DNA from: Asterias rubens
Taxonomy: Eukaryota
Length of the DNA: 64,000 bases
Reading direction: 5' to 3'
NCBI RefSeq assembly: GCF_902459465.1
Contig: NC_047074.1
Location: 3,348,001 to 3,412,000, forward strand
The translations under genes were made by a program, and so were the position numbers. The notes beneath the pieces were generated by a model, which saw only the letters and a list, made by a program, of their open reading frames with translations, was not told the origin of the DNA and did no database searches. The number at the start of each line of letters is the position of its first letter. Position 1 is the first letter of the stretch. Positions 1-64,000 of this stretch are shown piece by piece.

Positions 1-569
1 TCATACACAATGCAATTGTCTTAAAAAAACTGCGTCACATAAACAATGTGGAATCAAAATACAAGTTGTGTGCCCTTATACACACCACCTTATGGTGACT
101 TTAAAGAAAAGAACAATGCTACTCCACAAACTTCTTTGTTCAAGTGATACCCCCAACAAGAAATTTTTCAGAAAAGGGAATAATTAATAGAACGACGATA
201 CCATGACCCCACATAACAGATTCGTAAGGGTGGGTGACCATGTACTTTGCTCAAAAATCGTGGACCCGTTCTACAAAAGGGAGAACATGCATCCTCCTTA
301 GAAAAACAAAACGAACGTCTTCGGTGGAGCCGGAAGGTTGACAACGCCCTTCGGATTTTGCAAGACACGCAGGTATCCCTCCGATCCCTCCCGAGTCGAA
401 CGGAGACCCATATTTCTGACCGCTATATGCGATGGGTCCAAGGATTTCGCTCTGATTATAATCAACACCGTGTACCCGGCAGTTGAAGGACTTAAGTCCG
501 GTCTGGGACTCCCCCTCGTTGGGGAGGACTCGGACAACAGGGACTCGACGAGCGGGGAGGACATAATAT

Positions 570-830
570 GACCCAAAACACGGTACTCGACTACAGCACT
601 TCGCTCGGCCCCAGCGGCCAGTCAATCCAGGACCGCTGGGATGGGCTAACCGCTTGCACAGATTCTTGTTCAGGAAGTACGTCATGCGTACAGTGCATAG
701 AAATATGGTGCAGCGTGAGTGTGATGCATGATGGGACTGCGCATTATTAAACCAATGACAGTGCATGATACGTTTGCCCATCCCAGCGCCTTTGGTTAAA
801 GCAAGGCGCTGGGGACGAACGAACTACAGT
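570..830. promoter_or_regulatory. CpG-rich promoter-like region with an ETS/CRE-like composite site (CAGGAAGTACGTCAT, 671-685) flanked by two inverted hairpin motifs
   Basis: Local GC/CpG enrichment in AT-rich surroundings and a visible motif. No associated gene was identified with certainty. Confidence 0.35.
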
Positions 831-2329
831 GCTACATTATACACCCGCAAGGTTGACAAACTATTTTTCGTTCCATTCTAGATTTCATTACATTGAGTTG
901 GATTATTTCCTTCCTCAATGGTTGGATGCACACGGTGCGCAAGTTGGAAAATAATCTCTTTATAAATAACTGTTCTCAAACACTTGGTATAATATAATTA
1001 GTTTATTAATGACACATTTTGTAAGAATTTTATTTTTAATCGAGATTCATTTTGGTTAGTACAAAACATATTAAAATATTACAGTACTGTTTAAATAATT
1101 TGAAAAACATGAGCAACATTTACATATATAATTTCCTCAGTTGTTTTGTTCGCTCTACATATTTTACATTGAAATAATGCCGATATATACGGAACATGTT
1201 TTGTAAAAACTACAAAAAATTTAATCAACCCTTTTTTAAACCATTGAAATATCTTCTTAAAATATTCATAAATGAAGCTATAGCCTATGAGTCCTCTATT
1301 GCGAACATAAAAATGTAATATTTCGTATTAACTGAAATCATGGTAAATTCTAAACCACTCGTTGAAAATTTTCCTTTGAAAAGTTAAGTAAATTATATGA
1401 AAGGTTATACAAAAAGGGCGATTATTGATACAGGCATGATATTTGGATGGGGGGGGAATGCATTTAGAATAGTAAGGGTTGACCTAAATATACCTGCACT
1501 TTAGCATTAAATAAACTTAAAAAGCTATTTAGCACAACAAATTTGAAATAATAAAAAAAAAAATCAGACTTACTTAGAAACCATAATCTAAGCCTGGCTT
1601 ATAATGTGCTCAGACAAATACTGGGCTAGTAAAGTTGACTAAGTAGAAACGTTTTTTGGAAGAAAAAGGTTACAAAATTCAGCTTTGTATAAAAAAAAAC
1701 GATAAATTTAGGACATGCAGTGGTAAATGCTACAGGTTCTAGCTTTCCTATATCATGCTCCCAGACGAAGCTTAAGTTTTGAGGTTGAGTATCCTGAACT
1801 ATACTGTCTGTCAATATCAATTAATTCACTAAATTGTGGTTTCAAGCAGGAAAATGCACTTTTGCCAATTTAGTATCTGAAGGCCTACATAAATAGTTGA
1901 ATGCCTGAATTTCAAATTGCTGGGTAAACTTGTTGAAAGTTGTAGAAGCTTTAACACACTTTTCAGGATATTTCATCAACATTTTCCTGACTTTTTCTCT
2001 GGGCAAAAAAATCGGAAATCAGACTGAAAAAGGAAAAACATCGTGTCCGATATGAGTAGTTATAATGAACTGATAAGAAAAGCTTTAAACAAGTATCATG
2101 TTTTTTTGTTTGTGAATAGAATCAGTTGTGAGGCAATTTTCGTGGTTGCCGGAATAACCGAAACAAGTCATTTAAGCAATTATACATACATACATGCAAA
2201 AATGTTTTATATACCGCCATTTCATCAAGACCACAGCGGTTTGTGATGAAACAGAGAAACAAATAAACGATGAGACAAAATGCAAGTTAAACCAAACAGC
2301 AAAACAGTCATTGTGGAAACAGGTGTGAT

Positions 2330-2620
2330 TTCAGATGCTTCTTGAAAATATGAAGTGAATCAGCAGAGTGCAGAGATGGGGGGGAGACTTTTCCAAAGAT
2401 TAGGAGCGGCAAAAGAGAAGGATTTGTCAGCAGCTGAAGCAAGAGATCTGTGGTTTATTTTGTGTTCGACAAGACGGGTAGCGCGTATGATGACCGCAAG
2501 CGACTCTTTCGGTGTGTACAAAACAAAGCACGATTTTAAATATGCTGGGCCAAGATCATTAAGGAATTTGAGGAAGTTCTGGCGACCCACCAGTTTAGCA
2601 TTCATGCCCTACATTTGGTT
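2330..2620 (-). mobile_element. L2/CR1-clade LINE 3' fragment
   Basis: Translation YTPKESL...DKSFSFAAPNLWKSLP matches the C-terminal RT-region motif YTPxRxLRS...RAFSxAAPxLWNSLP. Confidence 0.75.
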
Positions 2621-3350
2621 CATGACTGCCATTTGTCATATTTAAAAAACAAGATAAATTATGTAGTAAACAAAGCAACCAGAGTACAAGATGGCACAAT
2701 ATCGATTCAGCAAAAAGAACTTAGAAAACAAAAATAATTAAGACAATTTTAAAAACAAAATAAAAGCATAAAATCTAATCACAATGTAAGCTTTAACAAA
2801 ACCGAGCAGTAAACAAAATACTGCAAACAAGTTCCTGATTTTCAGCTTCGTTCATGATTTCGCACTTCCATCATGTCCATGGAAACAAAGAAGCATTAAA
2901 CACAAAATCTGTGAAATTTCAAACAAATATAACACTTCTAAAAAAGCTTTTTAATTGATGGTTTTTTTTTGCTGTACTAGATTTCAATTTGTTTGTATCT
3001 GTTGTCGCAACGCTTTCCAGATCTGGTTACAGACCGTTCTGTGATTTTGTATGGTTTTTTTTTTGCAATTCTGGGTCTTTTGCCCTGTTATTTTATATTA
3101 GGGGTCTTGTGTCATTACTTGTGCAATTTAATGTTTTCTGTGTTTTAGTCGAATTACAATATATCCCAAAAGATAAAAAACAAACACAACCGTAAAAAAC
3201 ACAATTTCTTTATAAAAAAAAGCAATCTCAATGCTTTCTTGGGTATTTCTTTTTTAAATGTTGCACCTAATGTGGAATGTACCAACTTCACCCTGGATAA
3301 AAATGGGTAGAGAGTCACAGTTGACTGACCTTTGATGACCTTTGATGATC

Positions 3351-6300
3351 TCATGTGGCATACCAGCCTTGTGACCTTCGGACAGCCTTCATCCACTCCT
3401 TGCAGATCGGTTCATAAGATTCTAGAGCAGGTCGAGGGTCAAAGATCGTCTGGCTGACACGCAGCGAGACTAGCTCCTCTTTGCTCTTCCAAACGCCTGA
3501 CATTGGAAATTATGGTAAATGGAATTCACGTTAATAACAATAATAATCGTAAGTTCTTTTTTAAAAATTTCACAGTAACATCTCAATGCGCTTTACATAA
3601 GTGTCCTGGGGTGGATTTCACAAAGAGTCTTACATATCTCGAGTTAGGCTGAATTATTCGTCCTAACTTAAGACTAGCTTTAAGTTTTTTAATTATCTCC
3701 TAGGACTAATCCTTAGTTAGGACCAGTCCTAAGTTCTTAAGTCCCATTAGGTCTGAAATCAACCCCTGGTCATTAGGCCATAAACATTCCTGTCTCAGCT
3801 CGAGCCCTGTGGAGTGTAAAGCTAAGCCCCATGCAAAGACGTGACCAATTTAAAAAGGAATCGCATCAAAATACTTTTGCATACTAGGTGTCCCATAAGC
3901 GCCATAAAAGTGCTAACAAAAAATATATGTGACTTTTTGGAGTCAATCAGCGTTGCTTTTTCAATACAATGCTACCATGGGTTGGTGACGAGTGTTATCT
4001 ATACGGCACACTGCCCATGGTAGCGAGGCTAGGTCAATGGTCATGGATGAGGCCAAAGTTCATGGATGAGGCCAAAGGTCATGGATGAGGCCAAAGATCA
4101 GGGATGAGGAAAGTTTGGCAGGGGGTTACGAGAGAAACTTAGTCTCACCTGCTCCAAGCCCAGCCAGAAAGGCTACCCCAAGACAAGACATATCCAGGTT
4201 TTGCGGTCGGTCAATCTTCTGGACGAGTAAACTGGACACCAACTGGAGGATGAAGTCATTATTGCTAACCCCTCCATCGAATCTGAGTAACGATATTGGT
4301 ATTTACATTATTCATTATGCTAAAGATGCATTTAGGAACTTCCGAGTTTGGTCGCGAACATTTGTTAAGATGTACATCCTTTCCACAGAGTGGGTGTGTT
4401 AACATTTTAAGTGGGTCTTTAAACTTAATGGATGAGCAGTTAAAGGCAGTGAACACTATTGGTAGTTACTCAAACTAATTATTAGCATAAAACCTTACTT
4501 GGTACAGAGTTATGGGGAGAGATTGATAGTATAAAACATTGTGAGAAATGGCTCCCTCTGAAGTGACGTAGTTTTTGAGAAAGAAGTAATTTTCCACGAA
4601 TTTGTCTTCGAGACCTCAGATTTAGAATTCAAGGTCATGAAATCAAGCATCTGAAAGCACACAACTTCGTGTGACCAGGGTGTTTTTTCTTTCATTATTA
4701 TCTCACAACTTCAGACAACCAATTGAGCTCAAGTTTTCACAGGTTTTTTGTTTTATGCATATATGTGGAGATACGCCAAGAGAGAAGACTGGTCTTTTAC
4801 AATTACCAATAGTGTCCAGTGTCTTAATCTGCCTGGGGCAGTCAGCAGCCCTACAGGTTTGGGCATGATTCAATTATATCCACTGTTTGGAAATGGAAAT
4901 ACACGCAGACAACATGTGTTAGTGGCAAGACAAAAAATGTGTTTTATTCTGCTCTTTTTAACCCTTTGGTGCACAAATAAATTAAACAAACAAAAAGTGT
5001 GTTTTTCTCAACATTTTTTGATAGCACCCTCTGTTGAACATCACACCAAAGGAAAGCTTAGCAATCACTCTACAAAACCAGATGAGTGCAGTATATATGG
5101 GGACTGTAGTTTTTAAGTTATGACTTTTTATAAAAGTCCAATTTGACGAGTTTTTTGTTGTCGCTAGCAACCGCCTTGTACACCATAGGGTTAATGGAGT
5201 TTTCCCAAAATGGTATTGAGGATTGTACTGGTATGAACTGTTCAATCAGTAGGCTTTTGGATCAAAGCTTAAAATAATAGTAATAATAATAATAACCCGT
5301 TTTTCACACCCGAAGGGCATCCAAAAGTGTTCACATTATTAACCCTGGTCACTTGGCCTTAATTCACTCCTTAAACCATCTCAGCTCCCTGGTGGGGAGT
5401 ATACAGCCTTGTGCAACATTAAATATGCGCTACTCGGCTAAATCAATCATAAGAACCACCTCTACCCTCGCAGGTACCCGTTTATACCCCTGGGTGGAGA
5501 GAAGCAATTATAGCAAAGTATCTTGCTCAAGGACACAAGTGTCATGACCGGGATTCGAACCCACACTCTGCTGAACTGAAGTTATCCATCCTTCCTTTTT
5601 AGCATAAAATCAAGTTATAATGAAGCTATAAATAGTGAAATTCAAAAAATGTTTTACCTGATTATAGGTCTGAGTTTGGTTCCACTTTGAGTCTTGGCAA
5701 TATTGTAGAGTTGAACGACCCTGTTAAAGGTGTGGAAGACAATGAAGTGTGTATTTCAAAATGTGTAGGTAGATGACAGCAGGTTTTAGAAATGTAGGCC
5801 TAATTAAACCAACCTAAGCAATACTTATGATGAGAAAAAACAAATTATCAAAAAGTATCTTTTAAGTATTGGGTTGATTAAGGAAATCAAATTAAGATCA
5901 AATGCGCAAGATGTTTAAAAAGCTTTATAAAAATACAATACATTAGACCTAACTTTTCCGACCCCATCAAAATCCAACATCAGGTTTTGTTTGATTCAGT
6001 TGGAATATGGACAGCACTAAAACGATAATTAAGTAAATCAAACTAAGATCAAATACACAAAATGCTATGCTTTAAAAATACAATACATTAGACCTAACTA
6101 TTCCGAATTATCAAAATCCAACATCAGGTTTTGTTTGATTCAGTTGGAATATGGACAGCACTAAAATTACAATTATGTAAATCAAATTAAGGTCAAATGC
6201 ACAACATGTTGAAAATGCTTTTTTTTTCAAATACAATACATTAGACCTAACTATTCCGACCCGTCACAATCCAACATCAGGTTTTGTTTGATTCAGCACT

Positions 6301-9300
6301 AAAATCACAATGCTTTACATCAAAAGAAGCATAACACCACAGGCAGACACCGCCTACAGTAATGTCAGACTATGTAAGAGTGACAAAGAATTATTCCTAG
6401 TAAATTACCCAATATACACGTAGAGTTATTTTTTTTTATGAACACTCTACTTTTAAATGAACACTCTACTTTTTTCAATGTCTCAACAACCCCAGAAGAA
6501 GAATTAAAACTGCAACAAAAGTACAAAAACAATCACAGCTGAAAGCCAACTGTTTTACAGTTAAAGTGGCAATTTAAGTCCTGTGGAAACAAACAAGCTG
6601 ACAAACAAATTATTAACTGCAAATCAGTAAGTAAAAATGGTTCACATTTCATGCATATATCACATACAGAAACAAGTGTCAAATTTATATGCACACATAA
6701 GCATATATAGTAGGCCCTACAAGTGTAAATAGAAAAGACGAAATACGACAAAGAAGAACAGCAAACAACATATCTTAAAAGAGGGTGGAATATGTTTGAG
6801 TTTTTGTCTACATCAATATTAAAATAGACACAATACGTCACATCAAAAATGCACACTGAATATTACTGCACAATTTTACACATCAATAATGAAATATACA
6901 AAACATAAAAAATAACAAGCAACATATCGTAAACGCAGGTGGAATATGATAGAATATGTCAACAAAAATAGGTAATAGAGACAATACATCACATCATAAA
7001 AACACATTTAATACTATTGAATGCTTCTTCACATCAATAATAGAAATAAACAAAAGTCACAATAGCAAGCAACATATATATTTGGTTGAATATAGTTATT
7101 TCCAGAACAACAAAATATACATATCATAAAAGCAGACTGAATATGATTGAGTTTTGTCCAATAGAAATACCCATATTCCGCAATATAAATAATCACACCA
7201 CAAAAGCAAGTTGGATATGATTGATGGGGGGGGGGCATGGGTTTGAACTCCACCTGGAATTACCTGGAAATTTTGTGTGCAATAAATACATTTAATACAG
7301 TTATACAGAGGACCAATCAAGCATCAATGGCCCCCTGAACACTTTGTGTACAATCAATAACTATTATACAGTCATGCAGAGAGGACCAGTCAAAAATCAA
7401 CGGTCACCCAATCACTCAATGTGCAATTCATACATTGAACACAGTGGACCAGGGGAAATATGGACATGGGTCTGTTAAAAAACCAACAGTTTATGGCCAA
7501 TAACTCATAAGGGACCGGGGACCAGTGAAAAATCAATGGTCGCCTGAGCACTTAATGTGCAATTCATACATTTAGCACAGTCATACAGTGAACCAATGGA
7601 AATATGGACAGGGGACTGTTCAAAAACAAACACTATATGCCCATTAACTTCATTTAAAACAGGGGACTACAGGGGACCAGCCAAAGATCAATGGTTACCT
7701 GAATGCGATTGCTTCTAAGGCAGCTCTGGCTATGTGGGCTGGCGTCGTTGTGGGTTTGAGCCCCATCAGACAACAACAGGCGCTAAAATCATTAATTGGT
7801 GACTATGGGAAAACAAGAAAAGGGGAGAGAGGGGGGGGGGGGAAGAGCAGAAAAAGAAAAAAAACAATGCTATGTCAAAGAATGGCTTCCAAATATTTTA
7901 TACGGCATACACCAAAATACAAATAATTATAGTACATTCACAAAAAAGTACAATCAGTTCCAAACAAGACCAAAGAAAGAAAAAAAGGGAGGGAAAAAAC
8001 AGAAGCAATGATATAACCAATATGTTTAAATATCCTTAATGGCATAAAAATACAAATATAGTACACTCCTAAAAAGTAAGATAAAAAGTTTCAAACACAA
8101 ATTAATAATTAAAAACACAAATAGCAATTAGCGGTATGCACGTGCAGAAGCCAAAATTCCCCACTAACCCATGCTATACAGTAACTTGACGCAAGTATGT
8201 AACTCCCTACTTCCTCTAGCGCCGTTTCTTTGCTTACAGTAAGCAAAGCATTGAAATTGGGTCGAAGTAGGCATGGTAGGGACTGAAATTCCAATGCAAC
8301 TGCGAGGCTCCAGTCTGAGGTGAGATTCAAACCAGGGCCCAATTTCATAGAGCTGCTAAGCACAAAAATTTGCTAAGCATGAAATTTCTTCCCTGATAAA
8401 AACAGGATTACCAGCCAAATTTCCATTTGTTACGTAGTGCTTGTTACTGGTATTCAGCTTTTGTTTGCTTTAAATCCTGAAAATTACATGGAAATTTGGT
8501 TGGTAAACCTGTTGTTATCAAGGAAGAAATTTCATGCTAAGCAAATTTTTGTGCTTAGCAGCTCTATGAAATTGGGCCCAGGCTTCATAGAGGTGAAATG
8601 TAGGAATGGTAGGGAAAGTAACTACTGAGATAACTCGATCTGTGCATAAAGATGCTTACCTGTAGGCCGTGGAAAGCTGGGACGAAACAGACCCCTCCTG
8701 AGTCCTCAACTGAGTTGACGACCTCTACTGATTTGCCTGGGTCTTCATAGAAACCTTTGAAAAAGAGAAGGGTGAAAGTATAATAATAACAATAATTATA
8801 ACACCCCTTGCAAGTATTCTGCCTGCTCATTGGTTTAGAGCGCGTCACATGACATGTCTTAGTTTCGCTAGACGACGGCCGTGTGATAGTGCGTCGGTTT
8901 GCCATGCGCTAGTCCGAAGACTAGGGCGCCGTGCGCTAGTCCGACAGACTAGCACACGGCGTGCAGTACCCAGACGTCCGTTGCGTGTACGAGGATGATA
9001 AATTAATAGTCTGTAACCATTTCGGATTGCACGACACTACATGCAACACAGTAAGTAAAAGTGTTTGCAATCTGTATTCGCGTCGTCCATGGATTGTAGC
9101 ATTCAGGTCTGTAACTTAATAATAATAGTACAGTATTTAGAAATGTTTGGGGTGTTATAAAACAAATATTGACTGCTTTTTTTACTCATGCAATGGTTAA
9201 AAACTATGACTCCCTTGGTGATCCCCGGAGCGTTCAATTTTCCCGAGGCGAAGCCGAGGGAAAATAGAACGCTCCGGGGATCACCTCGGGAGTCATAGTT

Positions 9301-12300
9301 TTAACCATAGCACTCGAAGCAGTCAATATTTGTATACTAGACGAATACAAAGGTGTTCCGTGCTTTTCTTTGATTAAGCACTAATGTAATAACAATAATA
9401 ATAATAGACCGTATTGAATATTACGTCACGGGGCTCAAATATCTGACCTACAAGATGGCGTCTGTGCGTGGTGTGCGTGTGTGTGTGCGTGCATGTGCCG
9501 TAGAAATCAAACCGGGAAGGTTGCGTGCTGCTTGCTTCGATGATGTACGCGTTTGGACGCGCATACGGTTTGCCCTACAAGATGGCGACTTTTCATAGCA
9601 AAAAGGGGTAATTCAATACAGTCTATAATGGGTTATTATATAGCATTTTATCACACCAGACGGTGTATCAAAGCGCTCAGTACTGGTTTCCTACAAGGTA
9701 TGTGGAGCTACATTTGTGAAGTATCCGACATGTTTCTTTACAGCACCATGCAATGGGTTTACTGGCGCAATATATGCTGTTGATAAAAAAAGAACACCAG
9801 CAAACCCCTTCTCCTTTTGATAAGTGAACTGGGTTCTTTTTCATGCATTACCCGTCCGAAGGTTGGAAGGATGCATCAAAAATGGTTAAGTGTCTTTCTT
9901 CAGTGCCAAAACCAGAACTCAAACCCAACACTCTGCTGATCGGAAACTCAGAGCTTGAGTTCGGTGTCCTTAGTTGCCCGACCCGCTACGCTAGAAGGCC
10001 ATACATCACAAGGCCAGACGGCCACATCAAGGCGAGGGCTACACTTTGGGCTAACACATCAAATCAACTGCCACCAGGGGCATGTTGCCACCTACCTCTG
10101 GAATTACAAACATGGTTACCCCCTAAACATTCCATAAGGATAAAGGCATGGGAATCAAACACTAGGAGCCTGGTTCGTATTGACCCCTTGCACACACGCC
10201 AAATGCGGCGGCTGTGCCACGTTCACCATTTCTGGAGGTCATTAGGTTTACGTGTAAACGCTGCGTGTCACCTAAAATGCGCACTTTACTGAATAACGCA
10301 CGTTGACATTGACCACCAAAATGGCGCATCCAATGGCGAATATGGTCAATAGCAGAATGCAGTACTGCTTCTCTTAACCCAGACTTGGATAATTCTTACC
10401 CATTTTTAAACTCCACTCAATAACAGTCCCTGCATCTGAATCATTACACTCCAGCAGATAAACTGTCTCCTTGCCCAACTTCCAACCCACGATGGGATAA
10501 ACTCCTTGAAAAACAGAAGAAACAAAATATTAAGTAGGATTTGAAACTTTGCATGGTGGGAGTGTAGTAAGGTGAGGTTTGTGGTAGCACGATGTGTAAA
10601 TCTCTTTTGAGTAGTGTTTGTGAAGAACCTGTGGATGACAACTCAACAATTCGATCAGTATGCTCTCATCTTCTTCAAAAAAAAAGCTGAGTTGTCAACT
10701 AGTGGTTCTTTTTAGAACCAACACTACTGGAAAGAGATATACACATGGTGCTACCGCAAACCTCACCTATATAAAATAACAGAAAAACGGATTTGTTGAT
10801 GGAAAGACCGAGCAATTATGGTTCAGTGTCTTGCTTAAGGGCCAAGTGCCACAACCAGGACTCGAACCTAGACTCTGACAATAGCAGAACGTGTGTTTGG
10901 TGCACAGGACCGCTTAGCCACAAGGTTTGGGTTATCCGAAGGAAAAAACGTTTGAGCTGAAAACAACTTCAAAAGATTCCTCACATATTAAAAATGATTC
11001 ACTAACTTGAGGAAGTATGCTTTCCTACCATTACATGGAAGACATGGTCTACTGCCAGTGTTGAGTATGAGGAAAGTTCCCGTTCCCATGGTGACCTTGA
11101 TATCACCTTCTTGGAAGCAACACTGTCCGAAGGAAGCACTCGACTGATCACCGACCTAACATAATGAAAAACAACAACATAACAATATATTAATAAATAG
11201 TTGCAGTACTGTAGTACACCCACGGTTAACACATAGAATTTGAACTGCCTCTAGCCACTGGGCTGGGCTAGCTTGGTGGCCCAGACACTGCTCTAGTACG
11301 GTGTAGTAAAGAAAAGGTTGTAGGTTCAAATCATAGAGTTATATACACAAACTAGAGGGAGCACTGGCCTATATACGCGACCCGGCATGCGCGCGTACCT
11401 TCCCTTTAACTCTTTCAATCTTCAGGGGCAAGATTCAAAAGTTGACAAAAAGAACTGAAACTAGTATCCAAACTTAAGTAGGTATATTAAAAAGACAGTA
11501 TTTCAACCTTTTAGTAACCAGATGAATTTAACAATTAAATGAGCATTTGGCAATGACACTTTGTATCCCCAAGGTTTAGGGAAGTAGATCAAAGAGCATG
11601 GTTTATTTATATCTGAAATCATTTTTAGACGATACAACCATTTCCCACTGACACACAGTTAATTTCTTTTGACATCTTACCACAGCTTTAATAGGAATTG
11701 GTGCACCAAAGACTTCCGGATCACACAGCCCATAGTCATCACTGTCAATAACAACAAATGAAACAACAACACGAAAATGTTATTTTGCATAGCCTTTAAA
11801 GGCACTGGACACTCTTGGCAATTACTCAAAAGAATTGTTAACATCAAAACAAACTTGGTAACAATAAGACTGACATGTACTTACCTAGTGTCTTTAACCT
11901 CTGGCATGATATTGAGGGGAATCCCCAAGTATCCAGTGTGAATGGTGTTCCAGTCATTCTAGATTTAAAAAAAAAAACGTTTAAAGGCACTGGACACTAC
12001 TGCTAATTACTCAAAATAATTGTAAGCATACAAACTTACTTGGTAACAAGCAATAGAGAGCTGTTGATAGTATAAAACGTTGTGGGAAACAGCTCCCTCT
12101 AAAGTAAGGTTATTTTCGAGAAAGAAGTAATTTTCCACTAAAACTGAATTTGATTTTGAGACCTCAGAATTAGGTTTTGAGGTCACGAAATCAAGCATCT
12201 GAAAGCACACAACTTCGTGTGACAAGGGTGTTTTTTATTATCGCGCAACTTCAACGACCAATTGAGTTCAAATTTATACAGGTTTGTTATTTTGTGCAGA

Positions 12301-15300
12301 TCTTGGCGTTAGTAGCAAATATTTGGTAGTAGAAAATACCCTTCGCTGATATATTTGAAACATCAGTGGCATGTACTTTTGACAATTACCAAAGGTGACC
12401 AGTGTCTTTTAAGGGAAGATATCTTATTTTGTTAAGTGAAGGAGCCGTAAGGATTGGTTCCTGTATAGGCCCAAATAACAGTTGTTCATCACAGGACCAG
12501 GGGTCGATTTCACAAAGAACTTAGAACTAGTCCTAACTCGGGACTAGTCCTAGGACGAGTATCTCACCTAACTCAAGATAAGACTAGTCTTAACTCCACC
12601 CCAGGCATACAAGCAAGTCCCAAGGACCAGGGGTCGATTTCACAAAGAACTTAGAGCTAGTCCTAACTCGGGACTAGTCCTAGGACGAGTATCTCGCCTA
12701 ACTCAAGATAAGACTAGTCTTAACTCCACCCCAGGCATACAAGCAAGTCCCAAGGACCAGGGGTCGATTTCACAAAGAACTTAGAGCTAGTCCTAACTCG
12801 GGACTAGTCCTAGGACGAGTATCTCGCCTAACTCAAGATAAGACTAGTCTTAACTCCACCCCAGGCATACAAGCAAGTCCCAACAGTTTGGTGTGGAGTG
12901 AAAAAACATGCAAGACAAAACCTCACCTTATACATGTCGTATAAACCCGTTGCTGATATATTTGAAACGTCAGTGGCGTGTACTTTTCCTATGGAATGAA
13001 ATCCATGTAACACAATAAAACAGTGATATGAGTTTTGCCAGAATTGTCTCTTGATTTTTTGTTTAAGAGGCAGAAAGAGAAAGAAAATAAATAAAAACGT
13101 TTTATTTTATTTTACTCACCTTTTGTGAGTTTCCACACCAGCCACGTCTCAATAGTTCCGAACACGAGTTTATTATTCAGAGCGTCTTTCTTAACCTACA
13201 ACCGAGAATTGCAAAAGATTAGTTTGCATTAAAATATAAAAAGAAAGTATACGTTTGGTGATTACTCTTTAAACTAATGGCAATAAAAGCTTACTTGGTA
13301 ACAAGTACATCAACTTTCGAAAAACCAAAGGTGCATGTATAGGGGGCCTTGTTTGCCTATAAAGACACTGGACACCTTCAGTAATTGTCAAAGACCAGTC
13401 TTCTCACTTTGTGTATCTCAACATACTGTACGCACAAAATAACAAACCTGTGAAAATTTGATCGCCAAAGTTGAGAGATGATAATAAATTAAAACACCCT
13501 TGTCACAAGAAGTTGTCTGCTTTCAAAAGCTTGATTTCGCGACCTCAAAATCTAATTATGAGGTCTCAAAATCAAATTCGTGGAAAATTACTTCTTTCTC
13601 GAAAACTACGTTACTTCAGAGGGAGCCATTTCTCACAATGTTTTTAATCACATATACCCCAGAGCTACTGTCTCATGAGACTGTCGTACTAGAGTGAAAT
13701 TAGCTTTTCAATTAATGACCATTCGGACAATGTGAGGCGAACTAACCTGCGATTATCTTGAACCTCATTTTGAGGTGATAAAATGTACACTTGATTGAGG
13801 ATGCAGGAGTGAACAACAAGGAAGAGCTTGTTAGTTGTACGAAGGATAGATATGTGTGGTGTGTCAGACATCGAGCCCGACTCAAACATGCGGCAAGGCG
13901 ACAATTCAGGTCAACTGAGTGAGTCTCACTCAGAAGCAGCAAAACGTACACAAAGAAATTACCCCCAAAGAAATGGTCGAAATGGTAGATGTGAATCTTA
14001 CCAATAGATCAAATAACATTGAGAGGGGACCAGTTGCTCTATGACTTGCTGCGTCTTTGGACAGATGTTTTTGTGACAAAATTCTGTCCATGTTTGTTAA
14101 TACAAAATTGCTTTTTAAACCTATGATTACTTGAATGTAGTTTACCTCTGGCATGTTCTCCAGCACAAACGATAGTCGAATGGATACCTTTACAAGAAGA
14201 GGTTAGAAAAAAAACGTCTGATGATGGAAAATATTTATAGCGAAAAAGAAATAAAGAAGACAACAAAAATTGACACAGCAACAACAATTTTTTTTTACCC
14301 TCATGTATAATGCATAATGAGCACTTCTTGCGTATATAGCCTAGATTAGATTAGATGAGATTAGAATTATTTATTCAGCCAAATTTAAAAACACCAACAA
14401 AAGATACAAATATATAAATAAAAACACATATGTAGGCTACAACAATAGCAGAAGACAAACTAATTCCCATTTTGACTCACGTGTTGAGATGTGAATGTGA
14501 AGACGCCACCGGCTTCGAATCGCCGCATTCTGGAGAAGAAGTGCAAAAACTTGGATCCTTTTTGTAAACCCTTCATGAAATGAAAACAAAAAATAAAAAA
14601 ACACATTTACAAGAAACAAGTAGTGAGAAGTCAAACTTGATCATATTGTTTATTAACCTGCCCGATATGTGGCAGATTTTGCCCCCCCCCCCATCCACTA
14701 AAGAAAAGTTCCCATACTTGCATAAAAACACACTCTTTTTGTCTGCAACATATTGCCCCATCCCCCCCCCCCCCCACATGCCCTCTAAAGAATTCCTGAA
14801 AATTCCATAACACTGTGAGGACACAATGGGGTGGGGGTTGGGGGGGGGTGGGTTTGGAAGAAACCATGCCACATTTCGAGCACTTTCTGCCCAAACAATA
14901 GACTGTGCAAATTTCACGCGTAGGATCCGCCAAAATTCCTGAGTTTGTTTCCTTGACGCTACAAAGTGATCCCAAAATGTTTGTTAACGCTCGAGACTTA
15001 CGGTCCAATAGTGCATAAAATACAACCAGTAAACAAACCAACCTTGAAGCTTAAAGAGCGATTGATGTCTTCTACATACTTCTCTGCCCTTGTATCATTC
15101 CAACAAATGAAGTTGTGGTACGGTTCACCCGTCTCTCTGCAAAAAACAAACAAACAAACAAACAATTCATAAATACCCCAGACAGTTTCTCTACTCCTAT
15201 TGGTGGAGAGCGCATCAGGTGGGGGTGTTTAAATGGTTGATAATGACCAGCTGGAGCCGTTTATAACAGGCTGGCTTCGGCGTGTTTGGCGTGCAAGATT

Positions 15301-17151
15301 ATCATGCGGAACGCAATTCATAGCTATTAGTAACGGCGCATAATCTATTTCTAAGCGCGCACGCGTACACACAAGCCACATGCATCAAACAGATTCTTCA
15401 CAATGTTTTTGAAAAAAATATTTCAAACCTCAAATTTTCAATTGTCAAAGTGTCTATACTTTTTTTAACAAAAGGGAATTTATGAATGGAAATAAAAGAG
15501 TAGGGACTTGTTCTTAATCGTCCGCTTAAAACCTTGCAGCGTCGTTGCCGTGTGATCACACGGCAATGACCCTGCCGATTTTAAATGGACGTTTAAGAAC
15601 TCCTCGCTACCCTTTTATTCCCTTAATTTATAACTCTTGATGTTTATGGTCATTCAAAAATGTTGAGGTGTCCATGAGCGTACCTATTCCATGTTAGAAA
15701 TGTAGCTCGCAATGTTGATATTCCCATAGCAATGATTTGGGCTGCTACTAAACCAGCATCTGTTGGAAGAAGGGGTGGGAGTGGACATTAGAGGGTGGAG
15801 GTAAAGAGCAGAACAGATCAAAAATGACAACCCTTCCGACAAATAAAACAATTCATGCGCTGAATTTCAAGAATCTTTGGAGACATTAGCTCTCACCATG
15901 CAATGCCTGAAACACCATATAAATTTCAGTCTTTTGGATAGAACATCAAGCAGTGATCGTTATTATTATTGTTATTATTACTATTATTATTATTATTAAT
16001 TCGACCAATACAATCACACCAAGTTACAATAGCACGAGACAGAACATTAACGAAAACAAAATATATATAAATAAGCAAGAACTAAGGAAAATAAATACAC
16101 AATTATATGAAAAATTAAATAAATTAAATTAAGTTAATTAAATAAAATTAAATAAATAAGTTATTTGAACAAGAAAACAAAAACAGGAAGCAAACAAAAC
16201 CAAATGGGAACGAATGTGTTACTAGGATTGGTAAAAAACTGTCCTGTTTATTAGTTCCATGTTTATCCAGTGCCCTTAAACCCCCCTCTGCCACGCCACA
16301 CTACATTAACCTGTAATTGCTTCTTTAACAACTGATGTAAACTGCTTCCACAGACTGTCAGGTTCAATCTCAACTCTGCCATGAGCAGGACTCGAACCCA
16401 CACTCTGTCGATCAGAAACACCGGAGCTTGAGTCCAGTGCCCTTAACCACTCGGCCATGACACACCTTACATGTATTTACCTGTAATTGCTTCTTTAACA
16501 ACTGATGTAAATTGCTTCCACAGACTGTCGGGTTCAATCTCAACTCTGCCATGAGCAGGACGGTGAACCTGCATCTAAGTCAATATCAAATACAATTGAT
16601 TAATAACTTTGATGAGGACGGTACAAAACAACTAACGTATGACAAGAATGTAACCAGTTTTAATATGGGTACAACCATGTACACCTTGCCCAATATTGAG
16701 GCAGCCAGGGCTCGAACTTAATACAGGACTGCAAGACCAAGACCAGTGCTTGTAGTGTTGGGCAAGCAAATTCCCTTTTTCAACAAAATGTCTCAGTGCA
16801 ACTAAAAATTTGTCCCGACTAGTGTGAATGTCACGACTATTTGAGGCAGGACAAGTCGAATAGTAAATTTCAGTAACCACACCCTGATACATTGTACATG
16901 TAAGTCAGCAACCAGAACGGATGTCTGATGCCCTGAACCGCTCAGCAACGACACGCCACGTGGCAATTTGGTATAATGACAGTCATCCAGGTGGTTATAT
17001 GAATACAACGGCAATAAAATGACTCAAATGAGACAGAACATACCTTTTGAGTTCCACTTCCTTTAAGTTCAGCCTTGTCATTGTAAATGTGACATCGTAT
17101 TGTTGTGGTGCCGATGTCGATAGCCGCGATGAATACTTCTTTGGTTGCCAT
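3351..17151 (-). CDS. GK5: Glycerol kinase 5 (FGGY family), 17 coding exons, 516 aa. Exons: 17151-17044, 16574-16481, 15759-15684, 15136-15043, 14570-14481, 14187-14146, 13195-13120, 12988-12927, 11958-11885, 11741-11681, 11155-11029, 10504-10400, 8754-8660, 7802-7699, 5720-5658, 4282-4149, 3496-3351
   Basis: All exons have GT-AG boundaries with consistent phases and sum to 1551 nt. Peptides [82 protein letters not shown] and [10 protein letters not shown] align colinearly with human GK5 as recalled. Confidence 0.95.
4040..4110. repeat. 19-20-bp tandem repeat TCATGGATGAGGCCAAAG x3-4
   Basis: Direct reading. Confidence 0.9.
4440..4827 (+). mobile_element. T2/Kolobok-type MITE, family A
   Basis: TTAA-AGGCAGTGAACACTATTGGTA...TACCAATAGTGTCCAGTGTC-TTAA, with internal sequence shared by many copies in the window. 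Confidence 0.85.
5281..5580 (-). mobile_element. tRNA-derived SINE. Further copies or fragments at ~9790-9970, 10810-10920, 16392-16465, 19935-20220, 43955-44160, 52110-52450, 57660-58000.
   Basis: Shared GAGAAGCAATTATAG..AAG..TCTTGCTCAAGGACACAAGTGTC..GACCGGGATTCGAACCCACAC, the reverse complement of a B-box head plus conserved central domain, with (TAA)n-like tails. Confidence 0.85.
5885..6310. repeat. ~150-bp tandem triplication in GK5 intron 14
   Basis: AAATACAATACATTAGACCTAAC at 5931, 6076 and 6229. Confidence 0.9.
7305..7697. repeat. Degenerate tandem duplications beginning at the GK5 exon 14 donor
   Basis: GGACCAG...ATCAA.GG recurs at ~7310, 7382, 7520 and 7675. Confidence 0.75.
8336..8578. 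mobile_element. PIF/Harbinger-type MITE with long TIRs and CAG target duplication. Related copies at ~38180-38365, 41283-41560, 43870-43960, 44330-44575, 53268-53320.
   Basis: CAG-GGCCCAATTTCATAGAGCTG...GCTCTATGAAATTGGGCC-CAG. Confidence 0.85.
8797..9337 (+). mobile_element. Non-autonomous element ending in a ~170-bp hairpin with apex CCCGAGGCGAAGCCGAGGG
   Basis: Second copy at ~58048-58500 in reverse orientation shares both the unique arm and the hairpin. Confidence 0.8.
10568..10770. mobile_element. MITE with ~50-bp TIRs in a TA context
   Basis: AGGTGAGGTTTGTGGTAGCACGATGTGT...ACACATGGTGCTACCGCAAACCTCACCT. Confidence 0.75.
11981..12412 (+). mobile_element. T2/Kolobok-type MITE, family A, containing a captured piece of GK5 exon 8
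   Basis: TTAAAGGCACTGGACAC...CCAGTGTCTTTTAA; 12345-12380 matches 12952-12987 at 34/36. Confidence 0.85.
12494..12883. repeat. Three tandem 130-bp copies of a Harbinger-type MITE plus flank (single relatives at ~3606-3780 and ~56090-56260)
   Basis: Units start at 12494, 12624 and 12754. Copy 1 differs from copies 2 and 3 at two positions. Confidence 0.95.
13359..13645 (-). mobile_element. T2-type MITE family A, truncated
   Basis: One terminus (AAAGACACTGGACAC) plus the shared internal body. Confidence 0.75.
16311..16404 (-). other. Duplicated GK5 exon 2 (candidate exon 2') with a SINE-derived 5' end and acceptor
   Basis: Its 3' ~80 nt copy 16481-16561 with two synonymous differences. The upstream SINE supplies cag|AGT GTG GGT TCG AGT CCT. 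Donor is GTTAAT. Length is 94 nt, identical to exon 2. The duplication is certain; splicing is unproven. Confidence 0.6.
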
Positions 17152-17501
17152 GGCTAAGTGGCAATGTTGATTACCTCTTGCCAAGATTCAGATTTTTGTT
17201 TTTAGTTCGTTTCATCACCTGAAGGAAAGTGAAGAGATGTGGTTACAAAGGGTTTTTTCTTTTAAAGGAACAAATTTACAGAATTGGCAAGAAGAAAAAA
17301 AATTGTGAAGATCAGAGATTTACAGGTTGTACTAAAACCCCCTCGTCCCCCCTTGACCCACGACCCTTCGACGTCTGCCCTGTATTTGAAGCGTGTCCCA
17401 ATTGCGAATTCAGAAATGACCTAGTAAGAATTAAGTTCCCGATATATGAGTTTAACTTTAACTATGAAAAGATGAATGCCGCATTGATGATTGGATAACT
17501 G

Positions 17502-17890
17502 GAAAAGTTTCCGTATGGCGCCACCACTTTTTTAATTCGATATAGTATCTAATTTACCTCAATGAGATATCCCTTTTTGTAAAAATTTGTGAAAAAGTGG
17601 TGGCGCCATACGGAAAGTTATCCGGATAACTTTCTGTGGCACCACCACTTGTTCACTCATTTTTACAACAAAAGAGGATCTTATTGAGGTAGACCCAGTG
17701 ACTGGGGCGATAGATTCCTTTTTTCGAAATTTTGACATTATCGGTCAGCTAGATGACCAATAATGTAAAAATTTTGAAAGGAATCTAGCGCCCCAGTCAC
17801 CTGGTCACTGGGTCAATCATTAGGGTAAATTGGATACTATATTATTTTATATCGAAAGAAAAAATGGTGGCGCCATGCAGAAACTTTTCC
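17502..17890. mobile_element. Two adjacent, oppositely oriented copies of a ~130-bp MITE, the second interrupted by a nested inverted-repeat element (~17694-17815)
   Basis: Repeated TATGGCGCCACCACTTTTT / AAAAAGTGGTGGCGCCATA; nested CCCAGTGACTGGGGCG...CGCCCCAGTCAC. Confidence 0.7.
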
Positions 17891-18377
17891 TCATGATTAA
17901 ATCAACAATAAACATAATTTAGGCCACTAACAAAGGCTAAAACTGAAAGATATATACCGAGTGTAATTAACAATAACAATTAACATTTGAATTCATGCTG
18001 GTTATACATCAACATCACCATGCAGGAAAACAAGTTTTAAAAATAAAACATGTTTAAAAACACACTCCATGTACATCATGTACATTCCCAGGTGACAGAC
18101 TAGGACTTGGGTTGGTTGGAGCGAACACTAGTCCACCTTGTTAAACATGAGTCTCTTTTCTTAAGTTTTATCATCAGTCTTGTCGCCATCCAATTCCAAC
18201 AATGCAATGTAATGTTGAGCCAAAATACTAAATCAGTCCAACATCACGTGGCAGTTTGATGATGATGTTCGGCAATGGGACTACATGTATACATACATGT
18301 ACATGTACGTAGAGATGGGCTATGGTCATGGCATGGATGGAACACTATCTCAGCGACACAGCGTATTTATAACTCAC

Positions 18378-18468
18378 CATAAGTTTCTCAACTACCTTGG
18401 CAGCATTCGTGTTACACTTTTGAAGTCGTTCATTGTGCAATTCACTCAATTTTGATGAGGACTCTGTC
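18378..18468 (-). other. Probable upstream (5' leader) exon of GK5
   Basis: Strong acceptor (ctttgttgtttcag) and donor (atg|gtgagt), 91 nt. The ATG-containing GK5 exon also has a strong acceptor (actttccttcag at ~17219-17230), implying upstream exons exist. Confidence 0.5.
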
Positions 18469-18762
18469 CTGAAACAACAAAGTCTGAAGTGGGAGTGTGT
18501 GTGTGTGTGTGCGTTTTTGACAAAGGCATGACCTTTGACCAGAAGGTCACACAAAACGTGCAGCAGTCACACAGTGTTGTTCGCATTGATTGCCCTTCCC
18601 AGGGCGATGGGGACGAGCGAAAATCCCTGTTTCACATGATGAGAACGAAGTGGACTCGCGGGAAAATTCGATCCAAGTACATTTTGCTGGTCGGAGAATC
18701 GAAGAATGAGAGTTCAAATCATGTTTTAGACCTATCTAATTGTTCAACTGCTGGCTGTTAAT

Positions 18763-21700
18763 ATGGGAAAGCGAAAACTGACAGTGACACAAGCCCACGG
18801 CCACCCTAAGCATGTGCAAGAACAGTGTGACGTATGGCTTACAGCAAAAGTGGTAAGTGAAAATTGAACTTGTCGCGAAGGAATTAAGAGCTAAAATAAA
18901 AATAAACATGGAAATTAAAAGGTGTACACACTGCACACAGCTAGGACGTACTGCTAATTCTGCTAGATTCATACCATGATACGGATGTGTGCTATATATA
19001 AAGGATTAATCGGCCCGATTGATCATGTAATAAGCTATTGAATCCACTCATCCCGCAAAAGGTCACCGTGCAAAATGCTTTTTTACCTAGACGGTATGGG
19101 TGATGTACAGTACTACTACTACGTACTAGTACTAGTACTAGTCTAGAAATGGTCCCCTTGCGACCTTGGCCTTGTTTAGCTTATAATAGTTATATAACTT
19201 ATAATAAGAAATAAAATGTTATCATCGTGCTGTATAGGGCATACTCCTTTGCGAAATGTTGACATCTCGCTCGTACTTTCGAAAAAGGAGTACGTCACCC
19301 AGCGCCCCAGTTACTGGTTCTATCATTATCGCACTCACAGTCACACTCACAGCGTTTTCATGATTTATTGAATTGAAGTCAGTAAAGATATTTTATATAC
19401 TCACGGAATAAATAATAATGCAATTTATTTGTATTTAGGGAGGGGGGGGGTAAATAGCTACCGATGCACACATCATTTTTCCTTCTTTGTTTATGAAAAA
19501 ACAGGACCTCTAAAATCAATGAAATATTTGCACCTTCTTATCGTGGTTTGTTGATTATGATTGAAAACTCGCTCGGGAAAAAAAAATTAAAATTACAAAA
19601 ACGACAATTTACTTTTCATATCATCCCTTTGAAAAGGGAAAGAGTTTGATTGAACTGCGGAGTTATGATCCAGAGATAACAAATGACTCTTGGATTTTAT
19701 TGAATTTTTCAGCCCCCCAAACAGCCGGTCCTAAGAAGGCTCCCTCTATCCGTCATCCAGCAAATTTATCCAGGGCCAACAGTTGATGTTTCAACTGCAA
19801 CAAAGCAGACAACCTTACTGGACTTTTTTAAGAAGCCGAGAGAATCCAAGAGAGAGGACTCTCTACACTATGCGCAGCAAGCAGAAGAAAACCGCAAACC
19901 TGAAAACGGTAAACAATAGGGGGCCTAAATGATTATAACTAGTTCTTATTTAGCGCACTCCACAATAAACGTCTCGATGCACTTTAGTACCCTGGTTATT
20001 GGGCCAATAACATTCCTTTAATCTTTTTCAGCTCCCTTAGGAGTATATAGCCTGGGCAAACGTAGCGCTCAAAAGGCTTTTTAAAACACAAATCAAGCTG
20101 TACCCTCGCAGGTACCCATGGGTGAAGAGAAGCAAAAGTATGTTGCTCAAGGACCCTAGTGTTCCAACCGAGATTCGAACCCACACCCTGAAGACTTAAC
20201 CGGAACTTTGATGCTCTTCATCACTCCGCCAAATGACACCCTACATTTTGAAAATCTAGAAACTGATGGGTCCGGATCTGCGTGTTGATGCAGCCGAATG
20301 GTCTAGGTCACCGTATCCAAGGTCTGATGATGTCAACAGCACAGTGTGGGTTTGAATCTCGGTCATGACATTTTTTCCCTTGAGCAAGCTGTTTAACCAT
20401 TGCTTTGTTAAAAGTTGGGAATGTACATTGTAGTGCATTGTGCTCTACCAGCCAGGCTCCCAGTGGATAATACCCATGCCTACATCCTTAATGACTGTAA
20501 CAGGAGTATTAAAAACCCTGTTTCAGCCCCAGGAGTACGTGGAAGCGTACCCTTGGTGACAGTCAAGGTTTAGCCCTCAACTTTAAGTGGCCATCCAACT
20601 TTGGTGTGCATACAAAACATTAAGAGCAATTAATTGGGCAAGGCCGTTTTCATTTTGCAAAAGGTTACTTTCCTTTGAAAATCTTGTATGCATATTGTTC
20701 ATTAACCACTTAAAATTAACATACTTTCTCTGCGCCTTCTTAGGTTGTTCTCGGAATCGGCTAAATGAGGACCAAGTTGGCTACTTTGATACTCTGCAAG
20801 AAGGCGAGAGGAATGAAGAGCCTCCCATGAAACAGATGCGGAAATCCAAGCATCCCGAGCCTACCATTGTAAGGTTGTTTGATACGTCTGCCGCCCATCA
20901 ACAAGATGAAAACAGAATGCTTGGGAGTCAAACAATGATTTACAGCAATCTCAAATGCAACTCGATATCTAGAAACATTTATCGACAACAGTCTGCAACA
21001 AACAACGGCTCTGATAAACCAACCTCCAGGTCAAGAAAAACGAAACCCAGTAACATCGTAACCCACCCCCAGTCTTACCATGGGTCTCAAAGGAAGTCGG
21101 ACTATCTTGAGAGACAGAAATGCAAAGGCACGGACAAAGGAAATGACAGTTCAGTTGATGATGATCCACCAGATGGGGACTCCTTCCACTTGTCTCTTTC
21201 ATCTGGCTTATCGCAGAGTACAGACAGCCAATCCTGTGGTGTGACCGTTGTAGCTCTCAAAGGGGTCAAGAATGTGACCTCTTCCCTTGGGAATATTGAA
21301 ACTGAAGAAGTATTGTATCCAACCCGCCAGAATCTTTCTAGGTCCTGTGAAAGATACAAGACATTCAATCGAGGAAACGATTCATGTCAGGGCAAAAGAA
21401 ATCCAGTATCACCAGCAGCAAAGTCCAAGAAGTTACAGTACATTCACCCATACTTGTTAGACTCCGAAACAAGCCATACTCAACTCACAGATGTACTTGG
21501 TGCAAGCAATGTGCTGGATGATACCTATCTCAATGGTTCTACTTTGAATGGTAGAGTCCTGAGGGTAAATTTAGTTGACTCTGAACTCATGTTGAACTCC
21601 TGTTCCATTGGGGAGTCAACTGAGGAATCACAATGGTCAAGACCTGACCTATCTGTCGATGACCCCACCCTGTCATTAAACAGTCCCTCTGAGTCCCTGG

Positions 21701-22053
21701 TTGGCCCCTCCCTAGCAGATGTTGACCCCCTGTCTGAGGAGAACTCGTACCTGTTTGTTGATGACCCCACCCTGTCATTAGACAGTCCTTTCGAGTCTCT
21801 GGTTGGCCCCTCCCTCGCAGCTGATGGCTTCGCCCTGTCTGTGGAGGACCCTGCCCTGTGTGTAAATCAACCTTTGATAGAGTATCCCTGCCTGTCAATT
21901 ATTGACAGTCCCTCCTCTGTGCCCAGGTGTGGTCCTTCCCACAGCCCTGCAGACTTCTCTGAGTTTACACTGAACACACAGGGTTGTTTTGTTCCGAAAG
22001 AACCTGCACATGGAACAAGCCTATTTCAAGAGGACTCCCAGTGTTATGACTGA
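18763..22053 (+). CDS. AUNIP: Probable AUNIP (Aurora kinase A and ninein-interacting protein) orthologue, 3 exons (18763-18852, 19713-19908, 20744-22053), ~531 aa, largely low-complexity
   Basis: Exons join in frame with GT-AG boundaries. N-terminal EQCDVWL resembles AUNIP EACGVWL, KQTTLLDFF resembles HQRSIASFF, and C-terminal SLFQEDSQ resembles QLFTEDSQG (from memory). The gene model is solid; orthology is moderately supported. Confidence 0.6.
20290..20575 (+). mobile_element. Second tRNA-derived SINE family (fragments ~40515-40720, ~55990-56075)
   Basis: Degenerate B-box GTGGGTTTGAATCTCGG followed by CCCTTGAGCAAG; its 3' part is shared with 55990-56075 in reverse. Confidence 0.65.
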
Positions 22054-23006
22054 CACTAGGTGATGTGAGCATTTGTCTACCCCCACCCCCCCCCGTTCCA
22101 AAATTGTCACTTGTTTTGCTTTTGATACCCCAGTCTCCATTCTGATCATGTGCTAGTCTTATTTTTTTGTGATTCATAAACCTTAAATCAAACATTGTTA
22201 GTCTGCAAAAGTTGTTTGGATTCAGATTAATATCATCTTTTTACAATTTGTTCACAATATTCCGGTTTTAAAGAATTATTTAAAAAAAAAATTCTTGACA
22301 AGCTTCAATAAAAAAGAAGAAAATTATCAAAATTCAATTGTCCTTCCACAATCATTTCTCAATCTCCACTCGAGTGCACTCAATGTATTTCTTTCTTTCT
22401 TTTTGTTTGATAAGGGGATGTTTAAACCAGGGCTGAATGTCAAAAAGCTGTTAAGCTCCCGCTGGTCTTTTTTCGTGCGTGATATCTGGGGGTGCTGCGG
22501 CCGCGTGCGCCTTGATTTAAGGCTAGTCGTACTCGTACTGCGAACTAAGTAATCCGAAAGTGCCCTCTTTTGAATCACACTTCGGGTTGACCGAATTCCC
22601 TATAACAAAATCCAATTTAAAAGAAATGCTAATTATTATTCAAATTTATTGAGTATGGAAAGTATGGAAAATACTTAGCAGTCTCACAGCTTTTTACATT
22701 AGTGACTATTGTTCTCTGACTCTTGAATTTGTATCCACTTCTCATTAGAAATGGGGAGTCCCGCGGTGCGCCCGTCGAGTTATTCTCCCTTGTAACTATT
22801 TTCCAAACGTCCGAGGATCAATCTTGAAAATCTCCCTACACCTCTCAGCAGTATATTTTATTAAAAATATTGAAATACATCAATACATCAAGTTGGAAGT
22901 CGAAAAACCCAGAGGGCCAATTACATAAATCATGTAAGCAAAAAAAGAATGTTACGTTTCCATTGTTGTGCCACACTCAATGTTTGCTTAGCAAAGAAAT
23001 TTGTCA

Positions 23007-23506
23007 GGTGTCGCATGCAATTATGTCATCTATGCAATACTATCCGGAGGACATTATTTCATATGCAATAATGTCCGCCGGACGGTTTTGCATATGCAAT
23101 CGTGTCCGCCCGGACGCTGCTGCATAATGCATTTTGTGTCCGCCCGGACACATTTGCATATGCAGTTGTGTCCGCCCCCGTGCAAAACCGTCCTTGTAGT
23201 AAATTAAACACCCTTGGCCGACGGAACACGTTCGCCATATGATTTTTTTTACAAGCTGAGTGCATGTTATGAATGACATGGCAAATATTCGGCCGTTGGG
23301 TATCGCTGCAATCATTAATACATGAATAATTCATGCTGCATAATACGTAGGTTCAGTGCATGCACGCTCGCTTACGCGCGCACATACGTGTACAGTCATG
23401 TACATGTCCACCGGACGGTTTTTGCATAGCCCCGGACACGATTGCATATGCAAAAGTGTCCGGAGCGGACAGTATTGCACGGGCGGACACAATTGCATCT
23501 GACACC
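23007..23506 (+). mobile_element. TIR element with internal arrays of TTGCATATGCAA and GTCCGCCCGGAC, upstream of ferritin
   Basis: Imperfect ~24-bp TIR GGTGTCGCATGCAATTATGTC / GACACAATTGCATCTGACACC; second copy at 62159-62573. Confidence 0.85.
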
Positions 23507-24096
23507 GGCAATTATATGAAATTGAGCCTATCAGGTCACAACATTGGTCAAAATGTTTACACTGTATGTTGGAGCTCTCAAATCTGTCTAGATAAGAATT
23601 ATGTTGAGTGTCGATGCTCTGTGCACAGGGCACCGGAACTCGGTTGAAACATGACTCTCTGTCAGTGTCTGGATGACACAGGATACGTTCTTATTACACT
23701 TTCCCCAAAGGTGACAATACCAAACGGGCTTAATACTTCGTTGCCTGGATGTTCGACACCATTACAATTATCAAGATCCCCAAAAAGTTCTGAAGAAATC
23801 GCGTAAAGTTATGGTATTATCATTGTATGGCCAAACCAATGCTTTTCTCCTTAGCCAATTTAAATAGTCTTGAACAGAATGATGGAGAAGTTGAGTGTAG
23901 AGTTGCAATTATACATACCAGACCCAAAGAAAAACATTCACTGTTCCCGGGGAGTAAGTAACAAAGGGATAACAGCTTCCCAGATTGGTATAAATGTTTT
24001 TGTTGCATATTATTTCTACCCACTTAAAATATTATTACTAGTCAGATCAGAGACTTTGCATTGAAACTTATTGGAAAAGGTTCACTATAGACCAAG

Positions 24097-26443
24097 ATGC
24101 AAGAAGTCCGTAATAATATCATTAGACAGAATTACCATGAGGAGAGTGAGGCTGCCATCAACAGGCAGCTCAACCTGACGATGTACGCATCTTACACGTA
24201 CTTATCAATGGTAAGCTGTCTGTTTTCTTTTCTTTTTTTGCGATGCCCCGATCCTGTCAGATTTACACGGCTGCCCCACCACTAAACTCCACCTCCCATA
24301 AACTCCAAAAGGGAAATGTATATACTATTTGTTTTCTCATCAAATAAATTTTCAGATAGAAATATTTCAAGGGATGTCCTCTGTCATCATCATTAGACCG
24401 TGTAAGTTGTAATGTCATGATCTTAGAGTTTTGTTTCTTACCAATTTCATATACGTTTGTTGTGTTGTCATATATACCTCGAGAAAGGTTTTGCTAGGGG
24501 CAAAACGTCAGACCATAAACTATTTTATGCCTGATAGGAGTATTTTTACTTGCTGGGGAAACAAGAGTGCGTTATCAAACGATTTACCAGCACAACTCGT
24601 CGACGGGTAGAACCACTGGGTGTGTGTGGGGGGGGGGGGGGGGAAGTCACAAAGTTCCAGAAGTGGGCACCGGACGCGGCGACCCGTGGGCTTTTGAAGG
24701 GTGTATGGTTGACCATAGCCTTTTCGAATTAACGGCTTCGGCTCCGGACTCGGCTCAGGCTAGCTTGGCCCCGCAGTTATTTTGAAAATTGCGCGTGTTT
24801 TGCGTACGTGCTCAGGGCTTCAGACTAGAAACCTGAAGCTGAATTCAAAGATGAAGCCGTGCATTCGAAAAGGGTATAGCATGCATTTATAATAATTTAT
24901 ACAATCAACATTAAATTAAGATATGGTTTTCCCAACAATAGTCGGCATATTTCGGCAGAGCCGACATCGCCGTTCCATGTGCACATGAGTTCTTCAAGAG
25001 GGCACACGAAGAGGAGCAGGCCCACTTGTGGAAGCTGATCAAATTTCAGAACATGCGAGGAGGCGTTGTTGGTCTGCAGGACGTCGTGAAACCAGACAGA
25101 GACGAATGGGGATCCCTCCTGGAGGCAATCGGGAAGTCACTGGAGCTCGAGAAACAAGTCAACCAATCACTGCTGGATCTTCATGCGATTGCAGACAGAC
25201 ATGGTGACGCACAGGTAGGCCTACGTCACGTGTCACGTGCAAACCTTGTTCAGTTTGCTGCTGACTAGCCTGTACATCTGACGTCACATTTCGAAACGCG
25301 TGAATCACGCCAGAGATCTACCATTGAGCCTACGTCAATCCCCACCCACATCACCTTTCATCAACATTTGTATAACATGGAGAATCGAATAACAAGACGT
25401 ATAGAAACAATATTACATGAAAGTACATTATACTGTACTTATACACAGCGCGCACTGCACCAACCGAAAGTGATTTCTGTCCATATTGTTGTCAGCTGCA
25501 CCCATGTCACCTCGGACCACCAAACACAGATATGGAATGCTTACGTTACTGTATGTTTTATCCGCAATCATTGTATCGAATGAAATCACTGGTTCTGATC
25601 ATTATGTCTTTATTATCCGCGGAGACTATTCTAGCCAATGATGGTCCACATCCCCCAATCCCATTTGAACCGGGGTGAAAGGCAGTGAAAGAAAACGGGA
25701 TTATCAAAACTTTTGTTATATTTTTCTTCTGATCGTACCACACCCACTGCGGTGGGCTTCACCAATAATGCCCGCATGCGACGAAAACAACGTTGTAAGA
25801 GTACACATCAAACGATAAAAAAAGAGCGGCCATTAAAAGGGTTTGCCTTCAAATCTCTCAAGATGTTCTGTTTGGAATTACTCCTTATCTTTTTCTGTGG
25901 GCACGTTTGGTGATTGTCGAAGACCAATTTATTTAAACTTGGTGTTTCCCAACAAAATAAAAAATAAAAGGGGAAATTTGGGCTCAATATTTGTCATAGA
26001 GGTTGAAATAAAATAATGAGAGAAAAACATCCTTCTTGCATAATAATTGGCTTCATGCCTGAAGTAGTGAGAAATAACCCCTTTCTCTTCTTCGGAGGGA
26101 GCCATGTCTTATACTACAACAGCTCTCCATTGCCAATTAACTTTTTTAAGCTTGCAATTATTGTGAGATATTACTAATAATGTCCGGTGCCTTTGCAACT
26201 GTTCTTCATCCCTTATGAAATAATAAACAATTGTGGCTTTACTCTCGTTCGTAGATGTGCGAGTGGATTGGAGCGAACTTTCTGACCAATCAAGTGCTGA
26301 CCATCCAAGAGCTTGGAAATCACATCACTCAGCTTGGCCGGGTGGGTGCTGGTCTTGGAGAGTACATCTACGACAAGGAATCGCTGTGTAACCCACAGTG
26401 TTTGTGTGTCCGCCGCCAACCCCCTAAATGTACATGCAAATAA
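24097..26443 (+). CDS. Divergent ferritin subunit, 3 exons (24097-24210, 24942-25214, 26255-26443), 191 aa
   Basis: [54 protein letters not shown] and [10 protein letters not shown] are typical of animal ferritins. Introns are phase 0 and GT-AG. Confidence 0.95.
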
Positions 26444-26879
26444 TTATTGTCCATCTCCTCACAAACGGGTATAGACTTGTGGACAAGTCGTTATTGGTCT
26501 GTCGCGGTTAGATAATCGAGTCGTGAAAGTGGCATAATAAGACTCCAAGATGCTCTCGCGCGAAACTGCTGGCTGCCGACTGAAATGAGACTGCGCGAGA
26601 TCAGTAGTCTCGCGGGAATGTCGCGGGAGTCGCAGAGACAGTCAGATCGCTATCACCTCGACATACGCCTTGTCCACAAGTCTTTAAACGGATACAGCTC
26701 TTTTATAAGAGTTAACTATTAATGCACAAAACACGTGGGCTGCAAGTGAGTAGTGATAATATAAAAATAACAAAATAAAAGAACACAAGGTCCGCCAATT
26801 TATAACATTCATGTTTGTTTTTGTTACATGGCTTTTAAAACATTGGGTTTTTATTGCATTTATGGGTGACACAACACCC

Positions 26880-27157
26880 TTAAAGATTCTGTACACTATT
26901 GGTAATTGTCAAAGACCAGTCCTCTCACTTGGTGTATCTGAATATAATGCATAAATAACAAACCTGTGAAAAGTTTGAGCTCATTTGGTCGTCGAAGTTG
27001 CGAGAATGAAAGAAAAAACATCCTTACGAAGTTGTGTGCTTTCATATGCTTGATTTCGAGACCTCAAATTCTAACCCGATGTCTGGAAATCAAATTCGTG
27101 GAAAATTACTTCTTTCTCGAAAACTACGTTACTTCAGAGGGAGCCGTTTCTCACAAT
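26880..27157 (-). mobile_element. T2-type MITE family A, truncated
   Basis: TTAAAGATTCTGTACACTATTGGTAATTGTCAAAGACC plus the shared body. Confidence 0.75.
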
Positions 27158-27434
27158 ATAGAGTCTTGCTGGGTAGTCTCCTAAGACCCCCACTGTGAAC
27201 TGAGACAAAAGTCTTGGGTAGTAGTCTTCAACGACCCATAGTGTTAAATGAGACATGAGTCTATGGTAGTCTCCTTACAATCAGTGAACTTAGATAAGGC
27301 ACAAGACCCGAGTAAATAAAAACAAACAAAACAAAAAGATTCCACAAAACTTGATCACATTTCAATCCTTCCTGTACGTGGTTTATTTCAGTGTTAACAA
27401 AAAAATCATGACATAGATATTAAAATTACTGTAA

Positions 27435-27625
27435 AGGCCCGGTCACACAGGCCCCGATAACGAGAACGAAAACGAGAACGATAAAAATGCACGCTCGCAA
27501 TTGGTTGAATTGATCCACGCAGAATACGCCCACGCTCATTCAACCAATCGAGGGCGTGCATTTGTATCGTTATCGTTTTCGTTCTCGTTTAAGTTCTCTT
27601 TATCGGGGCCTGTGTGACCGGGCCT
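27435..27625. mobile_element. PIF/Harbinger-type palindromic MITE with TAA target duplication
   Basis: TAA-AGGCCCGGTCACACAGGCCCCGATAA...TTATCGGGGCCTGTGTGACCGGGCCT-TAA. Confidence 0.9.
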
Positions 27626-30369
27626 TAACACTTCTACTGTTGGCAATATGTTCCAATGTACACAGTGGCACAGCTGAGCAAAGACATAACTGTGCACACG
27701 TATGTACTGTAAGCATTCATTACACATTGTGTCATTTTGCAGGCTGGCATAGTTTATCTATCATTCAAAACCATACTGTATTATACTGAAGGGTCTAACA
27801 GTAGGAAGGTTAACATTGTAACCAGTCAATTATATTCATTTATAAATGCAAATTAATTTTCCTTTTTATGCATTATTTATAATTGTTTAAAATCAACACC
27901 AAGTCTTTGAGTTTTTTTAGTTTTATGTTTCTTCGCGGGCACAACGCAAATCATAAAAAAACTATTTGTCATTTGTATACAATATTTGGTGATTTACTTT
28001 TATCTAGTCATATGCTACACTTCCGTGACCATAAATCTATGAAAAGCCGACAACATGGTTTGATTAACTTGATGTGTGGATTCCTTTATGTACCATCCTT
28101 TACAAGCTACAAAATATTTGGTGTTGAATTGTTTTTCAATGGAATGCGGTGAATTAATTGTGGGGTTCTTGTTGAAATTGAACTGTCTGAAGAGTTGTAA
28201 GACGTGTGACTTAAACTACAAAATATGTGAATTTTTTGTATAAAAGCTAATAACATCGATCTATAAAAAAGATTTCTTTCACTGATTTTCGACCGTTCTT
28301 AAACAATCACTGACTATTTGCAACCAGCAAAAAGTAAAACCATCATATCACCTTGTGCGGATTCCGATTTGTACACCTGGATGAAGAGAAGCAATTCATG
28401 CGTGACTAAAGCTTGTTCAATAACACTACAGTGGTTAAGCTTTAACCTCAATACTATCAATCAGTTCTAAAACCTTGACAACATTTTATTCCAATAGATG
28501 GTCATAACCAACGTTTGTTGATGGTGAAATTGACTAGCATCAAGATGCTCGTTTTAGCTTGTAATGACAATATCGCATGATTGGCAATAGAGCATTTTTG
28601 AATAGTTTCTGTAGGGCATTAAAACTGTAGCTTTCCATTACACTGATGCATGGATTACCAAACTTCAAAGCTTCTTTGTTTCATCTTACATGAACATCCA
28701 TTCAGAATTAATAATACAAATAACTATTAAAACATTTTTTTTTTAAGAAAAGAAAATGGTACCCCCGATAACATTGTTAAATGTTTCTTGCTTAAAACCT
28801 TCATGTGTTGAGAATAAATATCCAAGCACCATTCTTTTGTAATCATCATTCGTAATAAATAAGTTATACACAATATATCTAGTTAAAACAATTGTCGCTA
28901 AATGATAAAATCATCAAAATTTCACATGATACAGTTGTTCAGTATTCAACCTACAGCTTATGGTTATCTTAAATTAGAATAAAACTTGTCAAATTGAAAA
29001 CAGAAACTTAAATTTCAAAAGGCTCTAAAGACTGACACGTTTGAATTTACATTTTTTTTATTTTATTTTTTTTTTTAAGTAGCACATAAAGTCCCTATCA
29101 GTTAGTTGAAAGGAAAACTTACAAGGGACAACAACACAATCCTAAAACAGATCTATCAGAATAAAACAAAAATTGAAGGAAAGATTATCCATTCACTACC
29201 CAACTTTCATCAAGATAAATCAATCTTTTCTGATTAATAATCAACATTAAATTGTTTATTTCATACCTGTTTGTTTAATAGATAGTCAGTTTACTAAAAC
29301 AAATTGATTTTGAACGAAAAAGCAGCTACAAAACAAAAACAGTCAATCTACATTCAAATGTTTTTTGGTTTTACCCACACATTGATGTGTGTAATCACTC
29401 TAAACTCATACTTTCCAGGTTTCTGTAAAAAAAAAGAATACCCATAAATTCATATTAATTGGATGAGATTCGAACCCATCAACATCCTCCTTTATAAGCG
29501 GCGGTGGCTATAATATGAGAATAGGGTGTTTCTATGGCAGATGCCTTACATGTGCGGACTTGTACACAGATTATGACCGGTAGCCTGAATCTTACATTAA
29601 GGCAGCGGGTACTGCAAAAATTTAAAATGTTGTTTGTTTCTTCTCACAAAAACAGGAAATTGAAATACACACAATAATATAAAATTATGTATCCTAAATG
29701 CAAGTCTAAAATCTACTAAATACGCACAAAAATAATAAAACGATTAAAGTATATACCAAACCATCCGTCAACATAAGTGAATTCTTGCCTAAAACCTTTT
29801 CTGTTTTGATAATTAATTATCAAAACATCAATCTTGTAATCCCATTCATTTATTTAACTTTCCTAATCTATACCTTTAAATACAATTTTAAAAATAAGTT
29901 TAAAAAGAAATAAATGATATTTACAACTAAACCATGCAGTAATTATCTCTTCGCAAATTTCAAATTTTAAGTCATGCTTAATGACAAAAACTGTCCATTT
30001 GTTTTGATTCAAAACAATACTTTTATTTCAAGTTCATCCAACAGGATTCTAAAAGCTGCATCAAATATGTACAGTTGCAGCAGCCTTTATGCATGTTTTG
30101 GGGGGGTATAAAATAATATGTTAATTATAATTTATAGTTACGTGTTGTATCTTGCAGGACTATTTTATCTTGGAGAATGCCACGATGATACCAACAAGAT
30201 CAGTTGTTGGAAAATTCAGGGGAAGATTTTGCTTCATTTTTTTCGCAGTAAAATTTGTAAACTGGGTATACTTTTTTAGTTTCAAACATTGCTTTTTGAG
30301 TACTGACTGATGCATAATGTGTAGCATTTAGCAAGGGAAATAAGGTGTTCGGTTCAACCATGGAGGAAG

Positions 30370-30990
30370 GAAGACGGACTTCAGCGTCTGATGTTCAGAT
30401 TTTACATGTGTCGTGTTTAGCTAACAGGACTTCAGGATGTGGTATTCAATTGGCAGGACTTCATAATGTGATGTTGCAGTTTACAGAACTTCCGCGTTCT
30501 GTGTTCAGTTAATAATATAACTTCAGAGTCCCGTGTCCATTTTTATACATGACATCAGAGTGGGTGTTAAGTTAACGGGACTTCAGAGTGTGGTGTTCAG
30601 TTTTCAGGAATCAGAGTTAGTTGTTAAGTTTACATGACTTCAGAGAGTGGTGTCCAGTATACAGCTCTTCAGCATCCGGTGTCCAGTTTATATGACTTTC
30701 TAGAGTCCTGTGTCCAGGTTACAGGACTTCAGAGTGTGGTGTAAAGTTTACAGTATTCCAGAGTGTGATGTACACTACATGACTTCAGAGTGTGGTGTTC
30801 TGTTTACATGACTTCAGAGTATGGTGTTAAGTTTACGTGACTTCACAGTGTTGTGTTCAGCTGACAGGACTTTAGTGTGTGGTGTTCAGTTTACATGACT
30901 TCAGAGTATGGTGTTAAGTTTACGTGACTTCAGAGTGTTGTGTTCAGCTGACAGGACTTTAGTGTGTGGTGTTCAGTTTACATGACTTCT
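30370..30990. repeat. Degenerate paralogous array of the same 29-bp minisatellite
   Basis: Units such as GTGTGGTGTTCAGTTTACATGACTTCAGA. Confidence 0.92.
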
Positions 30991-31040
30991 CGTATTTTCA
31001 AAGAGCAGGTCTTCAATGAGTAGGAGCAACCTTGCGTTTT
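30978..31040 (-). pseudogene. 3' terminal remnant of a second FReD gene copy
   Basis: Reads ...SYSLKTCSLKIREVM* versus YYSLKNCSMKIREVLY in the intact gene. It is followed by the same 29-bp repeat and the same downstream flank (30140-30330 resembles 31960-32200). Confidence 0.75.
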
Positions 31041-31358
31041 GAAGCGTGGCTAAACTCCCCTATTACCCCTAAATGGCGTCTTGGGCAGTCTGTTGTAGTT
31101 GCAACTGCTTTTAAAGAATATTTTTACGGTCAGAGTTTTTTAAACGTAGTTTGTTTATATACATGTAGATGAACAGCCTTCAGTATGCATAACACATAAA
31201 ATAAAATAGATATATCAGATGACAAAATTTAAAGATGATATAACTTGAACTGAGCGTGATTCCAATCGTTTACCAACTATCTATCCAACATCACCTTCAT
31301 TACACACCTGTTTGTTTTCCAGAGCTTCAATCCAAAGTAAAATTACTCAAACAAGTTT

Positions 31359-31729
31359 TTAAAGGCAGTGGACACTAATGGTAATTACTCAAAATAATTG
31401 TCAGCATAAAACCTTACTGGTAACGAGTAATGGGGAGAGGTACATAGTATAAAACAGTGTGAGAAACGGCACCCTCTGAAGTAACGTATTTTTCGAGAAA
31501 GAAGGTATTTTCCATGAATTTGATTTCGAGACCCCAAGTAAAGAGTTTGAGGTGTCGAAATCAAGCACCTGAAAGCACACAACTTTGTGCGACAAGGGTG
31601 TTTTTTTCTTCTTTCCGACGACCACTCGAGCTCAAGTTTTCACGGGTTTGTTATTTCACGCATATGTTGAGATACACCAAGTGAGAAGACTGGTCTTTGG
31701 CAAATACCAATAGTGTCCAGTGTCTTTAA
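31359..31729 (+). mobile_element. T2-type MITE family A, full length
   Basis: TTAA at both ends and terminal inverted repeats. Confidence 0.85.
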
Positions 31730-32455
31730 CAACAAAGCAGCTCAAAAACGCAACATGCAATTATGCACAAATATCGCTTTAGTTTACCAAAAACATTGAT
31801 GTGTATCAAATACTCTATACTCATACCTAGATGTTTGTGAAAACAGGTGACATGCTACTCAAGTGGGATTGGAACCCACGATCTTTGTCTATAGAGCAGA
31901 TGTCCGACATGATTGTACGGAATAATACACATAATTGCCCGGTAGCTATAGATGTGGTGTGCGTACATGACTATTTTATCCTGGATAATGCTACAATGAT
32001 ATCAAAAGGATCAGTTATTGGAAAATTCAGGGAATGATTTTGCTAACCAATTTTGTGCAGTAATTTCTTTAAACTGGACATACTTTTTGCACATTGATGC
32101 TAATATTTTGTTGCAAACAATGCTTGGTAAGTACTGACTGACATAATATCGTGTAGCTCTGTACAAAAAATACAAGACAAGGGAAATAATTGAGTGCAAT
32201 TTTAATCATTGTGTGTATGCTCACCCAAATCCATGCCACTGTGTAGACATACCTGTACATCTTCTGGGTGATTTGAGGTTTGAAATCCTCTCTAATCTTC
32301 AAATTCTACTTATACAAGCAATGTGTAAATCCTCCCCGGGAGCTTCTTTGTATTCTAGTCTAGTCTCTATGTCTGTATGATAGTAGCACTTACCATTCAG
32401 ATGACATTGGGTCGACATTGGGTCCTACAATTAACTTAGTTACCCGCTTCGTGTA

Positions 32456-33460
32456 GATTGTGGTATTCAGGTTACAGGGCTTCAGAGTGTGGTGTTCAGG
32501 TAACAGGGCTTCAGCGTGTGGTGTTCAGGTTACAGGGCTTCAGAGTGTGATGTTCAGGTTACAGGGCTTCAGCGTGTGGTGTTCAGGTTACAGGGCTTCA
32601 GAGTGTGATGTTCAGGTTACAGGGCTTCAGCGTGTGGTGTTCAGGTAACAGGGCTTCAGCGTGTGGTGTTCAGGTAACAGGGCTTCAGAGTGTGGTGTTC
32701 AGGTTACAGGGCTTCAGCGTGCGGTGTTCAGGTAACAGGGCTTCAGCGTGTGGTGTTCAGGTTACAGGGCTTCAGAGTGTGATGTTCAGGTTACAGGGCT
32801 TCAGCGTGTGGTGTTCAGGTTACAGGGCTTCAGAGTGTGGTGTTCAGATTACAGGCCGGCTTCAGCGTGTGGTGTTCATGTTACAGGGCTTCAGCGTGTG
32901 GTGTTCAGATTACAGGGCTTCAGCATGTGGTGTTCAGGTTACAGGGCTTCAGAGTGTGGTGTTCAGATTACAGGGCTTCAGCGTGTGGTGTTCAGTTAGA
33001 GGGCTTCAGCGTGTGGTGTTCAGGTTACAGTACAGTCACAGTGTGGTTGGTGTTCAAGTTACATAACTGCAGGGTGTAGTGTTCAGTTTTACATGACTTT
33101 ACAGTGTGGTGTTCGGTTTCCAGGACTTCGGGGTGTAGTGTTCAGTTTACTTGACTTATAACTGCAGGGTGTAGTGTTCAGTTTTACATGACTTTACAGT
33201 GTGGTGTTCGGTTTCCAGGACTTCGGGGTGTAGTGTTCAGTTTACTTGACTTACAGTGTGGTGTTCGGTCTCCTGGACTTCAGAGTGGTGTTCAGTTTAC
33301 TTGACTTCAGATTCAAAGTGTGGTGTTCAGTTTACAGAACTTCAAAGTGTGGTGTTCAGAAACATTATTTAAGATTGAGCTGTTCAGTTTACATGACTTC
33401 AGAGTGTGGTGTTCAATTAACAGGACTTCAGAGTGTGGTGTTTAGTATACAGGACTTCTC
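32456..33460. repeat. 29-bp minisatellite (GTGTGGTGTTCAGGTTACAGGGCTTCAGA), homogeneous to ~33030 then older degenerate units
   Basis: Direct reading. It accounts for the overlapping repetitive ORFs at 32460-33079. Confidence 0.97.
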
Positions 33461-34430
33461 GTATTTTCATTGAACAGTTCTTTAAGGAGTAGTATAAACC
33501 TTTCCAGGAGTTCCACTGTAAACCCTCTGTCCATTCGACCGGATTTTGAAGGTAGTAGTGGTCATTCAGCTGTGTATCAGCACAGTCTTTAAACCACCAT
33601 GCACCATCACGCCGTGCACATGGTGCAATATCATAACCATCATTGTCTTGATCTTTGGTAGTGAAGTCTTGGCCATCATGATATAGCATTGTGTCACCTG
33701 CTGGGCTGTCGGCATCATATGAGCCAATTTGGAGAGTGTATTTATCACCATGTACAGCAAACTCATCATAACGGGCCCAAGATGTGCTTCCCTCCCAATC
33801 ACCCAAATCAAACCTTATTTGCCATTGACCTGACTTAGTAAGGTCACGTAGGATGTCATTACCCAGCCAAAACTCAGTGGAGAGATCACCAAACCCAGAT
33901 TGGTATTCTGTCCACAAACGGTTAAAGTCAACTGAGCCATCTTGTCTGCTCTGGAACACGATCCAGCCTCCTCCATCTGTCTCCATATCACAGTAGACCC
34001 TCACTCCATCAGTCAGACCAGCAGGGTAGATGGTGTAAATGTCACTTTGACAGCAAACAGCCAGGTATAACTTCAGACAGCTACTAAATTGTACAGAGTC
34101 TGGTGCTGAAAATGAAGGGGTTTCCAAGTTGTCATCATAGTAGGCAACTCCTTGCAGCTCAATGAAGTCATCGGGGCTTTGAGATTGAGTAGCACTGCTC
34201 AGCTGACAAACATGGCTACATGTGTAGTAGTTGAATGATGCACAATGTGGATCCATAGAGCAGTCTCGCCCACAGATCAAAGGAGATGATGCAGTCTTCC
34301 TTTTGAACACATGATTTAGTAGGACTCTGTTGCTTGCTGGATACAGGTTTGTTTTGACTCGTTGTTGACAATCACTCTGACAGTGATGTATCAAACAAGC
34401 CAGAAACAAACTCGTTATAATAACTTTCAT
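33417..34430 (-). CDS. Intronless secreted protein: signal peptide + PAN/apple domain + fibrinogen C-terminal (FReD) domain, ~337 aa. An in-frame upstream ATG lies at 34463.
   Basis: Hydrophobic N-terminus MKVIITSLFLACLIHHCQS; PAN-like C-x3-C...C-x-S-F-N-Y...C-Q-L-S; FReD motifs VYCDMETDGGGWIVFQ, DGSVDF, GFGDLSTEFWLGN, FTTKDQDND, GAWWF, YSLKNCSMKIR. Confidence 0.92.
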   Translation of the reverse strand: MKVIITSLFLACLIHHCQSDCQQRVKTNLYPASNRVLLNHVFKRKTASSPLICGRDCSMDPHCASFNYYTCSHVCQLSSATQSQSPDDFIELQGVAYYDDNLETPSFSAPDSVQFSSCLKLYLAVCCQSDIYTIYPAGLTDGVRVYCDMETDGGGWIVFQSRQDGSVDFNRLWTEYQSGFGDLSTEFWLGNDILRDLTKSGQWQIRFDLGDWEGSTSWARYDEFAVHGDKYTLQIGSYDADSPAGDTMLYHDGQDFTTKDQDNDGYDIAPCARRDGAWWFKDCADTQLNDHYYLQNPVEWTEGLQWNSWKGLYYSLKNCSMKIREVLYTKHHTLKSC

Positions 34431-34759
34431 AATGAGAGATGGTATGATAGACTCTTGAGACATCTTCCACCCAATGATTGCTGTTATTTACCAAAGAAAA
34501 TGAATAAAGTTTATCAATGTTGGATGAAACTACAAAGCAAAAGTTGTCTCTTGTTGTGTGTAGGTTCACATACGTAAATTGGGGAAAAATCTAGTATCAT
34601 GTCCTGTACGACCAAAGCGAATCACACTGCTGTCGTTTCTAAGCATCAAACTTTGCAATACTATTACATTAATTGAGTCGCTGCTGTTGTGTCGTTACCA
34701 GGTGATAGAGCTTTCAGTATTTCAAATACCCATGGCCGTTTTAATACTCTTCTCATATT

Positions 34760-35135
34760 GTTACCCATAGCAACGTGTAAACAAACTTACTTTTTAATTC
34801 CAACTTAGAGTGAAGGCCAGGACTCATAACCAGGATGCCAATATTAATGAACAAACACAAGAACCGCCAATTACAACATAGAGTGAAGGCAAAAACTCAT
34901 TATTGTTACCCATAGCAAGGATGCCAATATCAACGAATAAACAAAATTGCCCTTGAATTACAACATGGAGTCAAGGCAAACACTCTTACCCATAACCAGG
35001 ATGCCAATATCAATGAACAAACACAAGTACCGCTAATTACAACATGTGAAGACAAAAACTCATATTGTTACCCATAGCAAGGATGCCAATATCAACGTAT
35101 AAACAAAATTACCCTTCAATTACAACATGGAGTGC
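34760..35135. repeat. ~80-bp tandem repeat organised as A-B-A-B dimers (period ~166 bp)
   Basis: AACCAGGATGCC units at 34828 and 34994 alternate with AGCAAGGATGCC units. Confidence 0.85.
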
Positions 35136-35304
35136 TGGCATAAAATAACATTGGCATTTAAATTGCAAGTGTGGTGCAGAGAAACATGATTGGGGCATAT
35201 CATTCAAAATTTGTGATTGAAATACAACCTAAAAACTTGTACGGGACACGTCCTTGGGATGGGCAGCTTGGTCCACGAAAAGCATTTTTGAGCATGAGGA
35301 GCGT

Positions 35305-35500
35305 GTGTCGTGCGCTGTTCATACTTCATGCGAATGCGAATGCGAAGCGAATTTTGATGCGAATTTGACGACAACTCTCCTTTCGCAGCGATATTCGCAA
35401 GTGAGTTGAACGGAGGGCAACTGCTGCGAATTTTTCGTTGCGAATTTTGTGACGTCAACATTCGTATCGCATTCGCATTCGCAGGAAGTATGAACCGGGC
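35305..35500. mobile_element. MITE with (GCGAAT)n subterminal repeats (other copies ~44190-44330, ~58760-58895)
   Basis: TIR-like GTTCATACTTC.TGCGAATGCGAATGCGA / TCGCATTCGCATTCGCAGGAAGTATGAAC. Confidence 0.8.
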
Positions 35501-38500
35501 TTTACGCACAGTGGGCATGTCTACTATTGATAACCGAGGACTTTAACAAAAGGGTAGATTTCGGTAGATTTTGCGCACAAAACTAATGGGGACGTCTGAA
35601 AAATAAACTATGTCCAAACAATGGGAGAACAAAGAGAAGTCATCGGTCTGCACCATAAACATGGGTGTGTTTATGGCCTCTTTTTCGGAGTGACTAATGC
35701 GACTGCTTTGAGCGAGACTAATTATTGGCGGTTTAATTGTGTTAATAGCTTAATGTTCTTGTTTGTTTTTTTTTTTTGGGGGGGGGTTTCAGGTAACGGA
35801 ACAGATCATAGAAACACGCTTTCTTTCCATGAATTTATGCTTTTAATCCCTTAAGATACGATTACATTCCCTCAAGATACTCTTTTATTCCAAAACGCTT
35901 TGCTGGCAATTTCTAACGCAGTGCGCCCTCCTGCAGTTTGCTTCCGAGAAAAAGCGGTTTACTGAGGACAATCCCAATCACAAAATAAGAACACGTGAGA
36001 CTTGGGACCATAATGGCTGACACAAACAAAAGTAATTTTTGCAGTCTTACACCAAAATACGGTTTATGTCGCCATATCTAGTGTCGCGATGGCCCTTCAC
36101 TGGTCCCGTGTCCTGGTCACCAAGGATGAGGACATGTTTTGTTTTTATTACATGACCAGCGAAATCAGCGGAGACAACCGTTGATCTTATAACACTCAAC
36201 TCGACGCTTGTTCGGTATTATGGTTGGCTGAAACACGGTCATGTGGAGTGAACTTATACAGTCTAACACACCTCTAAATTGGTCCGAGGTGATGTTGGTC
36301 AGCTGCAAAAACATAACCTCGGACCAATCAAAACACATTTATACGGAAGCTTTGTCACTGTATCTATCAAATGATATCATTGTGTCCAATGAAATCACTG
36401 GTTCTGAATAGCAAGTACATGTGTTATCTTTGCATCCATAATAGATGGTCCCTCCTTTGCAAGCTGTAGAGGGCGCACTGATATGGCACTATAGTTTAAA
36501 AGATCATCATCACAGCAAAGTGCCACGCACTACAACAAACCAGTACAAAAACGCTCCCAATATACCATTGCTTGATGTTAAGCTGACCATGGAATCATGA
36601 CGGATAATGACAGGAAACAATCAGGTGCACTAGACTCACGTAATCTGTCTGGCTTCAACCAGTTTGGTTGGTTACCAGCTGGGTGTGATTGTCTCAAAAA
36701 ACCTTTCAAAATCAACGATCAAAATGGGGGATACCGTCGTTCAGAACGTGTATAGGAGTACCGAAGTCTTTTTTATATGAATTGTATTTGCTAACTATAT
36801 TATTTTATCTATGGGAGGTTGATGTACTGTTATACTGAGCGATATACGCCAATCGCGAAGCTAGATTGTTTATCATCAAGTAATTTTGTATGACATTTTC
36901 AGACAGAAATATTTCAAGGGATGTTTTCAACTTATCATCATCATCAATAGACCGTGTAAGTTTTATGTTAATCTGTGATCTTCACGATTTTTGTTTCTTA
37001 CCAATTCTGTAACGTTCCTTTAAGAAACAAAATGCTTCCTTTGCCTTTTAATGTGGAATTTAATGGAAAATTATTATAATTAAAATTGTAGATTTAGTTT
37101 GCACTTGCAATAGTCCGTCAGTCAGAGAATGAAAAAGAATAATAAGAAGTAAGAAATAAGAAGTGTTCACAAAGTTTTTTATCTTACTCCTCTTGCATTA
37201 CTGTTTCATCGATTTTCCCTTCGGTTTGAACGCTCATAAAGAAGGAAAAAGTTGAGTCAAAATACAAAACCTCAGATCCTGCGAAATTATAAGCAATAAT
37301 TATGGAAAGGGCCTCTCATGTTGTTGTTTATAATCCCGAACTCTCACTGTTTGTTTCATTTCGACTGCACGCAATCGAAACAGTTATAATGTAGTTCTAT
37401 TGGGGACTAGTCAAAATATAAGATATTTAGCATGCAGCACTAAACCGTATCAATGACATTAGGTAAAGCAAAAGTTACCAATTTAAAAATTGAAATAAGT
37501 GAGTAGTCTTTACAATTCTTGTGCTTACTGTGCAATTTCTATTTCATAGCGCTGCAAAAGGCATGCTAACCTTCCGGTGCTTATTAATGTTTACCGCACG
37601 AAAACAAATGACGTCATTGCAATGCAAATCCACGGTAAACACAATTTATGGCCGTCCAATTTGTTTGCTAACCTGTGAAATACGCTAAGGCTTAAGCAGA
37701 TTTTTCTGCTACAGTAAGCACGCAAATTTGCTTATCGTTAAGCAGCGCTGAAACACGGTCACGCGGGATAGTTAATAGTGAACGCGCGCGCGTGTTTTGC
37801 GGGACTCCCGGGCGGGCACTACTCTTTGAAAATAGTGCCTGTTACAGCGCCCTCTCTTGACTTGAACCGTGAACAGCAACTAGAAAAACTTCCTTTCTTT
37901 TCCAGATTTATGCTCTTATTTGCACATTAATTTAAGACCGAGGTGTGTTATAAAACACATTTGACTGGCATAATTCGTCCCTCTTCTGGTCACTCATGAG
38001 TCCCTCGGGGGAGTATTATGGACTTGAATCAAGTCTCTATGCGCAACCTATGACCCTTTTCGACACCACGGCATTGGCTTCGGATTATGCTTTGGCTATC
38101 TAGCTTGGCCCCACTGACAACTGTCATGCAAGCGCTTCAGGGCGAGAGGGTAGAGCCTGAAGCCGAAGCCGAAGACCTGGCTGGGCTCAATTTCACGGCT
38201 CTGCTTACCGTAAGCACAGAATCGGCGCTACGGAAGCAGTGAATTCTATGCTTACGGCAAGCGTATTTCACGGGTCCGCTAACAAGGAGCGCAGAAATTC
38301 GCCGCTTGCACGTAAGCGGGGAATCGTGATCGTCTGCGGTAAGCAGAGCCATGAAATTGGGCCCTGCTGGTAGCCAAAGTTGTGGTTTCCAAAAGGGCCT
38401 ATGTTTATAGACCGCCCTCAATGTTCAATCGAATTGTAACTTGATATAGACTGGTACCTAGTTCTTCAGCCTGTTCACCTCGTTCATTTAACACTGTAAT

Positions 38501-38588
38501 AAACAGCACGCGACCACCGTGTTACAGGTTAGCTTTTATCGAAGTTTTGTTGCGAGAAGAAGGGGGAACAACAGTGTCAAATTTGAAG

Positions 38589-40975
38589 ATGAAACCTACT
38601 GTTGCTGTCGATGAAATGTTTCCGGAAGGGTCAGGACCTTATGTGGATCTTGATGAGGTAAATATTCCTGTTATAAGGTATTTCCTGTTATAAGTTATAT
38701 CAGTGAGTACAATACATTTATGATTTATGCTAACTCATATTTAATTTCAGTGCAGTTCAGTTTTTTCGGTAGTTGCGATAACGTAACCCTCCTCCCGACG
38801 GCCGCCAGGCCGGAGGGTTACGAGATTGTTTCGAGCGGAAACGGTTGATCTGGTCCAACACGTAAAATTTTGACAGCTAGTCACCAGATTTGCCCAATTT
38901 TTACCACTTTCAAAAATCATGACACAAATTCTGAGGATACGAACTTAATCCGCAATGTCTAACTCTAATGCAGCCTGCCATAATTATAATACTCAAAACA
39001 CCATTGAGGAAATATTTCGAAGAAAAATGGACAAAAACTTACCAGAACCGGAGCGAAATTCACAGGTTCACAGGTGCAAATTTCTTATGAAGGCCCAAAC
39101 ATTATGACACATTTTTGTACCTTGTAGAAATGCCTAAAGTACCAAAACTTTTTTTATTTACAAAAGTGCAACTACCACTCCAGTGGAGCCTTACATGTTT
39201 CTAAGTTTTGGTCAATGGAGAGGAGACTCTTTGTTTGGTCAAAGCACAAACATTTTATTTAGGGACTGTTGCGCACAGAGAGATAAAAGATTTGCCTTGA
39301 TTTTAGGGACACCTTGAAAAAAGGACATCCTAATAGTAAATAGTAGCAAACATACAGTTTAGCCTTTAAAGGATTTGGGTACTTTTTCAAAATGTCTATA
39401 GATTTACATTAAACTTACAGGGTTTGCAGATAATGATAGTGGAAAGCTTCCCTTCAAATATTACTTTTTGAGAAATGAGTAAAACAATGTCATAAAAATA
39501 CATTTGTAAATGCTTAAAATAATTTTGGTCTCAGTCGTGAGACCAAAATTATTTTTAAGACATTGTTTTACTCATTTCCCAAAAACTACAGCACCTCAGC
39601 ACGTAAAATTTTCAGGTAACCTTTCTACTATCATTATCTTCAAACTGTGTAAGTTTAGTGTAAATCTGTGGACATTGTGTTTTTTGTCCTACAAAAAGTG
39701 CATACACCCTTTAAATTAAAGGTTAGATAGCAGGGAATACGTGTACCTTGGGGGGGTCTTGTTGATTTAGATTTGGTTTTGAGTTGAAATGATTTGATTT
39801 GGTTTTGATTTATTTTGCAAACACTTTTTGGCTAGGTTCTCTTCTTATGTTGATAATTAGATTTGATTTTAAGTTGCGTTTATTTGTTTTTTTTTATATA
39901 TTTTTTTATAAACTGTTTGTTTCCAGGCGGGCGGAACTGCAGGATTGCTCATGGACCTAGCTGCAAATGAAAAGGCTGTTCACAGTGACTTCTTTAATGG
40001 TAAGTTAGCAGGCTAACTTACACTCCTTTCAGACAGGCGCTTCAGTGTCGACTAAACCAAATTTTGATCCAAGTACATGAAGGTTTGACGTCTGAAACAG
40101 TTGTTAGGAGTGACTTGAAGCTATTGAAGTCAGAGCATCGACTGTTGCAGTCGTCTGGAACAACTCGGGATTGTCTTGGTTTCAGACGTCGATCTTGTCA
40201 TGAGCCGAGCCATTGTTAAAGTTCGCCTGTCTGAAACAACAATTTACTTGGGTCGGCCTAGAGTTGGATTTTTTCAGAGAAACTGGTCAGTTCGGATCAA
40301 CTGGGGAATCTTGCAGTCCGGTCTGGGACTGTGTATGTTTTAAAACAGCCCTTTGTTGTTGCAAGATCGTCTCAATTAGGGAGGACGTCGTGATACTTCA
40401 TCAAAACTGCGATTTACCGATAATTTGATAAACAAAAAATCAAGATGATATCGTCATCGTTTAAGAAGTGGTATCGCGATTTTCGATATTATCGTGATAT
40501 CGCCCTTGAAGCTAAGTCAGGACACCTGTGTCCCTTTAAAGCAAGACACTTAACCGTGATGTTTTGTCATTCGGATGGGATGTAAAGCTGTTGGTCCCGT
40601 GTGCTGTGTAATGCACGTAAAAAAAAAACAGTGCACTTATCCAAAAAAAGGGGGTTCCTGGTCTGATTGACAGCATACACTGTATTGCGCCACAGCACCT
40701 TGTAAACCATTACATGATGCTACATGTATAAAGGAAATATCTCGAAAACATAGCTCCACATACCTTGCAGATAAAATACTGAGTGCTTTGATACTTGATA
40801 TGCCCCTAGGGGTGTGATAAAGCGCAGTATAAGAAACTAGTATTATTATCTTAGTTTTCTTTCTCTTTACTAGAAAATGTATACTATCTGCCCCAGACAC
40901 ACTTTTGTCATATTTTGTATTATGGTTTAACTCACAGATTTCGAAGATCTTTTCGATGACGATGACTTGTCCTAA
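38589..40975 (+). CDS. COPS9: COP9 signalosome subunit 9 (MYEOV2), 3 exons (38589-38657, 39927-39999, 40938-40975), 59 aa
   Basis: Spliced product [59 protein letters not shown] is nearly identical to human COPS9 as recalled. It is too short per exon to appear in the ORF track. Confidence 0.96.
39366..39714 (+). mobile_element. T2-type MITE family B (other copies 42606-42954 and fragment ~50845-51027)
   Basis: TTAAAGG...CCCTTTAA ends, long internal inverted repeats, three related copies. Confidence 0.8.
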
Positions 40976-43900
40976 CACAGTCAGCAGATGGTCAGCCCAC
41001 TCAGCAAGAAGACTGCTCATCACTCCCCTAGTTGTCTGAATGGAACGACCGCAAGACTGCAGTAAACTTAGTCACTGAAAGTGTAATGGTCCATAAGGAG
41101 GGGTGGACTTACTTCTTGAATCATTAACAGCAAGGCTGGATCTTGTTGGTACCGGGTAGTACTTTTGTAAAAACAGTTTGTTTAACATGATTGTCTGTAA
41201 ATATTTCAACCATGTCAGTTGTGACCATTTCAATGCTTAAGTTTCATGGATTGTTAAAAGTTAACCCTTCTGTTGAAGGACCAGGGCCAAATTTCATTGA
41301 GCTGATGTTGTGCTTACTGTCACTGTGCAAGTTTCTATCTCGTAGCACCTATAACCGAAAGCACTTGAAAAGGTATAATTCTAACCTTGCGGTGCTAACT
41401 GTATACAAATGAATGATGTAACGCTGCAAATCCACGGTTGACACACAAGCTGGCTGCCAAATGTTCTTGCTCAACAGTGAAATACGCTGACGCTTAAGCA
41501 GATTTGTCTGAGTTAGCTCAAAAATTTGCTTACTGCTGTGCTAGGCTGCACTATGAAAGTGGTCCTAGATCATGTCAATTATTATTTTTCTGTTGGCGCT
41601 TCAGGTACTTGTGAAAATTGCTTTTGGTTGTTTAGAATTTGGTAAGATGTTGTGTGTAAAGAAATGGTACATCAATCCATTTTAGTATGTACGTGTAATT
41701 ACCACTTATAACATCAGGAATTGTAAACAAAACACAGTTGACCCCCATACAAGGGGCATGGAGACTTCTCTGTGAATGTGAGATGAGCTATACAATAATT
41801 GATCATTACAACTATTTCTTTTATTATATCAAAAGTTCCTGAAAGCGGTGGAAATCTCGATTAAGTATGAAGATTTTTATTTAACCTCGTATTGACCAAT
41901 CATGCCTGTTTACAAATCTATCCTGCAGGCAGGTGAATCTGATGGAACAGGTTATTTCAATTTCAATTTTGAAAGGGCAATGCCATTTTTATTTTGTAAA
42001 GGGCAATTCCATTTAAAAATCTACGGGAACTTTTGAAGCGACACAAAGGCCAAGAAGAAGGGAAAAAGAGGACATGGCCCCCACACGTACTTCGAGGTCT
42101 GTAAAATGATCTATACAAAAATCTGGCCCTTTTGAGGCAAAGTAAATCTTTGATTTTGGGAATTGTCATTTGTTTTAATCCTATAAATGTAGATGTAAAC
42201 AGTAAAAGCTGAACATTTAATTTGAAAAGGTGGTCATGTTTTTCACAAGTAATGAAAATGTCCAAGCAGGAAGAACAATTTCCAATAGGAATACACTATC
42301 TGAGAAGCGTTATCTCAGATTCAAGTATTGGGGCATAAAAATAGTTATCTTTTTCCATGTAACCACATAACTTTGAAGGGAAATTTTTATCAATTTGATT
42401 TATACTATCAAATGCTGCTGTAGGCTCCTAACCAAATGTTGTTGCCATGAAATTTAAGAGTGGTGACCAAATGTATACCTTCCCTTTAAGCTATTGACTT
42501 TCACAGTGATCTAATGACACCCGCCTATCCTTTCCGCCATTTTGGCGAGTCAAAACTGTATTGCAAAGGAATTGACTTACGGTGGAGGGTAATATAAACC
42601 TTGTTCAAGGATTTGGGTAATTTTTCAAAATGTCCATAGATTTAAATTAAACTTACAGGGTTTGAAGATAATGATAGTACAAAGCTTCCCTTCAAATATT
42701 ACTTACTGAGGTGCTTTAGTTTTTGAGAAATGAGTAAAAGAATGTCATGAAAATATGTTTGTAAATGATTAAAATAATTTTCGTCTCATGAGACCAAAAT
42801 TATTTTCATGACATTTCCCAAAAACTATAGCACCTCAGCACATAATATTTTCAGGGAAGCTTTCTGCTATCATTATCTTCAAACTGTGTAAGTTTAGTGT
42901 AAATCAGTGGACATTGTGTTTTTTTGTCCTACAAAAGTTACATAGACCCTTTAATGAGATCGATAAAGAGAAAGAGATAACAAAAATCACTGTTTACAAA
43001 TCGTTTGATTTATTGGAAGTATTTACACCAGTATGCCATTCTTCTCCTTTTTTGTAGGCGTGGTTTCTAACAAATTATCTACATTTGACTTGTTTAATAT
43101 TATGTACGCCAAACATATTGACATAAAGACAATGCACATTTTATTTTTAAAGCACCATGGCAATTTCTACAGAAGCCCTTTATTATTAATTGCAATTAAA
43201 ACAAAGATGGGGGAAGTTAGTCACTTTCAATATTTTGCACATAAATTTGGTAAATTTACCAGTTCTTTACATTATACACAATAAAATACTTATACCCCCC
43301 CAAAAAAAAATTTATATAAATAAAAAATGGAATCACAAAGTTTTTTTTTAAACTGGTTTTGTAACGATTCTTAAAGGCAAACTGCAAGAGAAATATTTCT
43401 AAGATTGAACCTTTTTTTAAATCTCTCTAAAGCTTCATTCCTGAGAGAGGAATCATTTCTCAAAATGCTGTATATTATCAACAGCTGCAGTGCTTTATAC
43501 CAAGTAAGATTTGATGGTCATTTATTTTGGAGTGATAACTAAAGGTTTACCCTGCCTAAAAGAATTGTATCCCCCTATACCCCTATTACCTTCATGTGAA
43601 AATTTCAGCGCTGATAAAGAACACATTTTTCGTAGCACTGAATAAAGCAGATCCAAACATTGATTGAGGCATTATAAGCAAACTCAAGACAACCAAGACT
43701 CCCTTCCCCCAGCACCACAGAATCGTGATATTAGTTCAATACAAACTGATAAGAATACCACTCCAATAAAACATGTTGATACAAATAATAACAGCTGCAT
43801 ACAAATACATGTACATGTAGCACAATTCCACAGAAACGACTACTGCTTTTTAACCATTAGTACCCCAGGTGCCAGGACAAATTTCGTAAAGTCTGTGTAA

Positions 43901-45332
43901 GCATAACAACTTGCTAAGCAATTTGCTGAGCAATATTTTCTGCTTATGAAATTGGGCCCTGGTCGCTGGGCCATTTATGTCATTCCTTTGACCATCTTAG
44001 CTCCCTTAGGAGTATACAGCCTGTACTGCCAAATATAAAGCACATTAAGCTAAATCGCTCACACAAACTCTTTTACACCTGGTTGAAGGGAAGCAATTAT
44101 GGTTAGGTTTGCTCAAGGGCATCCGGAACCAAGTGTAATAACCTGGATTCAAATCTACCTTCTGTATTGTACACCATGATGACTTCATCCCAGTTTATAC
44201 TTCCTGCGAATGTGAATGCAGATCTTAACCTTCAAATTCGGAAGAGCTCTTGCAAAACATTCACAGGGAAAACAGAGTTGTGACGTCAAATTTGCTTTTT
44301 ACAAAGCTTTTGCAGGGAGTATGAACCAGGGGCCAATTTCATAAAGCTGCTTAAGCAAATAATTTGCTTAAGCATGAAAATAGCTCGCTTATTTTTCATA
44401 TGTTACTGGCAAAAATGTCATGCCATATACATTGCTTGTGACTGGTAATCAGCTGTTGTTTACCTTAGCATAACAATTGAGTGGAGTCTTGGCTGGTAAT
44501 CTGATTTTACTAGGGAAGGATTTTTTTGCTTAAGTGAAACTTTGTGCTTAAACAGCTCTATGAAATTGGATCCAAGGTTTATCGCGATTCAGAAATGCAA
44601 TGCATTGTGGGAACGGAATATGGCGCAATTTCTACGCAGTTTCTACGACTCGCACACGCAACGCCTATACCTTTGTGTGGGTTCAACAGTGCCCTCTCTT
44701 GATATTTTGCTATTCGCGATAAACCTCGTGAACTTGAGGCAGATAAACTAAACACCATCAAGCCATGACATTATGTTACATTAAGTTCACATGATTACTT
44801 AGTAAGGACAAATGACGTAAAAGCCTTTGTAAAGTTGTTCACTTATATATAAAAGTTGAAAACGGTCAAGTTAGATGTGAAAGTTAGAAGAAATAGTATC
44901 CAAATGGTTGAGAAAAGTTAAGAGAAAGATCTCAAAAAGATATACATGAAGTACAAATTCTTGAGGTATATATTTTTTGTTTAGTATTAAAATGATACTA
45001 ATATGTGGTGATTGTGTTTTTCTATCAACGAATCAACAACATAACTTTTTACATTGACCATGTTGACATGCAGAGTTTCATGAAAAAAGAAGCTCCTAGT
45101 CTTTATCGTAATTCATGATTCTATGAGTTGTGAGAAGGAAGGAGATTAAAGACTACATCGGCTAAAAAACTGCTGCAGCAAAGTTTGACAACAGTTCCAG
45201 TCTAAAAGTGCGTTATTTGGAGCAATTATTTCTCCCAATCATAAAGCACACCAGTAATTCAATGTACAGCTTTGCCAACTAAAACCCCTAATTATATTCT
45301 TTATCCCTGATGCAAACAACCTTAACATTAAG

Positions 45333-45718
45333 TTAAAGGAACACGTTGGATCGGACGAGTTGGTCTTTGAAAAACGTTTGTAAACATTTGTTATAAAATG
45401 CATATGAAGAGAAAGATATTTTAAAAGTAGAATATAATGATCCACACAATTATCACTCAAAATTGCAAGGTTTTCCTTTTACCTCGTCGACTAAACACTC
45501 GGTCGACCATTTATGGGAGTAAGATTTTTGACTCCCATAAATGGCCGACCGTGTAAGTTTGCAAAGTAAAAGGAAAACCGCGCAATTTCTAAGCAAATTT
45601 GTGTGGATCATTGTATTCTACTTATAAAACATCTTTCTAACCATATGCATTTTATAACAAACGGTTACTAACGCTTTCACAGACCAACTCGACCGATCCA
45701 AGGCAACGTGTTCCTTTA
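45333..45718. mobile_element. T2-type MITE family C, almost fully palindromic with a central hairpin
   Basis: TTAAAGGAACACGTT...AACGTGTTCCTTTAA; centre CGGTCGACCATTTATGGGAGT...ACTCCCATAAATGGCCGACCG. Confidence 0.85.
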
Positions 45719-45971
45719 AATTATTGCAGTGCCCACTGCTTAGGATTCCAACTGCCACCGGACTAGCTCAGTGGCCTAGTGGTAAGACATCTGCTTAAAC
45801 AATGCAAAGGTCGTGGGTCCAATCCCACCCGAGTGATTTGCCTGTGGATTGTTTTTCAAATACCTCGGGAAAGTACTGTGTATACAGTGCTTAATACACA
45901 CTGGTGTGAGGGTAAAAAGAAATAATTATAACCCATGCGCATGTACTCTTGATTCGGTCACGACACGCCAC

Positions 45972-46351
45972 TTAAAGGGAAGGTACACTCTTGGTAATTG
46001 TCAAAGACCAGTCTTCTCACTTGGTGTATCTCAACATATGCATAAAATAACAAACCTGTGAAAATTTGAGCTCAATTGGTCATCGGAGTTGGGAGAAAAT
46101 GATGAAAGAAAAAACACCCTTGTTGGGCGAGTCTGTGTGCTTTCAGATAAGAATAAAAGACTTCTAGCTAGAACGAAGTCTTTTATTATTTCAGTGAGAA
46201 ATTACCTCTATTTCAAAATCTATGCTACTCTAGAGGGAGCCGTTTCTCACACTGTTTGATGCTATCAACAGCTCTCCAATGTTCGTTACCAAGTCAGTTT
46301 TTAAGTTAATATTTGTTTTGAGTAATTACCAAACATGTACCTTCCCTTTAA
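45972..46351 (-). mobile_element. T2-type MITE family A variant, full length
   Basis: TTAAAGGGAAGGTACA...TGTACCTTCCCTTTAA. Confidence 0.85.
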
Positions 46352-46480
46352 TCTTGATTCACAGGGTAGTAAAATTAATTCTTTTTTATGCGGCTGGAAA
46401 CATTATCTCTCGAGCATAAAGGCTAGGGAAGATTTATGTAGGGAAATTTAAAAAAAAAAATTCTGACAAATCAGGAGAGT

Positions 46481-49400
46481 TTAAGATTTTGGCCTTTTGA
46501 TAAAGACCTTAATTGCGCCGTTGAAATCCCCACACACAAGTACTTCTCCCTGGTCCAAGAACCTCTTGAGTGAGCTCTTCTTCTCCGCTTTGGTTTCCGT
46601 CTTGCCGTGGATCATCTCGCGCTTTGCCTTTGTGATTGGACTGTGCTTGCTCTCCGTGCTGGACGGGGCTGTGTCTAACGGGGTAGGAGGAGTGGGGTCG
46701 GTCTGCTTAATCACCAGGGAGGGTTGAGGAGAGAACACGGCTGTGGTGACGACGGCGTCATTAGCTGAAACAATGGAAATTAAGATTTTGTTATTTGTGT
46801 CAAATAAAAAATGGCTTTGTTTTTGTCAACGCTCATACACTTGGGTGACTAGAAACCTGTATAACAAGTCAGCCTATATTTGTATAGACGAAATGACCTA
46901 TGACATCGCATGTTTAGAGCCACTTCAAACCTGGACCGAGCCTGCAGGCACAATTTGTACACAGCTCAATGGAAGAAAACATGATATCTTATATTTTTTG
47001 GAGAAGCGGGGTGTATCAAAGCGCTCAGTAAGTTTTCCTTCAATGTGGAACTTCGTTTATGAGACCGGTATGAGACCTATTCCTTTATAGCACCATGTGA
47101 TGGTTTACAAGGTGCTGTAGCGCAATATGCTGCAGATCAAAACAGCAACACCAGGGGTGCGTTCCACTCGCGCAAACGTTGCCAACAGTTGCGCACGTTC
47201 GCCAACAATTTCAAGTGGAACGAGTTGTTCGCCGCCACCGTTGGCGAACGTTGGCAACTTTAGGCGAACATACTTCTGAGGTGTTGACGAGTGATTTTTT
47301 AAATGGCGGACAAGCATACGGTATTATTTCTTTGTCACAAACATAATTACACTGTATTTTCGGTGGATGATAGTGCAGATTTGGAATAACAAAGTCAATT
47401 AGTTGATGTAATGATGTCAAAAAGAGGACTATTGCAGCAAAATAAAGTTTTAAAAAAACTACGTATGGTGCGCGCCATCTTCATTTCAGGGCGCCTCCAT
47501 ATTGACATCGCGTATGCGCACCAATCGTTCAAAAAATAAAAAACGTTTGCGCGAACAGTTGCGAGTCGTTTGCGCGAGTGGAACGCACCCCTGGGCCAAT
47601 AACATACCTTTAATGGACTCCCAGAAGTCGTTACGATCTTTCCGCACTGAAGTGAACTTGGCAAAATCATAACAAGTCTTCCATATGTAGATACAATGAT
47701 CTTCAGAACCGCATACAATATACCTGAAGTTATGACTGTGGAAGAGAATACAATAATGGTTGATAAATATTTTTTTTAAATCAATTGATTTGATGAAAGA
47801 AACCGTTGATGACAAAATTACTTCACAAATCGAGTATGAACCACATTTTCTTTCGGCCTACAGTAAGAATGAATTCCATGTAGGGTCTTGTCAAAAATTA
47901 CTCCAGGACAGGTAGTCGTATAACAAGTCTCATATGTCAAAATTTTGTTGGATTTCCGTCAGACTGTATTTCTATGAGAGACATACATGTACATGTATTG
48001 TAGTTTTACTCACTGAAAGACGCACAGTTCTCCAATGCTCTTAAGGTATGCCCTGCGCCAATGCATCCGCTGAGCGCACTGCTGTTTGACTGGTTGAGTA
48101 AATGAAGTGTACAAACTTGTGGTTTTAAAGCTGATCTGGAATTTTTTTTTCAATTATTGATGTGCATGGTGGTTTTCTATAGTGAGACTTTTCTTTTCTG
48201 GAAAGAGACCCCCAACTTGTTTCCCAGCAGGTAAAAACCTAAGTCTCTGCAGTTTTCTTTACCCCAGGCACTAATGTTTTTTGCACAACACCCAATTTCA
48301 AACAAGGTGAAATATTTCGGCGGGTATAAAAAAATCCCACAATACAATTTCTTACTTATGTAAGGATTTATTGATTAGCGCTCCGATCTTTGGGGCACTA
48401 TATAAGTGCCTTTTATATTGTATATATTGAAATAAACTTTACCTGAAAGATGCTCTTATTTGACTGCTAACGTTGGTGCAACCTTTGTACTTGCAGGTCA
48501 ATGAAAGGTCACGAAGGTCATACAGCCTCAGTCGAGAATCATTAGATGTCACAAGAATCTACATAGGGACATGGAACAAAATGTTTTTTAGCTTTTTTTT
48601 AGCATATCAACCAAACTTTAATATCTTCATAATAATTATTTCCAAAATATGTCCTCTACTACCCATAGCTTTAAACAAATGTGGTTGATAACCAAGTCAC
48701 GATTAATAATATAATTTAAAAAAAAGACATTTGTAAAGCTCCTAAAATGCAGAAGCCTATAAGTGCATAAAGAAAACAGTAAAACGGGAGGCCGGGCAGC
48801 ATGTGCAATTTCTAGGCATCGATCGTTGTGTAGAGTTCGCGAAAGATCGCTATAGCAGGCGGTCACAGTCACAAAGGGTCAAATTCTTGGCACATTGATC
48901 GGCCGGTGTCCGGCAGGCATTCATCCAATGTCCTACCTATGTCATGTATGTGTGATAAACAATGTGTAAACTTGTAAACGCCCGATGTGTGCGGTGCCCT
49001 GCCAAATTCTTTGCGTTCAATTAAGGATGCGAGACACCGCACAAGGATATAAGTTAAAAGTAACCCGATGCTCGCCCAGTCTCAAAAATGACCCGGCAGC
49101 CACAAGGAGTCCTGTGGTGCCCTGGCCGAAAATGCCTAGAAATCCATCGCAAGCTACTCATAAACCCATCGCAAGCTATTGTGACTCGGGTATAAAGAAA
49201 AATAATGAAGTCAGGAGATCAGACTATTCCCACTTACCTTATCCTGTCCAGGAAGAGGTTCAATGGCTGTGACCTTCCGTCCAACAGCGTTACGCCCTCG
49301 GGTGGATCGTACATGAATCTGACTGTAGTACTTCAAGTGCTGGGAAAGATAAAAATCTTCACAATAACTGCACCAATTTAAAGGGGAAAATTAAAAGTCC

Positions 49401-52400
49401 GGCCTTTAGTGGCACAAACAAAGGCATTTAAAGCCCTTTTCACACTACTCTAAAACCTGGGGGCAACCCCAGGAAGACACGGCAAGCCCTTTCACACCTG
49501 GAGCGCTTTACCCCTGATCTACCCCAGCAAATGGGCATACCCCGGGACATAGCTACCCCTGCTCTGGAGTAGGGGTTAGTGGTAAAAACCCTTTGGTATT
49601 CTTGAAAAGTGCAACCGAAAACCTTGTGAAATAGGGACCTAGGTGGGGACAGTGTTAGAGTTCATCGGGGTAACAATGGGTAAAACAAAACCTGTCTCCC
49701 CGGGGCTTCCCCATGGCTGAATTCCACGGGAAAAGAGATACAGTGTGACAAGGGCAATTCAGACCGAACAAAGAAATAACAAAATTTCACCTCTGTGTCG
49801 TAAAAAATGCATCTGCCATCGTACGTCCCCACCACAGCAAAGCGGCCATTTTGTATAAAGTTGGCTGCCGTGATGAGCTTGGTAGGTCCATCCACCTCAT
49901 TCCACAGAGCCACTTTCTTGTCCGGGATGTTCCACAGTCGGAGTTTACCATCCAGTGAACCACTCAGAAAATATCTGTCGTCCTGTAAGAAAAATTTATC
50001 TTAGAATCTAATAAAGTTCTAAAACAAAGCCGTGTATTACTGTTCCTATTTAATTTCACCTGAGTATAACGCAGCAAAAAACAACAAGATTAGCAACTTC
50101 TGGAGGTATGGTGATGGTTAAACAGTAACCAATGGTCTTTAAAGAAAGTATTGTTTGAAGCTTTGCAAGGTGTGGCGAAATAGGGAGAAACTATAAATTA
50201 ATAGTAAACTTGCGGGTATAACCATTTGTAAATCTCTTAGGGTGAGTGTTGGCTCTGAAAAGAGCCGGTTCGGTCTCGACGTCTGAACAGTATACTCTGC
50301 TCATTGTCAGGAGGGTTCAAGGGTTAAAGAGAGAACGGGAAGGGAACCTGATGCGAAAATGTGAATCAACAGAGGACAGACGACTCATCTAAAGGTTAAT
50401 CACATAATTTTCGTGAAGTAGTCTCATGAAAGATGCTGAAAAAATAACTCACCCTCGGATGGAAAGCAATGGCTGTCACAAAGTCAATGTGTTGAAAGCA
50501 GCACAGGCATTCATTCCTTGAGATATGCCATAATCGGACTGTCTTATCCATTGACGACGAAAGAATGAAGTAGTTCTGAAAAAAGCACAATCATGAACTA
50601 TGAAGATCATTCTTGACTTATTGGTAAAAGAAGCTTGTGTTACAATATAAAGTAACTATGTTATTTAGTTTTACCCTGAAACCGATGTGAATTAAGCACT
50701 GTACACTCACTATAAACACTATATACCCAGAGAGCTAGCATCATTAGTCAGACATTTTTTGAGGAAAAAAAGTGAAAATCTCAGTGAAAATTTTCAGGAG
50801 AGTCGTATTAATCCGTTAGACATGCTTTAACAAATTTCATCTCACCAAGACAGAAACTTATACTTGTGAAATTATTTCACTAATTTCTCCAAAGCTACAG
50901 CACCTCAGCAAGTAATATTTTAAAGAGAAGCTTTCTACCATCATTATCTTAAAAAAAAAACAATTAAGTTTAATGTAAACCTGTGGACGCTTGCTTTTTG
51001 TCTTAGAAAATTACCCAAACCCTTTAAAGTGACTACCCGTCTAGTATGTGAGTTCTCAAACCGAGTCCCAGTCATTCAACATCGATGAGTACCCTTGGTA
51101 CATTTGTTTAATTACCTTGGACCATGACACATCAAGAACGTCCGCCGTGTGCCCGGAGTACTCAAAGAACGGTGTACGCGCAAACACTGCCATCTCATCG
51201 TCCAGGGCGCTTTCCCGGAGTGGTGTATCGGCAAGCTCTGGCTGCGCTTCTTCTTCTGGTTGTACTGCCGTCTCCTTCTTCTCAGCCTCTTGATCGTCTT
51301 CGTCTTCCGGTCTCTCTTCGATCACTTCCTGGGATCCGCGCCGCTCCCTCTCAAGACTGGAGGCACGGTCCTGTACGAATGCAAAAATAACTGGTTAAAA
51401 TCCTGGGAAAGTCTGTCTGAACACGAATACCTTCCAGTAAGTGTGGGGACTTCCTCCTTTCCGATTCAGAGGGGAACAGCCACATTTGATGTAAACCAAA
51501 CAAAAAGAAATCCCAGAACATTTGGGAGATTATTTGTCTTACTTTCTTAAGTCATGGTTTCATTCCTATTCATTCCTAAAATTATTCCTGCATGTGAACA
51601 GACTTTTTGTTCTTGAGAACTCCTGGCGGTAAGGATGATAATGGGTGCGTTCGTTTAGCTTCCCAGGGTTTATCCCTTGACAAGAGCTAAACGAACGACC
51701 ACTCACCGCTCTCGGAGGGACATCGTTTACCTGGGGCCAGCCCCCAAGTGACCCACTCCACAAGCAGGGCACTGGGGGCTGACCTGGGTGAGCTCCTGGA
51801 ATGACGTCAAAAGCTATTCCAACGCACCGGGGCAGACCGGGATGACCCAGGGAAGCTAAACGAATGCAACCAATACCTAGTTTTCATTTTAGCGCATTTC
51901 ACAATAACATATCAATCTGCTTTCCATTAGTAATAATAATCATAAAAATAATAATAACTGTATTTACATGTATAACGCTCCGTTTCCAAAGAATACAAAG
52001 TGCCATGGTCATTGGGCTAGTAACATTCCAGTAATATTTCTAACAGCTCCTGGGCTGCCGCGGTGCTCCGAAGGCTTTTTCATACACATTATCAACCTTT
52101 ACCCTAACATACCCAATTATTCCCATGGGTGAGGAGAAGCAACTATAGTGAAGTGTCTTGCTCAAGGTCACAAGTGTCACGACCAGGATTCCAACCTACA
52201 CCTAGACTTGACTCTAGTCCCAATCCCACGAGAGCCCTTTTATTTTCAGTCCCATCGCCAAACATCAGAAAACTTTTGCGCTGCTGGCATCCCCCAATGT
52301 TGGACCCCAATAGCTTCATCTTGATGCCCCAATAAAAGCTTAGGAACCACGAAGGCTCTCACACGAACAGGACTTGAGCCAGGTGTAAACTAAAGCCAAT

Positions 52401-55400
52401 GACCCAACCACTAGGACTTGAGTCTGGTAGACCCCTCTGCCATGACATGCTACACTAGCAATTTATGGTGAAGTTTCCTACTCAATATGTACATACCTGT
52501 TCTCTTGACTCGTTACTGTATCGTTGCCGCATGTCATCAAAGTACTTGTAATGATCTTTCAAAACCCAGACACGCAGCATTCTGTCCTGACCGGCTGTGG
52601 CCTGCAAAGTAACAAAGTTGAAATATTGTATTAAACATGCCGTACACTGCCATCACCATGAAGTGTACTCGAGCCGAACAAATATTCAATCTGCCAAAAG
52701 TCCACCAGTCTAACCATTGGAATTAGCCAACAATACTTATTCTAGTCAATGTGACTTCAGCAGTTAGCTTGGTAGTATTCGATTTCAAGTCCTACAGTCT
52801 AAAAAATGGGAACTAGACGACAATACTTATTGTAGTCATTGTGAAATCAGCAGTTAGCTTGGCAGGATTCGAACCAACAACCTTGTTATTGCAAGTTCTC
52901 CAGTGTAACCACTGGAACACTTACCAGTAGTCGTCCACATGGTGAGAACTTCATGGTCCAGACAGCTCCAGCATGTTCTCGCCCTAGGTCCTGAGCTAGC
53001 CTCAACTGATCAAAGTCATATGGGCCTTTGTTACTGTTGGCTGCCTTGATCTGTTAAAAAAAAAAATTGAAACGTTTTTTGTTTAAATAACTAGCTTGTA
53101 GGAGAATTTAGGCCTGTAATTTTTTGTTTTTCTTGTAGTGCTTTTCAGTTTGCTGTAAGCGCTTTGAGGAATGCCAATTCATATTGCGCTATATAAATAC
53201 TGTTTTATATTATTATTATTAGCTGGCAAAGAGTTTATTATTATTATTATTAGCTGGCAAAGAGGACAGGGCCCAAGTTCATGGCTCTGCCTACCGTAAG
53301 CAAAGAATCGGCACTTATGAAAAAAGGAAACTCAGCGCTTGCTTCAGGGTTTCGTACCTTCATTGTTCTTGAATCTGGCAGAGATTCTTCATCGCTCGAC
53401 TCTTGCTCCTCGTGTCTGAACGCCTCGTCCGCTGCATTCTTGATCTTAGACAAGATCTTCTTGAACTTTAATCTAATGGCAGAATCGGATCAAAATCATT
53501 ACTTTTCCTCCAGTCATACAATGTAGCGTATTGGGCACCTTCTCAAAAACTATTCCAGGATAAGTTGCGGGAAAAGTGTACACTCAAAGTGTAAATTACT
53601 GAAGATACATGTAAGTTTAAGGACTGATTTGGTTCAGGTTTAGACACTTTCCCTGTAGATAGCTAACTTCTGCAAGTGTGTTAACAGCCTACAGAGCAGT
53701 ATGTGTTTTTGGCCAACTGCGTGATCAGATCTCAAAGCTCTAAACCTGGCAAATGTTTGCATGTAATTTTAACAAAAGGCGTTAATTTTATCACCTCCGG
53801 CATTTCTTGAGACAAATCTTGTGAGTCTGAAAAGACCTTGACAAACATTTTTGTGGGAACTAAAGGAGACAATTGTGCATTAGCAAGAGTGTATTTCATC
53901 AAGTCGAATTGAAAGCTACGTAAATGAATTTGCGTTGTTGCATGACCTCATATGTCTGCTCACAAGAACTGTCAGCCTGTGGTCCAGTGTTAATGATTTT
54001 AAAGCCAGTGGACACTATTGGTTAATGTCAAAGACCAGTCTTCTCACTTGCTGTATCTCAACATATAACAAAACTGTGAAAACTTGTGCTTGATTGGTTG
54101 TCGGAGTTGCGAGATAACTATGAAAGAAAAGAACACCCTTGTCACACGAAGTTGTGTGCTTTCAGATGCTTGATTTCGAGACCTCAAAGTCTAATCTTGA
54201 GATCTCGAATTTGTGGAAAATTACTTCTTTCTCGAAAACTACTCCACTTCAGAGGGAGCTGTTTCTCACAATGTTTTATACTACCAACCTCTCTCATTAC
54301 TCGTTACCAAGTAAGGTTTTATGCTAATAATTATTTTCAGTAATTACATGTACCAATAGTGTCCAATGCCTTTAATCCTGACACTGTCCAAACATCTGCT
54401 CACAGTCTTTGGGAAAATGGGCCCAGGATACAAAATCTACCTACTTTTTAGATTTAGACTTTTTGGCTCCGGCAGCAGTCGACTTTGTTTTCTCTCCGTC
54501 ACTTGCTCCTTCTTTGTCAAGGCTGGAATTACTGCAAAGGAAAGACAAAAAAAAAACATAAACTCGAAAACATCAGAAAGAGAAAACAGAAAAAGGGAGA
54601 AATTTACACAAATATATATTTTTTTTCAATTTAAATAAAGGCTTAAAATATCTTATTTTAAACCCCTTTTGTCTGAGTTTTATTCTCTCAAATCTCTTGT
54701 GTTTCTACTTTCACAACTTTTGAACCAACGGCGGTACCAACATGGGATTTAAACAGGATTCAAGCTCTTTTCAAATGTATCAATTTTTATTTTTTTTTAA
54801 CTCGTCCGACAAACGACTCATTTTGCTTGATTGCACCCCCATTCTGAAACAATTACATCTTCAAGCTGATGCTCATTGTCCACAAAGCACTAAAATGGCA
54901 AGGCTCCCCACTATATTTCTGAACTTCTTCAAGTTTACACTCCATTAAGAAATCTTCGATCAAGTTCCATGCTTCTTCTCATTGAACCCAAAACTCGACA
55001 CTCATGGGGTGACAGGTCTTTTTCTTCAGCTGCGTCACGCATCTGGAACTCTCGTGTCTTTGTACCACAACATTCAAATATCTTCTCAAAACGTATCTTA
55101 TGTCACAGGTTTTCAAGGATTAATTTTGTTGTGTCTGTTTTTCTTTGTTTTGTTTTGTTTGTTTTGTTTGTTTTGGGGTTTTTACTGCGCCTTGAACACC
55201 AAGCAGGGTGGATACGTGCGCATTACAAGTCTTATTATTATTATCATTATTTTTATCATTATGTAAAGGGGAACAGTCTTGAATTGACTGATAAACTCTA
55301 CCTTGGATATTCTGAGGTGATTCTCATGATGTGTAGAGCTAGTGGATTAATGCATTGTGGTAACTGTTCCTCGGCTAGAAGCAGCGGTATTGCCTCCCCC

Positions 55401-58400
55401 GTGTCTAAATTCCTAACAATAACTTGTGACAGTACTTCCTGCAGTTGGAGAAAAAAATCATGAATCCATTCTTAACCTGCCTAAAGAGATTGTAATTTTT
55501 TTTTTTATTTAATTTTTAATGAGATGTTGCCTAACATCACAAGTCCACGGACGGCCACCTTAAAGGCAGTGGACACTATTGGTAATTACTCAAAATAATT
55601 ATTAGCGTAAAACCTTTCTTGGTGATGAGTAATAGGGAGAGGTTGATGGTATAAAACATTGTGCGAAACGGCTCCCTCTGAAGCGCCTTAGTTTTTGAGA
55701 AAGAAGTAATATTCCACGAATTTGATATCGAGACCTCAGATTTAGATTTTGAGGCCTCGAAATCGAAATCAACCATCTAAACGCACACAACTCCGTGTGA
55801 CAAGGGTGTTTTTTGTTTTTTTCATTATAACTTGCAACTTCGATGACCGATTGAGCTCACATTTGTACAGGTTAGTTATTTTATGCATATATGTTGAGAT
55901 ACACCATCTGTGAAGGCTAGTCTTTGACATTTACCAATAGTGTCCAATGCCTTTAAGGTGAGGGCTACACTTAACCGATTTCACCCAAGTGAACTGTTAT
56001 CCGGGACACATTGCCATCTACTCCTGGGGCTGAAACAGGGTTAGCCCCTTCACAGTCCGTAAGGATCTAGGCATGTATATTCGACTGGTACAGGGGTCAA
56101 TTTCACAAAGAGTTAGGACTCGTCTTATCTCAAGGGACGAGTAACTCGTCTTAACTTAGGATTAATCATAAGGTCCGCATGCTACAGTGCAGGGTTTGGA
56201 CTCATCCCAAGTCCTAAGATTAGTCTTAAGTTAGGAAGAGTTTTGTGAAATCGACGGCTGGTCTTACAAATCAAAATATTGCTTAACCATTTTCTTCTAA
56301 GAAAAATGAGCAGGATACCAGTATAAACAGATGGTACATGTGGAATGGTATTTTGGCTGGTAACTTTTTTTCTGATCAGCATAAACTTGTTGTGCTCATC
56401 AGCTAATTAATTAGGCTTAAAGGCACTGGACACGTACTCTCACTTGGTGTATCCCAACAAATCTGTGAAAATTTGGGCTCATTTGGTCATCGAAGTTGCA
56501 CAAAAATAATGAAAGAAAAGCACCCTTGTTGCACAATGCAATCAGCAGCCTGAGAAGAGCTTTGGGTATTCCTTGGATTGAAACATTTGTGAGAAATGAC
56601 CTCTTTCTCAAAAACTACTTCAAAGGGAGTCGTTTCTCAGTTTTGTTATACTATCAGCAGCTCTCCGTTGCTCATTAATACGTTTTTTTTGCCAAATATG
56701 TATTTTAAGTAACTACCAGAACATGTCCAGTGCCTTAAAGCAACTCCCTTAATTAAACCCCCTGCTCTGGGGTGGGTCCACTAAGCTGACTACCTGTGTG
56801 CCTTTGATGGCCCCTTTTCAACCCCCTTTTTTTCCCCTTTTTTTTTCTTTTTCTTTTTTTATGTCAAACCCATTGTTACTCTGTCTGTAACTGTAATGTT
56901 AAACTGTAAATTTTGTAAATTCAAGTGTAAGTAATATCGCCAATGCCAACCAAATTGAAAGTTTTTAATAAACCATGATCAATAATTATAATTCTGACTT
57001 ACTTCATCTGTTAACATCTCTCCCTTAGTGGACTGCCCTTTCATCAGAGCATAATACTGAGCAAGCGTGTCCGTGTCTGGTGTATTTCCTTTACTCTTAC
57101 TACCCCCGTTACCGCTCTTGGCGTCACTGGAACCGCTTTGACCTCTTGGGGGCTTCGGAGGGGGCGGGTTCTTCAAAGCTTCCAGGACTTCCGCTCGAGA
57201 TTCACCTTTGATGCTTTGTGTTTCCTGCAGGATTGTCGAAGATATTTCTTGTGATTAGGGACTTGAACCGAAGACCTCAGGATTACGTTGCCAGCACTCT
57301 TCCAACTGAGCTATCAAGCCCTATACTGGCGGTCTCTCCATAAACTCTGTCAAAATAGCTCTTGCTAACCTGTCAATCCCGAGGTCAAAGGTCCAAATCC
57401 CGCTCAAAATTTAACAGTCAATTGCCCTTGTGGTTTATGATTAGATATTATGTTGTCAAATCTTAGCAGTCACAAAAGTAAAAGTTGCAAAAATGAATTA
57501 ATGGCCTGATGATTTGATCCTAGCAGAGTCTTTCTCGAAGGCTAAAGTAAATGGCAACACAACATACAGGAAAAGGTATCTTGAAGGTAACATAAGCAGT
57601 AAGTGGAACTACATGAATAGTCGCAGCAAAAAGCAAAGGGTATAATAATAGTAATAATATTTATTTTTTATATAGCGCTTTTTACACCATGTTTCAAAGC
57701 ACTTCCAACATTATTACCCTGATCACTGGGCCATTTCATTCCTTAAGCCATCTCAGCTCCCTTTGGAGTATACAGCCTGTGCCGCCAAATATGTAGCGCA
57801 CTAAGCTAACCAACCACATTGACAAGAACCATCTCTGCCCTCACAGGTACCCATTCATCCCTGGGTGGAGAGAAGCAATTATAGTAAAGTTTCTTGCTCA
57901 GGGACACAAGTGTCACAACCGGGATTCGAACCCACACTCTGCTGAACAGAAACACCAGAGCTTGAGTTGGGTGCTCTTATCCGATCGGGCACGACACCCA
58001 CAGATACTGGGTAGGCTATACAACAATAGGGAGAAAAGGAGGGAATAGTATACAAATATTGACTGCTTCGAGTGCTATGTTTAAAACTATGACTCCCAAT
58101 GCCCTAGGTGATCCCCGAAGCGTTATATTTTCCCGAGGCGCAGCCGATGGAAAATGGAACGGTCCAGAGATCACCGAGGGAGTCAGAGTTTTAATCATAG
58201 CACGAGTCAAAGCAGTCAATATTTGTTTTATAACACCCCAACAGACTACAATGTATTTATCATCCTTGACACGTAAAGTTCATACGCTCATTTCAGATAC
58301 ACATATACACAACTGATTGGGTTCGAGGTGGTTAAAAAATACGTCTAGGAACTGCCTGCCGTGTAATAGTTGTTGGACTATCACACAGCAAACAATGCAC

Positions 58401-61400
58401 TATCACATGGCCGCCGTTTCTAGTAAAACTAAGACATATCATGTGACGCGCTCTAAACCAATGAAAAGGCAGAATTTTTGTAAGGGGTGTTATAATGACA
58501 GTTAGTTACTTACCATATGTAGGACTATGTTATCACTGGTAGCACTGGCAAGATCCAGGGAGTGTTCAAGCTCTTTGGTAATGGACTCAATGGTCGTAGT
58601 GGGGGTGAGCAGGCCGCTTAACGGCCTCCCAGTGTCTCCAGACTCTGGTGGAAGACCAACAGTCGTCTTCTCATCACCTACCGGTGTGTCAGACTGAAAA
58701 CAAAATTTAAAAAAAAACAAAAAGGTAAGGCCCAGGGGGAGTAAAAATCTGTTTAAATCCTGGTTCATATGTTCTGTGAACGCGAATCAGAGCAAATTTT
58801 TGGCTACGCAGAGATGTTTAGCAAGTACATTTCAACTGTTGCATTGTCAAAAATCATATCGCATTCACATTCGCAGGAAGTATGAATCAGGCTTTATTCT
58901 TTCATTTAATTGTTTGTTGCATTAAAGAAAAACTACAAAGTTTTTTTAAGATAAAATTTAAGAAAACCCAGGAAGTGTATTAACAAGGTGTTATTCAACA
59001 TCAAGTCGTTATTCAACGTCAAGTGACTTCAGATCACGCATTACATGTATCTTTGGCCTTGTGTGTAAAATTACCAGTTCTTTAATCATGGCTTTAATCC
59101 CTGGTGTTTGCGTCTCAAAAGACTTTGGTTTTTTCCATTTTGCGGGGCGGGGCAGGAAGTGGATTAACAAGTGCTTCACATGTACAAATTACACATTATC
59201 TAAATGTATGGCCTTGTGTGTACTTACCAATTCTTTAATCACGGCTTTTATCTCTGGCGTTGGCGTCTCAAAAGACTTGGGTTTCTTCTTTTTGCGGGGC
59301 GGGGCTACGGGAGGAGGAATATCGTCCTGTTTGTCCATCCCAAGGACTAATGCTGAGGGTCTTTCCTTAATACTGGCGATAACATCTGGTTGGACATTTC
59401 TATTGGCCAATCCCGGCTCCCGAATGGCGACGTCGTTAGGAGCGCCCTCTTGCTGTCCCCCGCTATTCCCAGCTGGATCCCGCGAAGGTTGTTGGGAATC
59501 TGCACTTGGCTCTGAGTCTTCGGAAGATGGAGTTTTGGTTTTGGCGGCTCCGTCTTCGTGGAGTCGCATCTGCTCTAAGCGTTTGCGTCGCTTTTCTGCC
59601 TCGATCCTCCGCTGTTCGGCCTCCTGAGTGTGGGATAATGACAAATTTAAGCCATTTTATGAAAACCTATTTCGGTACTTAGTTCATCGAATCCATGCAG
59701 TGGTGTAACTGAGTCTTTTTTGCTAAAGTCAAGTCAAGTCACTTGTACGTCACATTTTTGCAACTCAAGTCAAGTCACACAATGACCAGATTTAAGCCAA
59801 CTCCCACAAATGCAATAAAAAAAAACTGTTCAAAGTTTAGTTAGTAAATTCAATCCATTGCTCATGCACCCACATGTCTGTGTATCTGTGCAGATTGTGT
59901 ATCTGTGCAGATTTAATGTTCTCCCTTATTACAAGAGCACTCAAAAACAATGCAATAGTAGCAGCAAAATCATTGCCGAAGACTTGATTATGCCACATTT
60001 ACTTCGAACAATAATTGCATTGTCGAAACATCAAATGTTTTCAAGTCAATTCTCAAGTAAATTTTCCCTCAAATAAAGTCACAAGTAATTTTCTCCTGAG
60101 TCAAGTCAAGTCACAAGTCAATTGATTGGCAACTTGAGTCAGGTTCAAGTCCAAGTCAATGACTTGAGTCAACAATACTGAACAAAAGTACAACCAGCTT
60201 AATTAGGGGACAGATTTCTTTAAGAAGTTGGTCTTGTCAGAATCAAAAGTGACATGAACTCTGACCTGCTGTTCCAGTTGCCGCTCTTCCTCCTCATGTT
60301 TTCGTCTTTCGTCTTCTTCTCGTTGCTTCTCTTTCTTCCGCTGTTCCTCCAAGATACGCTATGGAATCAAAAAGTTTGCACATTACAATACAAATGGTCA
60401 CCTTGAAGAGGTTGTTTCTCAGGCCAAGTAGAACAAATAACAAGTTTCTACTCCCCGCCCACTCCGATTTTGGACACGACACCGATTTTCTTGTTGATAC
60501 TCTTGCTGTTTCTCAAAATATATGCGTTGGAATGAGTCCAGAAAATGAAAATTTGTGTACATTACAAACAATAGCCATCTGTTCTAGATTTAACAAAGTC
60601 CATTGCAAATGAGCATGACTGGTGACTTTTACAAAGCATTTTTATATTGGCCAAGGTTCTGTTGCTTACATAAAAGTTGCAAATTGAGGCACACACATGT
60701 GCTTAAAAATATTAAAAGCTGTGCCGCAATATGGTGCATATCAAACCAGGAACACCTGGGCGAACACCTTCTCTTTTCGATAAGTGCACTATTACACAGC
60801 GCACAGAGATAACCCTCTTTGCACATTATGTCTAGTTTTCACCTGTCTTTCTTTTTCTTCTTCTTCTTCTTTCTTGGCTTCAATCTCCTCGATCTTTCTC
60901 TGGAGAGCTTCTTCTTCCTGCTTCCTCCTTTCCTCGGCATTGCGTCTCTCTGTTGCTAAGCGATGGAGCTCCTCCTCAAACTCAGATATTGCTACTGGCT
61001 TCTGAGTCTCCTTGACAGCTCTTCTGTGAAGGTTGAATGAGTAAGTCAAATCTTATAATCTATCACTAAAAAAACAAAAATTCAATTACTAATTTAAGCT
61101 AGAATTCCTTATTTTTTTATTTTGCCTGAAGGTTCCGTTGGTTAATAATGATAACAATGATTATTTAGACATTTGTAAACTAAACAGTAAAGGGCCTAAT
61201 GCGAAATGGCCTATAAGCGCAATAAAAACATACAATGAGAGACAGAACAAAATTACAAATAAGCAGATTACAAAAAAGCTGCTTTAAACCAATGAGTTTT
61301 CAACAGGGACTTATAAATAAGTATGACTCAACAACTACATTGTAGCCTCTCACGCCCCAAAAAGTTGTCCTATCCCCTCTTTCCCTGTATTCTTTGATTT

Positions 61401-61769
61401 GGAGTGGATTGGACCATGGAAGCAGAACTAACTCTTTCTTCATGGTTGGACCAATTTATTTGCAGGGGCTAAAAAAATCAATCAATTCAAACAATTACAA
61501 AGTCAGATTGTTTCCAAATGTTAGTTTTAAATGAGTTAAGCATGAAAGATTGGCTGTAACTAATTAACGGCTACTGTACTATGATTAACAACAAGGTGGG
61601 CTAATACACTTATGATCACCCGTCCCAAGTGTAAAGGTCGAGCTGGCACATTGTACGAAACTCGGATTGAAAAAGCTTACCTGGGCGGACTCGCGCCGTA
61701 TCCCCTTGCGGCTGCAAGCTCCTCATCCTCGGCGTCATAAAACTCATCTGAATCGCTTTCAGACGACAT
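46481..61769 (-). CDS. WDR44: WD repeat protein 44 (Rab11-binding), 18 exons, 976 aa. Exons: 61769-61681, 61023-60843, 60358-60266, 59623-59228, 58693-58514, 57224-57003, 55438-55302, 54531-54445, 53472-53358, 53050-52925, 52601-52497, 51370-51116, 50575-50453, 49982-49791, 49339-49238, 48558-48443, 47735-47608, 46764-46481
   Basis: Phases are consistent and exons sum to 2931 nt. MSSESDSDEFYDA, SLDLASATS, RNLDTGE.IPL, GPYDFDQ, SSSMDKTVRLWHIS, DDRYFLSGSLDGKLRLWNIPDKKVALWNEVDG and FTSVRKDRNDFWE match human WDR44 as recalled. Confidence 0.97.
47154..47591. mobile_element. Harbinger-type MITE just inside WDR44 intron 17. A related terminus occurs in the MITE at 51643-51871.
   Basis: TIR GGGGTGCGTTCCACTCGCGCAAACG / CGTTTGCGCGAGTGGAACGCACCCC in a CWG context. 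Confidence 0.85.
50270..50315 (-). mobile_element. Penelope-like retroelement terminal remnant with a degenerate minimal hammerhead ribozyme
   Basis: Reverse complement CTC-CTGACAAT-GAGCAG AGTATA CTGTTC-AGAC-GTC-GAG: stem II is intact, core boxes are mutated. Confidence 0.5.
53999..54375 (-). mobile_element. T2-type MITE family A, full length
   Basis: TTAAAGCCAGTGGACACTATTGG...CCAATAGTGTCCAATGCCTTTAA. Confidence 0.85.
54870..55260 (+). mobile_element. L2/CR1-clade LINE 3' end with (TTA)n-like tail
   Basis: YTPLRNLRSSS.LLLIEPKTRHSWGDRSFSSAASRIWNS followed by a TTATTATTA tail. Confidence 0.8.
55560..55956 (+). mobile_element. T2-type MITE family A, full length, inserted into an older repeat
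   Basis: TTAA target-site duplication. The flanks ACGGCCACC / GGTGAGGGCTACAC rejoin to match the uninterrupted copy at ~10018-10045. Confidence 0.9.
56417..56738 (-). mobile_element. T2-type MITE family A variant
   Basis: TTAAAGGCACTGGACA...TGTCCAGTGCCTTAA. Confidence 0.8.
57255..57325 (-). mobile_element. Degenerate tRNA-like SINE head or tRNA pseudogene
   Basis: Reverse complement reads GGGCTTGATAGCTCAGTTGGAAGAG...GGTTCAAGTCCC (A and B boxes), with mismatched stems. Similar heads lie at ~45760-45840, ~11265-11335 and ~52860-52920. Confidence 0.6.
58048..58500 (-). mobile_element. Second copy of the hairpin-terminated element
   Basis: Aligns along its length with 8797-9337. Confidence 0.8.
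59052..59155 (-). repeat. Degenerate tandem duplicate of the 3' end of WDR44 exon 4 including its donor
   Basis: KPKSFETQTPGIKAMIKEL|gtaatt versus KPKSFETPTPEIKAVIKEL|gtaagt. Confidence 0.9.
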
Positions 61770-62158
61770 GGTCGCCTCTTTCCTTGTGTAAAACTACCAG
61801 CACATGAAATCAAATAATACTTTGTACTGCCAACTGTTCTTATACGTTAGATCCTAATAAAGAACGGAAAGTATGAACAAGAACCCGACACTGTGACAGA
61901 TCGTAGAAGAAGGTTGCACTATTTTCATCATGTTTACTTTTTCACTATATACTTTACGTGTACGATGTATTGAACGTCTGGTTCCATTATAGTTTGCAAA
62001 CGTATTACCAACAGCGTTCGGACGGGAACTAGACTGTCAATTCGCTCAAAATCATGCCGTTGGTGGCGCTATATAGGGAGACCGTTATTATTTTGGAGGG
62101 GTATCACCAAAACGGTACTACCCGATGGCCTACATGTCCGCGTGTGTTACCTACGGCC

Positions 62159-62573
62159 CGTGTCAGATGCAATTGTGTCCGCCATGCAATACTGTCCGTT
62201 CCGAACACTTTTGCATATGCAATCGTGTCCGGGGCTATGAAAAAACCGTCCGGTGGACCATGGAGGATGCATGGCTGCTGTGAGCGCGCCAGCGAGCGTG
62301 CATGCACTGATGAACCATCCTACGTATTATATTACGTATGGCGTTTAATTTACTGCAAGGACGGTTTTGCACGGTGGCGGACACAACTGCACATGCAAAT
62401 GTGTCCGGGTGGACACAATTGCATTATGCAGCAGCGTCCGGGCGGACCCGATTGCATATGCAAAACCGTCCGGCGGACGTTATTGCATATGCAAAACCGT
62501 CCGGCGAACGTTATTGCATATGCAATAATGTCCTCCGAATAGCATAGGACACAACATAATTGCATGCGACACC
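62159..62573 (-). mobile_element. Second copy of the TTGCATATGCAA-array element, upstream of WDR44
   Basis: Reverse-complement match to 23007-23506. Confidence 0.85.
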
Positions 62574-63364
62574 CACCCCCCAGCCCGGCGAATAATCCGA
62601 TTGAAATGGAGTGTGGTTCAAATAATGGCTTAAAGTCGGGTCTCGCAGCCTGTTTTCCGAATAATAGTATGCAAAAACTTCAAATGTCTTTGGTATAATT
62701 ATTTCATAGAGAAAGGACATGTTTTATGCAGGCTAGGAGGAGTGAAGTCGTCCATGTACAGGATGTAGGGCCTGTTCCATAAAAGTCGGGAGAGGGAAGT
62801 TTACTGATGACGACATCGTGCGCGTGACACACCGAGAAGTTTCTGTGGATTTTTGTTAAAGCTAAGTTAACTGTCGGATGTACTCCCTCTGTTTTCTTCA
62901 TTGCTGTTAAAAATGTGGTGATTGAAACCCGACGATTGCTGCATATACACCCTTATATGGTATGATTATAAACGTAAAATCATAAAGTTAATATCTACCG
63001 CCATGGTGAAATGATCAAATAAATATTTTTCGCAGTGGGATGAAAGAAGTCATAGAAGCATGCATGAAGAGAACCAAATCAATTAGACAGGTTGTGAAAT
63101 ACAAGATTCAGAGGGAGTAAGTTGTATCGAATACATTTCCTTGAATCACATGACGGCTGCTCGTTCCAGCTAGCTAGCTATAGCTGGTTACCAGACACCG
63201 TTTCAATGGAACGTTACGCATAATGTTGGCCAATGCTGGATACCATGCACGTGTGTAGTTGCAACATTTCTGACTGAAATTGTGTGAAATTATTGCTGAA
63301 AGAACTTCTAAAACCATCGTTTCAGGATTTTTGTGCACAAAGGAACTCCACACTTTTTGGCAAC

Positions 63365-63615
63365 ATGAAGATACTTATCCCAATATGCGTCGTCTTGCTT
63401 GTGACACTTGGTAAGTACTTAAGGGGGAAATACCTTTAGATTTTAGTTTGCTTTTGACACAATTCGGGTAAGTCATGAAGTCGACAAAAGGTTCCCACCC
63501 CCATTAAACATACACAACTCAGTTAGCTGAGTGCTGAGTATAGTGTATTTTTGGTGCAGGTTTGTTTCCTCCCTGCATTGCATGGCTGAATGAACACTGG
63601 CTGTGTGGCACATGA
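63365..63615 (+). CDS. Possible start of a signal-peptide-encoding gene (63365-63410 MKILIPICVVLLVTL, donor GTAAGT; candidate next exon from 63560)
   Basis: ATG followed by a classic hydrophobic signal-like stretch and a phase-1 donor. The downstream exon assignment is uncertain. Confidence 0.4.
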
Positions 63616-64000
63616 CTGGCCTCGCTTCTCGACCCAATCCCAACCACCATGGGATCTAACTTCAACATGTTCAAAGTCAATTCAGACTCAGACTCAGAGA
63701 CATCATGACGGCAGCACTGTGAAATTCATTCATTCATCATTATGATCAAGCCCATTCATGGCATTTGTCTGAGAACTGACAGTGACTGGAACTTGGATTT
63801 GGAAGTGGAACATAATTTACATTTTATTTAACAAACTCATTTGGTGCATGTCATTTTCATAAACAAAAAGCTTTACTTATTGATATTAAACTTAAAACAA
63901 ATATACATGCAAGTTAAATTAAAACATAACAATAAAGTAATTCATTACTTTATGTCATTGGGATTGTCAGTTTCAAATTGGATGTAAGTTAAAACATGGT

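What the first reader, a model, noticed from the sequence alone, without database searches (positions are those of the whole stretch)
16270..16576. SINE-assisted twin of GK5 exon 2 with the same length and phase (candidate mutually exclusive or poison exon)
Seen: in transcription order the locus reads exon 2 (94 nt), donor, tRNA-like SINE head (A box TGGCCGAGTGG, B box GGTTCGAGTCC), a copy of exon 2 from GTCCTGCT onward, donor GTTAAT, then a degraded second SINE head. The junction lies where the B box (GTTCGAGTCC) resembles exon 2 (GTTCACCGTCC). A SINE-internal CAG at 16405-16407 defines a 94-nt in-frame exon, [31 protein letters not shown] versus MQVHRPAHG.... The only two differences in the shared part are synonymous (CCC/CCT, CAA/CAG). 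The spacer intron is just 76 nt, and including both exons would shift the frame. Inference: microhomology-driven duplication plus SINE exonisation made a ready alternative exon. The A/B boxes could also drive a Pol III chimeric RNA. Caveats: the polypyrimidine tract is weak and two synonymous changes are weak evidence.
Basis: partly seen in the sequence, partly recalled or inferred. Interest (0 to 1): 0.75.

Follow-up and report, generated by a model that had tools for sequence, protein, structure and literature searches.

The report
Unused intronic twin of GK5 exon
A 170-base tandem duplication in the common starfish's glycerol-kinase-5 gene left a near-perfect second copy of most of one exon in the next intron, but the copy is broken in the sister species and no RNA or annotation uses it, so it is an ordinary decaying pseudo-exon, not a new alternative exon.

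Summary
In Asterias rubens GK5 (minus strand), 87 nt of coding exon 2 plus its donor recur 170 nt downstream with 3 differences, two of them in the exon. A tRNA-like SINE head lies between the copies. The duplication is not an assembly artefact. It is also in the A. amurensis genome, in independent A. amurensis DNA contigs and in two ENA assemblies.

The proposed function is not supported.
- In A. amurensis the copy has a +1 insertion that creates an in-frame TGA, a +9 insertion and three substitutions.
- Two other samples carry amino-acid changes in the copy (E>K, D>E).
- Canonical exon 2 is protein-identical between the two species.
- Both "synonymous differences" are derived changes in the canonical A. 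rubens exon, not evidence of constraint on the copy.
- A. rubens RNA contigs and all RefSeq isoforms of both species use only the canonical exon.
- Five apparent junction reads to the copy's donor are A. amurensis canonical reads. That species' exon 2 is identical to the A. rubens copy.

The proposed origin is supported and refined. In A. amurensis the second copy is followed by a full SINE. This shows a tandem duplication across a TCCTG microhomology just after the B box, followed by a ~125-nt deletion in A. rubens. The scan found a similar case elsewhere in this genome (s1-150180).

The parts
17044..17151 (-). GK5 coding exon 1 (starts at the ATG; donor AAG|gtatgt)
   Evidence: Exact spliced reconstruction of P0272. 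An A. rubens RNA contig joins 17044 to 16574.
16481..16574 (-). Canonical coding exon 2, 94 nt, [31 protein letters not shown], donor CAG|gtaaat
   Evidence: RNA contig X2 record 8 covers it with 0 mismatches and joins it to exons 1 and 3. The protein is identical in A. amurensis.
16475..16561 (-). Repeat copy 1 (exon 2 from GTCC onward, plus donor hexamer)
   Evidence: the repeat finder family D1.
16556..16560 (-). TCCTG in exon 2: one partner of the crossover microhomology
   Evidence: Comparison of exon 2, the S1|copy junction and the A. amurensis SINE 2.
16392..16474 (-). SINE 1: 5' leader plus tRNA-like head with A and B boxes, cut off right after the B box
   Evidence: Word depth on 16388-16440 is about 19,000 against about 5 for the flanks in A. 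amurensis DNA, so this is a high-copy family.
16386..16390 (-). TCCTG at the SINE-head|copy junction (the novel joint of the duplication)
   Evidence: Reads from other SINE copies stop matching the window at 16388 (loose ends).
16305..16391 (-). Repeat copy 2 (pseudo-exon body plus donor CAG|gttaat)
   Evidence: No change since the rubens/amurensis ancestor in A. rubens; broken in A. amurensis.
16311..16404 (-). No evidence of use.
   Evidence: Reading frame. Depth 0 at 16190-16351 in the A. rubens RNA contigs. Absent from RefSeq isoforms.
16265..16304 (-). SINE 2 head remnant. The rest of this SINE (anticodon arm, B box, body; about 125 nt) is deleted in A. rubens and present in A. amurensis.
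   Evidence: Alignments.
16236..16241 (-). T6 run, the first possible Pol III terminator downstream of SINE 1
   Evidence: Sequence. No RNA depth between the copy and this run.
15684..15759 (-). GK5 coding exon 3
   Evidence: The junction 15759-16481 is seen in an A. rubens contig and in A. amurensis reads.

Best explanation
This is a neutral, unused pseudo-exon left by a small tandem duplication.

Proposed history:
1. In the common ancestor of Asterias rubens and A. amurensis, a tRNA-derived SINE sat about 6 nt downstream of the donor of GK5 coding exon 2.
2. An exchange or template switch occurred between TCCTG in exon 2 and TCCTG just after the SINE's B box. The surrounding sequence is also partly similar. 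The event duplicated a 170-nt unit head to tail: the exon 2 tail, the donor and the SINE head.
3. The product is exon 2, SINE head, exon copy, full SINE. A. amurensis still shows this arrangement.
4. A. rubens later lost about 125 nt of the second SINE, which left the 'degraded second head'.

The copy lies in intron 2 and is spliced out with it. It drifts. By chance it is still intact in the A. rubens reference. It is frameshifted with a stop in A. amurensis, and it carries amino-acid changes in other samples.

Shown: the structure in two species, the junction microhomology, decay of the copy, and canonical splicing. Inferred: the order of events and the type of exchange (unequal crossover or replication template switch).
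For: Structure:
- An 87-nt repeat, 97% identical, 170 nt apart.
- The same arrangement in the A. amurensis genome (L003) and in independent A. amurensis DNA contigs. One of these bridges copy, SINE head and exon 2 tail (X13 record 4).
- Two ENA assemblies carry an ORF that runs from the SINE's ATG through the copy.

Mechanism:
- In A. amurensis the second copy is followed by a SINE with B box GGGTTAGAA, then TCCTGATTGTGGCAC. Exon 2 has ...CCGTCCTGCTCATGGCAG.
- The hybrid joint reads GGGTTCGAG-TCCTG-CTCATGGCAG.
- Other copies of the family in the window continue after the B box in the same way.

Decay of the copy:
- The A. amurensis copy has +T (giving ...VEVEP*), +9 nt and 3 substitutions. The would-be exon is 104 nt. 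The +T and two of the substitutions were also seen in contigs from another individual.
- P0001 has E>K and P0165 has D>E in the copy.
- Canonical exon 2 shows 0 protein changes and 2 synonymous changes between the species.

No sign of use:
- The A. rubens RNA contig runs exon 1, exon 2, exon 3 at 100% identity, and no contig covers 16190-16351.
- A. rubens RNA runs that hold the exon words do not hold the words of 16240-16480.
- RefSeq isoforms X1 and X2 of A. rubens and both A. amurensis transcripts contain MQVHR, never SVGSS.
- The copy's donor has T at +3 and A at +5. Of the gene's 16 donors, 15 have a purine at +3, and the one exception has G at +5.
Against: - In A. rubens the copy is fully intact: 94 nt, in frame, with an acceptor CAG and a pyrimidine tract no poorer than that of exon 2 itself (py20 = 11 for both).
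- The RNA evidence for A. rubens is thin. It rests on one small run laid as contigs, which drop rare isoforms, plus index look-ups. Raw reads came only from A. amurensis, at a depth of about 3-9.
- In the inferred ancestor the exon parts of the two copies differed at 1 of 87 positions, while the SINE parts differed by about 8-10 substitutions plus 3-4 indels in about 66 nt. Past purifying selection on the copy is one possible cause. Gene conversion from the exon and CpG decay of the SINE heads are the others. This was not resolved.
Confidence: 0.82

Rival explanations
1. A nascent, A. rubens-specific alternative (mutually exclusive) coding exon. The copy would be spliced in place of exon 2 in some tissue or condition, giving GK5 with SVGSS in place of MQVHR. 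The 76-nt spacer and the frameshift on double inclusion would enforce exclusivity.
For: The copy has the same length and phase as exon 2, an open frame, and an AG/GT pair. Its acceptor tract is comparable to that of exon 2. It shows no change in the A. rubens lineage since the ancestor. The exon part is much less diverged than the SINE part.
Against: No RNA contig or RefSeq isoform uses it. The donor is weakened (GTTAAT). It is broken in A. amurensis and carries nonsynonymous variants elsewhere. Zero changes in 87 nt is not unusual under neutrality (about 2.6 expected, P about 0.07). Both exon differences arose in the canonical exon.
Confidence: 0.07
2. A poison exon. Occasional inclusion of the copy together with exon 2 shifts the frame to a stop (…[15 protein letters not shown]), sends the mRNA to NMD and tunes GK5 dosage. 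A poison exon needs no open frame, so the A. amurensis lesions would not matter.
For: Double inclusion gives a premature stop. The structure, the acceptor CAG and the donor GTTAAT are kept in both species.
Against: No reads or contigs show inclusion. The first-pass threshold was 3 reads, against about 10 canonical junction reads in all. The 76-nt intron it requires is far shorter than any intron of this gene (the smallest is 131 nt). The copy evolves at least as fast as the surrounding intron in A. amurensis, whereas regulated poison exons are usually conserved.
Confidence: 0.06
3. The SINE head drives a Pol III chimeric RNA: tRNA-like head plus exon copy, about 225 nt, ending at the T6 run at 16241-16236.
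For: The A and B boxes match the consensus. The head plus 14 exon-derived nt score 28.2 bits on the Rfam tRNA model, with a complete acceptor stem. A T6 run follows.
Against: Depth is 0 over 16244-16297 in three RNA runs. The tRNA score is below the gathering threshold, and its register differs from the family's own acceptor stem (GTGTCA/TGACAC). Most SINE copies are silent (general knowledge).
Confidence: 0.03
4. An assembly artefact: collapsed or mis-joined haplotypes.
For: None beyond the general possibility in repeat-rich introns.
Against: The same structure is present in a second species' chromosome assembly, in Logan contigs from another individual and in two ENA assemblies.
Confidence: 0.01

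Closest known systems
Tandem exon duplication giving mutually exclusive exons (reviewed in PMC9013439, PMC9741552, PMC5740500)
   Same: Adjacent homologous exon-like units with the same length and phase. A short spacer and frame incompatibility could enforce exclusivity.
   Different: Only part of the exon was duplicated, and the 5' end and the acceptor are supplied by a SINE. There is no RNA evidence of use. The frame is lost in the sister species. Known functional pairs are mostly ancient and conserved.
SINE (Alu-type) exonisation
   Same: A SINE-internal AG would serve as the acceptor, and 13 nt of SINE would become coding.
   Different: No transcript uses the site. The SINE here is in sense orientation and contributes its B-box region, rather than antisense poly-U and cryptic sites as in the classic Alu cases (general knowledge).
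Microhomology-mediated tandem duplication (unequal exchange or replication template switching)
   Same: Head-to-tail copies, a 5-nt identity (TCCTG) at the novel joint, and the second copy continuing into the parental downstream sequence in A. amurensis.
   Different: One partner of the microhomology is a coding exon and the other a SINE, so the unit carries a splice donor.
Exon-half plus SINE-head intronic minisatellite in the same genome (scan finding s1-150180), and SINE-head arrays (s1-150239; SINE-derived satellites in squamates, PMC10702118)
   Same: Exon tail, donor and SINE front copied head to tail inside an intron. Shared with the sister species. No sign of use.
   Different: Here there are only two units rather than 7 or 32. 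I could not inspect the other loci, so it is unknown whether their breakpoints also lie at the B box.

Membership tests
Mutually exclusive tandem-duplicated exon pair | Two adjacent homologous exons of equal length and phase | tested here: met
   94 nt against 94 nt, same phase, 79 of the 81 duplicated exon bases identical in A. rubens. Not met in A. amurensis, where the unit is 104 nt.
Mutually exclusive tandem-duplicated exon pair | Each exon is found in mature mRNA, one at a time | tested here: not met
   Only the canonical exon appears in the A. rubens RNA contig, in A. amurensis reads and in RefSeq isoforms. The apparent joint 15759-16311 is a cross-species mis-assignment. Depth was low.
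Mutually exclusive tandem-duplicated exon pair | Reading frame and protein sequence of both exons conserved between species | tested here: not met
   The A. amurensis copy has a +1 frameshift with TGA and a +9 insertion. E>K and D>E occur in other samples.
Poison (NMD) cassette exon | Inclusion introduces a premature stop | tested here: met
   Double inclusion gives a stop 15 codons into the copy.
Poison (NMD) cassette exon | Detectable inclusion, rising when NMD is blocked | not testable with these tools
   No inclusion was seen at the available depth. No data with NMD inhibited exist here.
SINE exonisation | A SINE-derived splice site is used in a transcript | tested here: not met
   No joint at 16404 in any run. 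No annotated isoform uses it.
Microhomology-mediated tandem duplication | Head-to-tail copies with short identity at the novel joint, and the parental sequence continuing after copy 2 | tested here: met
   Spacing 170 nt. TCCTG is shared by exon 2, the joint and SINE 2. A full SINE follows copy 2 in A. amurensis.
tRNA-derived SINE (Pol III type 2 promoter) | A and B boxes at tRNA-like spacing, with a tRNA-like fold | tested here: inconclusive
   The boxes match the consensus. ARAGORN calls tRNA-Leu. The Rfam tRNA score is 28.2 bits, just under the gathering score of 29, and the fold borrows exon-derived bases.
tRNA-derived SINE (Pol III type 2 promoter) | Dispersed, high-copy family with a shared body | tested here: met
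   Other copies occur in the window. Word depth is about 19,000 against about 5. The copy at 16392-16474 lacks the body because it is the duplicated front part.

The most novel reading that the evidence does not exclude
SINE heads in Asterias may be recurrent breakpoints for small tandem duplications. Forks could stall, or templates switch, at the TFIIIC/Pol III-bound B box. When a SINE sits just downstream of an exon, such an event copies the exon tail together with its donor. That would make SINE heads a systematic source of ready-made exon twins.

This locus, the 7-unit RING-CH case (s1-150180), the 32-unit head array (s1-150239) and a 90-nt duplication that ends inside a B box at 52698-52872 would all be products of one process. 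A. rubens GK5 would be a very young, still-intact instance that could be recruited as an alternative exon.
Probability: 0.15. Interest if true: 0.55.

Novelty: new member of a known kind. Interest (0 to 1): 0.25.

Why it matters
As a functional element it does not matter: the copy is an unused, decaying pseudo-exon. It has modest value in three other ways.
- It is a clean, datable example of how a partial exon duplicate with its own donor, and with an acceptor donated by a SINE, can arise in one step. The ancestral arrangement is still visible in the sister species.
- It is a caution for analysis. "Only synonymous differences" between an exon and its copy can come entirely from constraint on the real exon. 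Cross-species RNA reads can also be assigned to the copy when the other species' exon matches it better.
- A second, similar locus in the same genome hints that SINE heads may favour such duplications. A genome-wide scan could test this.

Tried and rejected
1. The read laying joint 15759-16311 (5 reads in X27, GT..AG) first looked like use of the copy's donor. I rejected this. The exon 2 tail of the A. amurensis reference is identical to the A. rubens copy at both distinguishing sites. The single read that reaches 16360-16372 lacks the A. amurensis copy's own changes.
2. An ORF-fragment search with the 50-aa ORF that runs from the SINE's ATG through the copy found only one cluster with two members. 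Their DNA could not be fetched.
3. Exact look-ups of two neighbouring ORFs found nothing on record.
4. A metagenome scan with the junction 20-mer gave two unrelated chance hits: a SINE-like sequence of another organism and a bacterial contig.
5. The first profile search (A3) failed to reach Asterias because scattered fragments collapsed the HMM to 84 positions. Rebuilding a compact alignment (A7) found A. amurensis GK5.
6. I considered a long target-site duplication from SINE insertion and a retrotransposed 5'-transduction copy. I rejected both. SINE 1 lacks its 3' part rather than its 5' part, and there is only one SINE body downstream.
7. I considered that the second head belongs to another family (TTTAAAGGCACTGGACA elements at 11979 and 56415). 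Its 5' part matches SINE 1, not those elements.
8. The tRNA-like fold that uses exon-derived bases is treated as coincidence. Its score is below the gathering threshold and its register differs from the family's own acceptor stem.
Full report
**What is there.** The gene is on the minus strand. Read in that direction, the order is:
- coding exon 1, from the ATG at 17151 to 17044;
- coding exon 2, 16574..16481, 94 nt, donor CAG|gtaaat;
- a tRNA-like SINE head, 16474..16392;
- a copy of exon 2 from GTCC onward, 16391..16311, donor CAG|gttaat;
- a second, degraded SINE head, 16304..~16265;
- AT-rich intron;
- exon 3, 15759..15684.

The repeat finder reports the 87-nt repeat as 16305-16391 and 16475-16561, 97% identical, 170 nt apart. 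ARAGORN calls a tRNA-Leu at 16377-16455. Rfam's tRNA model scores 28.2 bits, just under its gathering score of 29, on 16461..16377. A CAG at 16407-16405 would delimit a 94-nt in-frame exon with SVGSS in place of MQVHR. Including both exons runs into a stop.

**Which gene and genome.** Pfam finds FGGY_C in a downstream exon. A profile search reached "glycerol kinase 5-like [Asterias amurensis]" (P0171). Its 90% cluster also holds A. rubens isoforms X1 (P0272, 516 aa) and X2 (P0273, 502 aa). The window's exons are identical to the A. rubens protein and differ from A. amurensis at D/E and I/V. P0272 is rebuilt exactly from 17 GT-AG exons between 17151 and 3351. The window is therefore A. rubens GK5. 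An earlier scan note (s1-150291) had already pointed to Asterias.

**The duplication is real and older than the species.** The A. amurensis locus (L003, CP134963.1) aligns to 16721..16265 at 94% and has the same arrangement:
- exon 2 at 3945-4038;
- SINE head at 4045-4127;
- the copy at 4128-4218.

Logan contigs of an independent A. amurensis DNA run include one that bridges copy, SINE head and exon 2 tail (X13 record 4). Two ENA assemblies hold a 50-aa ORF that starts at the SINE's ATG and runs through the copy (P0001, P0165). Assembly error is excluded.

**How it arose.** In A. amurensis the second copy is followed by a complete SINE. This SINE has a head, a B box (GGGTTAGAA), then TCCTGATTGTGGCAC... 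and a body. Exon 2 reads ...CACCGTCCTGCTCATGGCAG. The novel joint reads GGGTTCGAG-TCCTG-CTCATGGCAG.

The structure is therefore A-M-B-(M'/M)-B-M'-rest. This is what a tandem duplication by exchange or template switch between TCCTG in the exon and TCCTG after the B box would produce. Other copies of the family in the window continue after the B box with TCC(C/T)GGT(T/C)(G/A)TG(A/G)CAC, which also partly resembles the exon.

A. rubens later lost about 125 nt of SINE 2, from after CACTGGAT to shortly before GGAACTAATAAAC. The stretch between the donor and the tRNA-like part (ACATGTAAGGTGT) is shared with other family copies. It is the SINE's own leader, so the SINE sits only about 6 nt from the donor.

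**Is the copy under selection? No.** The four sequences were compared.
- A. amurensis exon 2 has cct and cag, exactly like the A. rubens copy. The two "synonymous differences" are therefore derived changes in the canonical A. rubens exon. There they had to be synonymous, and they say nothing about the copy.
- The third difference is donor position +3 (A in the exon, T in the copy), shared by both species.
- Since the species split, the A. rubens copy has not changed. About 2.6 changes are expected at about 3% per lineage, so this is not significant.
- The A. amurensis copy acquired gtt>gta, att>gtt, a +T that gives ...VEVEP-TGA, a 9-nt insertion and one more substitution. The would-be exon is 104 nt with in-frame stops. 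The +T and two of the substitutions were also seen in contigs of another individual. That individual also carries a form without the 9-nt insertion.
- The ENA ORFs carry E>K and D>E in the copy.
- Canonical exon 2 is protein-identical between the species.

In total the copy shows three or four nonsynonymous changes, one synonymous change and two indels. The exon shows no nonsynonymous and two synonymous changes. This is what neutral drift of the copy predicts.

**RNA evidence.**
- One A. rubens RNA contig (X2 record 8, 655 nt, 0 mismatches) joins exon 1, exon 2 and exon 3. No contig of that run touches 16190-16351.
- The A. rubens RNA runs that hold essentially all exon words are not holders of the words of 16240-16480.
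- Raw A. amurensis RNA reads gave 3 (X27) and 2 (X28) reads for the joint 15759-16481.
- X27 also gave 5 reads for 15759-16311, which at first looked like use of the copy's donor. A. amurensis exon 2 is identical to the A. rubens copy over the whole exon part, so its canonical reads fit the copy better than the exon. The only such read that reaches 16360-16372 lacks the A. amurensis copy's own changes. These reads are therefore canonical.
- No joint at 16404 was listed. Depth over 16244-16297 is 0 in all three RNA runs, so nothing supports a Pol III read-through transcript either.
- RefSeq models for both species contain MQVHR only. The only annotated alternative skips the 42-nt coding exon 6.

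Depth was low, at about 3-9, and the contigs hide rare isoforms. Rare or tissue-specific use in A. rubens is therefore not excluded.

**Splice-site quality.** The copy's acceptor tract has 11 of 20 pyrimidines, equal to exon 2's own and to the lowest value in the gene. Its donor GTTAAT has T at +3 and A at +5. Of the gene's 16 donors, 15 have a purine at +3, and the single exception has G at +5. The 76-nt intron required is much shorter than the shortest intron of the gene, 131 nt.

**An open point.** In the inferred ancestor the exon parts of the two units differed at 1 of 87 positions. The SINE parts differed by about 8-10 substitutions and 3-4 indels in about 66 nt. A first rough Fisher test on the A. 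rubens copies alone gave p = 0.0002. Three or four of the substitutions are at CpG sites. Possible causes are:
- gene conversion of the copy by the exon shortly before speciation;
- faster decay or ectopic conversion of the CpG-rich SINE heads;
- past selection on the copy.

The data do not decide between these. The later decay of the copy argues against present selection.

**Context.** The scan has a very similar locus elsewhere in this genome: half of a RING-CH exon, its donor and a SINE front, copied 7 times, shared with the sister species and unused (s1-150180). It also has a 32-unit array of SINE heads (s1-150239). I could not inspect either locus. SINE-derived tandem arrays are described in squamates (PMC10702118). 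Tandem exon duplication as a source of mutually exclusive exons is reviewed in PMC9013439 and PMC9741552.

**Verdict.** The duplication mechanism is supported and refined. The alternative exon, poison exon and Pol III readings are not supported. This is a new instance of a known kind of event, and interest is low to moderate.

Noticed in passing
window 12493-12883: A tandem repeat of 130 nt, 3.0 copies, 99% identical, inside a GK5 intron (between coding exons 8 and 9). It is very young.
   Followed up: no
window 52698-52872: A tandem duplication of 90 nt, 2 copies (82%). One end lies inside a SINE B box (B-box hit at 52865-52878, minus strand). This is another small duplication with a breakpoint at a B box.
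   Followed up: no
window 17490-17900: A cluster of nested inverted repeats with GGCGCCACCAC cores just upstream of GK5, MITE-like. The weak Rfam plant-miRNA hits here are hairpin artefacts.
   Followed up: no
window 16377-16461: The SINE head plus 14 exon-derived bases fold as a complete tRNA (Rfam 28.2 bits). The acceptor 3' strand, TCATGGC, comes from the exon copy, and the same heptamer occurs at the head's 5' end. Probably coincidence, helped by the palindromic CATG.
   Followed up: partly
window 16240-16480 (run X1): A marine metatranscriptomic RNA-seq run holds half of the sampled words of this stretch, which is more than the putative exon alone could give. It could be pre-mRNA, DNA carry-over or a local transcript.
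   Followed up: no
window 14146-14187: A 42-nt coding exon 6 ([14 protein letters not shown]) is skipped in A. rubens RefSeq isoform X2. This is the only annotated alternative splicing of the gene.
   Followed up: partly
L001 4130-4160: An unrelated metagenome contig (JYMV01052145.1) carries a SINE-like sequence with exactly GTTCGAGTCCTGCTCATGGC. A tRNA-like 3' half can therefore naturally resemble the exon 2 segment.
   Followed up: no
window 11979-11996 and 56415-56432: Two copies of a different dispersed element that begins (G/C)TTTAAAGGCACTGGACAC. It resembles the anticodon-arm region of the SINE heads studied here.
   Followed up: partly

Follow-up and report, generated by a model that had tools for sequence, protein, structure and literature searches.

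Ferritins that lack an iron-responsive element (IRE) and whose function is unknown are widespread in invertebrates (Adameyko et al. 2021, PMC8395497). These atypical ferritins, among them Halisarca HdF2 and Acanthaster planci ApF1 (PMC8395497), have no signal peptide, carry replacements of key iron residues, lack an IRE and lie on long branches bordering the cluster of ordinary ferritins. A gene of the sea star Asterias rubens, located in the 64,000-nucleotide stretch of contig NC_047074.1 analysed here (the window), shares these features: its product has no signal peptide and has replaced key residues, and the gene has no IRE and sits on a long branch. No Cys-rich extension of the C-terminus, such as the Asterias protein has, is described for any of the atypical ferritins (PMC8395497). 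ApF1 has lost E27, E61, E62 and H65, whereas the Asterias protein keeps E61, E62, H65, E107 and Q141, which makes it a distinct case or one less degraded. The ordinary sea-star ferritin, represented by AfFer of Asterias forbesi (PDB 8iqv family, PMC10647799), belongs to the sister clade and has the same fold, the same length up to ...DKExL and about 60% identity; AfFer-like proteins, however, possess E27, D131, E134 and E140 and end three residues after ...ExL.

Several better studied systems resemble the Asterias protein in single respects. Vertebrate L-chain ferritin has a disabled ferroxidase centre and works in heteropolymers, a state mimicked by a Glu62Lys allele of the Asterias gene. L chains, however, gain nucleation carboxylates, whereas the Asterias protein loses E64 and E67, adds a thiol tail and has an independent, sea-star origin. 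A natural, lineage-specific C-terminal extension of 18 residues affects stability and iron handling in BfrB of Mycobacterium tuberculosis (PMC3072985), but this extension is bacterial, is not Cys-rich, lies packed onto the shell close to the 3-fold channel and raises ferroxidase activity. In HFt-LBT, a 17-residue metal-binding tag with a 3-residue spacer was engineered onto the C-terminus of H ferritin, where it prolongs helix E and remains flexible in the lumen of an intact cage, leaving assembly undisturbed (PMC6089422); the construct is man-made, and its ligands are carboxylates for lanthanides, not thiols. Metallothioneins share with the Asterias tail its composition (about 28% Cys, with CxC motifs) but not homology. 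Their metal-cluster domains hold 9–11 Cys against five in the tail, so a metal cluster would need several tails together. Our literature search yielded no paper that deals with the Asterias protein or with ferritin tails that are naturally rich in Cys.

Gene structure and transcription

The gene consists of three exons on the forward strand (24097–24210, 24942–25214 and 26255–26443) and encodes a product of 191 amino acids. Its translation matches RefSeq XP_033637606.1 ("soma ferritin-like", Asterias rubens) residue for residue, and the protein is thus already known as a prediction. The coding part of exon 1, delimited by alignments and transcript contigs, begins with the ATG at 24097 and covers residues 1–38 with helix A; it is followed by intron 1 (24211–24941, GT..AG), which contains repeated elements and a G16 run. 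Exon 2 encodes residues 39–129 with helices B and C, as indicated by Pfam PF00210, PDB alignments and comparison with the consensus, and intron 2 (25215–26254) again has GT..AG borders. The ferritin body of exon 3 (26255–26386; residues 130–173, helices D and E, from alignments and AlphaFold2) continues into an 18-codon tail (26387–26440) of TG-rich DNA and a TAA stop codon (26441–26443) identical in Asterias amurensis. Exon 2 alone matches the ferritin domain PF00210 with 57.7 bits (Pfam cut-off 24.5), and PDB ferritins match at E=1e-30, the closest solved structures being invertebrate ferritins. The AlphaFold2 prediction has a mean pLDDT of 89 and intact helices A–E (15–42, 52–76, 97–124, 128–159 and 163–173), so that the four-helix bundle and the short helix E are retained in the model, while the tail is predicted to be disordered (pLDDT below 50 for residues 177–191). 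The N-terminal 14 residues are polar, and no signal peptide is present.

Transcripts of two RNA runs, X2 and X10, reproduce the exon borders of the gene model and continue without splicing across the tail and into the 3'UTR. A spliced X10 contig of 1026 nt covers 24041–24209, 24941–25212 and 26253–26832, and X2 contigs span all three exons at a word depth of about 265–430. Contigs of both runs display the junction 24209/24941 and the joint 25212–26253 with GT..AG, and extend in the 3' direction to 26832 (X10) and 26902 (X2). Positions 26296–26415 are covered by X2 contigs free of gaps, and positions 26416–26443 by two contigs (X2 and X10) that carry four inserted letters of unlisted placement. 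The RNA check of the 3' exon that had been proposed from the sequence thus finds the gene spliced and transcribed together with its tail. Raw reads with at least 90% likeness to the exons were not found in X12, a 1.9-Gb RNA sample of a sister organism, which implies that expression is not ubiquitous; X3 likewise yielded no contigs on the exons at this likeness. In X2, a G>A substitution at 25014 (depth 265.7 of 265.7) converts the GAG codon of the bridging ferroxidase ligand Glu62 (25014–25016) to AAG, coding for Lys. That one transcript contig carries this Glu62Lys allele suggests that constraint on the ferroxidase centre has been lost.

A motif scan places a TATAAA box at 23989–23994, about 50 nt upstream of where the observed transcript begins, and its distance to the ATG is equal in A. 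rubens and A. amurensis. The 5'UTR, of which 56 nt are seen (24041–24096, from the beginning of the X10 contig), contains no CAGTG loop, and no IRE was matched by Rfam at E<=1 in 22000–28500. A second A. rubens ferritin, tried as a positive control for the IRE search, was also found without the element; it is a divergent paralogue with E61K and hence not a valid control. Two core matches to metal-response elements about 660 nt upstream in A. rubens are at chance level and have no counterpart in the corresponding A. amurensis region; no conserved metal-response element was found near the promoter in the comparison of the two species. The 3'UTR (26444–26832) contains an AATAAA signal at 26774 and a segment (26470–26686) enclosed between 22-nt inverted repeats.

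Residue replacements along the iron route

We aligned the protein with a set of 243 ferritin sequences and with solved ferritins. The Thr of the NLTMY motif (ACG, 24178–24180) aligns with Glu27 in NLELY of human H ferritin. Glu27 is a site-A Fe ligand, and 211 of the 243 ferritins have Glu in this column; the A. amurensis orthologue also has Thr. Both kinds of alignment agree with the sequence-only reading in the loss of Glu27, in the retention of Tyr34, Glu61, Glu62, His65, Glu107 and Gln141, and in the replacements of D131 by E (codon 26261–26263), E134 by G (26270–26272) and E140 by N (26288–26290). None of the four replacement residues at positions 27, 131, 134 and 140 is a common alternative among the 243 ferritins. 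T27, G134 and N140 occur in no other correctly aligned member of the set except the A. amurensis orthologue, and E134 and E140 are conserved in at least 96% of other ferritins. The earlier list of changes was incomplete: 25 near-invariant positions (at least 85% agreement among ferritins) are replaced, so that E64A, E67W and about 20 further consensus positions have to be added to it.

The roles of E27, E62, H65, E107, Q141, D131, E134 and E140 have been described (PMC8886333). The set forming the ferroxidase centre (E27, Y34, E62, H65, E107, Q141) is incomplete in the Asterias protein, with Thr in place of E27 and the other five residues present, and the acidic 3-fold channel (D131, E134) and the transit residue E140 are not preserved, being E, G and N. 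The proposal of a ferroxidase-poor subunit is therefore sustained in part: the changes at E27, D131, E134 and E140 fit poor ferroxidase activity and poor iron uptake, but E61, E62, H65, E107 and Q141 remain, and with them some ferroxidase activity may persist. The further suggestion that the subunit assists nucleation is unlikely, because the lumen carboxylates that would characterise an L-type nucleating subunit are lost (E64 is A and E67 is W) rather than gained.

Conservation and origin of the cysteine tail

After the usual ending ...DKESL the protein continues for 18 residues with five Cys and two CxC motifs. The gene model, alignments and transcripts together confirm what was first noticed in the letters of the locus, namely a ferritin that has lost Glu27 and carries a five-Cys tail. 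Usual ferritin tails extend 0–5 residues after ...ExL in the set of 243 sequences, and only the A. rubens protein and its A. amurensis orthologue have at least two Cys beyond this end. Among stop-free stretches of 18 codons in the window, 0.18% encode at least five Cys; those that contain two CxC motifs as well make up 0.10%. The composition of the tail is thus unusual for random sequence; but TG is locally abundant in the DNA, and the tail was singled out because of its cysteines. The description of the tail as metallothionein-like holds for composition, with its five Cys and CxC motifs, but not for homology, since Pfam gives no match to a metallothionein family at E<=1 in exon 3 including the tail. 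With five Cys in 18 residues, the tail also falls below the at least nine Cys of a self-sufficient metallothionein cluster domain.

The A. amurensis orthologue has 191 amino acids, is 93% identical and shares Thr27, G134, N140 and all five Cys. The conservation of Thr27 and of the tail, which had been put forward as a check, is thereby seen in a second species; an orthologue ending at ESL and a lack of expression, named in advance as grounds against the observation, were both looked for, and instead the orthologue reads on through the tail and the gene is expressed. The tails of the two species differ by V to D, T to S and one silent change. Purifying selection acts on the gene as a whole (dN/dS 0.385, different from neutrality at p=0.037); for the tail alone, three substitutions in 54 nt leave no power to show selection and yield an omega of about 0.5. 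The divergence of the tail equals the neutral rate, against 5–8% in introns and UTRs, and from this divergence we estimate a probability of about 0.4 that all five Cys would be kept between the two species under neutrality.

A further orthologue, 79% identical, was found in assembly GCA_014845345.1, where exon 2 only is present on a contig of 1149 nt. It forms a clade with the two Asterias genes with 100/99 support and a stem of 0.44; this clade is sister to the ordinary sea-star ferritins, and the gene lies on a long branch. Above 64% identity, the full-protein query returned the A. amurensis / A. rubens cluster and nothing else. Exon 3, used to scan metagenomes, recovered only ordinary ferritins at 50–66% identity, one of which, followed to its end, finishes with ...DKEELQG. 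Evidence of the tail comes from a single genus, from two species of Asterias. It probably arose from a former TG-rich 3' sequence, because TGT codons supply its cysteines. TG slippage with read-through, which the sequence-only reading had offered as an alternative, is credible as the origin of the tail, but not as an artefact of assembly or haplotype, as the second species shares the tail; a read-through, if it is the origin, predates the split of A. rubens and A. amurensis.

Possible functions of the tailed ferritin

We favour, with a probability of roughly 0.4, the reading that the gene encodes a non-catalytic cage subunit with a thiol-lined lumen that would serve in soft-metal binding or redox buffering, and that it represents an atypical ferritin paralogue restricted to asteriids. 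Such an expressed, IRE-less paralogue would still fold as a normal ferritin subunit, while its iron route appears degraded at independent points: the 3-fold entry pore (D131E/E134G), the transit residue (E140N), site A (E27T) and the lumen (E64A/E67W). Ferritin C-termini normally point into the cage lumen, and the tail, which directly follows helix E, would by homology project into the lumen around the 4-fold axes. A homo-24-mer, if it assembles, would place 120 thiols inside the cage, about 20 of them clustered at each 4-fold axis, and the subunit might act alone or co-assembled with ordinary Asterias ferritin. Reduced lumen thiols would then bind Cu, Zn or Cd or buffer redox chemistry instead of nucleating iron oxide. 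That the subunits assemble into cages, that the tail lies in the lumen, that ferroxidase function is lost and that metals are bound is inferred; the metal-binding reading of the tail is plausible. A bolder form, a functional hybrid of ferritin and metallothionein, we consider rather unlikely: here a lumen with up to 120 Cys thiols would hold Cu, Zn, Cd or metal-sulfur clusters instead of iron oxide, the hybrid having evolved in asteriids from a ferritin duplicate whose iron route was disabled and which gained a ligand tail from former 3'UTR sequence.

The tail might also be a neutral passenger on a functional atypical ferritin, an explanation that we hold about as probable as the preferred one. 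A gain of 2 nt or a loss of the stop codon would have opened the TG-rich 3'UTR to translation, and the extension would have been fixed before the species split and tolerated as a disordered peptide in an empty lumen. Deletion of 2 nt after CTG gives an in-frame TAA, 41% of random read-throughs in the window reach at least 18 codons, and Cys encoded by TGT in TG-rich low-complexity DNA is what accidental read-through predicts. Divergence at the neutral rate, the omega of about 0.5 drawn from three changes and the disorder in the AlphaFold2 prediction point the same way, and an engineered C-terminal tag of similar length is tolerated in the lumen (PMC6089422). Against this stand the rarity of five or more Cys in random stop-free stretches of 18 codons (just 0.18%), the five Cys and the frame kept intact in both species and in transcripts, and the location of the tail on a paralogue remodelled at many functional sites, yet under purifying selection.

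Less probable are readings in which the cysteines serve neither as metal store nor as passenger. Disulfides between subunits or a redox switch at the inner opening of the 4-fold channels could lock or gate the cage or alter co-assembly. Cys174 directly follows the helix at 163–173, so that four copies would meet at each 4-fold axis, going by ferritin architecture (PMC8886333), and in M. tuberculosis BfrB the natural 18-residue extension makes the cage more stable and influences iron oxidation (PMC3072985); a protein without a signal peptide is, however, expected in the cytosol, whose reducing conditions make stable disulfides unlikely, and we regard this role as improbable. S-acylation or prenylation of the C-terminal Cys cluster, which would bind the protein to membranes, has slim chances. 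The composition of a basic, Cys-rich C-terminus ending in CxCK (…KCTCK) in both species speaks for it, but this end is not a CaaX box and does not match the terminal CxC/CC motif of Rab proteins. A lipid anchor would also need an outward "flop" helix E or an unassembled subunit, whereas C-terminal extensions of H ferritin have been seen, in the "flip" state, within the cage (PMC6089422). For a faulty assembly or annotation, or a frameshift private to the sequenced individual, nothing speaks but the general error-proneness of TG repeats. The frame and the tail recur in the independent A. amurensis genome, and the transcript contigs, gap-free in X2 over 26296–26415, continue in X2 and X10 to the 3'UTR (with the four inserted letters); an artefact is thereby effectively refuted.

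If the tail is neutral, what remains is a further atypical ferritin that RefSeq already contains as a prediction. The gene is probably a clean, recent example of a remodelled paralogue on which TG-rich 3' sequence became coding. Non-iron nanoparticles are grown in ferritin cages whose cavities have been given engineered cysteines, and a natural thiol-lined ferritin, if this is what the Asterias gene encodes, would mean that evolution has explored the same design. The preferred reading of a thiol-lined, non-catalytic subunit would, if true, point to a concrete role of an atypical invertebrate ferritin (PMC8395497).

Gene structure and transcripts

The ferritin gene lies on the + strand in three exons (24097-24210, 24942-25214 and 26255-26443) separated by two GT..AG introns, and its 576-nt reading frame encodes a protein of 191 aa with a 100% match to RefSeq XP_033637606.1, "soma ferritin-like [Asterias rubens]". 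Along its whole length, each of the three exons aligns with animal ferritins of solved structure, exon 2 by itself exceeds the Pfam ferritin cut-off (57.7 bits against 24.5), and tblastn found no second ferritin-like gene in the window. Exon 2 with its intron flanks (24846-25433) is matched at 97% identity by a 579-nt marine contig (ENA metagenome ERZ23498486, SOLA22-1 scaffold_2302160), which shows that an environmental metagenome assembly contains Asterias DNA. Intron 1 contains a G16 homopolymer after (GT)n (~24620-24645) and two segments, 24302-24418 and 24653-24886, that every run covers at very high contig depth, as dispersed repeats would be.

The 3' exon proposed by the sequence-only reading is transcribed, and the tail is contiguous in transcript contigs of runs X2 and X10. 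A spliced X10 contig of 1026 nt covers 24041-24209, 24941-25212 and 26253-26832; X2 contigs span both exon junctions with the same borders, at a word depth of ~265-430 on the exons, and cover the tail region by 26296-26415, gap-free, and 26386-26902. Both contigs over 26416-26443 carry four extra letters each, unlocated within ~520-580 nt, and the four substitutions of the X2 contig all fall in the 3'UTR. No splicing that removes the tail was found in the X2 and X10 transcript contigs. The sister-organism runs X12 and X3 show no exon coverage, so expression is not ubiquitous.

A. amurensis shares the TATAAA box at 23989 (+), and an AATAAA signal lies 3' of the coding end at 26774 (+). No conserved metal-response element was found near the promoter, and an iron-responsive element (IRE) is absent both from the 56 nt of 5'UTR seen and from Rfam matches at E<=1 in 22000-28500. 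Upstream of the gene, a near-perfect hairpin of ~50-100 nt (22989-23088) gives weak sub-threshold Rfam matches to the unrelated families mir-8186 and sau-5971 and is probably a palindromic repeat. Within the 3'UTR, a 217-nt segment (26470-26686) bounded by 22-nt inverted repeats (26470-26491 and 26665-26686, 91% complementary) looks like a MITE-like insertion; positions 26492-26551 are skipped by one X2 contig and one X10 contig. Right after the 3'UTR begins an extremely repeated element (26876-27100), probably of a SINE- or MITE-like family, for which each of the four runs gives a summed contig depth of 10^5 to 10^6; it also has thousands of raw RNA reads, and many variable joints and loose ends.

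Replaced residues and phylogenetic placement

Human H-chain numbers are used for single residues, and the Asterias protein's own count for Cys174, helices and residue ranges; as far as the start of exon 3, exon 2 included, the offset between the two is +1. In a sea-cucumber ferritin structure, ferroxidase site A consists of E27, E62 and H65, the 3-fold entry channel has rings made up of D131 and E134, and E140 is a transit site from the channel to the ferroxidase centre (PMC8886333). The Asterias protein has Thr (ACG, 24178-24180) at position 27, reading NLTMY against NLELY in human H ferritin, and replaces D131 by E, E134 by G and E140 by N, while Y34, E61, E62, H65, E107 and Q141 are retained. 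Across an alignment of 243 sequences, the usual residue is present in 211 (E27), 197 (D131), 207 (E134) and 197 (E140), and among correctly aligned sequences T27, G134 and N140 occur exclusively in the Asterias protein and its A. amurensis orthologue. The codon and the alignments thus bear out every residue named by the sequence-only reading, whose list was incomplete: 25 positions with at least 85% agreement among 102 other full-length ferritins are replaced, including the lumen-facing carboxylates E64 (to A) and E67 (to W), as well as D42G, D44A, G50C, S59H, R63Q and R79V.

A deeper orthologue, on a contig of assembly GCA_014845345.1 that holds exon 2 only, shows 79% identity in that exon and has C50, E53, H59, Q63, W67 and I70 as derived states in common with the Asterias gene; no further close relatives were found in the protein collection or metagenomes. 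Together with the tail-bearing proteins it forms a clade (support 100/99) on a long stem (0.44), whose sister (92/88) is a group that includes a second divergent paralogue of Asterias as well as the ordinary, AfFer-like ferritin of sea stars. By this placement, the gene is a sea-star-specific duplication with a later burst of change. The second paralogue, of 169 aa, is found in A. rubens (LR699113.1, locus L004 3001-5065; XP_033645836.1) and A. amurensis (locus L005; XP_071809568.1), which by our count differ at ~11/169 residues; it carries E61K, E64H and E67M, and L004 1800-5600 yielded no IRE. Asterias thus has at least three ferritin types.

Selection on the gene

The A. amurensis orthologue (XP_071798336.1, 191 aa, 93% identity) carries Thr27, G134 and N140 and ends in the tail CNPQCLCDRRQPPKCSCK, with all five Cys retained. 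Alignment of the window with the A. amurensis locus gives substitution divergences of 5.2-8.2% in introns, 4.7-8.5% in flanks, 5.6-6.7% in UTRs and 2.6-4.6% in coding exons; the tail differs at 3/54 nt (5.6%) and is indel-free. By the Nei-Gojobori method, the whole gene has dN 0.0295, dS 0.0766 and omega 0.385 (p=0.037 against neutrality), and the body has omega 0.37. The gene is under purifying selection, weaker than the very strong constraint expected for an ordinary ferritin.

An X2 contig, the only one over that part of exon 2, has G>A at 25014 (GAG to AAG, Glu62 to Lys; depth 265.7/265.7) and also G>C at 24972 (Val48Leu). Lys, the L-chain state, here takes the place of the bridging ferroxidase ligand. 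The change looks like a segregating allele that would disable the ferroxidase centre further; if it is a true allele, this centre would no longer be protected by selection.

The cysteine-rich C-terminal tail

The claimed Cys-rich extension is present in frame: 18 further codons follow the ...D(K/R)ExL position and end at TAA, against 0-5 residues in ordinary relatives (e.g. ...ESLGES, ...ETLGDD). No other ferritin in the 243-sequence alignment has at least two Cys in the post-ExL region, and the tail is so far confined to one genus. Its description as metallothionein-like holds for composition only, Pfam giving no metallothionein family for exon 3. An AlphaFold2 run with 104 aligned ferritins (mean pLDDT 89, pTM 0.83) keeps helices A-E intact, with helix E at 163-173 immediately followed by Cys174, the first tail Cys, and pLDDT below 50 for residues 177-191. 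By homology, helix E would point inward at the 4-fold axis, and an engineered 17-residue tag with a 3-residue spacer on the H ferritin C-terminus lies inside the cavity of an intact cage (cryo-EM, PMC6089422). The tail might accordingly be lumenal, with four tails clustering at each 4-fold axis.

An artefact as the source of the tail is effectively excluded. In our main reading (probability about 0.4), the protein is a putative non-catalytic cage subunit whose reduced thiols may line the lumen, binding soft metals or buffering redox chemistry. Equal weight is given to a rival in which read-through into TG-rich 3' sequence produced the tail by accident and the tail is tolerated. The tail DNA is TG-rich, its cysteine codons being TGT or TGC, and read-through of at least 18 codons is common in the window (41%); at least five Cys occur in 0.18% of all stop-free 18-codon stretches there. 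Conservation of Thr27 and the five-Cys tail holds in A. amurensis, but selection on the tail itself is not discernible: with two non-synonymous changes and one synonymous (omega 0.48), it is indistinguishable from neutral sequence, and we estimate the probability of chance retention of all five Cys at this divergence at ~0.4. Minor alternatives are lipid anchoring via the tail and a gating role at the 4-fold axes through disulfides or redox chemistry. With the nucleating carboxylates E64 and E67 replaced, the suggested assistance to nucleation is unlikely.

The sequence-only reading is confirmed in its observation and supported in part in its interpretation. The gene belongs to the "atypical" invertebrate ferritins, IRE-less proteins of long branches, replaced key residues and unknown function, tabulated for Acanthaster and Strongylocentrotus (PMC8395497). 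Unlike these, the Asterias gene adds a Cys-rich C-terminal extension, for which no precedent was found in sequences or literature. This extension is what is new in the gene, and the idea of a thiol-lined ferritin cage is both testable and attractive.
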